64,000 bases of DNA from NCBI GenBank assembly GCA_977016875.1, contig CDRNST010000013.1, positions 1,860,001 through 1,924,000 on the forward strand. Direction: 5' to 3'. Made by a program: the position numbers and the translations under genes. The notes under the pieces were generated by a model that did not search any database, was not told where the DNA came from, and saw only the letters and a list, made by a program, of their open reading frames with translations. This document shows, one piece after another, positions 1-64,000 of the stretch (the stretch's first letter is position 1; each line of letters opens with the position of its first letter). This DNA comes from Pavona decussata (taxonomy: Eukaryota).

Positions 1-775
1 GCATAGAGCAGGTATTTTTACGGTCCCTTGTGGTGAACTCTTAAAACTGGAAGGCAAAGAGTTGAGGCTAAAGGTAAATCTTTTTGTCATATTAATCCGG
101 GGAACGTGCTAACTAGTTCTAAAATCCCTTCCTGCTAATATTGCAGTTTTTCAGAGTTTTCTTAGAGTAGAGTTGATTGCTGGAAGACGTGAATGAAAGC
201 TGAAAAACGTATGCGTGTATTCATGAGACACTGAATTAAAAAAAAGAATAAAATAATTTATTTTAATTCCAAACCCCAAACATTATTGACTGATTCTGAC
301 AACATAGCGCATATGCCCTAAAAATTTGCCAGCTCTTGTTTAATTTCAAGCGAGTAATGCTTCGATATTTTTATTTAGCTTGCCTTAATGCACAAATATT
401 GCTTATTAGCATGGTAACCATTTTTAGACCTGAACGTCTGATATCTCCTAGTGGCTATCATCACATTCAATTTAATAAGGCTAGGTCATGCTATCCCACG
501 TAATTCTTTCCAGAACAAACTGGTCATCGAATCCATCAAAAGCCAAACTGGTATTAATTATTGGCGAAACGCGTTAGAGAAAAATATGACAGGCAAAACT
601 GTCTGTGTCAACTGCAGTTGCAACATGTGTTATAAAAAAAATAGCACACTGTCTTAAATGTTATATAATTTGATACAATGACCTATCCCAGCAATAAAGC
701 AGAGGCTGATTCTCCACTCAATCTTGCGTACTGAATCCACAAGATGCTCATTGGGGTCCTTTGATTACTACTCAC

Positions 776-1045
776 TTCTGACATTAACTATCCCCGTCGC
801 CTGCTTGACTCCTTTTTTGTTCTGCGCCACGCACACGTACATTCCCTCGTCATCTTTTGTCGCCTCTTTAATTTGCAGCAATCCTCCGTCAATCACGTGA
901 TTGTCTGTCACGTTGCCTCCAATTTTGCTCCACTGTATGGTGGGGAGGGGATCTCCCGTCACCTGACATGAGAGGAATGTGGATGCACCTTCGTCAACGG
1001 TTTGTTGTGCTGGTGTGACGATTGCCGTGGGAGCCACTGAGGTGT
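776..1045 (-). CDS. Perlecan-like exon, Ig I-set domain 5
   Basis: [15 protein letters not shown]...[11 protein letters not shown]; donor A|gtgagt; an alternative in-frame acceptor would start the exon at 1036. Confidence 0.9.
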
Positions 1046-1578
1046 CTGACAAGAAACAAAATATATACAAGATAAACTGTAAATTTGACTTGTCGCATTA
1101 ACCTGGGACGTTTTTTCTTTGTCATCACAGTATACGAGAGTTAAGCAGTACACAGGGCGTACGCCACAAATGTACTTAGTAAAATGCCCGAGCGCGCTAC
1201 GGGTCTCTGAGTGGATCAGCGGTTAGAGCATCCGGCCCGTGTACGGAATTTCACGGCAACGACGACAACGACGTCCCTGTTACGGTTCCCTTCAGCCCAA
1301 ACTAAAAGACAGTAAGGTAAAGTAAAGAGACAGTAGGAGTGTCACTGATTTATTTGTCTCCTTTACCGTTTTTGCTTTGATTTTCCGAGTAAGGGGACAC
1401 CAAATATGAAGCACTATAAATGTCAGTCACTCTCTAGACATGAATGTTTGGTGTTATCAATAGAGTTGATAAGGTAATATTACCACCGTAAAGAGATTAG
1501 AATGTCCACGTTTCGAGCGTTAGCTCTCCGTCAGAGCGAATCAATGGATTAAAAAAGATAAATAAATAAATAAACAAA

Positions 1579-1609
<31 letters not shown>

Positions 1610-4600
1610 ATTTATAAATAAATAAATAAATAAATAAATAAAAAAGACGAACAAAACATTCGCTTCTTCTCCCCCACCGACGCAGCACCACATTTTCTTT
1701 AGAAGCTAACACTCTTATCTAATTATACCATACCTTGTTATTTTTTTTCTTTAACATACGTATTGTAATGCGCATTTGAACAAGCCTTGGCTTGAAATTT
1801 ACGCACAAGAAATACATATTATTCTTATTTTCTACCTATCTAAGAGTCCTCTAAGACCGAGAGTAAACACTTCACGTAAGTCAGAGTGTTTCGTCAACTT
1901 TACCTCTTTCGACATTGAGAGTAACCAAAAACGCTTTGGCTCCAAATGAATTCGCGGCTGTACACACGTAAGCACCTTCATCCTCAGGCTTCGCTGGGAA
2001 AATACGTAGAACGCCATTCACAAGCGAGGAAGACTGGGGCAGCTGTCCATTTTCACGTGACCAGCTAATGGTTGGAGAAGGTTCTCCCTTGGCAGTGCAC
2101 GAGAACAAGGCCTCCTCGTCTTCTGAGACCGTTAATGAGCTGGGGGAGACTGAGATCACAGGGACACTACCAGAAGCTTAACAAAAGATAAGAAAAAGGA
2201 AACGGCAGACTAAGAGCACTGCACATTTCTAGAGTATACCTGTGATTCAAAACATTTTGAATGTTTGGTTACATTTAGTTATATTTCTCTTCCCCCTCGG
2301 CCAACCATGGTTATACCATTTCCTTAAACATGTTCACCTCAAATATAAGTTAATAAAATAAAGCAGAAACGTCTGGAAATCTTACCCGACACATTTAAGA
2401 ATGTTCCAGTACTGGCTATACCACCTAAATTGGACGCTGTACAAACGTATGCTCCCTCGTATATCTCCTTCACTCTAACAAACCTCAGAAGCCCATTGCC
2501 GTTTGATAACACTGCTTCCGATGGCAGTATACCTGCAGGACCACCGTGCCATTGAAGGACTGGGGCAGGGAAACCAGACGCCGAGCAGCGGAATTGAGCC
2601 GACTCTCCCTCGCGCACACTCAAACGAGTGGGAGATATGAAGACCTGGGGACTAGTCACTGGAAATAATAAAAGATATTGAGACAAAACAAACTCCACAA
2701 CAAGCACGGTCAATTTTTGTAAGAAACGAACAAACACGAACAAATAAACAGACAAACAGAAATAAAACAGCTGATCATTTTTTCCTATAATTTCGTTTGC
2801 CATCGGATTGTTCACAACTTTCTAAACGAAAAACGGTTCACATTTTAAGAACAGTTCTCACCGTTTACCGTGTTGAGTGTAGCTGAAGTGGTATTATACC
2901 ATAACTACAATAGAAATTGATAATAACGGCCGGAAAGTTATATGGAAAGGGCGAAGATGAGAAATTCTTGGAACGATTGATGAACATAATGAGATTGTGG
3001 ATGCTGTAGGGCCGTATTGAGAAAGTACCTACTCTCTCTTGAAAAACATATGCTGAAACGGAAGGTTTCCATGGTGAAACTATCACAACAAAAGCCGGTA
3101 AACTAACTAGAATGAAGTCTTTCCTCACCTCCCACTCTCAGCTGCACGGTAGCCATATCATCACTGAAGGAGTTTTTACCAGTGCACGTGTAGGTCCCTC
3201 CGTGAACACTCTGCGTGTTTTGGATCCTAAGCACACCATCAACGTTCACAGCCCCATCCGGAAGTGCTCCATACATGCCACGGGTCCACTTTAGTTTATA
3301 GTCCGTGACACTATTAGCCTTACACGTGAACTGGGCGCTGCTGTTTAATGGAACGTGAAGGACTTTGGGCGAAACTGATACGACGATGGGATCCTCGAGG
3401 CGATCTGGATTAGAGAATCAGTGAAATCAGGAGGCCGCTCTTGTTTTAAAGGAACAAATAAGAGGCGAGTCCAGGGTAGGGACCAGGTAAGCCAAGTTTG
3501 ACCCCCGCATGGGGTGGAGTCACTCATACTTTCTCCTATGTCCATCTGACATACCTTGCTTGAAATCGTGTCCCTGAACTCATGGAATATCTTCAGCCAT
3601 CGGCATCGCTTGTAACACTGACCATGGAATGCAAACAAGTCTATTTCTAGCTTCTACATCGAAAAGAGCACTAACGAGTTAATCGAAATGGCACCAAGTG
3701 CACTGCTTGATGTGTGCCGCTATGAAGACCAGTGTTCGCACATTTCATGATAGCTGTGTTTTGACAAAAAGGAGAGTTGGTGCTGTTGACCTCCCTGTTT
3801 TATATATAAATTTATTTGTGGGCTTTCATAATAATTTCCTTTGTAATTGGTATGCTTGTAGTCCTTTGATGCTTAACCTTTCATTTAAAGAGCGACCCAT
3901 GAATTATAAACAGGTACTTTTTACCTTTTACAGTCAACTTCCCTGCGGCTATCTCGGACCCATAGGTATTTCTAGCAGTACACAGATACGTCCCTTCGTC
4001 CTCTTTCCTCACTCCCCGGATCAGCAATCGTCTTCCTTTTATAGAAACGCGACGTGACATGGGCTCCCCGCTCTCTCTAGACCACGCGATTATTGGTGTT
4101 TGTTGACCGCCCGCAAAGCAGTAGAAATGTGCGTTTTTGCCCTCGTCCTTTATGCGTTTCACCGGCCACACTCTGACAGTTGGGAGAAATCCCACTGAAA
4201 AGGAACACATAGTTTTTATACATAGACAAATTTAAAATGATTTTGAGAATGACGAGTTAATATGCTTTTCATCAGCAATATCATCATCAGTATCATCATC
4301 ACCATGACCACCATCATCATCACTATCATCATGCATTATTGTATATTATCATTATCATTATCATTATCATTATAACATATTAGTCACAGGCACATATAAA
4401 TACGATGCTCTAGCCACTGACCCACAGGAAAGACTCGTAACGAGCTTGGTCATATTTTTATTCTTTTAGCAGTCTGCACGTTAGTGACATTTATTCCATT
4501 GAAACCTCGTGTGTGGCAAATATAATTTATATTTCAAACATCTTAAAAGTTGGGAAAATTGAAGATAACAGCTGAGTAAAGTGTTTGAGTCATATATATT

Positions 4601-7600
4601 GTAATTTTTTTCTCATACCATAATAATAACTATTTTAGGTGTATACAGGGCCCCTCAGGATGACAGCCCCGTAGCTGATTGGGCCACCCTGTCTAAATAA
4701 ATAATAATACTTACTTACTTACTAAAGAAGAAAGAAAACCTACAAAGGGCTTTAACGAAAACACCTTAACACAGTGCGGCATTTGTTGTTCAACATCACC
4801 ATATTTAAACATGCAGTGTCGATTAAACCGTGCTATGAATGAAGCGCTGGATATTTTTGTCTCACCTGGTATTTTGACGCACTTTTCACCACGTTTGAAA
4901 GGATTTCCGGTATATCCCTTAGCACACCTAGAACGTCGCAAGATTTCAAAAACGTTAACGAACAAGTACTGATAAAAACAGTGAAGACGATGATGTTCCT
5001 TTTCAAAAGGCATCTTTATTTTAAGTTCAAGAGCATTAAAACAATGAATAAGAATTGATAGGTAGATAATTGGGCGCTATTGTCTGGGTTGAAAGTCATA
5101 TTTTTGTTCCAAACGCTTCAACCTTTTTTCTAAGGTGTAGCCATACAGCCATTCAGTGATTCCAAAAAAACGGATTACGCGAGAAACAGACATTTTTTCT
5201 GTCAGTTTATACTTTAAAAGCTGTCGTTTTATACTTAATAACTTACAAGGGAACATTAAAGAAACAACATTACCATCCACTTTTTAAAGCGAAATTCAGA
5301 TGAGGACTTGAAAGGGGTTTGGACATTTTCAGTGCTTAACGTTGGGATCAACACAGGATTCAAACCATAAAGAATACAACAATAACAGAAAACAAACGAA
5401 CAAAAATATTAAATCCGTTTATTTTCAGTTTTTTGATCGTAGAAAAGTGCCATTTAAAAGGTAAAAAAGTGCTGTTTTTAAGGAAAAAATCTCACTAGTA
5501 ATCTCTCCAAACACCGAACCAAGGAAAACCCATACAAGACTAGAGATACGGTTTGTTTGGAGTTTCTCTACCTTTCGCAGTTCCTCCCAGTATAACCGGT
5601 TTGACAAGCTGTACACGTTGGTCTACCGTCCGCCTCAAGCTTACAAAGCCGACTGAACCTAGCAATTAAAAGAAAAAAAATCAGTTTTAGTGAACAAACG
5701 CAATCCACTCTACCCATTTAAACTTTTCCGTTCTAGAATTAATCTTCACTTACCCTAATGTGGTTCAGACATTGAGATTGTGAAATGAATCCTAAGCTGC
5801 GCGAAATGCAGGGTCTAAAGCAGTTTTATTCTATCATATAACACACACTTATCTTCGTATATATCTCTCGTTGGTGACTACAAAACATTTTTACTTTACA
5901 TAATAAAAATTGTCATGGCCCCTTGTGAATCCCAACTATTTTCAGTTTTCATAACCTCCGATCTTCTGTCGAATGTATGGTTCCTAGAACGCTTTCCGCC
6001 AAAATACAGTCAGCAAACGTTGACCACGGGCGCATGTACAAGTGAAAACGTCCAAGACGGCGGCATTGAAAGCTTATTTTTAAACTTTGAGTCTGTTTAC
6101 GAGATCGTTAGGCGCAACAATTTAACCGAGAGCTCGCAAGTTCTTCTTACAGCTGATACTGTTTATCATGCTCTACCTCGTGGTGGTTCTAAGCCTTCGA
6201 CTCCGTGGAAGAAACCCTAAAGTGCGACCATTGTAATGAAAGCTACTGGGCAGAAAGCGGTTCCTGTGGAACTGTTTCTCATGCAAACCAAAGTGGATCT
6301 ACAGTTTGAGTCTGTGGATGAAAACCATAAGTGTGACCATTCAAATCAAAGCTACTGAGAAGTGCTTTCCTGTGGTGCTGATTATTATGCTGTTTATTAC
6401 GCTGAGGCCAAAATGGAGCAGCTGTGGCACAAGAAAAGGGAACGACAAAGAGTAAGAGCATCTTTCGTACCCTCGCTACCAACAGCGTACATATGCAGAA
6501 ATTCTGACAGAGACTGCCACTCAAGAAATGGACTCTACAGTCACAGTCGACGCTGCCCCAATACAGTGAACTCACAGTTCTGGCGCAATCCATTGTCTTT
6601 GGAGACAGAAGGAGACAACTATAACTAACTGTAACAAGGTAATTCTAACTTTTGCGTCGGATGACGAGATTCTAAAGTATGACCAAGTTAATTTGTATTT
6701 TGATAATACTTTTTAAAACTTTTGGTTTGCCAAAGTTCACTCTCAGTCGAGCACTCTGAACAAGCAAGATGACGCTGTGTTGTTGGCGTCTACGCAAGGT
6801 TTCACATCGCATGGTTACTGGCAGTGGGTTGTAATTGCCAGTATTCATTGTTACACTGGATCGAGAGAGACAGTGTTGGTTAAAGGTTGTTGTCTAAAGA
6901 GGCTTCAAATCAGAGACCAACCTCAAATCACCAGCCTTCCGACTAAAAAATCTGATGCGCTAACCCGGGTACGATACACTGTGGTACTTACTGATTGGAA
7001 GCAACTGTGAGAGGACAGGGACATGGTTGGCAATCTTTGGACGTTCCTTTCGTGGCGTCACCGTAGAAACCAACTGAACATCTATCACACTGGGGACCTG
7101 TGGTGAAATGATCGCATCTCTGAAAAAAACAAAACAAAATAACAACAACAACAAAAAAAACAAAACAAAACAAAAAAAAACAACAAAAAAACAAAAACAA
7201 AACAAAACAAAAACAAATTGCAACGTTAACAGAAGTTAAAAAAGAGGAAATTCAAGGGGAATGACTTTGGATATCGAAACGAAAGGTAATACCGCATTTT
7301 TTTTAATTATTACCTTGGACCATAGACTCTCTTTCAAAGAAACTTGTCAATAAAAAAACCTCCTATAATTAAGGCTTGCCTCGAACATACCTCTATTTTT
7401 GGACAAGGTAGAGAAAAAATTGACACTCCAAATTTCCTAGTGAAAAATACGTAAAAATACACAACAGCAGTTCAATTCTGCACACATCAACGTTACGCCT
7501 CAACTGGACAGATGTGGACGTTTTACTTTGCGAATAATTTGTTTTCACCCTCCCACACTCCGGGCCGAAAATAAGGGTCAAATCAGGTTTTACACTCCCA

Positions 7601-10600
7601 TTTTCTGGTGATGTTTTTGCCTTTTAAGTGCGAACTGATCGTAAATTTGACATTACGAGGGTATTGAGAGGACCATACGTCAAATTCCGTACATCTCCAT
7701 CGTCGGCGCAACTTAGGTGCATTCTGAAACTCATTAGCCGGGAAACACTTACACACATCATTTTTTGTTACAAAGGGTCGGTATAAACATCACCCGCAGC
7801 TTCTCGCATACTTACTATCACTGCCATTTTCAACTACATAACCTTACAAACCTTACAAAGCCTACAAGGGTATTAGCGTTTACACTTGATTAGATTATCT
7901 AAACGTCATTAATACTTACTATACATTGTCCATTCTCCGGGTCACATTCATTTGAATGCTGATTACAGGAACATTGAACGCAAGGAGAGAAATCAGGGCC
8001 TGGGTACGAACGAGTATAACCACGTGCACATTGCTGTAACGTGAAAGAGGAGAATGCGTGATAAAAGAAGTATGGCTATAGACAGCAACCTTGATTGACT
8101 TTTAAAGTTTTCTTCATTACATCTTATTTTCAATTTTTTAACGGATTAACAAACATTTGAATTGATTTAAACCTATTAAATATACCCAACTGACTTGAGA
8201 TTGAAAAACGGATCACAAAATCGAACGCTTTTAAGATTTTCACTTTAAAGGATCAGCATTACGGAGATAGCGTTTTGTTAGAACACTTCTCATAGCCAAG
8301 AGCTCACAATGTGCGTTGTTGTTTTGTTATGTTTCCGACTTAATTTGGTACAGATAATAAGCAGCGTTGTAAATTCTCTAGACTTTCTCAAAGTCGCTCG
8401 CTCGCTTCTCATTGAATAGACTTTCTCAAAGTCGCTCGCTCGCTTCTCATTGAATGGACCTCGCTCGCTCGCGCTCCGCGCTCGCTCGCTCGAGCTCTGA
8501 CGATCGCGCTTCGCGCTCTCTAAGCTCGACTTGTAAGCAAGTCTATAAATTCTCGAAAAACATTTCCCATTCCTAAGTGAGCAGGTCGCAGGCCTTGGGG
8601 TTAACTCTCAGGACTTCGCATCTCGCGAGTACACTGGACACCAATCATATAAGCAACACACCAACTTACAAGAACATTAAATAAGTGTTGTGTACACTTA
8701 GAGATTTGGTTGCTGTTATCTGCTGTCATTTTCATAGCATTAGGTGGCTGGCTGGTTCACTTAATTTAGAGGAAAGTATTGCTAAACAACTTTCATTTGA
8801 GCGAACACACCAGCATTTCGTCTTCAGAGTCGAAATTTAGAGCCATCCTGTATAACATAATAAAGATTACAGCTCAGTAACTTTCATTTGAATGGGCACA
8901 CATTAATTAAGATTTCGTCTCGATACTCAAAAGTTAGAACCAACTTATACAGCGTAAAATAAAACAGCACCGAGAAAAGCACTGATAAATAGCCCCATTT
9001 CAATTCCGACAACGACAGAAAAAGAGAAGAACTACTTTACACGCTGAGGCAAAGGGTAAGGCAAACTCTAGTCAATAATTTAAAAAGCTTGCAGGCTCAC
9101 CTGACAAGATGTGCCAGCGTATTCCGGCGGGCATGCGCATTCTTCGATGTTGTTGGCTTTTCCGTACCTTGTTACCTGAGGCACAGCCTTTTCCAGAGAT
9201 ACGTCATAAAGACTGGTAAGAAACGATAAAGTAGTTTTCATATAAATTGAAAAAAAAAAAAAAGGTTGTAATTCCATATAGAAAACACAAGTTTAAACGA
9301 GTACGAGTTTGGAGAACAATACATTGTTCTGCGAATTGTTAAATTCTCCAACTCTTTTAAAGGTTTGATTACAGGGCGATTTTTGATTCAATGTTTAGTC
9401 CCAATTTCTATTACGATTCTAACGCGCTTGCAGATGCCACTTCAAATCACACGTACTACGAGTTCATTGCGACCTGGGGGGCAGTTTTAAGGCGACTTGA
9501 TCAGAGTTTCGAAAATGCTCGAAACTTGTTGCACTTCCCCTGCGTTTCTCCCCGAAAGGGGGGCTTTTAGATCACAGCAGATGCCTTGCTGAAATCGCTC
9601 CTAAAACGCATTGAAAGCGTTGCTGGTTAACACATGCGATTTGAATTTGCAGCGCGCCCGCGCGTGAGAAATTATGGTTGATTGGTACAAAAATTTCATA
9701 AAAAATTGCCTGTCTAAACTGACCATAAGATTGTTTCTATCAATTCGGGGAAAAAACTGGGGAAACATAATCCATTGAAATGTACCGTTTTTCTTGTACA
9801 GTTAGAGAGACAAGAGCCTCATTTAATCAGGGCGTGCACTCACTTAAGGTTATTTTGTGTAGAAAGGAAACCGTAATGCAACCAGTGCTACACAGCAATC
9901 TTCTTTACAAACGATGATGATAAGGTGTTGTTCAAATATACTAAAATACGGTTGAATCAGCACTTAGGCTGGTTAACCTTTAAAGCAGGCTCATTATCTA
10001 TTACGACGCCCAGCACCACGATCCTTGAATGAATCACCCACCTTATCGTTTGTTTTGTATGTTCAACGTCTTTAGAAGACTAATGATTTTTTTCTATACC
10101 ACCCAGGGTAATATATAAGATGCTACTGATGGAATAGGATCAACTCGTTCCAACTATCTCCCATAACTGACATTGATTTCAGCCAGGTCTATATTATCCA
10201 AACAATTACCCCTTAACAATAATCCAGCGCTCACATTTCTTTACAACGAGTTAGATAGTAAAATTAATCTGTCGCGCTATAAGAACATGCATGACGTTTT
10301 GCATTGGGACACACTTGGTTATGTTCAACTTTACGTATGAGACTGGTGTTTCCATACAAACCGAGAAAAATTGACTGGGGGCGTTCAATGCTGATCCAAT
10401 GAATTTTTTTCTCGAGTTGTTTTCTGCCATTTCAGCAGTTTTCCCCGCACGCGCTCCGAAGTTCGATGATCAAAATGTGAGAGGCTGACGTAGTCAGTCA
10501 GTGAAATTTTGCATTAAAGTCGGTAACTAAATTACACTAAAATTAGTTAGGCTAACCCAGCGACCGAAAGTTAGGCAAAGTTGCAATGTGACTGGCTTCA

Positions 10601-13600
10601 CGCTAGATGACCCAGGAAGCGCGGGCAAGAAAAACGGCGGACTTCTTAAACCAACCAGCTGGAAATAAACCACTTTTACTGAATTTCTTTGTTGAGTAGA
10701 TGCTTTGAATCTCAGACTGAAATAGTCTACAACAAAGCGATCCTAACCTGGCTCGTGTTGTTGTTGTGCTGTACGTCGCTCTTATTAAGATGCTATCCAC
10801 AGCAGACAACACTGTCATCACGTTATCTCTGGTCACGCGACTGCCATCCGGGAACCTCAGCCAGTTCTGGTGTGATAGAATACGTTTCAGACACGGTAAA
10901 AGCAATATACAAACCACAAAAGAAGACGAAATTTTTAAAAGTGGAAGGTTGGTTGATGTACCGAAAAACTAAGTGTTTCTTGGTGTTGAGGAAACCATTG
11001 TCGGTTAGGTTTGTTCTGTGGTGTGGGCATTGTTTATTACCTCTTGAGTATTTTGTTTTACGTCATTTAGTGATCGTACCATCCGCAACATCAAGACACC
11101 GCCGAAAATTAGAAAAAATTCAAGAACTATGTCACACCCCAAACTAAACAAAAAATGCAAGGGGTACTGTATTAATACAGGGATCTATTTACAATGATTC
11201 TTCATCCTCACGCTTTAAGGGTCTTTTACGCTGATTTACAGTAATTTCGTTTTAAATCCAAAACAATGGTTTCAGACTGTACAATTACTTTTCTACTAAC
11301 CTCAGATAGTTTAAGGCCGTATAACCCTTTTTTCCCTCCTTGGAGGGGTCTTCCACTACGATACTTGAGAATAAGCCCTCTTCCCTGCAGAGCAAGATTA
11401 AAAATTCAAATATAATCATAATACACAACGTCGTTTTGTAGGTGTGGAGGATGCAGAATGTTATAAGGAATGTATTGTTACTTTTTCCCGTCCAGCCGCT
11501 CATAGTATCTAAAGCAACGTTGAAATCAAAATTCTTCCATGTTGTGTTTGCTTCCAGGAAGCAAAGTTTTACCGTTCGCACACATCTCGATTTTAATGTA
11601 ATGGGACTTGCCTTAAACTACGCTTTTCAAAGTATGCGACAAGATTCAACGGAATGTACCGCTCAATGCTGCTCCTTTAGGATTGAAGCGCACCACTTAA
11701 ATGGCGCGGTACTGAGAGTACTGGCTTGGAATGTAATTTTGGTTGGCAGGTTTGAAACAAAGCTAACAAGGTTGCACTGTTGACTTTTCTTGTGTGTGAT
11801 TTGCGTGTTTAGTGTTACGGCTAGAGCCGAAATTGTAAATGACTGTGGTGCACATCACAAACGTTGGATGGTGCTTTGCTTCAGTTATGAAAATGAAGAA
11901 CATGAAGCCAATTCGTGAAGGCGTTTGAGATATACATTGTAGTTCGTAGCTCTGAGAGTGATCGTAGAAAACGCCTCGCTTCCTTTTACAGTGGTTAGGT
12001 TACGTCTAAGATAAGAGTACAGAAAAGTGGTCATCCAGGCCTTTTGGCAGTTTAAGTACCTTCTTCAATTCAGCAAAATTCCTGAGAACCAGGACGACAA
12101 GTTCGTGTATAACGTCTTGATAACAAGTTTATTAAATATCGTTTGATAATTCTAAGACCAATCTCGAACTGAAACTTAATTTCAGTGGTAAAAGAATCCT
12201 TTTTATCCTCAAGGAACATTAAATGGCCAGATCTTGATTCCTTCATACCACCAACTTGATTTGAAGCAGAGGGCACGTCTCAGATCGATGAAAAAACTAG
12301 CACTTGGTATTAATTTTATGCGGTACATTTTCAAATGGGTTTTTACAAATGGTTCACTTACCATGATTTGCACGTCCGTCTCCCTTGTCATTTCTCCACC
12401 TGGATTCATGTCATGTGACACAGTGTACCGCATGATACCGTCATAGCTCGTAATCTAATAAGGCGACAAAGAAAAAAGGCTGTTCGTTCGGAGATTATCA
12501 ATAAAGTACATGTGGATTAAGGTAAACCAAATAGGCGTCTCCGAGACATTCGAGAGTGTTTATAAATTTTGTATGCTGTTAAGGGTATCAAGGACAATGA
12601 ACTAATAATTTAATGATTCACTTTGCAGACCACTAAATATTCACTAAAGGGTCAATAAGAAGATATTTTCTCAATCTTCGATCAATTTACGTAAAGAAAA
12701 TGACAAGAAATAGGTGCATTAAATGAGCCCTATGGTGGCTATAAATTATGTTATGACTCCTCCTTTTAATGTACATTGCACCCCAAACCAGACAAAAGTC
12801 CGCCAGAAAGTGCATAGTGTGCTCATCCTGGCTTGGAGTCAAGGCAACTGGCTTACAGTTTCCTAATCACAAGGGCCCTTCACTGAGTCATCAATGAGGG
12901 GAAATTTAAGCACACAAGTTAACAAAGCTCGCTGGTAATGTGCAGTGGGTTGAAGTCACACGAAAACTTACCATGTCTCCTCTGAATTCCTCGCCCAAGA
13001 ACCAGTAATACGTTCCAGCGGGTTTCTTGTCAAACTTGTCATAGACAAAATGTTGTGGGTCACCCTGAACCTGCAAGTCGGTGCTAATAATAAAGTCACG
13101 TGACAGATCGGCGAGTCGCAAGAAGTCGGGGCCTTCAAGCAAGGCAAAACGAAGACGAATCTGAAACATAAAATAAAACTTACAACAACAACAACAACTT
13201 ATTTAATATTCATATTTTTATTTTAATTACTGGAATACGCAGTCCGCATATAGCAGAGCTAATGAGTAACTGAATGAGTTACTTGAGAGCCAAGCAGAGA
13301 AAGTCAAGAACTGTCAACCTTAAGAGAGTGGAGAACGTCAGAGAAAGCTAATCACCGTTATTTTGTTGGAACATGGTCAGTATAATCGTGTCACACCTTT
13401 CGTCTCTTCAACAATAATGGTTCATTTTTGTATAAAATACCCTACCAGTTTTGTAAAACTATTAATCAGTGTTTTTACTCAAGTACACTCAATGATAGCC
13501 TGGATAGGAATGGTTTTCGCCTTCCAAAATGTTGACCCAGTTTTAAAGTTTCTCCCTTGCTTCTTCTTGAAAAATAGCTGATTATGGCCAATTCTCCTCA

Positions 13601-16600
13601 GTTTCAGGGAAATAACGTTATGGTTTATCCTGGTGTTGTAGGAGTATTCCGTGTAAGGGAAACTCACCTAGTCTTAACTTTAGCAACGTTTTGACCAAAC
13701 TACGTGGGAATTCCCATGATGTGGCCCTTGACGTTTAATCTTAAGGGGACACCTATGTTTGATATCCGCTCACGGAAGGTTGGATTGTACACAAATGCTG
13801 GGTATTAGAATCAAAAGGTCCTCAGATACCTATAGACCAAACACTTGGCCAATATTGGACAGTTGCGGAGATGGAACCTGTCCATGCCATGGGTTTGTCG
13901 TCGGTGAGTATATAAAGCAAACTACAGACCAAAGATAACCTGGGAACATGGTCAGCTATGTTCATTTATTTAATTAGGCTGAAAGCTCAATCTTGCCTTC
14001 AGCTAGTTAGCGTTCTTCTGTAGTCTGAATATCACTGACAGCTTGGATCGCTTTAAATTACTTTGAAAATGACAGGACCGTCGGCTAAGGGTGACATTTC
14101 TTTCGTTTACTTACTTTGTCTTTGTAGTAATTGGCACATTTACAATGTCTAGATACTCCAAAACAGAAGCACGCAACGCAGCCATCAGGTTCATCTGACT
14201 GCAAGTTGAAGAACGACTGCTTACACTTGTCACACGTCCGACCATCCACGTGTTTCTGTGAAGACGCGAAAACATCACATAAGGATTATTGAACCAACGT
14301 GTTAAATCATAACACGCTGATTATGATTGGCGAAAATTGATCAAAGGTGTTAGATGGGACTTTGGACTCGGCTCATTGCTTAATGTCAGTGCACTCACAA
14401 AGTCAAACTTTGCTTTTTTAAATGTGGTTCAAGTTGCTACATCTTTTTAAAATTTGTCGAAAGAAAACCGGTGTTTTAGGGGAAATCGTTTGAATTGTTT
14501 CAGAGAGCATTAGTTACAGAAACGTAAAAGTCACGACAAGAGGACAATGCGCTACTAGGTCCTGGGGCCCGTTTCTCGAAAGTCCCGGTAATTTCCGGGC
14601 CCGTTAACTTATCGGGCAACTTACCGGTAAACTTTACCGGGCCCGATAATGTGTTTCTCGAAGCACCCGTTAACTTTCCCGGTAATTTCCGGGCCCGGTA
14701 AAATAGGGGATCGTTACCAGGCTCTTGCGCGCGCTACACGCTCGTTCAAAAGAGAAGGAGAACGACTTGGGACTACTCGATGGAAAAGCACGGTTCATGT
14801 ACTAAGGATAGGACTGTCTTCATGATTATCAATTATTGAAGGACAGTGCAATACGTGCTAAGTTTAACTTTCAGTTAGTCGTTTTGTCAAAGGAGAGCAA
14901 CCAAGAGAGATCATTATTTTGCATTATCATGTAATTTGCAAGATATGATCGGTTGCCTTTGGTAGCTCGATTCGACAGTTTCGCTTTTCGCCATCGTACA
15001 TGTATCTATCGTCTGTGAAGTATTTTTTGTATGATGATACTTCACATGGATATGCGAATTGGAGATGCCATGTTTACATTATTTTAGAACGCACCAGTGT
15101 GGGAGGAAGGAAGGTGTATTGATCTGCTGGATTCCGATCTGCTTTTCTCTTTGATGGTCAGTTCGTGGTTGTGCAACAAACATTTGGTGGTGTTAAAGGT
15201 AAGCTTATGTACGTTCAGATAACCATAGCTATCCCTTTTATTGTTTATAAATCAAACATTGTATTTTTGGTTCTTGGTTAGTCAGTTTATTGAAATCCTA
15301 CACATACATCAAACCGGAAATGACTAATTCTAATTACACTCTTAGAAATAAACCATGTCTGAATGATAATGGTGAGCCAATTCCAATTTCTAGATTACAG
15401 ATACTAGGTATGAAGCAACACTTAGTGATTTTACTCTACGTAGCGGAATTTTATTGGATTGCTATAGTCTTTATATGACTAATACATGCTCAGTTGCTCA
15501 ATCGCTAAAAAAAGTAGTCTCTGTTCCTGTGCCTGAACCCTACTGTGAAACCAATGAGTGGCTGTCATGTCTGGATTCAGATTAATGGTATTAATATTCA
15601 ACTTTGATCATAATAATGTTACAAGAATGATAAAGTTGTTATCTTATTATAACTTGATACAGGAAGTCAGTCTGGCAGCTGGTAACACTGCACTGCTGCT
15701 GTTACAATTTACTGGTGATAATAAATATATTTGCACCTGAATAACACTTGGCTGCCAAATTGCTCACTTGAAAATACAAATATTTGTGATTTTTTGTTCA
15801 AAAATAAAACTCATTCCAAAACCAGTCATGCATTATCTTGGAGAGGGCAAAGGGAGGATGCTAGTGATAGCAATTAATATCAGTGGGAGCATAATTGTGG
15901 TCAGTTTATGACTATTTTGCCATACTTCTGGTCAGCCAAGATTAACCTACTGTATTGGATTACAGTCATGACCTTTGGTGATGATCACTGAAATGATGTT
16001 TAGGACAACAACACTTCTAATAGTACTAATAATTTATTGATGATTTAACCTTTTAGGATAAAAAAAAAAATGGACAGGCACAACACCAACTGGGGCAAAC
16101 AAGGAAAAGGCCACCAATTTAGACACTTGCTCAAGCTCAGCTGGTAGTAATATATTCGAACCATACAATAATTGATATTTTCAAAATAATCTAATCACCA
16201 GTACATTCTGTGTGAATATTCATTTTTAATTATTAGTGTCTATTAATAAAAAATGAACAAAAGCTAATGCTGTATTCAAGTGACTAATTATATAATAGGT
16301 TGCAGATCTCAATTTTATGTTCCAGAATTAAGTTATACAATGTAGCCTATCCACTGAGTGTCTCCAATATATTTTAAGTAATTGGTTTATACCCTTAAGG
16401 GGTAGATGCTAAATAAAAATAGTAACAATAATAAATTTTAGCTGCAAGTTTTTCAGGAATCAATATAGGCCGAAAAACATTTAGTGAGTTAATGACATTG
16501 AGTTGGCAGAACTAAGGAACCCTATAGCATTTTGGAACCTTTCCGAAAATGCTACTTATACATAGCTATTAAGATATTGGTCAGGATATATCATCATCAT

Positions 16601-19600
16601 CATCATCATCGTTATCATTGATAAGGTTCTTAGCAGCCGACCACATGCATCTTTTTAATAGCTCTGAACATGTGCTGAACATGTGGAGATTAGAAAGTAT
16701 AATTTATTGAATTCTAGGCAAAACAATTATTTTTCCTTTTGTACTTTGAAACAGTGACTGCACACTATAAAATGAAGATGCAAAAGGTGGAATTAGAAAT
16801 GAATCATATCAAAGAACAAAAGAGAGGAGGAGGAGAACTCTTGGCGTACCTCTAAGGACCAGCTCTACAGAAAAAAAATTATTGAAAAGAGTAATATTAT
16901 TGATACACTGTCCATTAATGGGTACATTTTAGACACTCACCATTGTATTGCCTGTTTCTCGAATCTCTATGTTGAATGAAATGCGCAGTGACATTCAACC
17001 CAGCAAGCCTCAACACTGAAAACTTGGGGAACGGGGGGGGGGGGGGGGCTAACAGAGTATTACATTGTTCATTGCCCTTTTAGAGTGCATTATTTGCAGG
17101 AAATAGGAAAAATGATGAGAGTGTATCAACCTTTTTGCAATAAATAATTATTATTGCTTGTAGCTTTGAACATTATAGATGTCTATATCTGCATTAGAAC
17201 AGGTAATTAAAGCGCATGTTTATTAGACCTGTGACTTTGAACAGTGTTGAATATTGGGGCCATATAACTCCAAAATATAACTTTAATTTCAACAATACTA
17301 ATGTATACTATCCCACTGGAATCTGATAGCCAGGTTAACAGGTAATATTCTTGCTGGATATCTTTTACATCAAACTTTTCACAAGTCATCTCAATAATTA
17401 TTCATGCAGGCTATCAGATTTTTTTGTAATTTCTTTTTTTCTGCTTGTCATTTGAACTGGTAAATAAAAAAGATACATCCCTGTGAATGTATGAAACATA
17501 TTTTTGAACTGCAGATGAAAGATTAAATAGAAGAAAGTTGCATAAATAACTGTGAAGGTCTTTCTTCTATTTAAAATTGATACAATAATTGCTTCATATT
17601 TATCAACACCAAAAAATTCCCCACCGAAATGTTTTCTAACCAAATAAATCTGCCAAAAAAATTAAACCTAAGCCACCCAAAAGTCCAACTGAAAATCCCT
17701 AACTTCAAACCCACAAAAGCTTTCATACATCAGCAAAAAATATAACTGAGTACCCTCCCTTGGGGTGGGAAGAATAATGGGACTTAAATTATGTTTTGGT
17801 TAATGGCTTAAGTCAGAAGCTAATTGTTTGGTAGATTTGAGCCCTCAAATTACAAAGTGAGCATGGAACCATATAATTTTCTGACACAAGAACCAGACTG
17901 TACGTATGCCAAAAATGTTGTATGCCAGGTCATTTCAAGGTGGCTACTTAACTTTTTACATTCTCATGTTGTTTCACTAACAAAAATAGTCAGTTTCACT
18001 TTCATGAAGTCCTATACTACAAGGAAAAGAAAGTATTGAAATACTTTAAAAGAATTAGCAGTTCCCATATTTTTAAGTATGTCTAACCTTATGTAAACAT
18101 TTAGTAAAATTGAGTTTAATTATCACATGTAAAGGATTTACTGCCAGTGCAGTTTTCAAGCTCATTTAATTCTCCCAATTACTCATGTATGTACATTTTT
18201 CTTAATTAAAATTTTCATTAAAATTCAATTAAGTTGTTCACACCCAGTCTTCTTCCATCAGTTGTTCCCCTGCTCCTGATGTTCTCAGTTAGCCCTCTTC
18301 TGTCAGTTGAACCCCTGTGGATGAAAAAGAATTTTCAATAAAAATTATCTTGAAAAATAATTATTCAATAACAATTTAAAAACATTATTCAAGAGGGTCG
18401 TACACGGGTATTTTCATGATGCGTGATTAGCTGATTTTGTTTCCCGTGAAACGTGAATGTAATAAATTATTCTTCGTAATCCGTGACCTGAAAGTTTTGC
18501 GTGACCCGTGAAGAGCTTGAAAACGAAATTTTCATTTCTGTGATCCGTGATTTGCTATTTTTTTCTGTTCGTGAACCGTGCAAGAGACCCCCCCTGTGCG
18601 ACCCTCTATTCAAGTTATTGTTCACAAAATTATTTAAGTGCATGTTCAGCTGTCCTTTTTGGTTATGTCTAAGAGTGGGCCTCACGCCCGAAAATCTCTC
18701 GTGCAGCTGTTCTTGTCTGTACCATGCTGGCACTTGCTTGGTTTGGCATGCTTATGTCTGCCTGTTCAGTTGCAGTTGTGGCTGCTCATTCATTCATTCA
18801 ATACATTATTTGGGCAGTTCAGTTGTACGTCTGCTTTCCATGGCCCAAAGAATATTTTCATACGTTTTTTATTTACTCCCCCTCCCCCTACCCTACCCTA
18901 CCCTTGCCCCCAGTTATTTAATTTTTTTGTTTGTTTGTTTGTCCTGTGAACTCCTATGTTACACTAGGTCAGTAACACAAATTCCTGTATTTGTAGTTGA
19001 AAATGACACCTCCATCACTTTCGTTTTTTTCTCCAAATTTATGAAGTGTTTATTTACAACCATCAATGACTTGAGTACTGAGTGGGTTTAGTTTCAATTC
19101 AACCGGATTTCCTTTTTGTTATATTCATCTTTCCATTTTAAACACGTTAGTTATTTCCCCCCCCCCCCCCCCCATTTTCGTAGTAAATGCAGCTAATTCG
19201 GTAATTCTCATACTGTACTTTTTAGGACGATCGGAAGCAGTTTCTACGTAAAAAAAGCCAGCTTAGATCTCAAACAAAACCATCTAAGGGCCACGCACGG
19301 GCAAGTATATGCTTTACGGGGCAAAATTGCAAGTCCTCCCGGGATAACCGAAATTCGAAACACACTGAGCAAGTTACTGTAGCTGGTTTTTACCGACTGA
19401 AACCAACTGGATTAGGAGTTTGTTCTAGTTCTAAAATTGCAAAATATTTACCTGTGTTTTCGCGGACAGCGGACAGCTTCTCGTACTGTACGGTATCTCT
19501 CGAAAGGTTTCCTCCAGTAAACTCGTCAACAAGCGAATTTATTACTTCCCTTGATAACCAGTATCTTTCTATTATTTCTCTTTCTTCTATTTTGTCTAAA

Positions 19601-22600
19601 ATCAATCGCTCTTGGTAAGTACGCGACCGACAAACCGGGACAAAAATGACCGCCTCCGGCGGCCATCTTGTTTTCTTGCAACAAAATATTGCTTCCCGTA
19701 AACTTTACGGGTACTTTACGGGAGGTCATGACCTCCCGTAAATTACCGGGCAACTTACCGGGCAACTTACCGGGATCGTAAATAACGGGAGTTTCGAGAA
19801 ACACCCGTAAACTTATCGGGGGCTTAACGGGCAACTTACCGGGCCCGATAAGTTACCGGGACTTTCGAGAAACGGGCCCCTGGACTCTAAATTATGGGTT
19901 GTCTGTTTATGTTAATTGCCTTACACAGCACAACTTGGCCAAAACGTGTTTTTTGCCAGCCCTTCTGATTTCTAAAAAAGAAATGACAGAATTTGATCGC
20001 CATTACGGCCCGTTTAATACAGATAAAGACATTAAAACTACATTCATTGGAACTTGTTAAAAGGTAATTGTGACCACATGTAAAGGAGGTAAGGTTTGTA
20101 GTAATATATTTATTGAATCAGTAGCTATCGAATTTTATCTAGTTCTAGAAATTTTAAAATATTTTTAAGTCTTTAGTTAGGGAAATTGTTTTAATACAGG
20201 GTTAACCTCACGATTACCCTATATAGGATGTTTTTGTATTTGTGTTGAAGCCTCCTGAATAAAATGTTATGTTATGTTAATAAGGCTGAGCAATTATCGA
20301 GGCTTCAGGAACCGATCGCTTTATAGAACGTGAGCGTTTGATTGAGTTTGACCACTTGATACCGGTTGGAACGTTTGCCGTGATGTTATCAAGGGTGGTG
20401 ACTAACCATCAGTTATGTAGACAGTGATCCTAAAACTATTCGTGGACAAGTTCCAATAAATGTAATTGCGTCTGTAGACAAAGTGCCAGGGTGTGGCTAC
20501 TCCAATTAAAGTTACCGAGAGACACCTCACTGAGGTGATGTGCANNNNNNNNNNNNNNNNNNNNNNNNNNNNNNNNNNNNNNNNNNNNNNNNNNNNNNNN
20601 NNNNNNNNNNNNNNNNNNNNNNNNNNNNNNNNNNNNNNNNNNNNNNNNNNNNNNNNNNNNNNNNNNNNNNNNNNNNNNNNNNNNNNNNNNNNNNNNNNNN
20701 NNNNNNNNNNNNNNNNNNNNNGGAAACTCCACAAAAAGCAGAGAAGGAGGTAAAAATAACATGCTTATCCTGAGTTTTTGCCCCTGTTTCCATTTCATGT
20801 TCTGGACATGTACGCCTCTTTAATCCATCCGGATGTTTTCAAGTTTGGCTTTTTTCATCCTAATGATAGAGTCGTCCTTTTAATTTATCTACTAAACAAC
20901 TCTGCAAATGTGAATCTTAAAAGGTCAAGAGGCGTACATCCGCATCGCTTACATGTGCACGCGATCACGCAAAAGCGTATAAGCAAACTATGATATGAAA
21001 GGATGATGAATATTTGTTTTAAAAGAGAGAAGAGCCAAAATAGCTTCTCGCGTTCGCTCGGAAAGGAAACGACTGCTACACAGGCTAGCATAAAAGAAAA
21101 TCGCCGTTTGAATTCTTAAACACTGCTCATGTGTGCAAGAAATCATACTGTGCTAATTTTATGGCAATAAAATAATAAGATAAGACAATTTTAATGATAC
21201 AATAATATGATTTTATGTTAATATCAATGAAAAAGAACGTCGAAACGGTCACTCTTAAGAATTTCATCGAGACTCAAAAATTCGAACTACTCTGTAGGGC
21301 ACAATAAACAGGGCTGCAGGATATTACTGTCCAAGAGCCTTTATTGAAGGTTAACACAGAGTCCACAGACTCACAATTTAAAATCACACTACATGACTGA
21401 TGGCTGGACGCTCTAAAGCCATTGCGTGACCGGAGCTTTACAGGGTCACGACATACTTCTTTCGAGTGCCTACAAGACAGCAAGTCACGCTACCGCTGTC
21501 TGCAAGCCGCAGGCCAATACAACTGATTCATTCCAACATAGTACTGAACGTCTGTCTACTTTGACTCTAAAATTATGTACTTGTCTTCTGGGTTTGTTGT
21601 TCTGTAAAACATGCTGCTAAGAAAGGACCAGAAAGATTCGCTGGTCTTAAGGTGGTCATTAACCTTTTATAAAGACCTTTTAAAATAATTCCGGAGACAT
21701 CACGTATGAGTATCAGACCCTATCAGTTCCGGTTTATTTTTCACACTCCTGGGTTACAAACTAAACAACAAATTAGTTTTCCTTTGGGGGTCCTTTCCTT
21801 TCTGCTCTTGTAACTACATGTAAATAATATTATTTCTGAGGGTCACTGATTTCCTTTGTGTATTGCTCATTGAAAGGGTGGATGGAGTAACGATCATTCA
21901 AAGAGGCACAAGCCGGTGATTTGGGCAAAATGCGGCCCTGTATTACCGCCAATAAGAACCGGAACAGTTATTTCACTACTTTTTTTGATTTACTTCTCAT
22001 GTTAAAAGACAAAGATTGTACTTGGAAATAAACACGGAGATATTCACTCTTGAAACAGGTAAAAATCTTGAAAGCGATCTATCTTTTGAGAAGATTTCCT
22101 TTCAAAATTGTCTGATTCCTGGTTTGCTGCACGAATGCTTGGGTAGCGAGCTATTGTAGATTTTCTTCTACTACTTACGAAAAAGAGCTTGCTGAATTCA
22201 GTACAAAAGTATATCGACATTAAAAGTCTCAATTAAAACTGTCCTTTTGATGAAGTGCTAATCTAGAAAACCAGATGGGGTCTGCCTTATTTCACTTCAC
22301 TTTATCTTCGTCAAGTTTATTATTGCTGTCCTTGGCCGTTGCTTTAACTGTTTGTGAATGTACAGTGTGAATGTTTTAGTACGCTTTGCTTGTATGGTGA
22401 ATTAAGTCCGTACTTAATATATTCCAAGGCTTTCCTTCTACACCTCAGAAACCACCAGCTTTTTCTTTAATTATTCAACTATTTCAATGCATTGACACAA
22501 CTTGTCACAAACGACTCAACAAATGATACTGAGCTTAAAATGTGTCGGTTGGTTAGATCAGGTCATATCACATAAGCAGATTTATATCTTGGACTATACT

Positions 22601-25600
22601 TTGTATTCTAGTGGTTAATGACTCAAATGATGACTGTTGAAAATCGCCTGCAAAATGCTGTTATTTTCGTAAGATAAAGTAAAAAAACGTCTGTTTGTAC
22701 ATACAGGGGACTGATTTCTCCAAAACTCTAAATTACGACAACAAACTGTACAATAAATGTGGACAACAAGGAAGCGCAGACAAAGCAATAAACAGAAAGT
22801 CGCTAGAATTGAAAGACAAACACATCACGGAAAAGCCTTTCCGCTGTCTGCAAAAATAGGGTGAAAGGTCACTTTGAACGAAGAATGCATACTTCGTAAG
22901 ATAAATTATAAAATTTATGATGACGAACGTAGAGGAGGTTTTTAAAACACATCAAGTATAAACTACATGACAACGATTGGAGTACTTGTCGGGAAGTAGC
23001 AAATGATGTTGCGGAAAGAGGTTGCACCTCTTTGATTTTGGGTGGTATAGATTTTAATTATAAAGCGCTTGCTAATCTCCTTTACGTGTGGAAGAAACGT
23101 TACTCGATATTAAAGTCTTTAAGGCGATTCTGGTATTTGTCGAGAAATAGCTGTATTTACCATGTATTACGACAATATGATCTTCAAAGAACCACTACAA
23201 ATGTTTCCAAAATCGAGCACCACAGAGGCTTGCATACAAATCGAGTGTGGAATTTTAGCACAGTCGTAGCCTTTGGCATGGCTTTAGGCAAGATATAAAG
23301 ATCAAATGGTTTGGCTTACCTCGAGTGAAGTCATTATTGTGGAAAGCACGAGCGCTGTGAAAATCTGAAGAAAATAAGAATCCATTGTATAGGAATAAGG
23401 ATAAGCAGCTTTCAATGGACGTATCCTCGGAAACCTTCCTCGAGACAGATTGCTGAATAAGATGGCATTCAAGATTATAATCCGGCGAGCCCCGTATCGT
23501 TCCTTGGGAGAGTTTACGTTTGAAAGATTGGTTTATATCTATATAGGAACTGGTCGATTACGAGATTCTCCCATTGGTTCATCGTTGATGATCATAACAA
23601 CCTGGAAGAGTGTTAAGTGAAACTCAATCCGGCATCCCTTGGTTTTTGGACGAGCTCACCCTTTGCGATAAAAGCTACGAAAGATAAGTGGTGATCGGGT
23701 TACGGAGTCACTTCTTAGCACCTCTTTTGCACGACAGGGAGCCACGGAACAGCGACTCAGTACAATACGCAGATGAAAGAAGCTACCAGTGAGATAGAGC
23801 ACAGCAAAGAACATCGAAAAATAGAAGAACGTGCATGAACGCGCATCCACTTTTGAGACCAGTATGTTACGAATATGCAATCTTCACAAATCACTGACTG
23901 AATTTTAATGAACGAGGGTCATTTATCGATGGCCTTATAACCTTGTCGTTCACAAACGAGTATTTTCAACGCCAACACACGCTAAGCTTGAGAAGCTTTT
24001 TTGTATTGTTTATACGACGAATTTTTTCGCATGGTAAGAAAAACAACTGTTAGACAAAGAAGCCCGTGGGAAAGTTCACAGGCGTTGCTTATATGTTAAG
24101 TTACAACAACATTCAATTTCCGTAAATGTGGTAGTTTAAAGGCATTTTCTGTTTATAGATCTTATCAGCAGTAACATGTTTTAGTGTGAAATGATCGCAC
24201 TACAAATTGACACTTTTGAAGCCGCAGCACTGTTTAGGTTATAAACAAGCTTTATTTATTTATCTAATGAATTTTTCAGCCTAAACATATATACATTTCA
24301 TAAATTTTAGTCGGTGGAGCGAAGGAATAAACCGCATGACGTAGAAAGGCCGTTTTGGAGTTAATAAAACCATTTTTCATCTGCCAGAGAGCTGTTGTTG
24401 GTAAGACCTTCCTGTTGTTTATCAACCATCACAAAACATAATAGAAATGTCATTTAGTGAAAATTAAAAGTAGTTGTGTCGAAGATAAGAAAGACCTCTT
24501 GCGTGAGGCCACCAAGATTCTATTAAACGAGCGTTAGTTGGTTTAACGTCTGCCCGCTTATTTTGTGTTCTGAGAAATATTCAGTACCAACAATGGAATT
24601 TTCTCATATTATGCAGGTAAAAGAAAGAAAGTTAAAACGCCCTGGACGAAACAGGCAAATTGTTAGTTTGCGTGTATCATGTATTTTTCTCTTGAAGTGA
24701 ACATTTCCTGAGTGTTATCTTGTTGTTATGCGTGCCAGAGACCCTTCACAGTGTTCAAGTGCCGACAAACTAAATTACCCTACTGCATTGGCGAGAGCGC
24801 GATAACCTTACCAGCACCGCATGGAAACACTGGCAGAGTTATTGAAGGAGTAGCAAGAATCACACCTTCCTGCTTGCCTCCCAAGTAAAACAGTCACAGT
24901 ATTTATTTGACAAAATTATCGATTTGGAGGAACGGATAAACGAACAGTGGACGGCCCAGTAGCACGTGCTCTTTTCAAACGAATGGCATAGTTCATAAAC
25001 TCAAGCAAAAAAGAAATAGTTATGTACAAAACTCTGTATGGGGGTCCTGTATTGATTCTGGGAAGGAAGAAGATCAATTTGGAGAGAACATCTTTATCTA
25101 AAACAACTGACGAGAGTTATAAGCACCTCAAGGTTGTATTTCTGTTTCTTGTCAGGAAGAACATATTAACAGTGAACTGATGTGATAACTATAAAGTAAA
25201 TCACTCGCCAAGGGAACTTATTAGCTGGGCCTCGACATAAGACCGAGGCCCAGCCTCGCTTATTGCTGCTATTACGTACCTTGCAATAGCACTGTCCCGT
25301 TTGAGGATCACAGGAGTTGTTCACGTTGCCACGACTATCACACACACAAACGATTTCTACAAGAAAATAACAAATAACACTGATTACGTCCTGGTGACTG
25401 ACAATAAGATCTATTCGAGCGATTTAGGCCTGTTTCTCCCTCGAGAACACTTTTACTGCTCTAATTCGAGTGGGGATCTTAAGAGACAGTGTGCTTGACT
25501 CTTATTCCAGGCCACGGTAGGTGTCACCCGAAAAGGGTTCCCTTTTCCAGTAGAATTTTAGTATTTTAAAGGGTTACAAAAATTGATTGAGAATCCAAGT

Positions 25601-27507
25601 ATTCGAGAAAGTACCAAAAACTGAACAAAAAAACTGCAACTCAAAGATTAATTAATATGAACAATCCTGTTGCACCAGTGACGTATGGGATATTTTAATC
25701 TTTGACATTATAACTTTTGAGTACAAGAAAAGAGTTGAATGGTTTGTGAAATGGGTGCCGTTTCCGTAAAAAGGTTGGTATATGAATGACTAAGGGTTTG
25801 AGCCTTCGGGGGAGGATCTCCGCATGAAACTATAGTGTCTTGCTTTTTTTTTTTTTCATTCAACGAGAAAACTTATCGAAGGATGACATTGGATGGAAGC
25901 CTTTCCATGGTGCACATTTTGCTTTTTTTCGTCATTAAAAAACATAAAAGTAGAAACTCACTTCGCTGACACTTGCCGCCCGGCTCAGTCGGATTTCCCT
26001 CGTACGATTTTACGCACCTTTAGAAGAGAAATAAACTCTGGGCAACAAACAAGGTAAAATGACATACCAATAGGGGATAGAGATAGTCCAGAACAAACGA
26101 AACAAATAAGGATCCTATACAGCAGACAGCTCGTGATAACTATTTCACAAATGACAGAACGGCGGTAAATTTTATGTTTCAGATACAGCTTCTTTTCAGC
26201 CTGTTTGTCTCTCTATTGGTTTTTGTGGTTTTCCATTGTAAAATCTGCCATTAGTTAACAAAACAAAAGCAAAGCCTGCTCGTATTTTTCCGCTAAACGG
26301 AACAAACATCGTTTGCTTGACCAACCGGATTGCTAAGAAGTCGTTGACGTCGAACAGGCAAAAATACCTATTTATGTCAAGCATGTTCTTGGGCAAAACT
26401 CGAGGCCATCCAAAAGCGCACGTTTGCTTTTGTTCGCTACACTAATCAAATAACTAGTTTCAACTAGTTTGTTATTTTGGCTTTGTTTGCACGTACTCAT
26501 TTCACACATACAGCTGTTTCGACAAAGGTTGTCCAAAATTTATTGGGTATTTCCCAGACTACCTTTCGGCATTGTCGCGTACACTTTTACGCTTTTTTTG
26601 CCCAACCTTTGAGAAAACAGCTGTATGTAACCATGCAATTGTTTTTCGTTGCAATTCTCCTTTATCTATGGCAATTTTTAATTTTGACGAAGGTCAGGTA
26701 TCGCAAAACAATTGACACTGCGTGACAGAGCACCTTAAAATTAGTGAAAACGGTCAAATTTGAGAGTCTTGTCTCATACAAACGTCTGAAAGGATTCCTG
26801 AATTTATAGAACTATGTCTTGGTTATTTTAAAAGACAAGACTCTCGAACTTGGTCTTTTTTTTTTTATCAATTTTTAAGGTCCTCTTTCCAGCGGTGTCA
26901 ATGGTATTTCGTTACACAGCTTTTATCAAACTTTTAAACCACCAAGATAAGGTCTGTTACGGAGCCTTAACTAAGTCCAATTCCCAAAACACCCTTTCCC
27001 CTGTAAAACCTGGCGTAAAAACGTTTGTTGAGAATCGAATTAATCAACTTACTTCTCGCAGCGTCTTCCGCCATAGCCTGGTGGGCAGGCATCACACGTT
27101 GGCTGACCATCGTCCGCCAGGAAACAAGTTGGGCTAAATCTACCGAGAAATTGAGCTGTTATATACACAACTACAATACAAGTGTTTGGTTGGAATGGGC
27201 AAACTAAGACTGAATAGGAACTGTGCAAACACTGACTCAAACAGGAATGATTCAGCATGGTGATTACAGCGACGACGACGATGAAGTAATGAGAATATTA
27301 AAGGAAACAACAAACGAAAATAATTTTTTGTCTCTTCAGTACCGCTAAATTAGTACGCTGGAAGTTAACAATGTTCTGCACCATACGTTATGATACACAA
27401 TTTTCCACGATGCGGGTCGAGGCCGAGATGTTATGGTGGATGTGTGAGTTACCCTCCAGGCCAATAAGCCAATACTCCAGGTTCTTTTTTGTTCTCTTTC
27501 TTTTTGA

Positions 27508-27541
<34 letters not shown>

Positions 27542-30500
27542 CTCGCGGATCGGTCATTAAGTCTTGGTCGTTTTGTCAATCTTAGTTCAGATTTTTCAGC
27601 TCACTTCAAAACTTAAAAGCATTTCTTTCAAAGAAGAACATCCTTCAACTTGAAAGAACAAAATACACGGCGCACAAGATCGCCTCAAGAAACCGGTTTT
27701 TGTTGCAACTGTTACTGTCTTTTCTTCGAGAGGTACAAGAACAGAAGAATAGCTTTCCAATTCAAACTTCCGGCAAAGTGTTCAATCTTTACATATATTT
27801 TGCATAACTAGAATTCGTCAGGGAGAAGATAATCTTCAATTGTCCAAGCTTAAACTGATTTCAATCTGCTAAAGAACCTTAAATGCAACTGTTGTTAGGT
27901 TTACAAGTGCGTTTTTCAATAAAAATGTATTTGGGGGCGTTCCAAAGCTGGAAACTAAGAAAAGTCAATTTGTCTTCTTTGTTCACCTGTTTGGTGGTGA
28001 CGTCATAGGGCAAGGGCACGCCTTACAGTCTGAAGATTTCCCAATCGTGGCGTTTCCATAGAAACCGGTCAGACACTTCTCGCATCGTAAACCTTCAGTA
28101 TTGTGTTTACAATTCTGATGAAACAAACGGAAAAGAAAAAAGAAATCAGTCTATTGACGAGACCTAACTTTTAAAGAACGAGGAAGAAAATGTTATAATG
28201 AGCGTAACCACTGACCTTGCATCTTCCAGTCTTAGGATCACAGCCAAAATCTGAATGGCCGTGACATTCACACTTGATACACGCGCCAACACGTGACCGA
28301 TAGTAACCCTGTTTGCATGACTGCCAAGACAAAGAGATTGAATTATTGACAGAATAGGTTTTTAGGCATCCGGCGACCAGAACCGTGGTGGGTGGGAGAA
28401 GTGAAAAGTTTGTAAGATTTCTAAACGGAATTCTTTTCGATGGGCTCACATGGTCATTTACCATTCGGGCTGTCTAATCATACTTCTTCTCAAAATTGTT
28501 GTCTTCTGATAAACACTGATTGGTTGGAACACACATCTCCGTGTGGACATATTCAGTTTTCTTTTCACAAGAATATAATGGTACAGTCTCAGCCGTTGTG
28601 TGCATGAGGAAATGATCCCGCGCTATTCCCGGAACTAAGATAGCAGCAGCAATCGAGACTTACTTAAAAATTTCTTGTTTTCGATTACGATATTCCGCCA
28701 ATTAAAACTGCACTCAGCTTCGTGCTAGGGGTTTAATTTACATAAAGAAATTCAGTGTGGCTTGGGACGGTTCAACGGTTAAGTTAAAAGGTAATGGGGC
28801 CAATTACAAAAAGTGTAGATTGTTTTCAGCAAATCCAGATATTACTAGGAAGCGCTTTTGGAAACTTGTATCAGTTAAAGGACCAGACACTCGCGTGCAC
28901 GAAATTTCACCACTCCCCAAGAACTTAAGAATTCGTTTACAATTAGGAATAGACACGCTGAAATTGTGTAACGAAAAGCTACCGTTTGTATGTTTATTGA
29001 TAGTTACCTCGCAAGACAAACCGCTGTGTCCATCTGGGCAGTTACACCGTTCAACTAACAAAGTCTTTCCAAACCCTGCGTCTTTCTCACTAGTCACATC
29101 AAGGGAGAGGTCTTTGATGCTTTATAATCAAAAAAGGAATTTAGTCATGTTCCTAAGAATACCGGGCTACAATTTTATAAACACCGAGGCCCTGTTCACT
29201 TAGGGTGCGGAATAGGAATACATACAATGATGGCAAGAAACCGCTCATAAGAAATTGTACGATTTATTGGAGTACAAAATCGCTATTAAATTATCATGCG
29301 TAAGTCAAAGTTTGCACAAAGAGCCATCCCGCTTATTCTTAATCCGGAATACGATCAATCGACTCAAAGTGGTATTTTTACTAGATAAAGGAAACATTCA
29401 AATTTCAAACTGTCATATCATTTCTGGGTCTAAATTCCTCTCAGCCATAACATTTGTGCAGAACTGAGGCATAAGAAGCAAGAGAGAGTCTACTACGGTC
29501 CATTTGATTATAACTGAAATCGTACCTCATTGACTTAGGACCTGATTCATCGCCACTGTACGGGACCCTTACATAGATGGCCTGAACGTCCGATAACACC
29601 CTCATGAAAGTGTCCCTGGAAGTTCGTGCTCCATCGGCTAAACGCCATTTTGCCTAAGGGATAATAAAAACCACAAAAAAAGTCACTACATTTTGGCTTT
29701 CAAAAGGGTTTGGTTTAGGCTGTAGAAAGGAACTGCCTCATATTTTTATAAATCAGACCGATTTTCGTCTCCTCACTCATTTTCTTTGTCAAATTGGGCC
29801 ATATCGGCCCGATTAATCGTAAGGGTAAATTAACCTTCAACTTTTCAGAATCAAAAATCCATTTCTAGTACACAAATTTTCGATTCCAACAAGGAATCAT
29901 TTTAGGTCAATGGTTTTTCCTTCGAGCCGGCAGATACGAGCTTCCAATGACAGCCTTACCTGTCACATGACTTTCAAACTCCGTCTCTTGAAAAAGATTC
30001 GGTGCGTGATGGAATCGAAAGACTGTGAACTACACTGAAGGGGCAACTCAATTCGAATTTGATCAACATAACAGGATCAAGTGATTAAATCTCTACCCGT
30101 AAATTTCAATTTCTCAGGATCCCACCGGTGCAAAAGAAAAAAAGAGAGAAAAATTTTTATTAGCTTGGAGAACTATTGACAAACTGGTTGGTCCACACTA
30201 TAAGTAAATAGGACGTAAAATCATGTAATGGAAAATTCTCGATCGGCTTTCATTTAACGCAATTTACTTCGATAAGGTTACTGTGAACCTTCAAGGACGC
30301 CTTTCGAAAAATCTTTCCAACGCGATTTATTTTGAAAAGAATCCTAAAAACGCCTAAAATTGACAGCGTCTGTGAAACTGAATAAACAGCTCTTGCGTTA
30401 ATGCTTACATAAACAAACTGGGCCATAGCGTTTACTCAGGGGATAAAAGGCAGGAGATAATAGAATGCTTTCCATAAGAAACTGAGTAAAACGTGATATA

Positions 30501-33500
30501 TTGAAATCCGTGTTTCTCACTGCTGGGAACTAGGTCATTTTTAAATTTGAACATTAAAGTACCGATGTTCTAAAGTCTTCTTTGATAAAGACTCGGCAAG
30601 CGGGCTCTACTTGATTACAGTAAGTTTCTCTTCTCGCTTTAAATACTGCCCCAAGAGCTCGTTCTTGAATTCGTTAAAGTTTTCGCATGTCAGATGATTT
30701 GCAAAAGTGCCACACAGTATCACAATAGGTTAAGTGAGGTGGGTAGGATGACGGATTGCTTTGTTTTTACTATTCAACGCATTTACCACTGTTCAAATAT
30801 GCTCATTTTTCATTCAATATTCGTTGTCTGTGTACAACAGATACTCTGGGATATACGAAATTTCGTGTGTCATGGAGAAGAACGTAACCAATTAAGACCT
30901 TCTCCAGCTTTCTGCAAAAAACTGTGCTGTGTTATCAATAGGTTGAATAATAAGACAGTTATCCATTTCAATCTTGCGGAATATCGCCTGATTTTAGCCA
31001 ACCTCGTCCGCTGAGTATCAGGCGATATTCGGTGCGATTTCGCAGGATAATTGTTAAATGATGGCCAAAACGCAGACTGGCTGTTGTACAAACCTCAGTG
31101 AGAATGATCTCCATTGTTGTGTAAGAATTCCCACTGCTCGGCTGCGCTTCGTGATGATAAACCAAAGTGGCGTCTTTCCCCTAAGTGGCAAACTTTGTTA
31201 ATATAAGTGGGATGGAAGGCGAAATGGCTTTTTAAAACTCTTTAAGTCCTAATATGGATGTGGATATGGACATGGATGTTCTTCTCACTGTTTTCCTTAT
31301 GTATTGTCTGCTATGAGTAGCGAGAGTTTGTTGAAATATCAACTCTTTTTATCTTTGATGTTCATTTGCTTTATTCTGAGTTCAAAGAGTTTGCGTTTTT
31401 GAGATTGAGTGACTAGAACAAACCTTCAAGAATTAAAAGGTGAATTTGGTAACACATACCACCAGTCGAACGGCCTCTGTAACTTGACTCGTCGGAGTGA
31501 ATGGTGGCTCTGTGACTTGAGCTGATATTGGCGTTGTTAGGTCTAAAAACGGAACAAAGGAAAAATATGTGAAGTCCTATTCTAGTAATCACGTTCTATA
31601 GTTACCGCAGGTTTAATGTATTGCTCAGTTTACCAAAATATGAATTTTGTCAGAAGAATAAAGCTGGAAGGTTGACATTTTTTAAGTTCCCCCTTACAAT
31701 ACTTTTTCCGAGGTTAGGATCCTCCACTAATATATTTTTTGTCTTTCTGTGTTTTTAATTTCGATAAACAGAAAGGGACTAACGCAGTTATAGGGAAAGT
31801 GTTGATAGCAAAATATGCACAAGTTCACGGTAAAAAATATAAACATAACATAAAACAATGAATTTTTATATACTATTGAAATTTACTTCTCAGTGTTCTT
31901 TAGGCTCAGACATAGTATAAAGGATTAGTTTTTTGTAAACAGTACAGTCCGTAAAGAGCGACTGCTTACAAAAAACATTGACGCTAACCTGACGTGGGAG
32001 TTATTGCTTTCAAAGTTGAAGCTGAAGAAGATTTAACAGTGGTAGTTTCATCTTCAACGAAGGTTGTCGCATCTGTAGCTTTGGAAGATGAAACTACTGA
32101 CGCTGTTGTTGCTGGTGTGTCAGTGCTGAAGGATAGAACAAGCGCAGCGATAGTTCTTTCATCTTGGCTTTCTGTCTTTGAATCCGTTGCTGTGGATGGT
32201 ATCTCTGGTATTGCTGTGGATTTCTCCGTTGTTTGTCTGTCAGTACTGTAAACTGAAGAGGACATAACAGTGGTTGATTCTTTGGGTAAAACATCTGTCA
32301 GAACTGAAGGCGTAAACGGCGTTGTTGTAGTGGTCGTTTCATCACGAGAAAGGGTTGTAGCTTCCGTCACCTCTACTGTTATCGTTGTCACTGTTTCCGA
32401 AGTAACTTTTTGAATATCGTCGGGTGACGGAGACATAAAAGTGGTTGTTATATCTTCAGTGGTAGTCGATGTCTCCGTAACTGGCGTTGCAGATGTTTCC
32501 GTAGCTGGTCTTCCAGTACTGTATACTGTGGAGGGTACAACTGTGGTTTTTTGAACTTGATCCTTAGTCGACAAATCTGCTACTAAGGAAGGCGTTTCAG
32601 GTATTGCTGTTGTTTCAACTTTTGCCTCAGTCGACACATCTGCAATGGAAGGCGTTTCAGGTATTGCTCTAGTTTGAACTTGTTCCTCAGTTGACACATC
32701 TCCAGCTGCGGAAGATGTTTCTGGTGCTGCTGTAGTTTGAACATGTTCCTCAGTCGACACATCCGCTGCTGTAGAAGGCGTTTCAGGTACTGCTGTTGTT
32801 TCAAGATGTTCCCCAGTCAACACATCCGCTGTTATGGAAGATGTCTCTGGTGTTGCTGTTGTTTGAACTTGTTCCTCAGTCAACACATCCACTGCTGTGG
32901 AAGATGTTTCTGGAGCTGCCGTTGTTTTAATTTGTTCCTTAGTCGACACATCCGCTGCTGTAGAAGATATTTCTGGTATTGCTGTTGTTTGAACTTGTTC
33001 CTCAGTCAACACATTCTCACCTGTGGAAGATGTTACTGGTGTTGCTGTTGTTTCAACTTGTTCAACTTGTTCCTCAGTTGACACATCCACTACTGTAAAA
33101 GATGTTTCTGGTGCTGCTGTTGTGTGAACTTGTTCCTCAGTCAACACATCCGCTGCTGTGGAAGGCGTTTCAGGTAGTGCTGTAGTTTCAACTTGCTCCT
33201 CAGTCAACACATCCGCTGCTGTGGAAGATAGTTCTGCTGCTGGAGTAGTTTGAACTTGTTCCTCAGTCGACACATCCGCTGCTGTGGAAGATGTTTCTAG
33301 TGCTGCTGTCGTTTCAATTTGTTCCACAGTAGCCACCTCCCCAGCTGTGAAAGGCGTTTCAAGTACTGCTGTAGTTTGCGCTTGTTCCTCAGTCGACACA
33401 TCTGCTGCTGTGGAAGATGTTTCGGGTGTTGTTGTTGTTGTTTCAACTTGTTCTTCAGTCGACACATCCACTGCTGTGGAAGATGTTTCTGGTGGTGCTC

Positions 33501-36500
33501 TTGTTTGAACTTGTTCCTCAGTCGACACATCCGCTGGTGTGGAAGGCGTTTCAGGTGCTTCTGTTGTATCAAGTTGTTCCTTAGTCAACACATCCGCTGC
33601 TGTGGAAGATGTTTCTGGTGTTGCTGTTGTTTCAATTTGATTCTCAGCAGACACATCCCCAGCTGTGGAAGACGTTTCCGGTATTGCTGTTGTTTGAACG
33701 TGTTCCTCAGTCGACACATCCACTGCTGTGGAAGATGTTTCAGGTGTTGCTGTTGTTTCAAATTGTTCCTTAGTAGGGACATCGGCTGCTGTGGAAGACG
33801 TTTCTGGTGCTGCTGTTGTTTGAACTTGTTCCTCAATCGACACATCCGCTGCTGTGGAAGATGTCTCTAGTGCTGCTGTTTTTTCAGTTTGTTCCACAGT
33901 AGACACACCCGCAGCTGTGGGAGATGTTTCAGGTATTGCTGTTGTTTCATGTTGTTCTTCAGTCGACACATCTACTGCTGTGGAAGATGTTTCTGGTGTT
34001 GCTGTTGTTTCAATTTGTTTCTCAGTAGACACATCCCCAGCTGTGGACGACGTTTCAGGTATTGCTGTTGTTTGAACGTGTTCCTCAGTCGAGACATCCG
34101 CTGCTGTGGAAGGTGTTTCTGGTGTTGATGTTCTTTCAATTTGTTTCTCAGCAGACACATCCCCAGCTGTGGAAGACGTTTTTTCTGGTATTGCTGTTGT
34201 TTCATCTTGTTCTTCAGTCGACACATCCACTGCTGTGGAAGATGTTTCAGGTGTTGCTGTTGTTTCAAATTGTTCCTTAGTAGGGACATCGGCTGCTGTG
34301 AAAGACGTTTCTGGTGCTGCTGTTGTTTGAAATTGTTCCACAGTCGACACATCCGCTGCTGTGGAAGATGTTTCTGGTGCTGCTGTTTTTTCAGTTTGTT
34401 CCACAGTAGACACACCTGCAGCTGTGGGAGATGTTTCAGGTATTGCTGTTGTTTCATGTTGTTCTTCAGTCGACACATCCACTGTTGTGGAAGATGTTTC
34501 AGGCGTTGCTGATGTTTTAAATTGTTCCTTAGTAGAGACATCCGCTGCTGTGGAAGATATTTCTGCTGCTGCTGCTGTAGCTTGAACTTGTTCCTCAGTC
34601 GACACAGCCGCTGCTGTGGAAGATGTTTCTCTTGCTGCTGTTTTTTCAGTTTGTTCCACAGTAGACACCTCCCCAGCTGTGGAAGGCGTTTCAGGTACTG
34701 CTGTAGTTTGCGCTTGTTCCTCAGTTGACACATCCGCTGCTGTGGAAGATGTTTCTGGTGTTGTTGTTGTTGTTGTTTGAACATGTTCTTCAGTCGACAC
34801 ATCCCCAGCTGTGGAAGTCGTTTCAGGTATTGCTGTTGTTTCATCTTGTTCTTCAGTCGACACATCCACTGTTGTGGAAGATGTTACAGGTGTTGCTGTT
34901 GTTTCAATTTGTTCCTCAGGAGACACATCCGCTGCTGTGGAAGACGATTCTGGTGCTGCTGTTGTTTGAACTTGTTCCTCAGTCGACACACCCGCAGCTG
35001 TGGAAGATGTTTGAGGTATTGCTGTTGTTTCATCTTGGTCCTCAGTCGACACATCCGCTGCTGTGGAAGATGTTTCAGGTGTTGCTGTTGTTTCAACTTT
35101 TTCCTTAGTAGAGACATCCGCTGCTGGAGAAGTTGTTTCTGGTACTGCTGTTGTTTGAACTTGTTCCTCAGTCGGCACATCCACTGTTGTGGGAGATGTT
35201 GCCAGTGCTGCTGTTCTTTCAGCTTTCTCAGTCGACACATCCGCTACTGAGGAAGATGCTTTTGGTGCTTTTGTTGTTTGAACTTTTTCTTCAGTCGACA
35301 CATCCGCAACTGTGGAAGATGTTTTTGGTGTTGCTGTTGTTTTAATTTGTTCCTCAGTCGACACACCCGCTGGTGTGGAAGATGTTTCTGGTGTTGCTGT
35401 TGTTTTAATCTGTTCCTCAGTCCACACACCCGCTGGTGTGGAAGATGTTTCTGGTGTTGCTATTGTTTTAATTTGTTCCTCAGTCGACACATCCGCTGCT
35501 GTGGAAGATGTTTCAGGTATTGCTGTTGTTTCAACTTTTTCCTTAGTAGAGACATCCGTTGCTGGGGAAGTTGTTTCTGGTACTGCTGTTGTTTGAACTT
35601 GTTCCTCAGTCAACACATCCACTGTTGTGGGAGATGTTGCCGGTGCTGCTGTTGTTTCAGCTTTCTCAGTCGACACATCCGCTACTGAGGAAGATGCTTT
35701 TGGTGCTTTTGTTGTTTGAACTTGTTTTTCAGTCGACACATCCGCAGCTGTGGAAGATGTTTCTAGTGCTGCTGTTTTTTCAGTTTGTTCCACAGTAGAC
35801 ACCTCCCCAGCTGTGGAAGGCATTTCAGGTACTGCTGTAGTTTGCGCTTGTTCCTCAGTCGACACATCCGCTGCTGTGGAAGATGTTTCGGGTGTTGTTG
35901 TTGTTGTTTGAACTTGTTCTTCAGTCGACACATCCCCAGCTGTGAAAGTCGTTTCAGGTATTACTGTTGTTTCATCTTGTTCTTCAGTCGACACATCCAC
36001 TGTTGTGGAATATGTTTCAGGTATTGCTGTTGTTTCATCTTGTTCTTCAGTCGACACATCCATTGTTGTGGAAGATGTTTCAGGTGTTGCTGTTTTTTCA
36101 AATTGTTCCTTAGTAGAGACATCCGCTGCTGTGGAAGATGTTTCTGGTAACGCTGATGTTTCAATTTGTTCCTCCGTAGACACATCCCCAGCTGTGGAAG
36201 TCGTTTCAGGTATTGCTGTTGTTTCATCTTGTTCTTCAGTCGACACATCTACTGTTGTGGAAGATGTTACAGGTGTTGCTGTTGTTTCAATTTGTTTTTC
36301 AGTAGACACATCCCCAGCTGTGGAAAACGTTTTAGGTATTGCTGTTGTTTCATCTTGTTCTTCAGTCGACACATCCACTGTTGTGGAAGATGTTTCAGGT
36401 GTTGCTGTTGTTTCAAAATTTTCCTTAGTAGAGACATCTCTAGCTGTGGAAGTCGTTTCAGGTATTACTTTTGTTTTATTTTGTTCTTCAGTCGATACAT

Positions 36501-39500
36501 CCGCTGGTGCGGAAGATGTTTCTGGTGTTGCTGTTGTTTTAATTTGTTCCTCAGTCGACACACCCGCTGCTGTGGAAGATGTTTCTGGTGTTACTGTTGT
36601 TTTAAATTGTTGCTCAGTCGACACATCCGCTGGTGTGGAAGATGTTTCAGGTAGTGCTGTTGTTTTAACTTGTTGCTCAGTCGACACATCCGCAGCTGGG
36701 GAAGGGATTTCAGGTGTTTCTGTTGTTTCAAGTTGTTCCTCAGTTGAAACATCCACTGCTGTGGCAGATGGTTCTGATGGTGCTGTTGTGTAGACTGAGG
36801 TTGGCGAAAAGGTGGTTGTTTGATCTTGTTCCCCAGTCACCAAAGCCTCCATTTTTGTGATTGTAGCATCTGGTGTAACTGTCAGTGTTTTGAAGGTAGC
36901 TTTTTCAAACCTGTAAGGTGAAAGAGTCTCTGCGGTGGTTTTAGTCTTTTTTTCAATGACACTGATTGTTGTCAATGGAGTAGTTTCATTTGGATCTATG
37001 GTAGTCAGTCCAGATCCATCATTTGCCTGCTCGTCATCGTTACTATCAATGAAGTAGTCTGTTTCAAAGCCCCTAGACAATAAAATATCTCTTGGCACTC
37101 GAGCATGTCTTGATTCATTTCCTGGATCATTTTCCGTCAATGCATCTCCATCAGAGTACTTGATGGAGTAACGAAGTTTTCCACCATAACTGGTTAGCTA
37201 CGAAGAGCAAAAGAAACAAAAAAATAAGTTTAAACGCGTTGCGTAGTTTATTTATAGTGATAGTTAAGACAGATTTTCTCTCATCATATACAAACACTTT
37301 CTCCTAAGATCAGAACCATATGTTTTTGTACGAGTTAATCAAAGGCTAAAAGCTTCCAAGCTTGTAAATAACGCTTCTGCAGACAGCATGCACGCATTAT
37401 TTGGCTATGTCTACGCTATATCTTTGGCCAGCACAGCTCTTTACGCTACGCCTGCTAATGAACTTAGCGGTTCACATTACGCTTGGCATGGCATCTGATA
37501 AACACGAAAAAAGTGTTATACTTGCTAAATGATGCAGTAGTTCCCTGGTAGCAGAGTCCCTTCTTCATTAATTTTATCCCGGTCAAAAATAACACAAAAG
37601 GAATACCACACTGGGGACGTGACGCAACGTTCGGGCATAAATATCGTAAATAAATTCACAGTTTCTTCTGCACTTGAGACTATAAAAAAAATCCGCAATG
37701 TCTCTGGAACAGAAAAGTTAAAACTACTTGCACCCAGATCTCTAAAACGTATTCAAACAGGTCATCAAAAAATCGAATATTACAAACTGTTGATTATCTT
37801 GCAATCTCCCCATTCATTAATAAGCTAAATTTGCTCAGCTACCTATTAAGCATATTTTATTAATTTAAATTTATATATTAAACTCCTGTTCGCTTGTGCA
37901 CGCTGTCAACTATTACTTTAATAGGTGCTGCTGCATAAAATGTAATCGTGTTCTCTCTCTCTTTTTATTGATGTTTGACTCTCCCCCCCCCGCCTCGACA
38001 AGTCCTCTTCCAGTTGAAGGTACCCGTATTTTACCTTTGGAAATATCAATAAATGTCTTGTTGTTTGTCCTACCCAACAAAGTTTTCATAACTATTGCTA
38101 AGCAAGAGATCCTTGTACTTGCCTTTTTTCCTAAAAACCCCTTCGGTAGAGCAAAGTAAAGCGGTGTTTCTTTAGACACGTTGTGAGCCACTAACTCATT
38201 GTTCGTTTGGTCAACAGCGTATTTAACTCCAGAGACTTTATCTCCACTGACATCTACTAAGTACACGACTGGATCATGGGGCGACGTTTTGAGCTCTAGT
38301 TTGAGCTGTGATAAATATGTAATTAAGAAAGAAAAAGATATGTTAGATTAAAGATACCAAAGCTAAAAAAGACCTGAGTGGTGTAATAAATGGATAATGG
38401 CCAAAGAGGAGTCCCTTCTCCAGGTTGTACCTTACAATACGACGATGGAATATTAAAGGTTGGCTACCTAAGATTGGCATTATTAAAATTTCATATACGT
38501 TGCCGATAAGGGACACTAGTTCCAAACAAGTGGCAAGAAAGTCTGCATCTACTCCTTCCACATCCTTAAACCGAGAAAGAAGGTTGACCTTTCGTTTACC
38601 ACACAAGGAATATTTGGGTTAAAAGAACCAGAAAAAATCTACGTCTTGCTTCTGACATTTATTTTGAATATAGCTTTGGAAAATCTCCTGCGCGATATTT
38701 TGATACCAGCTTGAACTAAGTAAAACAAAGTTAAGGAATTCGGACCAAGTCAAATATAATTTGTAAAACTGTTGTTCAATGACATCGAATAAGTAAAGTT
38801 ATAATCGAACTTCACCGATCGCGCATGCGTTCAAATTACACAATGTTCTCCACTCACCCTGTCTCGGTACACGTTGGCATGACTGCAATTGTGTGAACGC
38901 CCCGTGCAAAAACACGACACACACTTCCCATGAGAGGCAGAAGTTTGCTCTCCTGGACCACAGAATCCATCTTAAAAGAGAAGGAAACTTTTGATTATGG
39001 ACTTGGCAATGAAGGCCTCGTTGTGTCTTTTGAAAACAAAAATACGTTTTACGTTTTGTCCACAAATGAGACACCGATTACGTATTGATTAAGTTTTGTG
39101 TCTGGCCGCCAGTGCGCCTCTCCGGTATCAACAAAGCGAACGTTTTCTAATCATTTGTACCAAGCATAGTTTGAACAGTTAACCAAATTGAACAGCTTGC
39201 TGTATATAAAGTCCCTTATGGATTTACCTTCGCTAGAAAGCCATTTAGTATACATTATTTAGATTCGATGTATATAAAGTCCCTTATGGATTTACCTTCG
39301 CTAGAAAGCCATTTAGTATATATTATTTAGATTAGATGTGGTGTGAACATAGCTTAAGTTTTAAACTGATGAGACAGAAAATGAACTCGTAACGTAGCAT
39401 GACTTACCACATCCAATCTCATCGCTCCAGTCTCCACAGTCATTTTCTCCGTCACAGCGCCATTCCTGTCTTGCACACGTCCCATTCTTGCAACGAAATC

Positions 39501-42500
39501 TACTGTCGTCACATGACTCCTGTGCGGCTGCAACTTAGTAACGTTATGCACACGTTAACAGTTTTGCATGAGAGAAAGAATTACTGCAAATGCAAGAATA
39601 CAGGTTTGATAAATCTCACACTCACTTACGTTTTATAATGTCGAGAAAGAAAACTGGTCATTTAATAATAGATGAATTTGTCGGTCAGTGATGCATATAT
39701 ATTTTCTTTTACCGAGTATGTTTGTGTTACTGACTGAAAAAAAAAATCTTGAATTTATCTCAAATATAGCCATTTTAGTGAAGAAAAAACTATTTACGTT
39801 TTCACTGCTGTTTTCTGCCACGAAAAAGAATAATTAACCTTCTAATTTGCCGGGGTTTACATTGATTATGCGACACTAATTTGAAAAGCAACTATCGCCG
39901 AATAGTTACCTGATTCGAGAGGCGAACATTTCCCCTCCACACGACACTTCTGAGCAAGTCTTTGAATTACCATCTCTGGAACACTGCAGTAGTAAATATA
40001 AAACTCGTCTATGAATCCGTTTACTTTCAGCGCTAACGCCTCGTTTATTGAATATTTACCAATGGTGGTCAACTCGCCCCATGCTATATCCAGCGACCCT
40101 CCGTTTGACGAACCCCTCAATGTTTCCACTCCATTAAGAAATACCGCGGAACGCCCAGTATGAGCGTCATATTGGACGACGAGGTGTGTCCAGAGGTTTT
40201 CTGGAATGATTGGTGATGCGCTTAGCAGCTCGAATGTAGCGAGTGATGGGCGGGTTCCAGTGTATCGCCATGCGATGTGTCCTTCGAAAAGCTCAAAGCG
40301 GAGTGCACCCGCCTCTCCTTGTAAAACAAGAATCGGCTGAATGCCGTATCTGGATTGCAGTTTGACCCAAACGGCAATGGTTATTGCACTGGTTACCGTT
40401 TGACGAGTTGCACTCTTGAATTGCACATCTCCTGCATTCAGGTCTGCATAGTTGCCACATGGATAATCTTCGCTGCTCAACGACGGGGAATGGGCACGGC
40501 GTCTGTGCAATTCCTGCTGGTCAAATCCAAGGTGCAATTCGGGTGTACAACAGCCTGTCAAAAAACAAACCAGCATCTATGACAGATGACCATCACGCTG
40601 GACATGGATTATGGGGCGATGTACATGGAATGACAGAGGCGTGAACTAAGGTACTCGCTAAGATTATCAGGCCGGATATGACTGACAGATCCTTCGAGGG
40701 TCGTATCTAAATTACCTATTTTAAAACAATGGGGTTGAAATTCACTAGATAAACGGCGATTTGTTATCATGTGTGTGCAGCTGAATTGGACAAAACTTAA
40801 AAGAAACGAGTCCCTCTGCCTTTTTTGGAAAGAGGGGTGGCGAAAAACGTATTGGAGCTATATGTGTGTCCTTGAAGAGTATCAATTTTCAGCCATTTAG
40901 GGTTAAGATAGTCATTTTTTTGCCATTTTGGCTTACATTGAAAGGTTTTTTGAGGTGACATCTGAGACAATGGTATATGGACAACGATTCTGGTTTGGTT
41001 TGGTTAGTCAGTTTCCGCGTTTGGGCGTGGTACACCCCAAAACCTAAAATGGTGTGGGGGTATGCTCCTCCCTTCAAACGTAACTTTAAATGACCTGTGG
41101 AAAGACAAAACTGAGGAACCTGAATGAAGTCTCTCCCAATCGCTTACCTAGTTTGTCTGAGAAACAGTGCAATCAAACTTAGACTTATCCAAACGGATAG
41201 TTGAGGAAAAAGCTACACACGAGCCATCAGTGAAATGTGAAATTAGTGAAAATACGTGAAACGCAAGCCGTCTTTTGCGTGGTGATTCTTTTTCTCTGTT
41301 TGTTGTCAGGTTTAGCCTGTTGCTATGTCTCTTTTCTTCCAGTTAGAAAAAGCAGGTTTGACTCAATACAAGAGAAATATAACTTTTGATGCTAAAAAAA
41401 GGTAAACATACACATTCGCGGCGATGGTCTCCCTCAACTGGATCTACCATTCTCAACAGGTCCTTTAAATTGTCTTGTTCTCGTATTTTTTTGCATCAAA
41501 CGTGGACTGGGCAGAGGGAAAAAAATGAAACTGTGCTATTTTCCTCTCGCACCATTTTTCCTATTGTTTACCAGTTTTTTCTCTGTTTAGCTCCGGTGGA
41601 AAGAAGAGAAAATTCCTACACGGCAGCGAAATTGAACCTTGCGAAGGTAAACTGGGGCCCCTTGTGTCAGTTATGAACATGTACATAATTCCGTTCACAG
41701 CAAAACCATGACTGCAGACAAGTGAGAGTAAACGGTATCTATACCTGATCACTACAAACTGATCCTCACGACAGAGGAAAGACAGATGCAGAGGAATAAA
41801 CTAATATAACAATTAACACATTTTATTCGAAATATCGGGCACAAAAAATATCATAATTTTCATTTTATTTTGTTCCTCTTGCGTCCGCTTTTCATCTGCC
41901 GTTGGGATCAGTTCTCAATCCCAGCCTGGTTTGTTGTTTTGACCTTCGCTGCATGAAGATGAAAGAACAGGCGCAATAAGAATAGCGCGTGCGCGGAACG
42001 GGGTGGGGTGTGATCATGTAGTCTATCGTTCAAGCCAATTTTGCGATATATCCCCCAATTGCTGCCTGCATGCCTGGCAGGTGCTCTCTCCTCCACGACA
42101 CGCCAACAAAAGTAATTGGAAGAACTCCTATATTGAGAATAAACCCATCCATCCTCCAACCAATGGTTTTCAATACATAGCTACCCTTATGGCCGATGAA
42201 CGAAGCGAGTTGCGGGGGGGGGGGGGGGGGGGGAAGGGGGACGAATTTCTCTGTTACAAGAAAAACTCCCGCGACATCGTGGAAAGTAGCCTGCGATTTC
42301 CGACCTTCGTAGGTACAGATTGTAGTTTTTTCCTATCCATTTCCGTCTCCTAAACAAGAGAGCTGGTTTCTACCTTTCTGTTGCGCTATAAATCCTTTAA
42401 AATTCTTCGCATTTCACCTGACTTTTCTTCGGGCTTTGCGGTTAAATCTCCCGCTGTTTTGGCTCATTTTCCAGTGATAATAAAATCAAGTACTTTGGAC

Positions 42501-44722
42501 GTTTGTTTTTATAAGATACCGGGCGCGACCGGAAAACCACACATGTTTGTCACATTATCTACAATCGATCAAACCATGTGTAATGTGGTGACATCAATCA
42601 AAGAAAGAACAAAAGTTTGTTTCTGCAGTTTGTCAAATTGTACAAATTTATTACAGCGCCTGACTAGAATCCACCTTTGTTATACCCTTTGTGGTGGGGT
42701 GGGGTTGGGGATACACTTGCATAAGAAACAGATTTACTGATTTACTGTATGTTATAAAACGCATTGACAAAAATGCCTGGCCAAATAATTTGGAACAGAA
42801 CATAATAGGCTATTTTATGTTCCCGAAGATTGGCTACCAAGACCACAAAGAGAGGTTTAAATATTTTTTCTTCTGAAAAAATAGGGTTCGTAACGGAATT
42901 TAGGGTGGGTTTGTGATGTTTGGAGTTACAAGCCCTCAGACCAGGCGTGATATTTTGTTTCCTAATCCCATAACCCAGCTCTGTTCCCTATTTGTCACCA
43001 ATTGGTAATTAAAACATATCTTACATATTATTTCTCTACATATTTACTGTCCATATATTTATATAAGATGTCTGCTTTTACATATTCTACAGTTATAGTT
43101 TTTCTTTATTTATCCTTATTTTAAATTGGGTTAAATAGTATTTACGTTTGTTTCCTTTTTATAGTCACCCAGTGAAAGTTAGTTTGTCTAACCGAAATAC
43201 CCGGCAATGTTATTAAAATACTAGCTGTTCGATCAACCTCGCATCTTTTAAGTCGTTTTAATTAAAACACACTCTATTAGTATTACGGTTTAAAAACTGC
43301 ACTTTTTTTTGGGGGGGGGGGGGGGGGAGGAGGGGGTGGAGGGGTTGGGCAACCATCTTATAAGGAATTAGTTCGCAGCATCAAATGTTTGTATTTTTGT
43401 CCAGGCTTTTGTGTCCTCACAGAAAAAAAAATAATAATAAAAAAATAAAATTTTGCAAAGATTTGGCGAGAATCTGCATTTCCCGTCTAAGTTTCACCCC
43501 CGGAAATAAATTCGACGCGATGAATTTATTATTCCTAACATAACCCATTTCATGCTGTCAACATCACGCAGCTTACCTGGTGGTCCACTGTCCGCCAGGG
43601 ATCTTCGATCTCTGATCGCTGACATGACTGAATTGACGCCATGAGAGCGTTGAACGACTTTGGTTTCCTCTGGCAAATTCTTCACTTCGTATAAATTATC
43701 AGTTTCCTAGATAAAAAGAAATCCGCACTTAAGCATTTGGAGAATGCGTTGATTGCAAAATTCAAAGGGGGAAATATGTGGAAATATTTTGCTACTCCAT
43801 GGCAAATAATTTTATTCGAGCAGCGCTAGGAAAAAGAAAGCCGGACTTGAATTATCGTGAGGTCGGCATTGCTATTGGTATGCAGCGGTTTGGCGGAATG
43901 CATAACCTTAATGAATCGGTATGATAAAGTTTGGATAATATTTCCCGTGGTTTACTGACATATCAAATTTATTTATTCCGAAAACCTCCAGCAAGTAAAT
44001 TATCAAGGAACGTACTTGATCTTTAACCCTTGAAATCACGATATTTACTACATACTATTTTGAGCTACCTGCCGAAACTTTGTTTTGAAAAATAGGAAAA
44101 CAAAATCACTTCCTGCCAGAAAGCTAACTCAGAAATCTGCAATCAAGTCCAATCTGTCATAAGATCACCATCATCTTTGCCATAGAAGAGCTTCTTATGG
44201 ATTTAATGCAATGTTTACATATTTACTTAAGCTGAATAAAATTAAAAGAATGTTTACTTATAGACTTTTCATGAGTGAAATTAAAATAATGTTGGTTTGG
44301 CACTTCCATTTGATGCGGAAAGCGTGCAGCGAGTGCAGCTTTCTGTGCGTGTTTCCCCCGCTGTGACCTGAATGATAGCTCTGACATGTCACGGACAAAT
44401 GAAGGACGACCAGTTAGGTGTGTGCAGCCTTACAGAAAATTAGATGAAAACAAAGCTAAGGAAATCGGGAAATTTTCTAAGCGTACGTACGACGTCAGAA
44501 TCGCGGTCAAAATGCTGGTTTTGTTTTACATTCTAACAATTTTAGTAATATAAGTATATTTTCTACAGGAAATATACTTTCCTCAATTTCATTATGACAA
44601 CAATTTGACTCAATTCACAGTTGTAGAAAAAAGCTTACCTGTAAAGGTCTGCTGATAACTAGCTGTAACGAAAGCAGGAAACCAAATGCACATGGCAATC
44701 TAGTGAAACAAAAAGGCCACAT
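776..44722 (-). CDS. HSPG2: Perlecan/HSPG2-like basement-membrane proteoglycan core protein gene (31 coding exons in window, 3' end probably off the left edge; orthology unproven)
   Basis: Manual splicing gives one continuous frame with compatible phases: 44639-44722, 43577-43706, 39910-40554, 39408-39527, 38858-38970, 38123-38305, 31989-37197, 31460-31542, 31094-31180, 29526-29653, 29008-29119, 28216-28320, 27987-28114, 27053-27139, 25962-26017, 25280-25356, 14115-14255, 12972-13160, 12362-12454, 11301-11384, 10748-10866, 9101-9212, 7920-8033, 6992-7119, 5572-5658, 4866-4927, 3925-4194, 3129-3404, 2386-2658, 1904-2176, 776-1045. The order LDLa, LE/L4 modules, tandem Ig is the perlecan domain II-III-IV order. 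Confidence 0.85.
1440..1715. mobile_element. Penelope-like terminal repeat relic (inverted halves) with hammerhead-like core
   Basis: Minus strand CTGACGG-AGAGCTAACGCTC-GAAACG at about 1508-1534; plus strand ccaccgacgcagcaccaca...ctttagaa at about 1675-1705. Confidence 0.55.
1557..1642 (+). repeat. (AAAT)n microsatellite
   Basis: Direct reading. Confidence 0.95.
1904..2176 (-). CDS. Perlecan-like exon, Ig I-set domain 4
   Basis: [15 protein letters not shown]...[11 protein letters not shown]. Confidence 0.92.
2386..2658 (-). CDS. Perlecan-like exon, Ig I-set domain 3
   Basis: [16 protein letters not shown]...[10 protein letters not shown]. Confidence 0.92.
3129..3404 (-). CDS. Perlecan-like exon, Ig I-set domain 2 (not in ORF track)
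   Basis: [38 protein letters not shown]...[24 protein letters not shown]; phase 1-1. Confidence 0.9.
3925..4194 (-). CDS. Perlecan-like exon, Ig I-set domain 1
   Basis: FYC...IAWSR...[11 protein letters not shown]; phase 1-1. Confidence 0.92.
4270..4375 (+). repeat. (ATC)/(ATT) low-complexity microsatellite
   Basis: Direct reading. Confidence 0.85.
4866..4927 (-). CDS. Perlecan-like exon, laminin-EGF end
   Basis: [20 protein letters not shown]. Confidence 0.88.
5572..5658 (-). CDS. Perlecan-like exon, laminin-EGF
   Basis: [28 protein letters not shown]. Confidence 0.9.
6155..6400 (+). repeat. Diverged tandem repeat, about 110-bp unit (gtgtgaccattcaaatgaaagctactgag family)
   Basis: About two copies here; related pieces near 6630-6690, 8780-8990 (minus strand) and 53455-53620. 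Confidence 0.6.
6992..7119 (-). CDS. Perlecan-like exon, laminin-EGF
   Basis: [42 protein letters not shown]. Confidence 0.92.
7123..7217 (+). repeat. (AAAAC)n / A-rich microsatellite forming the polypyrimidine tract of an acceptor
   Basis: Direct reading. Confidence 0.9.
7920..8033 (-). CDS. Perlecan-like exon, laminin-EGF
   Basis: [38 protein letters not shown]. Confidence 0.9.
8379..8545. mobile_element. MITE with 9-bp TSD and TAG...CTA ends (Academ- or MULE-like)
   Basis: TAGACTT...AAGTCTA termini; TSD TAAATTCTC (8370-8378, 8546-8554); left 38 bp tandemly duplicated. Confidence 0.8.
9101..9212 (-). CDS. Perlecan-like exon, L4 end and LE
   Basis: [37 protein letters not shown]. Confidence 0.9.
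10748..10866 (-). CDS. Perlecan-like exon, second L4
   Basis: [33 protein letters not shown]. Confidence 0.9.
11301..11384 (-). CDS. Perlecan-like exon, second L4
   Basis: [28 protein letters not shown]; this frame differs from the ORF track but fits phase 0-0. Confidence 0.82.
12362..12454 (-). CDS. Perlecan-like exon, second L4
   Basis: [31 protein letters not shown]. Confidence 0.9.
12972..13160 (-). CDS. Perlecan-like exon, second L4
   Basis: IRLRFALL...[15 protein letters not shown]. Confidence 0.9.
14115..14255 (-). CDS. Perlecan-like exon, laminin-EGF before second L4
   Basis: [47 protein letters not shown]. Confidence 0.92.
18393..18606. mobile_element. MITE nested in the Harbinger element
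   Basis: TIRs GAGGGTCG(T/C)ACA; 7-bp TSD TATTCAA (18386-18392, 18607-18613). Confidence 0.8.
19452..19666 (-). pseudogene. HARBI1-like transposase first-exon remnant
   Basis: [22 protein letters not shown]...LSRDT, then in a shifted frame [11 protein letters not shown]|gtaaat; resembles the HARBI1 N-terminal RYR...TxRSxxLS motif. Confidence 0.55.
20545..20721. other. Assembly gap (177 N)
   Basis: Run of N. Confidence 1.
25280..25356 (-). CDS. Perlecan-like exon, laminin-EGF
   Basis: [25 protein letters not shown]; phase 1 to 0. Confidence 0.88.
25962..26017 (-). CDS. Perlecan-like exon, laminin-EGF
   Basis: [18 protein letters not shown]; phase 2 to 1. Confidence 0.85.
26511..26623. mobile_element. 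Small TA-flanked MITE (Tc1/mariner-like)
   Basis: TA|CAGCTGTTTCGACAAAGGTTG ... CAACCTTTGAGAAAACAGCTG|TA. Confidence 0.65.
26680..26970. repeat. Decayed fold-back element with one TTAA end
   Basis: Imperfect inverted arms (ttgacac...accttaaaatt...gagagtcttgtct versus agacaagactctc...aatttttaaggt...gtgtcaa); right end ggagccTTAA. Confidence 0.45.
27053..27139 (-). CDS. Perlecan-like exon, laminin-EGF
   Basis: [28 protein letters not shown], strongly resembling perlecan domain III. Confidence 0.92.
27987..28114 (-). CDS. Perlecan-like exon, laminin-EGF
   Basis: [42 protein letters not shown]. Confidence 0.9.
28216..28320 (-). CDS. Perlecan-like exon, laminin-EGF
   Basis: [35 protein letters not shown]. 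Confidence 0.9.
29008..29119 (-). CDS. Perlecan-like exon, L4 end and LE
   Basis: [37 protein letters not shown]. Confidence 0.9.
29526..29653 (-). CDS. Perlecan-like exon, first L4
   Basis: [32 protein letters not shown] matches the L4 W...(T/S)RxxFMxVL...IxxRxxY motif. Confidence 0.9.
30946..31058. repeat. Hairpin MITE-like repeat, copy 1
   Basis: aatatcgcctgattttagc...gctgagtatcaggcgatatt; same family as 52022-52135. Confidence 0.7.
31094..31180 (-). CDS. Perlecan-like exon, first L4
   Basis: [29 protein letters not shown]; tag/gtttgt; phase 0-0. Confidence 0.82.
31460..31542 (-). CDS. Perlecan-like exon, end of mucin insert and return to L4
   Basis: [28 protein letters not shown]; phase 1 to 0. 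Confidence 0.8.
31989..37197 (-). CDS. Giant 5,209-nt exon: L4 motif followed by acidic Thr/Ser/Glu-rich mucin-like repeat region
   Basis: ttcgtag|[17 protein letters not shown] continues into the 1718-aa ORF of the track; ends TPTS G|gttag (phase 1). Confidence 0.9.
32560..36770 (-). repeat. Coding minisatellite, about 63-nt (21-aa) unit, roughly 65-70 copies
   Basis: Unit about ADVSTEEQ(V/I)(Q/E)TTA(T/A/I)PETSSTA; recurring cctcagtcgacacatccgctgctgtggaagatgtttc on the + strand. Confidence 0.95.
38123..38305 (-). CDS. Perlecan-like exon, first L4 (laminin B) domain, N-terminal part
   Basis: Ends [14 protein letters not shown], matching the L4 Y-W/F-xLPxxFLG motif; donor is AAG|gcaagt (GC). 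Confidence 0.85.
38858..38970 (-). CDS. Perlecan-like exon, laminin-EGF start before first L4
   Basis: [38 protein letters not shown] contains the CFCxG motif that precedes L4. Confidence 0.88.
39201..39338 (+). repeat. Local 68-bp tandem duplication
   Basis: tgtatataaagtcccttatggatttaccttcgctagaaagccatttagtata... starts at 39201 and again at 39269. Confidence 0.9.
39408..39527 (-). CDS. Perlecan-like exon, LDL-receptor class A domain
   Basis: [36 protein letters not shown]: 6 Cys and the DCxDxSDE motif; cag/gtaag. Confidence 0.92.
39910..40554 (-). CDS. Perlecan-like exon 3, LamG/pentraxin (concanavalin-A-like) domain
   Basis: Motifs [23 protein letters not shown] and [10 protein letters not shown] are typical of Laminin_G_3/pentraxin folds; 645 nt, phase 1-1. 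Confidence 0.85.
43577..43706 (-). CDS. Perlecan-like exon 2, putative propeptide
   Basis: ttatctag|[43 protein letters not shown](G)|gtaagc; phase 0 to 1 fits both neighbours. Confidence 0.8.
44639..44722 (-). CDS. Perlecan-like first coding exon, signal peptide
   Basis: [28 protein letters not shown] is hydrophobic; donor CAG|gtaagc, phase 0. Confidence 0.75.
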
Positions 44723-44879
44723 CACTGCAATACAGACCCACACAGAGGAATGCGCGAGAATACGCCTCGAGCTTGCACAGCAGCGGTCAAGAAACCGTAT
44801 ACAGTATTCAAGATTCTTCTGCTTAACCAGTTACAGTCGATATCTCGACGATGTTATCTTTAACCATGAAAGATCACTG

Positions 44880-45060
44880 TCTACGATGTCGAAGTTTCAG
44901 CAAATGCCGCTCAGATTTCTCGCCGCCGGAAGTTCGATAGTTTCACTTGCAAACGTTTATCTTGAGCGGCACTTAACGACGAGCTGTGATTGGTGGAAAA
45001 GCTTGTATGCAATGGCACCGGATGTAATGTGATGTCAATGTAACGCCAATAAATCGTGTT
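44880..45060 (-). promoter_or_regulatory. Putative proximal promoter of the perlecan-like gene
   Basis: CpG-rich segment 150-350 nt upstream of the ATG, with ETS-like CCGGAAGT (44926-44933) and CCAAT boxes (about 44989 and 45046); motif evidence only. Confidence 0.3.
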
Positions 45061-46569
45061 TTGCGCTATTTGCTGCAAAAAGCTCTCTTTGTTCATAGTG
45101 TTTGAAGAATAAACAGAACGTCTCCGGGAAAAAAGGTCAAAGTAAAATTTTCGTGAAACGTTTGACTTGTTCATACAATCGAAATGCAGTCCTTTTGTCT
45201 GTGATCGTGGTTATTTTGTCATTTTATGCGACCTAACAGATAGCTTCCTCGGAGTTAATACCATTTGGTAATGTTAATGTTATCGTATTGTCAAGATGTG
45301 CTTATCTGCACAGACAGCTCGTTTCTGATAGCTGCTAACTCCTGCCGGAGAACAAGTGTTATGTGGCGGTATTCCTTATCATGCGTGAATATGAATTCTT
45401 GTACAGTACTGTAGTAGAACCCCGCTAGCTTTACGGGCACACCTACGGACAGTTGCGTTGTCGCGACGAAAAGCTCATCTTTTCTCTAACATTAGCCCGC
45501 TCAACACACCGTTCAATAGGAACAACGGTCACTTTTCTGTGACCCGAATAACGCGCTTACGGCGGCTTTCATACAATTAAGTCCCCCCCCCCCCCCCCGT
45601 CCCTTTACGGACACTGCTTGAACCACAAACTGAAAATGTCGGTGCAGAACAAAGTCATAGACGTTTGAACCACTGAAAGAACACTAATTTTAGTCCGTGT
45701 TTATATCAATGAGCGTGAAATTTCTTCATTTTGAACTTAAGTTACAGTGAAGATATGAAGCATCGTTGTGTGTATTTTTAGTCTTTGTATCGATGAACAA
45801 TGTGTTGGACTTGTGTAATTCATTCATAGCGCATATTTGTAAACACGTATAAATTAAATAAAACGCTCAAATACTTCGCACCACAACCAAACATTATTTC
45901 CTATATTTCTTCTTTTGTTAATGTTTATTTAGAGACTATAAATATTTCTGTACGAGGAATATTTACAGAGAAATGAATTTTCAAATACTTTTATCCGAGC
46001 GGCCAAATTGCACTCGTGGTAAACTTCACGCGGTAGCCAACCCCCAAGCCGAACTCGGAAAACGTGTATTTTAATTGAAGGAGAAGAGAAATTTAAACGA
46101 GCTGTGAGAGTACCCAATATTTGCTAAAAGTTTACAGCCCATCGAGCGACCGACGGAACGATGGAACGACCGAGCAAGTGATATTTTTCGTTCATTACGA
46201 TAACTCTTTCATTGCACATGCGCAATTCACGAGTTAAAAATGAAAAAGAAAGGAACCCCAGAGTCTCTCGGCTTGACTACGTCGGACGCCAAGGGTGGTC
46301 AGTCATGTGCAAAAGGGAAGAGCTCTGGGGTGGAGAATGATCCTTGTCAAACGTCATTAATTTTTCGTTGCTTTTAATTTAAGTAAAGAATAAAATGCAA
46401 GGAACCGCAAACGAAAATGCTGCAGGTATACGGAGGATCTGTAAAAGATGTAATCAGCCAAAAATATAAGTAGCTCAAATAACTGCAAGGCTGATCTCAC
46501 TGCGTAGAAAACTTAACACAACACACACTGACGACAGCGATATGACAGAGACCAAACCGATAATAAGCT

Positions 46570-47885
46570 TAATTTAATAATAAACCTAATTTATATTGCA
46601 CTAAAATCATAAAATATTCTAAAGCGCTTTACAGCACATAATTAAAATCAATATAACGAAGCGGACTAATGTGAAAATTATCACAACAAACTATATGCTG
46701 ACTTAAAAAGGTATGTCTTTAACTTTGATTTTAAAATAGAAACCAGTTGGGAATGGATCGTATATCGAAGGAGTTTGTTCCAAAGTAATGGTCGAGAATG
46801 CGCAAAGGCCCGATCACCAAAGGTCTTGTGAATAGTTTTCGGCACAAAAAGAAGTCCCTGGTCACAACAGAGTAGGCTATACGCTGAAATGGAATGGGGT
46901 AACAGCAGTTCTTTAATGTATTGTGGAGCTTGATCGTTAACAGTTTTATAGACTAAAAGCAGGAGTTTAAACTGAACACGATAATTAACTGGAAGCCAAT
47001 GTAGGCGGAATAAGGCAGACGAGATGTGATCAAATTTAGGTATACCAAAAATTAGTCGAGCAGCTGCGTTTAGCACTTTCTGAAGATATTTGATATTTAG
47101 GGATGCCAAAGAAAAGGGAGTTGCAGTAGTCGTAATGTGAAGTTACTAATGCATGAACAATAATTTTCGTCCACTCAGGATTGAGGAATTTTCTAATTTG
47201 GCGGATTTTATACAACCCAGCGAAGGCCTTCATGGCTACATGTCTTGGCAACGTGAATCGACATGGACATGTTAGAATCGAACCAGGAACCCAAATTACG
47301 AACACTGTGGAGAGGCTGAACGGTAGAGTCACCGACAAAGATGGAATGAATTGATATTTTTGATAGTTGTTGACGAGAACCAACTATTAGAATTTCAGTT
47401 TTCGAATCATTTATCATCAGGCGATTATGAAGTAGCCACGCACGGACATCAGAAACACAGGACTCAATAGCAGCTAAGACAAGGTCTTTTGAAGAACCGC
47501 TATCGGGTCTGAACGAGAGATAGAGCTGCCTGTCATCAGCATACCCATGATCATGAGCTGAGGGAAGGAGGTTAGCAATTACGTGATAGAGTCGGGAGAC
47601 GTATAATACGAACAAAACAGGACCCATACAGCCGCCTTGTGGGACACCGCAATGTAATTGAAATTCACCAGAAAAACTATCATTTATGAGAACCCGTTGC
47701 TTTCTGTTCGCCAGATAACATGCGAACCAGGTAAGGGCTGAACCAATGATTCGAAAATCATTTTCAAGTACACTAAGGAGAATTTGATGATCAATTGTGT
47801 CAAAAGCCGCGCTCAAATCGAGTTACACAAGAGGCGTAATTTCCTGATTGTCCATAGACATGAGAATATCACTTTTACTTGTTTA
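46570..47885 (-). mobile_element. 5'-truncated non-LTR retrotransposon (L2/CR1 group), decayed reverse transcriptase
   Basis: LDLSAAFDTIDH, GVPQG, YADD, LHWLPV, FGDRAF motifs spread over three frames with stops and frameshifts; short 3' UTR ending in an ATT-rich tail. Confidence 0.92.
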
Positions 47886-48453
47886 CCTAACAACTGAAAC
47901 ATCATATACATTCTGGATTTGTGGCAAGAAAATCTGAAAATGCCCAACTTTATTATACGTCTTTCTGTTAATCTTTACCTTGCTTTCAGTAACACGCAAA
48001 TCCAACCTATGATTGCACTGTACACCACCATCAATCACAATCTTATTGCAGTGACAAATTGATTAAAAATCGAATCAAAATGGATCAAAATCCAGGGATT
48101 ATAACTAACAGACGTCACCTTTTTATACCTTCTGATTTAAGCAGCTTACTTTTTTCCCTACAAGACAGCTAATATAATCAAAAGCAGCATAATTGTTAGT
48201 TGGGATTTGAACTTCAAAGTTTGCGAATTCTTGAAAAGACACAAATATTATTATTCACCAGCGTGAGGGTGGATAGGGGTGAATATTTACCAATCTGTGA
48301 AGCGGTGAAATTAATATCCACAGCTGTTCACCAACAGAAGATGCACTAAACTAAATTTATGTTATGCTAAATATTAAAATTTTTGTCCCTCAGTTTTTGA
48401 CTTAGACTTTTTTTTGCCGTTAGCTTGAAATTAGCCTTTATAACCATTTTTAA

Positions 48454-48872
48454 AGGAAACCTCCACTCTCGAAACATGTTAACGTTACATTATTGAAAAT
48501 ACAATTTTCTTTGAAATTTCATTGGAAATCATGGAAATAATATTTCAGTGTCGGAAAAAAGCATAATTTGATTATCAGCTATTTTTGCTTTTAAATTTCC
48601 CGCGCGCTGCCATCTTGGATTTCATGACGTAATAAGGTTGCTCAATTCTTTTACACAAAAGAACTTCTGCTGAATAACAATAGCGGCAACCATTACACGT
48701 CATCAAATTCAAAATGGCTGCCCCCAGGAAATTTAAAAGCGAAAGCTGTCGATAATCATATCTAATTTTTAACACAGTTGAATGTCATTTCTACGTTTTA
48801 GACAAATATTTAGAATTTAGACACTATTTCCAACGCTTACCCGTCAATTTGTTGTGAGAGTGGAGGTTCCCG
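48454..48872. mobile_element. TTAA-flanked fold-back MITE (Kolobok- or piggyBac-like)
   Basis: TTAA|AGGAAACCTCCACTCTC ... GAGAGTGGAGGTTCCCG|TTAA; long internal inverted arms about 48575-48750. Confidence 0.78.
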
Positions 48873-51221
48873 TTAAGGAGTGAAATGAAACCCTCGATTA
48901 ACTTTTAATTGCGGATTAGCGAACAACCGGGCCCAGATGTTTCCCACCAAAGGGCTAAAAATCAGGTTTTAGAAGGTCTTAAAATGCAAAATACACACAA
49001 GATTGGGTTTGGAGAAGTTGTAAACCCTGAGATGGGGTAAAATGGCACAGTTAGTAACTCCCTCGGCTATTCCATACCAAAATGAGTGGAGCCTAGAAGT
49101 TAACTACATGTATTCTAATATCAAAATTGCCAGTAACCCCAAATTGGGAACAGCCATTGATTTTCCATGTATTGTGTGGCTTTGTTTCCTTAAAGCTTTT
49201 CTATCAATAATTTGACAAACAATTATGATAATTTACAATAATAACACTCAATCTTATGCTGTATGAAGTTACTGAATCTAAAAAGATCCTGGATTATTTG
49301 CCACGCCATGAATATCACAGTTTTGCGTACAAAAGTTAACTGAGTCATGGCTAGTATTGTGAGGGATAAAATTATCAAGATTTGTAAACGAAAATTCTAA
49401 GTGAATTTTTTTATTCTGATGTACCAATATAAGCACAGCCAGTCTGTTGGGGAACGGCAACTTTCTTTTAGACGTCACAGGTAAAGGATCACAAACACAG
49501 GTCACTGTGATAATTGTATATAAACCAGCTAAACAGGGTCTCCTAGCTGTAACCCCATAATAAAAAGCTAATTCAAGCCTAGGGCACGCTAACCCTCTTG
49601 GTTTAACATATACCAGTACAACAGTGACCTGTACTTGTCACCTGTGAAAAAGACCTGTCCGTGGGCGAAAACCATTCGCTGCCACAATTTTCTTGGTGTT
49701 TACTCGAGTGACCTTTGTACATCATGATTTATTTAGTTCGCAGAGCGCAGTTCGTCTTGTGCTCGAAAGTTGACTACTTAAGTTTATTTTTAAGCCAAAA
49801 AACGTCTTTTTGAGTGTAAGGCGTGTTGGGCTAGGCCTGAAAAATGTCTGAAAAGGTGGCTCTGTCGTGTCGAGGTCGAGTTCGACCCTAAAGTTCACCG
49901 AGTTCGCCCCGTAATTTGATGTCTCAGGAAATGGCTCTAGAACAAAAGAATGACTTAAAAATATGACTTGAAAAGCTTTGTAATAATACTTAAAACAATT
50001 TTCTTTGGTCAACTGGTAATAAGCTTGAGTTTGAAATCTGCTTGGTTTAAGTTAATTATTACTAAAAAACGTCATGATTATGTTTCATATTTTTAGTTAA
50101 AATGACAGATATTGCTAAATTTGCTCACAGAAATGCTATCTTAATAAATGTTTACGCTTAGAAAAAATGTGGAGTCCTCCGAAGGTCGTCCATTTGTCCG
50201 GAAAATTCCCTTTCGATAACACGACGCTCCATTCGCATTTCAACTGGTTGAACCGGAAATTTTGGCCAACCCGCTCCGGGTCACCCGGTTAGGTTGGCAG
50301 GTAAACGGTCTGGCAAGGACTACGTTTTCACGGGTGTAAATATTTTCAAAATTTATGTTTCGAAGTGAAACGGTACCCTTTCTCCGAAGTAGTTTTCATC
50401 GTATAATAGAAGTATTCTTAGCTATTCTTTGGGATAAACGCCTTTTATTATGAAAAGCGTTCACAACAGTAGCTGCACTATAAGAATCATAACCGAAACA
50501 TGTTTTTTTTTTTTTTTTAGCAAAATTAGGGTTTCGATCTAAGTAGACAAACCCAATTACCGAGAGCGGTGAGGAAGTAACGCGAAAATTTGCTGTCATT
50601 TCAAAACCCAAAAATGTTTGACTGTCAGCAGAAACAACGAAATAATTGTCAAGTTTGTTAAAAATTATCACCCCAGTGCAATAAAACTGTCGATTAGTGC
50701 CTCTGGCCAGAGACAGAGTAGCCCGGTTTGGATTGAAACTTGAAAAATATTAGGCTAATGTTTTTCAAGTTCTCGCATTTTTGTTTCCAAAATGCGCTAG
50801 AACGGGTCACAAATTGTTTCTTTCAAGAATTGAGTTGATTTCGTTCCTCTCGTCATTCTAGAATTATTTGGCAGCTGATTGAAGGTCTTATTTCATCATT
50901 TTTAACAAAAGATATCAAAAACCTCATGATACTTCCCCTTTAAAGGGACTGACGAGTGAAATTAAAAGTCCCAGAAGGAACGCAACAGTAAGTTTGAGCT
51001 CCAATTTCGATTTAAATGTTATTACAAAATTTTTGTGCGGGTTGGAAACTTGTTTGTAACAAACACCTAATGTGAACAATACCAATACAAACGCGTTTAG
51101 TGGAAACTTGTTCCTGCAAGTGTGAACGCAGCTAAACCGATTCGTTGCTCCGGAGCTTTACAGACGGGATTGAGCCACTACAACAAACATTTTTTTGCAA
51201 TCTGTTGGCGTGAGTGAAAAC

Positions 51222-51227
51222 TTTATT
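51222..51227 (-). terminator. Candidate polyadenylation signal of FARSB
   Basis: AATAAA on the minus strand about 330 nt after the stop codon. Confidence 0.45.
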
Positions 51228-51553
51228 TTTTACTGCATTCTCATTTCATTCTGCTTAAGAATTGCTAGAGTCTTTACATTTCCCACTTGGAGAATTAATA
51301 AAAGTTTTCAAAAGAGCAGTCATTGAATTTGCATGTATCATATTTTCTACCTTTTAACGAAAATACTCGTGTACAGAACATTGAAGTTTTTCAGCATACT
51401 TTGTATGCCAAGTGTATTGTTTAAGTCTGTTCATGGCATATATTTAGTTCAAAATTCCTAATATTGTACTGAGACCTGCATACATTGGTGTTGCTGTTGA
51501 GGCTGTAACTGAGCCACACTATGCTAATGATTGTGGAAGCAAAATGTTCTCAT

Positions 51554-51705
51554 TCAAAGAAATTCCTCCACGTCCAATTCAAGAATTGCACATGGCAGAT
51601 TTAAATCAAAGTTGTTGACGACATCCGGATGTAAAACACCCATGATTCCTATCGGGTTTCCATTGGCGATGACCTGCGCACAACGGCCAGGGAAGAAAGT
51701 TTCAT
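51554..51705 (-). CDS. FARSB: FARSB terminal coding exon
   Basis: [50 protein letters not shown] then TGA. Confidence 0.95.
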
Positions 51706-54700
51706 CTGAAAACGAAAAGACAATCTGTAAGCCACAGGGCAGGCAGTCGCACTTAGGACACAGGTTTCCACACCGCTCGACCTTAAACAAGACGTTCTGC
51801 CCTTTAACTGTCAATCAACATGGCCGGTAGTTTCTTTGGCATTACCGCTAATATTTGATCGCTTTTTTACTAGACTTCAAAGTTGCATCTTACTTTGCTG
51901 TGGTGAAAGTTTTTTTTTGGTCAAACTACGCACATTGTAACACTAACCAAATGTGGTTATGGTTCACTCAACATTCGTCCTCCGTAGTCAAGAGATATCC
52001 TGCGATATACGTAATGTGTTGAATATTAAAACAGTCATCCTGCTCAATCTTGCGAAATATCGCCTGATTTTAGCCGACGAGGCCGTGGCTAAGTATCAGG
52101 CGATATTCCGCGCAATGTCGCGGGATAATTATTGTGTTTTAAAGCAGCACTTGTTGTTTAACGGAGTTTGTATCTCATGAAACAACAAGGATTATTACGT
52201 TTTTCTCCACTAGTCATATTCGCTGGTTCCCATGAATACTCCCAAACAAAGGGAGACAATGTGGAAGAAAGTTTCTTATCAAATAACATGAAGGCAGAAA
52301 GGATGACTGCTGGGACAAGCAAACACCAATGCTCTAGAGAAAAAGTGGCGGGCTTTTAAAAGCGTAATAAAACAAAACAGCAAACGCGAATTTCGTTACG
52401 TACCTTTTTGCTCCGACTAAATTGCTCTCAGAGCAGCGAGAAAAAAAAATTAAGTGATTTATTCAGGGAGAAACAGACTGTAACTAGTTTTTTAGCAATT
52501 TCTTAAAATACACGGAAAGAACTTGAAAAAAATGGCTAATGTTTTAAAGTTGCAATCCATCTTGGCCATCCGTGGCCAAAGATAACTAACACTAGTTCTT
52601 GTGTAGTAGTACGGAAAACCGAACCATTATTTTCACGATTCGATCGGTCGATACATATATGTTTCTTCGCCATTCAAGTAGGTGACAAAATAGGTGACAC
52701 AGCCCCTTTAACTGTGATACTGAGACAGGGTTGCCACTCATTATAATTAAAACAAAAAATTCCCTGATTTCTCCCAGACTTTTCACTGACGATCCAAGCA
52801 AGACAAATCCTTTGGCAATAAAGCCAGAGACAAAACCGACGCTAGACATCTATTCCTTCGAAAACATGTTTTGAAACGATTGTTTCCCAAACTTCATGGC
52901 TAACCAAAAATAAAATTTCTTGACATTTCACTGACCTCGAGGTAAAATTTAGAATCCCCCTGATTTGATACAAAATTCTCGCTTTCCCCTCGACCCGGGA
53001 TAAAACCGGTTTATTGAGGAAAAATACAGATTGACTGGCAATATTTCATTCCGCATCACGTGTATCAAAGACTGCACCATTCAAAGTAACAGATTATGAG
53101 ATATTATAATCAATGTTAAGATACCTTCATGAGCCTTTAAGAAATACCCGCGTGTTGAGGTTTTATCTTCGGTGTATGGTACTTCAAGAAGTTGCATGGT
53201 GCGATCCAACAAGCCATGAATGACCTAGAAAATTAACACAACATGGCTTAAACTGAGCATAGGAATTACCTACAAAACATGGCTTTATTTTAACGGAAGA
53301 CCCTTAAAAAAAATTTGACCCCCAATTAAACTGCAATTTGAATCTGCGGACAAGAAACTACAGAGTAAACATGTACATGAGAACTGCAAACCCTGTAGTG
53401 CTTCCTATTATATTGTAAGAGGTTGTTCTAGGCTTTTTTTTTCTTTACAGACTCAATCTTTGAGGTGACCATCCAAATGAAAAACTCTTGAGCGGTGGTC
53501 CGTAATAGCGAGGCGGGGTTGATTGCACTGCTTTGGACACTGTGAAATATGGTTCTAAGTGCGTGTTTTGATCCGAAAATAAAATACGTTGAAAAGCTAC
53601 TGAGAATTCCTCTCCTGGGTGCTGTTTGTTCCTTAAATTCTCAGCCCAGTTTGAAATTACAGCATTATATTTACAAGTAACAGAAAAGTGAACCAAAAGA
53701 TCAGGACAATAAAAGAGTGAGTGAAGCTGTCGCTTTCCCTCACCTCAAACCCTGGTGTCTTGTTGTAGTTTACGGCACAAAAACGGCGATGATTTCGAGC
53801 CCCGACGTCTAAGAAGAAGAAAAAAAACCCCGACAGTTACAAACTATCTACGACAGGCGTAAGCAAAGCAAGAAGGCGAAGAAGAGCCTCAGTGAGGGGA
53901 TTCACAAATCATATGAAATGCCAGCTAACATTTTAGTAAAGCCAAGCCAACAACAGCTGGTAAATTCAGGGAATCAGATTCCGTCCCCAAAAACTTTCTT
54001 CAATTTAAAATTTCAGCTAAAGCATCTGAAAAGATCAAACTGTTTTAGCTTACACAGACAATGTCTTTAAAACGCCACCAAACGATCTGGGAACAATTAC
54101 ACAGGAGATAACATATTAAGTATTTTGTTACATTGTTTTTCTTGGAACACCTTGTTGTTGCGAAACTCCTCAAATTACCTTTCTGATCATCACTGTGTAC
54201 CACATCCGAGATTTCAAAAAGTTTCATTGGCAACGGCATCTTCTTGTTACAGCTAACCGTTTTTAGGAGACCGGGAATAAGTGTTGTCCTAGCAACCTGA
54301 AATGAGATCATATGGATATTTCTTTTCAGGAAAACGAACTGTTTTACACGTAGAAGTATGCAAGCCAAAAGGAGATTTTGTTCTCTCTGAAATAAATTTT
54401 GGTTGTTTGAAACTTGGGACGGATTTAGGAAGCTCTCGTGAGGTTGAATCCTTTTCAAAAAGGTAGATGCTTTTGTTTCACAAATCAAACTCCCTCGTCT
54501 CTGTACTAGCGTTGTGTTTTGTAAAGTCCGCCATTATCTCCCTCCATCCAAGTGTATAAACACAGGCACCATTCCCAGTAACCGATTGGGCCAGGAGGTA
54601 ACAGTGCAAAAGACTGAACTCCAATCCAAGGGTCCCGCCAACTTACCAGACCCCATAAATATTTGTTCAGACTCAATTGCTACTTTCTGAAGAAACCTGC

Positions 54701-57700
54701 CCCACTTGTTTCATAGAATTCTAATTATTTTTATATCTAGCTTTCAAAATCAATAAAAATCTTCGAATCTTTGTTGAAGAGCATTGTACACAGACCTCAG
54801 GTTCTGGGCCCAGTAAATTATTGAGACTTCAAGAGAAACGGGCCACAGCAATGCTCCTTGTTGTGTCATGCTAAAGAAACCCGAAATAAGCTGGTAGAGT
54901 TGGTCGCTACGGAAAGCAACAAAACCGACTTTACCTTACATGAGATTTTAAAAATCTGATTCTAAATCAAAACAACTTTCCTATTGGCTATTTTTCCTAT
55001 TCTTCTTATCACCAAATATCATATTTTCGCAACGAGTATCTGCAATGACAGGCTGAGCTTTGAACGCTTTCTTTTACGCCTGAATAACAAACTAGACGTT
55101 CTACGTAAAATAGCCACAGCGAGCAAATCGCTGCATAATTTTGAAATCTCTTGGGCACCCTTACTATAGACTTAGATAGCTTAGTTTTGTAATGTAGTTC
55201 TTGTTTTTGTTTTTGTTTTTTTTTTTTTGCAATAACGTATCATTGTAATCTATTGCAACCCCATTGTACGTAGACGCTTGTATTCTTTTATTTAAGTGCT
55301 TTGTATTCTGTATTTTTTTCTGTGCTTCCTAGTATTGTTAATAATGTAAGCGTAGTAATTATTGTTAGTACTGTAAATATTGTAATTATTGTAAATAGTA
55401 TGTTATGTAAATCAAATAGCGGCTGCCAGAGGCGCCTTCACATGCTGACGTCCGATCTCACTCCATAGAAATGTAAACCGCCATGAGCCTTGGTGATATG
55501 TGCGGTATATGAGAATTCATTCATTCATTCAATAAAAATTGCTAAAAAAAAAAAAACTTTCCTATTGGCAACAAGCCCGTGTGTTCCCACCAATCACTAT
55601 AAGCACTGAAAAAACAAATGCATAATAAGAAGCACACTCAACCTGGAATTCAAGTGTCTTCGGATTGGCGATGTGAACCGCTTTGGATGATGACAAGGGC
55701 TTCTTAAGCTTCTCTGATACGTCATCACGGGAACACTGCAAGAGAATACAACAACACTTAAAATGGCAACAACGAAACATAAAGGAAACACAGTGCCTCC
55801 TGATAAAGAAGTATTTTTGCGTGGTTTCTTACTACGGGCGAAAGCAGGTCTTAGCAAGGGCTACTGAAATGGACAAACAAAAGTGGGGGTAACCACACAT
55901 TTTTTAGAGATAATTAAGCAGCAATAATTCTAAAAAGCTTTGAAATACATGACAATGTTTGGCATTTTTGTTTCAAATTGAAGCTTAATTATCTTTGGAA
56001 AATGCGTCGTTACCCCCAATTTTCATTTTGGATTTCAATAACTTTTGCTAATATCTTCTTTTCCCGCATATTCATAAACCGCGAAAAATACTTTTGAATT
56101 ATAAGGGTCTCTTTGACCATCCCGAGATGCGCAGAACGTATGCGCAGCAGAAAAAGGAGACATCATCCTTAAGGAAGTTATACATTGTGGATCATCAAAA
56201 CTGGATACAATTGTCATGGCAACGGAGAAGTTCAAATTAATTAAATAAATCATTGAAAAATTCCAAATGGTAGCCCCCAATTCGTAACCTATTGTTTCAC
56301 ACTGGTAAGCAATACAAGAAAACCTGAAAACATGAAATAACAGACAGGAAAACCAGGAGCTGTTGCAGGCTATACTCTGCGAGTCTGTTCACATTCGTGT
56401 TCCATGCAGCACACAACTCGTGATGCCTCGCCAGCTCACAAGATGGAACTGACCATGAGGTAAGAGTACATGTATGGGCAAGAGTACAATGTTCAATACT
56501 TCAAATTGAATATTTCACCGGTAGAGAAAACAAAATGAGATTCATGCGGCTAATGATAACCAATGTCACGTGAGTTAGATTTCAAAATCGTACTTGTTTT
56601 CAATCTCCTGAAGATCTTATTTATGGATCCCTAGCTATAAATCAGAAACAACAGGAATTTTTCTTACCAGTGCAAAAGTGAGGACCTCAGTGAATCCTGC
56701 TTGTGCTATTTCTTGTCTCAGCAGATCACAGAGTGTGTTCAGCTTGAACTATGAAAAGAAGGCAATGATTTGATTCAGTACACTTCTTTGTGTTAAAATA
56801 ACTTCCTCCTTTGCAATAAGCACCCTTATTTAAAGCTGATTTTGCGGAAATGCACCTATTGTAATTAAGGGTTCCTTCCTTGGAGAGATGTATGTTTCGT
56901 GAGAATGACAGTGAAGATAAAGATGTAGAAAGGAAAGTGTCTTCTGTAATTCCCTTCACTCTTAGATGCTTTTATTACTGAACGTTCACAGCATTCACTG
57001 GTTTTGCTCATGTTGAATCTATATGTTTTTAAATCTTCAGGCCCCAATTGTTCAAAGGCCGGATAACTTTATCCAGTGGATAAGTCACTATCCAACAGTT
57101 TCAATCTGTTCAAAGATTTCAGCATTTTGTCGTGTACAAGCGAATATGCACTCTCTAACCACAGTCTAGTCTAGGAGTGTACGAAAACCTTGGACAACGT
57201 TAAACGTGAAGTATATTTTAGACCCCGAATAGTGCCTTATCCAGCGGATAAAGTTATCCGGCCTTTGAACAACTGGGGCCAGATGCTTAGGTCAAACTGA
57301 AATAAGCACCCTGGCCCTGTTAAACATCCTGACTCTAATAACCACCTTCTTTTGAGTAAAGTAAAATTACCACCCTCGGACACTAAATCAACTCTTTACA
57401 GTGTAAAGTGTAATGCTGTAAGAATGGATTTCCTTTCAATATAACATTATTCAGACAACCCAGTTATTGGCACACTACCCCCAGCCTAAAGTAGCCAACA
57501 CTCCAGGTGTCCTGTGGGATCTCATGCAATGGAGTTTGCATAGAACCAACAACAAGATGAACATGTCAGCTAATTAGGCAAATGAAAGAAAGGGAGAAAT
57601 AAGAAGTCAGCTATTTAGACTGCATTGCTGGCGGGATGTTGGGTGAGCAAGCAGCAAAGCTGTGGGAGGAAGGGGAAAATGGAGTTTGGAAGGTATTCCG

Positions 57701-60700
57701 TCATGGCTCCACCACCAAAACTTTAGATTTGTGTGTGCATAAAAAGGGCCTGTGAATTCATGCATATTTGTCTCAATTTTTATGACAAATAACTTCTTTT
57801 AGGCCAGTAACTTCTCACTTAATGCACACCAATTACAGTCTGTACCTTCTTGTGCTTGTCATGTGGGATGTAACTCCTATTTAAGAACAAAAACATGCTT
57901 TTGAAAAAGGAGTGCTGGCAGTAAAAAAGAGTTGTTGATACATGGATTCGTGTATACACATTTCATAACATTTGACCATTGGGCATTTGAGGTGTTACCT
58001 GGTTCGCAATAGTATTGGTTGGTGGTATGGTCTTGACAACGTTGTTGAATCCATGAGAAATGGCTACATCTTCAATAATGTCGCACTCATGGATAATGTT
58101 TGTAAAACGTCAAGGAAACTTGGGTGATACATGAAAGAAAAAGTTATACACTGCAATGTGTTTTAATGGGGTGTGCAGGGAACTTCCACTTTAGAAATAA
58201 AAATAATGTTGAACTGTTGGAAATATTGTGCAGTCTGAATTCAGATTTAATTTTGTAAATATGAAGCTTCAGTTTCAGACAAAATAAGGATGTGATTATC
58301 ATCTGTTTCTCTATCAAACTACGAGCACAATGCCATTTTTGATCTCATGATGTCATTTGGTTGTCCATCTACATGTATTGCACATGTACTGCTTCCTGGC
58401 AATGGTGGCAATCACATAATGTTAAAACAAATAAACGAAAAGTGAATGACAATGTGGAAATTTAAAATTAGAAAAAAAGCAAAACCTAGCTATAACCACT
58501 TTTTTAAACCTAAACTGCTTCTTTCACTTGTTTGAACAAACTGAGATTTAGACACTTCCACTAATTAAATGTCAGTTTGTTGTAAGAGAGTCAGTTCAAT
58601 CTTCTGATTGAAATGACTACAAAAATACAGTTACAGTACCGTGCAAATGTAAGTTGACAGTCTCGACTCGAAACTCGATCCTCGATCCTCGAAGCTTTCG
58701 AGAATCGAGTATCGAGGTTCGAGGCTCGCGTTTCGAGTATCGAGTATCGAGACGCTCGAAGAATTTTTCGAGGATCTCGATAGCAGATTTCGAGGAAACG
58801 ATTAATTTCTCGAACCTCAAACAATAAGAGAGAACAAAAGCGATTTTCGTATGGTGCTTGCATGTAGTCTTTTCTTAGTTTGGTCGAAAGTTGAAGTAAA
58901 TCAAATCAGCAGCAGTGAGTGTTTGATAAATCTGTTTCGGCGCGTTTCTTCCTTCCGCGTATTATTTTTAAAACACACCCGTACGCGTTGTTGTGAAATT
59001 AAAACATGCTTAAATTTTTCATATGCTACACCAATTCTTGTTAATCAAACTAAAATACAAAGAAGCGAACTAAACTACAAGATTGCGGCTCTTTCGCGGA
59101 ATGTAACACGATCGCTTCTGAAATATGTTCGCTGCGCAAGTAGTACGCCGCAAGATTTACTTGATTGTACTTGAATCTTTCGGATGAAAACTTCGAAAAA
59201 AGCATTTCCCTATTTAAAAACGCACAAAATTTACGGTATCATTCGGCAAGGAACCGGGGAAACTTCGACGAGGCCGTTCGCTTGCCTTAGAGCAGATTTT
59301 GAAAATCGCCGTGAATGTTTACATCTTCGGCGCAGCGTTACAAATTTGCATAAATACTATCGAGCTAATGTCAAAAGGCAATGTCACGTTTTCTTCATTT
59401 TCTATCAACTAATTTCGGATTGTAACCGTGTCTTCCTCTGACAGATGACTGGATTACTTGTTCACTAAACCCAGTTTTAACAGTGAAGGAAGCGAAACTA
59501 AAAGATTGCGACTTTTTCGGCCGCTGTTTCACAAGCCGAGAATAGAAACGCGCGATCGCTTTTAACAGGTCTCGCTAAACCAGTACGCTGCACATAATTA
59601 GTATACCTGCCAACTCTCACGCATTATGCGTGAGTCTCACGCCTGCGGACTAAAGACATCGATCTCACGCATCAAGGACAATTTCTCACGCCTGACTCAC
59701 AAATCCGGACGAGTTGTTCTAAAAAAACTCCATTTCATTTGAGATTTGTTATGTATTATTTCTTTGCTCTTTATAACAATCGTAAAAGCTTTCAAATCAC
59801 TATTGAATAAAAACATCTGAAAATGCTATGAAAAACCTGTGAATTACACTGGGAAATGTGTACAATCCATTCGTATCGTGAGCGATCAAAGGTCGTCGGA
59901 ATATCTTCGGACATTTTGGGCAACGTTCGGAAGTCTTCGGAAAATTACCGGAAATCTTCGGAAGTGGCTCGTACGTTTTCGGAAATCCCGGTCATGACGA
60001 GACAAAAGTCTCACGCTTTTGACTCAGAAAAAGTTGGCAGGTATAAATTAGGCTTGATAGTACTTTAAACTTTCGAATCAAAACTTCGAAAACAGCATTC
60101 CCTTGATTAAAAACACACAATACTTTCGATTGTAATCGGCAAGGAACCGAGAAAACGGTTGAAGGGCGAACTCTTTCCAGCTCTAGCATACACGTGCGCA
60201 CATCGCTCTAACAAAAACGCAAACACAGTTGGCTGTCTCTGCAGAGTTGGTTCCTGTAAAAAGGAACCGAACTGTGTCGTCGGATAGGACGTGTGAAAAA
60301 CTAATCACGCGAAAAGTTCTTTGTTCCCTGTCTCGAAACTCGATACACTCGACTCGAGCCTCGATCCTCGAAGCTTTCGAGTTTCGAGGATCGAGGATCG
60401 AGTCTCGAAGTTCGAGTTTCGAGGGACTGTCAACTTACATTTGCACGGTACTGTAATAGACAGATAGACCTAGTGGATTACTATGACATGAATAATATGA
60501 CATGAGAATAAAGATTAATACTGATAACAAAGATAAACAAATAATGAAATGTTGGTTTATGTTTGCTATAAGAACCTATACATCAAAGGATATCTGCTCT
60601 TGTCGGAGGAATTTCTACTCTGACACTTTTTCCTTCATCAATGACTTCACTCTCCAGGCACATCCGCGTCAGCAAATCAGCGACACGCTCTGGAGACTCC

Positions 60701-63445
60701 CTGTTATCAAACAACGTGTTGTTAATGTGGCAATCATGGTGAAAGTCTCACTTTTTACTTCAAATATCAAAAGACGACAATAATTGGATGTTCATTGTCC
60801 ACTATTTGCTCTGGGACAAGGTTCTGTTTATTGACTACCATCCACACTGGTACACCTGTAGGTTAAAGAAGCCATTCACATAAGATTTCACCCTAACACC
60901 ATCAACAGGGATAACAGAATTACAAATCCCATAAGCTAGGCTGACCATAATCAAACAGCATGACAGTGAATTGGTACCACACCAGACCCCTGGGGGAGCA
61001 GTGTGTAGTCTGAACAACGAGGACTGAAATCCTCAAATCACTGACAACCAAAGCAAGTATTGAAATGCACCAGTCACCATCAACCATGGGCTACTCATAT
61101 TGATCCGCAGCCAGGCAACACCATCACCTGATGAAGACCAGCAGAATAGCGGTCGAAATGTTGAAATTCGCACCAACATGGGCACGACGCAATCATGAGA
61201 CAAAAGATTAATTTTGAGCCATCAGCAACTTACTTGATTCCAATTTTCTTGTTGATCTGTTCCACACTGACCACTTCATGGCGATACTTCAGCTCCTTTT
61301 CAGAAAAAAAAAAGAGAAAAGTATATTGAAAATATGAGTCTAATAATTAGACTCTCATACACATAATTATTATGTGTACAAGACTAAAATTATGTATTGT
61401 ATATTTTAAAAGTACATCTCCTCCCCCACAAAAGATCCCAGGAGGGTGGCATGGGAGGGGCCCTCAAAGGCCAAAACAATTTCAAGGAAAGGATGATCAA
61501 AGCTGAAGTGAAATTTCCAGAGGCATAGGAGCCAGGGGGTCTTAGAAAAAAATCCCTTCTGATGGGAAGCATGGATATTTTATGGAGCTATATATTATTA
61601 GAATTCAGTCTGTAATTTATGTGTGGAAATTACCAGTAAGTGACATAGTTCAATTATTCCACACCTGGAACTCTACAAGACAAGGCAAACTTAACATGTG
61701 ACCCTTGTCTGAAATGACCTAGCCAATCACTAGTTTCCTTACTGAATACTGCAGGCAAGACCAGACTTGTTCTCTGAAGACCCATGCTTGAGACAACATA
61801 ATACTTGTACATGTATGGTTTACTTGTCTAACTAGTGCTGTCCACAAAGAGTTTTTATTCCTTTTGTAAAGTTAAACAGCAACATACCGGATAGACAACA
61901 ACTGTGCCATCTGGCTGTTCTACTTCCACAGACTCCACCCTGAAAAAAAAAGCAACATGAATGTGAGAATAGAGATACATGTAAGTGATATAATTTAACA
62001 GGCTGACTTTTAGTTTGTTACTGACTGTTGATAAAAGACTCTCAGAAGTAACAGTAACACATATATAAATATGGTGGGACTTGTATTGTTTGGATGCAAT
62101 TAAGTCTTCTAGAATGCCATTGTCATATAAAAGGTGTCTTCTTTGTTTTCAGTGTGCACAACAGTACTTACACAAATGGCTCATCACAATAAACACTGAA
62201 CATTGTCACCAAAGTATCAAGGACAATTTTTGCCTGTAGAACAAAAAGTATAAATACAATATGAAACAATCAGTCCATTAAGTTAACTTGATAAGTTTTA
62301 TAGTGATGGTTAAGGCTTTATGCGGCCACCTATGGATATTAATGTGCCAACCAGAGGCATTAATGACTGTTGAAACAAAGAAGTCTTTTGTTTCAACTGT
62401 GAAAATTTGAGTAACAAACACATTTTAACTATCAAATGTAATATTAAACATTGCTATACTACTGGTCATATTGGTGCCTGGAGGCAAATGATCATCCCTG
62501 CTCCACAATCCTCAGGTAGTTTTCCAGGTTAGTCAGTTCTTGCACATGTGAGTGAAATAGGAGAAGCAGCTGTTGCATTCTCAAACTCTGGCTGGTTATA
62601 CTGCAATTCTTTGCCTTAGAATACTACAAGACTTAAATACACTGTATGTACAGTAAGTTCAACTTTTCTTGTTTTTTTTTTTAATGCCTGAACTCAGGTT
62701 CAATTCAAGCAAGTTTGTTTTGGTTTTACTGTCCTTCATCTCAGACTCATCACCATAATATACATGTTGAACAAAGCAAAATATAAAATCAAACTGATTT
62801 AAAACACCTCAGTTGCCTCTCTCCCCCCCCCCTCCAAATTTAACTAGAACATAATTATCTATGTGACTCTTATAGGGTTACCTTGTGCAGGTCTGTAGCT
62901 GTGCTTTCTATGAAGACATTTCTTGTGTTGAGAGTAATCTTTGAATGTTCTCCTACAAGGGAAAAACCAAGGGTGTAACTATGTGAAGTTACATTGTAAA
63001 CTACTTGAGACATACATGTATAATGCCATAATGCCATTTTAAAATCAAAGTTAAAGACAAACCTTTTTAAGTTAGCATAAATTATAGTTTGTTATGATAA
63101 TTTTCACAATAGTCCACTTTGCTACATGTATGTTGATTTCTAAAATTATGTACTGTAAAGCGCTTTAGAATATTTTATAATTTTAGCACCATATAAATTA
63201 AGTTTATTATTATTATTATTATTATTATTATAATAATTATTATTATTATTATTACAGATAGAAAATTATTAAAAAAGGCAAAAGTCAATTTCCTATTTAC
63301 AAACTAAAAAGGAGTTTGCTCTGTCCATGAACTTACCATTGATAATTGGTGGCATTGACAGTACAACACCATTAGCATCAAATATAACAGGATAAACAGG
63401 TTTGTCTCTAATGATTGGCAGGTACTGTTTCAAATGGCTTTCTCC
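51554..63445 (-). CDS. FARSB: Phenylalanyl-tRNA synthetase beta subunit (cytoplasmic), last 13 coding exons; 5' part off the right edge
   Basis: Exons 63337-63445, 62882-62952, 62172-62233, 61888-61939, 61234-61295, 60594-60700, 57999-58099, 56668-56748, 55643-55735, 54179-54296, 53744-53808, 53125-53224, 51554-51705. They translate to diagnostic FARSB peptides: [67 protein letters not shown]. Confidence 0.97.
52022..52135. repeat. Hairpin MITE-like repeat, copy 2
   Basis: aatatcgcctgattttagcc...ggctaagtatcaggcgatatt. Confidence 0.7.
53125..53224 (-). CDS. FARSB: FARSB exon
   Basis: [33 protein letters not shown]. Confidence 0.95.
53744..53808 (-). CDS. FARSB: FARSB exon
   Basis: [22 protein letters not shown]. 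Confidence 0.95.
54179..54296 (-). CDS. FARSB: FARSB exon
   Basis: [39 protein letters not shown]. Confidence 0.95.
55643..55735 (-). CDS. FARSB: FARSB exon
   Basis: [31 protein letters not shown]. Confidence 0.95.
55785..56172. repeat. Decayed fold-back element
   Basis: Arms 55800-55920 and 55982-56100 are imperfect inverted repeats (gggggtaacc...gataattaagc versus gcttaattatc...gttacccccaa). Confidence 0.55.
56668..56748 (-). CDS. FARSB: FARSB exon
   Basis: [27 protein letters not shown]. Confidence 0.95.
57041..57279. mobile_element. Harbinger/Tourist-type MITE
   Basis: TIRs GCCCCA(A/G)TTGTTCAAAGGCCGGATAACTTTATCC; TSD CAG (57038-57040, 57280-57282). Confidence 0.88.
57999..58099 (-). 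CDS. FARSB: FARSB exon, preceded by non-AG acceptor
   Basis: [34 protein letters not shown]. Confidence 0.93.
58634..60453. mobile_element. Non-autonomous Tc1/mariner/pogo-type element (1.8 kb) inside the FARSB U12 intron
   Basis: 29-bp perfect TIR CAGTACCGTGCAAATGTAAGTTGACAGTC; TA TSD; subterminal TCGA-rich arrays. Confidence 0.9.
59602..60045. mobile_element. Nested MITE with 6-bp TSD (hAT-like)
   Basis: TIR TATACCTGCCAACT; TSD AATTAG (59596-59601, 60046-60051); internal TCTCACGC repeats. Confidence 0.85.
60594..60700 (-). CDS. FARSB: FARSB exon, followed by U12 donor ATATCCTTT
   Basis: [35 protein letters not shown]. Confidence 0.93.
60797..61200 (+). mobile_element. Penelope-like element fragment (GIY-YIG C-terminus and decayed hammerhead)
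   Basis: [19 protein letters not shown], frameshift, [17 protein letters not shown]; CTGATGA...GAAA core at 61128-61158. Confidence 0.7.
61234..61295 (-). CDS. FARSB: FARSB exon
   Basis: [20 protein letters not shown]. Confidence 0.9.
61888..61939 (-). CDS. FARSB: FARSB exon
   Basis: [17 protein letters not shown]. Confidence 0.9.
62172..62233 (-). CDS. FARSB: FARSB exon
   Basis: [20 protein letters not shown]. Confidence 0.93.
62882..62952 (-). CDS. FARSB: FARSB exon
   Basis: [24 protein letters not shown]. Confidence 0.95.
63153..63253 (+). mobile_element. Extreme 3' end of the same LINE family with (ATT)n tail
   Basis: ctgtaaagcgctttagaatattttataattttagcaccatataaatt is near-identical to the reverse complement of about 46575-46635. 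Confidence 0.75.
63337..63445 (-). CDS. FARSB: FARSB exon
   Basis: [36 protein letters not shown]. Confidence 0.95.
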
Positions 63446-64000
63446 CTGGAGAAAAATGAAACAGAGTGTGTTATCAGTGACAGAATGTGACAATATTTGC
63501 AGCAGGGACAAACGGTTTCACTGTACAATAGCTGATTTTAACAACAGGTACTCTTTAGTAGCTTGAAGGTGACTTTTTCGTCTTGTGTGCAGTGGGCAGA
63601 TAAATCTTAACAAAATTATGCAAAAGAGAGGGAAAATTATGACTAAACCCAGAATTATTTATTTCAAACAGCATTCACCTACTGGAATTAAGGTGTTTAT
63701 ACTTTCAAGTAAAAATTTAAAAAGATAACTGTTACTGTTTCTGTGCACACTTTAAAACAGATCCAAATAAGGGCCTGTTAATTAATAATTTATACTCTTT
63801 CCCTTAAATCAGTTTTTGTTAAGGCATGTGCAATGTTTTACCCAGCAACAGCAAACTGAAAGTCAAGTTAAGTGTGAGATTGTTCCTGCCGAGATTTATC
63901 ACAGTCACTTAAATTTTCATCATCACTTTCTGGGGTGGGTGACTAGAGGGCATTGAATAACTAAAATCAAAAAGCTGAAAATTAAGGCAGCACATCACCA

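What the first reader, a model, noticed from the sequence alone, without database searches (positions are those of the whole stretch)
31460..37197. A mucin-like array of about 1,700 aa inserted inside a laminin-IV (L4) domain of a perlecan-like protein
Seen: the 5,209-nt exon opens with the L4 core motif [12 protein letters not shown] and runs through about 1,700 aa of acidic T/S/E/A/P repeats without a frameshift. After an 83-nt exon the L4 sequence resumes (AVRLV|GKDATLV...WRLADG...FMRVL). In the paralogous second L4 of the same gene, the equivalent segment is a single 93-nt exon ([12 protein letters not shown]...DVQIM|GRGL). Known: bilaterian perlecan L4 domains are compact, and their GAG-bearing region is in N-terminal domain I. 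Inference: a short surface loop has expanded more than 50-fold into an O-glycosylated polyanionic brush making up over half of the visible protein. A perlecan-mucin hybrid like this could act in mesoglea, mucus or skeletal matrix. I know of no description of this arrangement but cannot search.
Basis: partly seen in the sequence, partly recalled or inferred. Interest (0 to 1): 0.85.

Follow-up and report, generated by a model that had tools for sequence, protein, structure and literature searches.

The report
Mucin array splitting coral perlecan's L4
A coral's basement-membrane proteoglycan (perlecan) gene carries a conserved, about 1,750-residue sugar-bearing "mucin-like" segment looped out of the middle of one of its small globular domains, which may show where cnidarian perlecans, lacking the usual sugar-bearing front end, carry their glycans.

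Summary
On the minus strand a 5,209-nt exon (37197..31989) opens with the L4 core motif and stays open for 1,736 codons. The other five frames carry 31-156 stops, and a simulation expects about 17 in this frame. It holds 67 copies of a 63-nt unit. Its product is 36.5% Ser+Thr, has no Cys and has net charge -242. An 83-nt exon and three more exons then complete the L4 domain. The paralogous second L4 covers the same stretch with a 93-nt exon.

The gene has perlecan architecture: LDLa, LE/L4 x2, an Ig array, and LamG about 20 kb downstream.

New here: the insert is not peculiar to this genome. Three other taxa, probably anthozoans, in public assemblies split the same L4 at the same intron position and phase. 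Their inserts are unrelated in sequence, from about 450 to at least 2,500 residues. One has an independent 44 x 30-aa array plus ShK and TILa/VWC modules. A single acidic Ser-Gly site near the insert's head is shared by three taxa, a candidate GAG site.

I found no description in the literature. Transcription, glycosylation and refolding of the split L4 remain untested. The spliced protein was not joined or folded. This is a new variant of a known kind, of moderate-to-high interest.

The parts
38123..38305 (-). L4-1 first exon (61 codons, phase 0 to 0). It ends ...LPKGFLGKK and uses a GC donor (AAG|GCAAGT).
   Evidence: Sequence and frame. Orthologous exons in L005, L003 and L008 end ...FLGNK...FLGKR and ...YGGNK.
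31989..37197 (-). Large exon, 5,209 nt and 1,736 codons plus 1 nt. It holds the L4 core strand ([14 protein letters not shown]), then the mucin-like insert.
   Evidence: Pfam Laminin_B positions 13-28 match its first 21 residues. No Pfam family matches the rest.
36790..37197 (-). Non-repetitive head of the big exon: the L4 strand plus about 70 residues that align between taxa.
   Evidence: Alignment A2. tblastn of the head to L005, L003 and L008.
37009..37017 (-). G-S-G at residues 61-63 in an acidic context ([11 protein letters not shown]). It is the only SG in the exon and a candidate glycosaminoglycan attachment site.
   Evidence: The equivalent sites are DASGTED in L005 and GGSGME in L003, in the same alignment columns. 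Function is inferred, not tested.
32546..36789 (-). Tandem array of 67 x 63 nt (21 aa, consensus [21 protein letters not shown]).
   Evidence: TRF. (consensus; pN/pS 0.81 among units). (the repeat occurs nowhere else in the 602-Mb genome; higher-order copies are 80-90% identical).
31989..32545 (-). Non-repetitive Thr/Ser-rich tail of the big exon.
   Evidence: Weak similarity to the L005 insert.
31460..31542 (-). 83-nt exon (phase 1 to 0). It holds the last insert residues and the L4 strand ...EAVRLV.
   Evidence: Orthologues: L005 16281-16355 (...TEAVRIM) and L003 13784-13864 (...EDVRLV). In L015 the same strand (YFELL) ends the giant exon.
31094..31180 (-). L4-1 exon [10 protein letters not shown]...IILTE (29 codons).
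   Evidence: Orthologues in L003, L005 and L015 (GKGPTVVY).
29526..29653 (-). L4-1 exon AKWRLADG...[15 protein letters not shown]...
   Evidence: Pfam Laminin_B positions 76-110, 25.3 bits, above the 22.4 cut-off. Sequence.
29008..29119 (-). End of L4-1 and start of the next laminin-EGF (...IKDLSLDV...[13 protein letters not shown]).
   Evidence: Orthologues at 56-58% identity in L005 and L003.
12362..12454 (-). Comparison: 93-nt exon of the compact second L4 (ITSYDG...DVQIM).
   Evidence: Pfam Laminin_B positions 14-44.

Best explanation
**Gene.** The gene is the coral's perlecan-type basement-membrane proteoglycan. Its order is an N-terminal LamG_3 domain, one LDLa, laminin-EGF/L4 twice, an Ig array, and LamG modules about 20 kb further on.

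**Insert.** In its first L4 domain, the hairpin loop between the strand after the SYGG motif and the next strand carries an insert of about 1,745 residues. The insert is Cys-free and Thr/Ser/Glu/Ala/Pro-rich. Almost all of it is encoded by one 5.2-kb exon, and it is kept open by selection. The two ends of a hairpin loop lie side by side, so the L4 sandwich can still close and the insert projects as one long disordered loop.

**Shown.**
- The exon structure and phases.
- Maintenance of the open frame.
- The composition and the repeat array.
- The same split of the same L4, at the same intron position and phase, in three other taxa.
- Insert sequences that are unrelated between those taxa.

**Inferred.**
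- The segment is densely O-glycosylated like a mucin PTS domain.
- Its conserved acidic Ser-Gly near the head may take a glycosaminoglycan chain.
- It gives the molecule the hydrated, space-filling, charge-bearing part that bilaterian perlecan carries in domain I, which cnidarian perlecan lacks.
- Selection acts on composition and length rather than on sequence, so tandem arrays arise and turn over independently in each lineage.
For: **Coding.** There are 0 stops in 1,736 codons, against 31-156 in the other frames and about 17 expected. The splice sites are phase-consistent. The big exon has no start codon or signal of its own and begins with the L4 strand.

**L4 flanks.** Pfam Laminin_B positions 13-28 and 76-110 match on either side of the insert.

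**Perlecan architecture.** LDLa, laminin-EGF and four Ig exons lie in the window. Laminin_G_2 matches lie on the same strand at C13:1838787-1840665. LamG_3 is found in the orthologous N-terminal exons.

**Conservation.**
- L005 has an open exon of about 1,260 codons after [14 protein letters not shown].
- L002/L003 has about 450 codons after [13 protein letters not shown].
- L4 resumes in both.
- In L012/L014/L015 the L4 halves are about 23 kb apart. Between them lie ShK exons, a TILa-like exon and a 1,692-codon exon with 44 x 90-nt repeats ending YFELL|GTGAGT. The next exon starts GKGPTVVY.

**Loop site.** A model of a paralogous single-exon L4 shows strand 49-57, loop 58-69 and strand 70-74, with pLDDT 70-79 across that part. 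Its best structural matches are perlecan L4 9i5a/9i5b and laminin L4b 4yeq.

**Composition.** Ser+Thr is 26-38% and Cys is absent from all four large exons, bar one Cys in L005's that probably lies past its donor.

**Literature.** Nematostella perlecan has no SEA domain or O-glycosylation sites upstream of domain II (PMC4398486).
Against: - There is no transcript or peptide evidence, so inclusion of the exon in the mature mRNA is inferred from selection on the frame only.
- pN/pS among repeat units is 0.81 and codon positions vary equally. The amino-acid sequence of the units is therefore barely constrained.
- The rejoined L4 was not scanned or folded, because the spliced protein was not assembled. 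The loop assignment rests on a low-confidence proxy model (mean pLDDT 55).
- The strongly acidic backbone is not shared by the other taxa.
- The GAG idea rests on a single SG, which is absent in the most distant taxon.
- The taxa behind the ENA contigs are unidentified.
- It is not shown that the ShK and TILa exons belong to the same transcript.
Confidence: 0.7

Rival explanations
1. The large exon is real, but it is usually skipped or internally spliced (cassette or exitron). The common isoform would then have a compact or defective L4, and the mucin form would be a minor, tissue-specific variant.
For: The big exon plus the 83-nt exon add up to 5,292 nt, a multiple of three, so skipping both keeps the frame. 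Weak constraint on the repeat sequence (pN/pS 0.81) would fit a part-time exon.
Against: Skipping would delete the SYGG strand, which is the most conserved piece of L4 (80-100% identical across four taxa). The frame has been kept open over 5.2 kb here and over 1,260-1,690 codons in other taxa, so it is translated often enough to be under selection.
Confidence: 0.12
2. The first L4 no longer folds as one domain. The two halves would be relics and the insert simply a long linker between the N-terminal LamG_3/LDLa head and the rest of the protein.
For: Inserts of thousands of residues with folded modules (ShK, TILa) inside a 150-residue sandwich are unusual.
Against: Both halves keep Laminin_B matches, one of them above Pfam's cut-off. 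Their sequences and the intron phase are conserved in four taxa whose LamG exons are only 33-54% identical to the window's. Relics would have decayed.
Confidence: 0.13
3. The array is not part of perlecan. It would be a nested single-exon mucin gene, a non-coding satellite in an intron, or an assembly artefact.
For: Gene callers on the public contigs called the big ORFs as separate genes, or even on the wrong strand. A 177-nt N run lies elsewhere in the gene (20545-20721).
Against: - The exon begins with an L4 strand directly after an acceptor.
- It has no Met until residue ~117 and no signal peptide.
- It ends at a donor in a phase that the next exon completes.
- The copies are 78% alike with a higher-order structure, not collapsed identical units.
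- Stops have accumulated in every other frame.
- The same layout recurs in independent assemblies.
Confidence: 0.03

Closest known systems
Perlecan / HSPG2 (human region 3 structure PDB 9i5a/9i5b; Nematostella 'perl', PMC4398486)
   Same: The module order is the same: LDLa, alternating laminin-EGF and L4, an Ig array, LamG. The L4 core motif and strands are shared. Like Nematostella perl, this gene has no SEA/domain I.
   Different: - The L4 loop that is about 14 residues in human perlecan holds about 1,745 residues here.
- The N-terminus is a LamG_3 domain with a single LDLa.
- Only two L4 domains are seen.
- The published Nematostella description mentions no such insert.
Mucin PTS / tandem-repeat domains (MUC-type)
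   Same: It is Thr/Ser/Pro-rich and Cys-free. Tandem repeats are encoded by one very large exon. Unit sequence and number evolve fast while composition is kept.
   Different: It sits inside a loop of a folded domain of a basement-membrane protein. It is not flanked by VWD/C8/TIL and cystine-knot modules or by SEA/TM. Glu content is unusually high (13%). Glycosylation is untested.
Mucin-like regions of other basement-membrane proteins (alpha-dystroglycan, agrin; Nematostella collagen XVIII-like 'Mucin-like insertion', PMC12549020)
   Same: A long O-glycosylation-type segment built into a conserved matrix protein. The Nematostella collagen XVIII-like case shows that cnidarian matrix genes acquire such inserts.
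   Different: In those proteins the segment lies between domains or interrupts a collagen helix. Here it interrupts a beta-sandwich between two neighbouring strands.
Perlecan domain I (SGD glycosaminoglycan sites)
   Same: A possible functional counterpart: an acidic Ser-Gly site and a highly hydrated, charged region.
   Different: It has a different position in the protein, no SEA module, and only one SG instead of three SGD. Attachment of a chain is not shown.

Membership tests
Perlecan (HSPG2) architecture | LDL-receptor class A module(s) near the N-terminus (domain II) | tested here: met
   Ldl_recept_a, 42.1 bits, at 39364-39534. There is one module here and two plus an Ig in the distant taxon.
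Perlecan (HSPG2) architecture | Alternating laminin-EGF and laminin IV (L4, Pfam Laminin_B) modules (domain III) | tested here: met
   Laminin_B matches in two separate L4 domains. EGF_laminin exons lie between and after them. Two L4 are seen, not three.
Perlecan (HSPG2) architecture | Long tandem array of Ig (I-set) modules (domain IV) | tested here: met
   Four I-set/Ig_3 exons at 4231-771, running off the window.
Perlecan (HSPG2) architecture | C-terminal LamG/EGF modules (domain V) | tested here: inconclusive
   Laminin_G_2 hits on the same strand at C13:1838787-1839155 and 1840312-1840665, about 20 kb beyond the window. Continuity of the transcript is not shown.
Perlecan (HSPG2) architecture | Domain I: SEA module with SGD heparan-sulfate sites | tested here: not met
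   The N-terminal exon is LamG_3. No SEA was seen among the exon fragments scanned. This matches Nematostella perl, which also lacks domain I. So it is a cnidarian-type perlecan rather than a full five-domain one.
Laminin IV / L4 domain (Pfam PF00052) | One continuous HMM match once the insert is removed | not tested
Only exon-by-exon matches were obtained: profile positions 13-28 and 76-110.
Laminin IV / L4 domain (Pfam PF00052) | Beta-sandwich fold, with the insert site in a surface loop | tested here: inconclusive
   The proxy is a paralogous single-exon L4 modelled at mean pLDDT 55, with pLDDT 70-79 around the site. It shows strand, 12-residue loop, strand. Its best structural matches are 9i5a/9i5b and 4yeq, with TM 0.35-0.45.
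Mucin-like (PTS) domain | High Ser+Thr with Pro, no Cys, low complexity | tested here: met
   Ser+Thr 36.5%, Pro 6.2%, Cys 0. The orthologous inserts have Ser+Thr 26-38%.
Mucin-like (PTS) domain | Tandem repeats in a single large exon | tested here: met
   67 x 63 nt in one 5,209-nt exon. An independent 44 x 90-nt array lies in L015. L005 has none.
Mucin-like (PTS) domain | Dense O-glycosylation | not testable with these tools
   This needs glycoproteomics, lectin blots or glycosidase shifts.
Gel-forming mucins | VWD-C8-TIL assemblies and a C-terminal cystine knot | tested here: not met
   The big exon matches no Pfam family. The flanking exons are L4, LE and Ig. It is not a gel-forming mucin.

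The most novel reading that the evidence does not exclude
The first L4 of cnidarian perlecan is an ancient insertion platform. Its hairpin loop has carried the molecule's glycan-bearing part since before these anthozoan lineages split. That part is a mucin-like brush with a conserved glycosaminoglycan site at its base. It stands in for the missing domain I and is remodelled freely in each lineage by tandem expansion (21-aa units here, 30-aa units elsewhere) and by capture of whole modules (ShK, TILa/VWC). In a calcifying coral, the very acidic version rich in S-x-E motifs might also bind calcium or be phosphorylated.
Probability: 0.35. Interest if true: 0.75.

Novelty: new variant of a known kind. 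Interest (0 to 1): 0.6.

Why it matters
Perlecan is one of the few matrix proteins shared by almost all animals. Its glycosaminoglycan-bearing domain I is missing in cnidarians, so where, or whether, their perlecan carries large glycans is an open point (PMC4398486).

A conserved, selected insert of hundreds to thousands of residues inside L4 gives a concrete candidate that can be tested with cDNA, glycosidases and antibodies.

It is also an extreme natural case of domain insertion. A small beta-sandwich tolerates thousands of residues, including folded modules, in one loop.

Practically, it explains why gene callers break this locus. The big exons were called as separate genes or on the wrong strand in public contigs. 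Nematostella perlecan is listed as three neighbouring models, NV2.14904, NV2.14905 and NV2.14907. Matrisome and skeleton-proteome studies may therefore be miscounting it.

Tried and rejected
**Searches that found nothing or led nowhere**
- Homologue searches with the head of the big exon (residues 1-150 and 1-60) found nothing. The tool sees only proteins of 955-3,040 residues, and full-length models would be longer, so this says little.
It returned only single-exon ORF calls from related genomes, which were useful as anchors, plus many bacterial LamG_3 proteins. The long hits I checked are bacterial and not orthologues.
- PDB sequence searches with single short exons gave nothing.
- L009, a GC-rich contig with LamG_3 and LDLa, ends before any L4 and was dropped.
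- Literature searches for perlecan with mucin, coral or skeletal proteome found no description. The hits in coral skeletome papers were only reference-list entries.

**Ideas considered and rejected**
- The DIIIAGRG stretch in the distant taxon is not the displaced second strand. The giant exon there ends with its own strand YFELL at the conserved intron position.
- The repeat is not a dispersed element. It occurs only at this locus in the genome.

**Not done**
- The Pfam scan and the fold of the rejoined L4 were therefore left out.
- No complex prediction was run, because no binding claim is made.


Full report
**1. What is in the sequence**

On the minus strand of the window lies a multi-exon gene. 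The stretch in question is one exon, 37197..31989, of 5,209 nt.
- It follows a pyrimidine tract and an AG acceptor. It ends at G|GTTAGC.
- It reads [14 protein letters not shown]..., then 1,736 codons without a stop.
- Tandem Repeats Finder reports 67.1 copies of a 63-nt unit over 32546-36789, with 78% matches. The 21-residue consensus is [21 protein letters not shown].
- Composition is Thr 24.5, Ser 12.0, Glu 13.1, Ala 11.4 and Pro 6.2%. There is no Cys, net charge is -242, and there is one Ser-Gly.
- Pfam finds no family in the exon as a whole.

**2. Is the open frame more than chance?**

A repeat whose unit length is a multiple of three can stay open simply by inheritance, so I compared frames.
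- The coding frame has 0 stops.
- The other two sense frames have 41 and 156 stops. The three antisense frames have 76, 35 and 31.
- The repeat consensus is stop-free in four of those five frames.
- Mutating a 67-unit consensus array at the observed divergence (12.8% from consensus) gave on average 17 stops in frame, never fewer than 6 in 2,000 runs.

So the frame is kept open by selection. Within the repeats, the amino-acid sequence itself is barely constrained. pN/pS among in-register units is 0.81 and the three codon positions vary equally. This is the usual picture for mucin-type repeats, where composition and length matter.

The 63-nt unit occurs nowhere else in the 602-Mb genome. The array has a higher-order structure with blocks 80-90% identical. 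That argues against a dispersed element or a collapsed assembly.

**3. It is built into an L4 domain**

| Exon (minus strand) | Content | Phase and splice sites |
|---|---|---|
| 38305..38123 | ends ...LPKGFLGKK | phase 0 at the end; GC donor AAG\|GCAAGT |
| 37197..31989 | big exon | starts in phase 0, ends in phase 1 |
| 31542..31460 | 83-nt exon, ends ...EAVRLV | restores phase 0; donor GTATGT |
| 31180..31094 | [10 protein letters not shown]...IILTE | phase 0 |
| 29653..29526 | AKWRLADG...[15 protein letters not shown] | ends in phase 2 |
| 29119..29008 | ends the L4, opens the next laminin-EGF | phase 0 at the end |

Scanned exon by exon, Pfam Laminin_B matches profile positions 13-28 at the start of the big exon. 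It matches positions 76-110 in 29653..29526, with 25.3 bits against a cut-off of 22.4. The second L4 of the same gene matches positions 14-44 and 72-116. There the equivalent of the big exon plus the 83-nt exon is a single 93-nt exon, 12454..12362.

The single-HMM-hit test and the fold of the rejoined L4 were therefore left out.

**4. Where in the fold?**

As a proxy I modelled a paralogous L4 that this genome encodes in one exon (L011, a laminin-type gene on contig C18), using 15 coral homologues.
- The model is weak overall (mean pLDDT 55) but reaches 70-79 over residues 50-100.
- The segment after SYG is a strand (residues 49-57). A 12-residue loop follows, then the strand VILEG (residues 70-74).
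- Its best structural matches are the 2025 crystal structures of human perlecan region 3 (9i5a/9i5b) and laminin alpha-2 L4b (4yeq). TM-scores are modest, at 0.35-0.45.
- In the sequence alignment to 9i5a, the loop at this site is about 14 residues.

The insert therefore sits in a hairpin loop. Its two ends are neighbours, so the sandwich could still close. This is supported, not proven.

**5. The gene is perlecan-type**

- The window holds an LDLa exon (39364-39534), laminin-EGF exons, two L4 domains and at least four Ig exons (4231-771).
- On the same strand, about 20 kb beyond the window, there are two Laminin_G_2 matches.
- The exon upstream of the LDLa is a LamG_3 domain.
- Other Laminin_B loci in the genome look like laminin chains.
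- No SEA/domain I was seen, as reported for Nematostella perl (PMC4398486).

**6. Relatives: the main new result**

I used the LamG_3 exon as an anchor and then walked along public contigs. This gave three other taxa with the same gene.

| Taxon | Source | LamG exon identity to window | Insert after the SYGG strand | Where L4 resumes |
|---|---|---|---|---|
| L005 | Tara Pacific scaffold, ERZ28656722 | 54% | one open exon of about 1,260 codons after [14 protein letters not shown]; Thr/Ser-rich; no tandem repeats | small exon ...TEAVRIM, then GRDGSVILYH, then [16 protein letters not shown] |
| L002/L003 | ERZ25071792, a 2.5-Mb contig | 46% | about 450 Ser/Thr-rich codons after [13 protein letters not shown], then a TILa/VWC-like exon | ...EDVRLV, then GKDATLLFY... 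|
| L008/L012/L014/L015 | three ENA assemblies | 33% | see below | giant exon ends ...YFELL\|GTGAGT; next exon opens GKGPTVVY |

The third taxon has the order LamG_3, two LDLa, Ig, laminin-EGF, L4. Its SYGG exon has a 110-residue Thr/Ser/Pro tail ending at a GTGAGT donor in phase 1. After it come, over about 23 kb on the same strand:
- at least seven ShK-domain exons, six of which I scanned, all at or above Pfam's cut-off;
- Thr/Ser-rich linker exons;
- a TILa-like exon;
- one 1,692-codon open exon with 44 copies of a 90-nt unit at 93% matches.

The intron after that giant exon has the same position and phase as AVRLV|GKDATLVY here and DVQIM|GRGL in L4-2. The rest of L4 and the laminin-EGFs follow.

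So the split of the first L4 is old, and the site is fixed. What fills it differs in length (about 450 to at least 2,500 residues), in sequence and in module content. Tandem arrays have arisen independently at least twice. The hosts of these contigs are not identified. Whether the ShK and TILa exons belong to the same mRNA is inferred from position and strand only.

**7. What is conserved inside the insert**

- All four large exons have 26-38% Ser+Thr and no Cys, apart from one Cys in L005's that probably lies past its donor. Net charge varies widely: -242 here, -49, +11 and -28. The polyanionic backbone is therefore a feature of this coral. Ser/Thr/Pro richness is the shared feature.
- The first 70 or so residues of the insert align between three taxa. 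They contain the only acidic-context Ser-Gly of each exon, at residues 61-67: DGSGL here, DASGTED in L005 and GGSGME in L003. That fits the general pattern of glycosaminoglycan attachment sites, from established knowledge of xylosyltransferase preferences. It is a hypothesis, not a finding. The most distant taxon lacks the Ser.
- S-x-E motifs are enriched in both independent arrays: 43 observed against 27 expected here, and 43 against 18 in L015. Each unit contributes one, so this may be chance multiplied by repetition.

**8. Literature**

- The Nematostella perlecan paper reports domains II-V, with no SEA domain or O-glycosylation sites upstream of domain II. It does not mention an L4 insert.
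- The 2025 Nematostella matrisome paper mentions a mucin-like insertion only in collagen XVIII-like. Its supplement lists perlecan as three neighbouring gene models, NV2.14904, NV2.14905 and NV2.14907. That would be expected if a long insert breaks gene prediction, but I could not inspect those models.
- Searches combining perlecan with mucin, coral or skeletal proteome found nothing relevant.

**9. Verdict**

The most likely account is a mucin-like, probably heavily O-glycosylated loop projecting from an intact first L4 of the coral perlecan orthologue. It is conserved in position and free in sequence. It may serve as the hydrated, glycan-bearing part that domain I provides in bilaterians.

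Untested: transcript inclusion, glycosylation, refolding of the L4, and tissue location.

It is a new variant of a known kind. The family is known, but I could not find the split L4 with a giant variable insert described anywhere. It turns an open question about cnidarian perlecan into something directly testable.

Noticed in passing
window 38121-38123: The first L4-1 exon ends at a GC donor (AAG|GCAAGT), not GT. The orthologous exon in L005 appears to use a normal GT.
   Followed up: partly
L012:10844-20483, L014:11530-15668, L003:12798-13439: In other taxa the region between the two L4 halves holds ShK-domain exons (at least seven seen, six scanned in Pfam). It also holds a TILa/VWC-like exon shared by two taxa, with a weak remnant in L005 15904-16020. 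The window's coral has no room for either, because the intron is only 447 nt.
   Followed up: partly
L015:7198-12273 (minus strand): An independent mucin-type exon of 1,692 codons with 44 x 90-nt repeats (93% matches). It carries 47 N-x-S/T sequons, so it may be N- as well as O-glycosylated.
   Followed up: partly
window 32546-36789 and L015 7469-11424: Both unrelated repeat units contain S-T-E, giving S-x-E (Golgi casein-kinase type) motifs at 43 sites in each array. This is above composition-shuffled expectation.
   Followed up: partly
Nematostella models NV2.14904, NV2.14905, NV2.14907 (PMC12549020, supplementary file 2): Perlecan is listed as three neighbouring gene models, one of them with no Swiss-Prot hit. 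The locus may be fragmented by a similar insert.
   Followed up: no
window 46684-47822 (minus strand): Open frames with a reverse-transcriptase-like motif (LDLSAAFDTIDH...).
   Followed up: no
window 20545-20721: A run of 177 N lies inside an intron of the same gene, between the two L4 domains. It was left as it is.
   Followed up: no
window 39869-40576 (minus strand): The N-terminal LamG_3 exon has clear single-exon counterparts in several public assemblies (33-59% identity). It is therefore a conserved feature of this perlecan type rather than a local oddity. Its other database matches are mostly bacterial LamG_3 proteins.
   Followed up: partly
L014:18201-20219, L015 called genes: The gene caller used for the public contigs called antisense ORFs across the repeat array. 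This is a warning for protein databases built from such calls.
   Followed up: no

Follow-up and report, generated by a model that had tools for sequence, protein, structure and literature searches.

An apparently old Laminin_G_3 head and a reduced domain II at the 5′ end of a probable coral perlecan gene

Exon organization at the 5′ end of the gene

The window, by which we mean the whole 64-kb stretch of coral DNA analysed here, carries on its minus strand the 5′ end of what is most likely a perlecan gene. Its first exons (Table 1) encode a signal-peptide-like segment, a short linker, a complete Laminin_G_3 domain that we call the head, a single LDLa module and the beginning of a laminin-EGF/L4 region. 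Upstream of the ATG the first in-frame stop lies at 44833, with no in-frame ATG in between. The residues of exon 1 form a hydrophobic core (Kyte-Doolittle mean up to 2.25) preceded by Arg8 and followed by an SRPLQ end, a pattern that is kept, together with the start Met, in the Met-aligned orthologues at three of the loci compared below (L021, L023 and L016). The linker of exon 2 is little conserved: orthologous exons in L021, L022, L014, L023 and L016 differ in length and sequence, and its lone Ser-Gly (ADSGPP) is not conserved in relatives. Exon 5, which opens domain III, is 56-86% identical to its counterparts in seven relatives. Introns 1-5 start with GT and end with AG; the donor of exon 6 is GC here versus GT in relatives, and the downstream junction of that exon lies outside the span covered by transcript reads. 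One L4 domain is interrupted by a mucin array. Runs of N occur in the window near 20.5 kb and in locus L016.

Table 1. Features of the 5′ end and domain matches along the contig (window positions, or contig positions where prefixed with C13)
Feature	Position	Strand	Description
5′ UTR, minimum extent	44723..44765	-	X1 contig (record 5) unspliced up to 44765
Exon 1 (E1)	44722-44639	-	ATG plus 27 codons (28 residues, signal-peptide-like); phase 0 end
Exon 2 (E2)	43706-43577	-	130 nt, 43-codon linker, phase 1 end; transcript joints on both sides
RDRR motif (R-x-R-R) in E2	43613-43602	-	read from the sequence
Exon 3 (E3)	40554-39910	-	645 nt, phase 1-1, complete Laminin_G_3 domain, six conserved cysteines
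Exon 4 (E4)	39527-39408	-	120 nt, phase 1-1, single LDLa module
Exon 5 (E5)	38970-38858	-	113 nt, phase 1 to 0, first half of laminin-type EGF (CVSCFCxGRSxxC); opens domain III
Exon 6 (E6)	38305-38123	-	start of first L4 (laminin B) domain
Exon 7 (E7)	from 37197	-	10-residue domain III motif, then mucin-like array
Laminin_B	10606-10917	-	E 2.9e-8
Laminin EGF	6991-7200	-	
Laminin_B, genome scan	C13:1870741 and 1889546		
Ig core motifs	C13:1842291 to 1864000	-	at least 11
Laminin_G_2	C13:1838787-1839155 and 1840312-1840665	-	Laminin_G_1 E 8e-22
Upstream open frame	47211-47822		reverse-transcriptase fragment (Pfam)

Transcript support for the exon chain

Logan contigs of four runs (X1, X2, X3 and X7) were aligned to positions 38800-44799; X1, X2 and X7 come from three different studies and carry the species label of the window. 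Spliced contigs contain the joints 44639/43706 between exons 1 and 2 (X1 and X7) and 43577/40554 between exons 2 and 3. Exons 3 and 4 are joined in two ways, as 39910/39527 in X7 and, through a tandem acceptor, as 39910/39533 in X1 and X2; the alternative acceptor lies 6 nt upstream and adds two codons, both acceptors being in frame. The joint 39408/38970 between exons 4 and 5 was seen in X1, X2 and X7, and in the same three runs contigs end loosely at 38858 in letters that are the first bases of exon 6. A single X1 contig runs through exons 3, 2 and 1 before continuing unspliced into the 5′ UTR, and a single X7 contig comprises exons 3, 4 and 5 and runs on into exon 6. No further exon appeared in the contigs over this span, which includes the ~3-kb intron 40555-43576. 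Minor isoforms without the symmetrical (1-1) exons may exist and would be compatible with the contigs. The coral metatranscriptome run X3 yielded short intronic repeats only, the gene being absent from it. That the other runs represent RNA, a label that is itself a guess, follows from the removal of five canonical introns.

These contigs bear out a preliminary description of the locus, made from the letters alone, which had proposed this exon chain and had singled out 43577/40554 and 39910/39527 as the junctions in need of RNA evidence: both are spliced, and the LamG exon is joined to its neighbours on both sides instead of belonging to a separate transcript. It is extremely improbable that the head exons come from a neighbouring or nested gene and were linked to perlecan by faulty prediction or contig assembly. 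Exon 1 is linked to domain III by overlapping contigs, none of which spans the whole N-terminus, and this gives such an artefact its one opening; however, contigs of three studies bridge exons 1-2-3, exons 3-4, and exons 3-4-5 with a tail reaching into exon 6, the intron ends are canonical, and the exon order is kept at eight other loci in independent assemblies.

Family and predicted fold of the head

Pfam searches, run exon by exon, assign exon 3 to Laminin_G_3 (PF13385, ConA-like clan; E 3.9e-16, 60 bits versus a cut-off of 27.6) and exon 4 to Ldl_recept_a (PF00057; E 8.9e-12), with no Pfam match for exons 1 and 2. An AlphaFold (AF2) model of the head, built with an alignment of 28 homologues (A1), is a beta-sandwich with a mean pLDDT of 85.9 and a pTM of 0.85, in which a loop at residues 12-28 is the sole uncertain part; a single-sequence prediction (pLDDT 32) was discarded in favour of this model. 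Foldseek searches with the model place PTX3 pentraxin domains at the top, and VIA-align, which is independent of Foldseek, gives PTX3 a Z score of 18.5 (rmsd 2.8 Å over 173 residues), followed by bacterial CBM40 and arabinanase modules (Z about 17), short pentraxins (SAP; 16.1), the PAPP-A head (15.8), collagen IX NC4 (14.4), classical LG/LNS domains (about 13) and the TSP-1 N-domain (12.8). The A1 sequence profile likewise matches PTX3 (E 1.3e-4). Yet the Pfam family Pentaxin (PF00354) does not match the head at E up to 1, and the pentraxin signature H-x-C-x-[ST]-W-x-[ST] is missing, the equivalent strand reading ITIAVWVKL. On the predicted structure, then, the head is a member of Laminin_G_3 with a pentraxin-like ConA jelly-roll fold, and not a pentraxin. 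The LamG/pentraxin-like and LDLa calls of the preliminary description accord with these results, as does its reading of the LamG exon as symmetrical, a phase that is also conserved in relatives.

Six cysteines are conserved across the head group and presumably form three disulfides. Since the residues that are conserved lie in the core of the fold, they point to no binding site, and an ESM Atlas feature search with the head returned generic Laminin_G_3 clusters only. The head is mildly acidic (pI about 5-6), as it is in nearly all orthologues, on which grounds a TSPN-like heparin-binding role was set aside. An origin of the head as a duplicate of the gene's own C-terminal LG modules was likewise rejected: these belong to another Pfam family, and human perlecan LG3 aligns with the head at Z 12.6 versus 18.5 for PTX3.

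A domain II reduced to one LDLa module

Searches for modules that the exon chain might have missed brought none to light. A motif scan of all introns and of 5 kb upstream found no LDLa-like segment; over all six frames of the window, a profile of 12 LDLa modules drawn from this gene and from relatives matches a single LDLa (E 1.7e-21, the next match being at 0.55); and the SEA family has no match on the entire 2.16-Mb contig (C13). The Ig of domain II is missing as well, for the LDLa exon is spliced to the laminin-EGF exon with nothing in between. Among the open frames further upstream, screened with Pfam for missed exons, the largest proved to be a reverse-transcriptase fragment (Table 1). 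The preliminary description was correct in leaving SEA, additional LDLa modules and a domain II Ig out of the chain; the SEA or LDLa exons that, if missed in the large intron, would have spoken against it did not turn up. It was also right to state that the single LDLa joins domain III directly, because this exon joins the half laminin-EGF exon, which is followed by L4.

Identity of the gene as perlecan

Downstream of the head exons and on the same strand, the contig carries further Laminin_B and laminin-EGF matches, I-set/Ig_3 matches at three window exons (E 1e-13 to 1e-17), a run of Ig core motifs and, beyond these, C-terminal LamG domains (Table 1). Domains II (LDLa), III (L4 in laminin-EGF), IV (Ig run) and V (LamG) of perlecan are thus all found. 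In the genome as a whole, Laminin_B matches are confined to five contigs, C13, C18, C67, C161 and C318: the L4 loci examined on C67 and C161 lie in laminin-EGF runs devoid of LDLa or Ig motifs, as in laminin chains, and that of C318, where Laminin_G_2 matches occur on the same strand, reads as a laminin alpha chain on its domain matches. In this paralogue screen, which applied crude motif patterns to three candidate loci and looked in detail at C67 and C161, the locus on C13 is the sole one found to combine L4, an Ig run and C-terminal LamG, and the gene is for this reason most likely the single perlecan (HSPG2-type) orthologue of the genome and not an extra paralogue.

The preliminary description had offered a paralogue as one of two readings, and several features could be read in that way. 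Domain I is not SEA, domain II consists of one LDLa without Ig, one L4 domain is split by a mucin array, and the Nematostella annotation places three perlecan-type models side by side, NV2.14904, 14905 and 14907 (PMC12549020 supplement). Nevertheless, the small number of contigs with Laminin_B, the lack of Ig and LDLa motifs at the C67 and C161 loci, and the presence at the C13 locus of LDLa, L4, at least 11 Ig motifs and C-terminal LamG make it very improbable that this is a perlecan-like paralogue, or a member of a separate proteoglycan family, with a canonical perlecan elsewhere in the genome.

Relatives and history of the head

An exhaustive phmmer search of 1.84 billion representatives, complemented by a word search, recovered about 30 relatives of the head at 30-98% identity, all of them open frames predicted from one exon each and 179-301 residues long; no named full-length protein was among these matches, and some of the record names point to Tara coral metagenomes. 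The homologues share a start, GCC(T)PELHLGFD, and an end, GKCAPxxPG. For eight loci the flanking DNA allowed a comparison of the individual exons. In L021 (head identity 85%), L014 (58%), L016 (52%; a Tara coral metagenome scaffold) and L015 (44%), the head is followed by one LDLa, the half EGF and L4; L022 (69%) has one LDLa and the half EGF, its L4 exon being unmatched in the available DNA. L021, L022, L014 and L016 likewise carry signal and linker exons ahead of the head. In L023 (55%) LDLa is missing altogether, the phase-1 donor of the head facing the phase-1 acceptor of EGF across a gap-free intron of 520 nt. The two most divergent loci are fuller: in L019 (31%) the head is followed by three LDLa modules, an I-set Ig (E 1.8e-19), EGF and L4, and in L020 (30%) by three LDLa modules, at which point the contig ends. 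No Pfam domain was found in the open frames that lie before the head at these two loci. The 1-1 phase of the head exon is retained throughout, with the acceptor kept at all eight loci and the donor at each of the seven where it was reached (the match in L020 stops short), and the LDLa retained by the coral group most resembles the middle one of the three LDLa modules.

A maximum-likelihood tree separates all 25 head sequences, by a branch supported at 100/98, from five Laminin_G_3 paralogues of the same genome and from domains taken from EGF-rich and F5/8C-CUB proteins. The tree is rooted at its midpoint only, and the taxonomic depth of the head is judged from sequence divergence and this midpoint-rooted tree. 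Because the head occurs in relatives down to 30% identity, forms one group in the tree and stands ahead of three LDLa modules, it appears to be older than the lineage. Judged by its domain matches, L019 has a canonical domain II behind a Laminin_G_3 head, and on the same comparison what happened in this lineage in particular is that two LDLa modules and the Ig were lost, not that the head was gained.

This history bears on the remaining proposal of the preliminary description, which amounts to a recent gain of a lectin-like head by this lineage and the removal of an N-terminal propeptide by a furin-type convertase at the RDRR of the linker. The motif, followed by Ser, fits R-x-[KR]-R, the closest relative, L021, retains R-x-x-R in the form RDQR, and the head sits on a symmetrical 1-1 exon as shuffled modules do. 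Against a recent gain stands the occurrence of the head in about 30 relatives that form one tree group, ahead of three LDLa modules in the most divergent loci and of an Ig as well in L019. Against a propeptide stands the state of the same place in other relatives, which reads EDQN in L022, RDEN in L014 and L023 and WERR in L016, so that none of the relatives examined has the motif intact; moreover, one such motif is expected by chance in a protein of several thousand residues, as estimated by hand from residue frequencies. The proposal as a whole is therefore very improbable. Since RDRR is not conserved, and the linker that bears it varies in length, the propeptide finds no support, and we infer that the motif arose within a rapidly changing linker, is not conserved and does not serve generally for processing. 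A cleavage at RDRR confined to this species or genus is conceivable.

Proposed architecture and significance

In nearly all animals perlecan is a central constituent of the basement membrane, and in vertebrates its N-terminus bears growth-factor-binding heparan sulfate. We posit, with a probability of roughly 0.8, that the exons described here are the authentic, transcribed 5′ end of the coral's single perlecan gene, with an old Laminin_G_3 head as domain I and a reduced domain II. The protein would enter the secretory pathway via its short putative signal peptide, which is followed by the variable linker; the N-terminal ConA-fold head would then occupy the place of the SEA-containing, heparan-sulfate-bearing domain I of vertebrates, and domain II, cut down to one LDLa without Ig, would pass straight into the laminin-EGF/L4 of domain III. 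The head would be an old module on a phase 1-1 exon, and the lineage would have lost modules behind the head rather than gaining the head itself. Functionally, the head could serve as a ligand-binding end piece of a basement-membrane proteoglycan; binding of a glycan or a protein would fit, because its nearest structural relatives are pentraxins and the sialic-acid-binding CBM40 modules.

A wider reading is possible, though we regard it as doubtful: the head could be the ancestral domain I of anthozoan, perhaps cnidarian, perlecan, overlooked in the Nematostella model; as a binding module it would take the role of the SEA/heparan-sulfate end, with domain II being dispensable. Dispensability is suggested by the stepwise loss, from three LDLa modules and an Ig to one LDLa and then to none. 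Such shedding of LDLa and Ig modules, each on a symmetrical exon, would make this gene a testable example of how an ancient matrix protein has modules replaced and lost, and a ligand of the head could explain the anchoring or decoration of cnidarian perlecan. The finding refines a known family and does not amount to a novel type of system. In the literature searched, no cnidarian perlecan is described as having a LamG or pentraxin head, though automated database annotations may show one.

Comparison with known systems

The coral head can be set beside several groups of ConA-fold domains. Other cnidarian Laminin_G_3 modules (those of EGF-rich and F5/8C-CUB proteins and the paralogues of the same genome) belong to the same Pfam family, are single open frames and are 26-40% identical to it, but they lie across the 100/98 branch and show neither the GCC start nor the YYC...C...C cysteines seen in the perlecan head. 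The TSPN/LamG-like heads of thrombospondins, collagens and PAPP-A offer an architectural parallel, each being an N-terminal ConA-fold module on a large modular matrix protein; they are, however, structurally farther from the coral head than pentraxins are, and TSPN domains are heparin-binding, whereas the coral head is mildly acidic. The pentraxin domains of PTX3, SAP/CRP, neuronal pentraxin and the PTX-like domain of ADGRG4 provide the best structural matches, but the head has neither the Pfam Pentaxin match nor the signature of that family, and bacterial CBM40/arabinanase modules score almost as high.

Among perlecans, the vertebrate protein has a domain I with SEA and SGD heparan-sulfate sites and a domain II with four LDLa modules and an Ig (PMC4398486 and general knowledge). 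The coral gene shares with HSPG2 the order LDLa, laminin-EGF/L4, tandem Ig and C-terminal LamG, but its domain I is Laminin_G_3 instead of SEA, it has one LDLa instead of four, and its domain II lacks Ig, a contrast with the vertebrate layout that the preliminary description had drawn correctly. SEA is missing from the perlecans of Nematostella, fly and worm too (PMC4398486). The perl gene of Nematostella vectensis (Warren et al. 2015) is reported to comprise domains II-V; its domain II is homologous to LDL-receptor and Ig modules, and no SEA and no O-glycosylation sites precede it (PMC4398486). The matrisome paper on Nematostella of 2025 names three neighbouring perlecan-type models and gives no domain detail (PMC12549020). 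Coral and Nematostella thus share a cnidarian perlecan without SEA, in which domains II to V stand in bilaterian order, yet the published Nematostella model has nothing before domain II, precisely where the coral gene and many coral relatives carry a conserved Laminin_G_3 head with a predicted pentraxin-like fold.

Exon structure and splicing behind the head

The LDLa exon is not constant among relatives of the Pavona decussata gene. It is absent altogether from L023, a relative locus whose head is 55% identical and is spliced in frame to the laminin-EGF exon; both ends of the intervening intron are homologous to L014, another relative locus, and the LDLa-bearing middle is gone. In the window, spliced contigs reveal two tandem acceptors at this exon, spaced 6 nt apart: the acceptor at 39533, which adds two codons, is used in contigs of the transcript runs X1 and X2, and that at 39527 in X7, a run from a third study. 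This choice reflects either alternative splicing or an allele-specific splice choice. Farther downstream, the predicted donor behind exon 6, which starts the first L4 domain, is of the GC type (AAG|GCAAGT), whereas five relatives have GT at the equivalent site.

Coordinates of features in the window and in relative loci
Feature	Locus	Position	Strand	E-value
RVT_1 (reverse-transcriptase) open frame	window	47211-47822	minus	2.8e-15
Intronic match to X3 contigs	window	43204-43235
Loop of the head (residues 12-28 of exon 3)	window	40470-40500
Intronic match to X3 contigs	window	39701-39740
Tandem acceptors of LDLa exon	window	39527-39533
Predicted exon 6 donor	window	38117-38123
Interval lacking LDLa exon	L023	10666-11196
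L4 exon with run-on	L019	18952-19431
Homopolymer open frames	L020	11811-14296

Probable repeats and retroelement traces

The RVT_1 frame lies ~2.5 kb upstream of the perlecan gene start and is a retroelement remnant outside the gene. Another RVT_1 frame was observed at the relative locus L021, within the intron preceding the head exon. The short intronic matches to contigs of X3, a coral metatranscriptome run, are probably dispersed repeats transcribed elsewhere; the matching contigs continue into unrelated sequence. At L020, a distant relative, long poly-Asp, poly-Ser, poly-Ala and poly-Val frames separate the head exon from the first LDLa and are probably intronic microsatellites, open in several frames.

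Comparison with distant relatives

In L019, a distant relative with three LDLa, the L4 exon (LTSYGGKIRY) likewise continues into sequence rich in Ser, Thr and Pro; the insertion that the L4 domain of the Pavona decussata gene carries may therefore be as old as the head. Within the head, a low-confidence loop carries a semi-conserved basic motif, HRRRAHS in the window and RRAQS in most coral relatives; at its position, distant relatives have DDSGxDNNA, the usual Laminin_G_3 motif.
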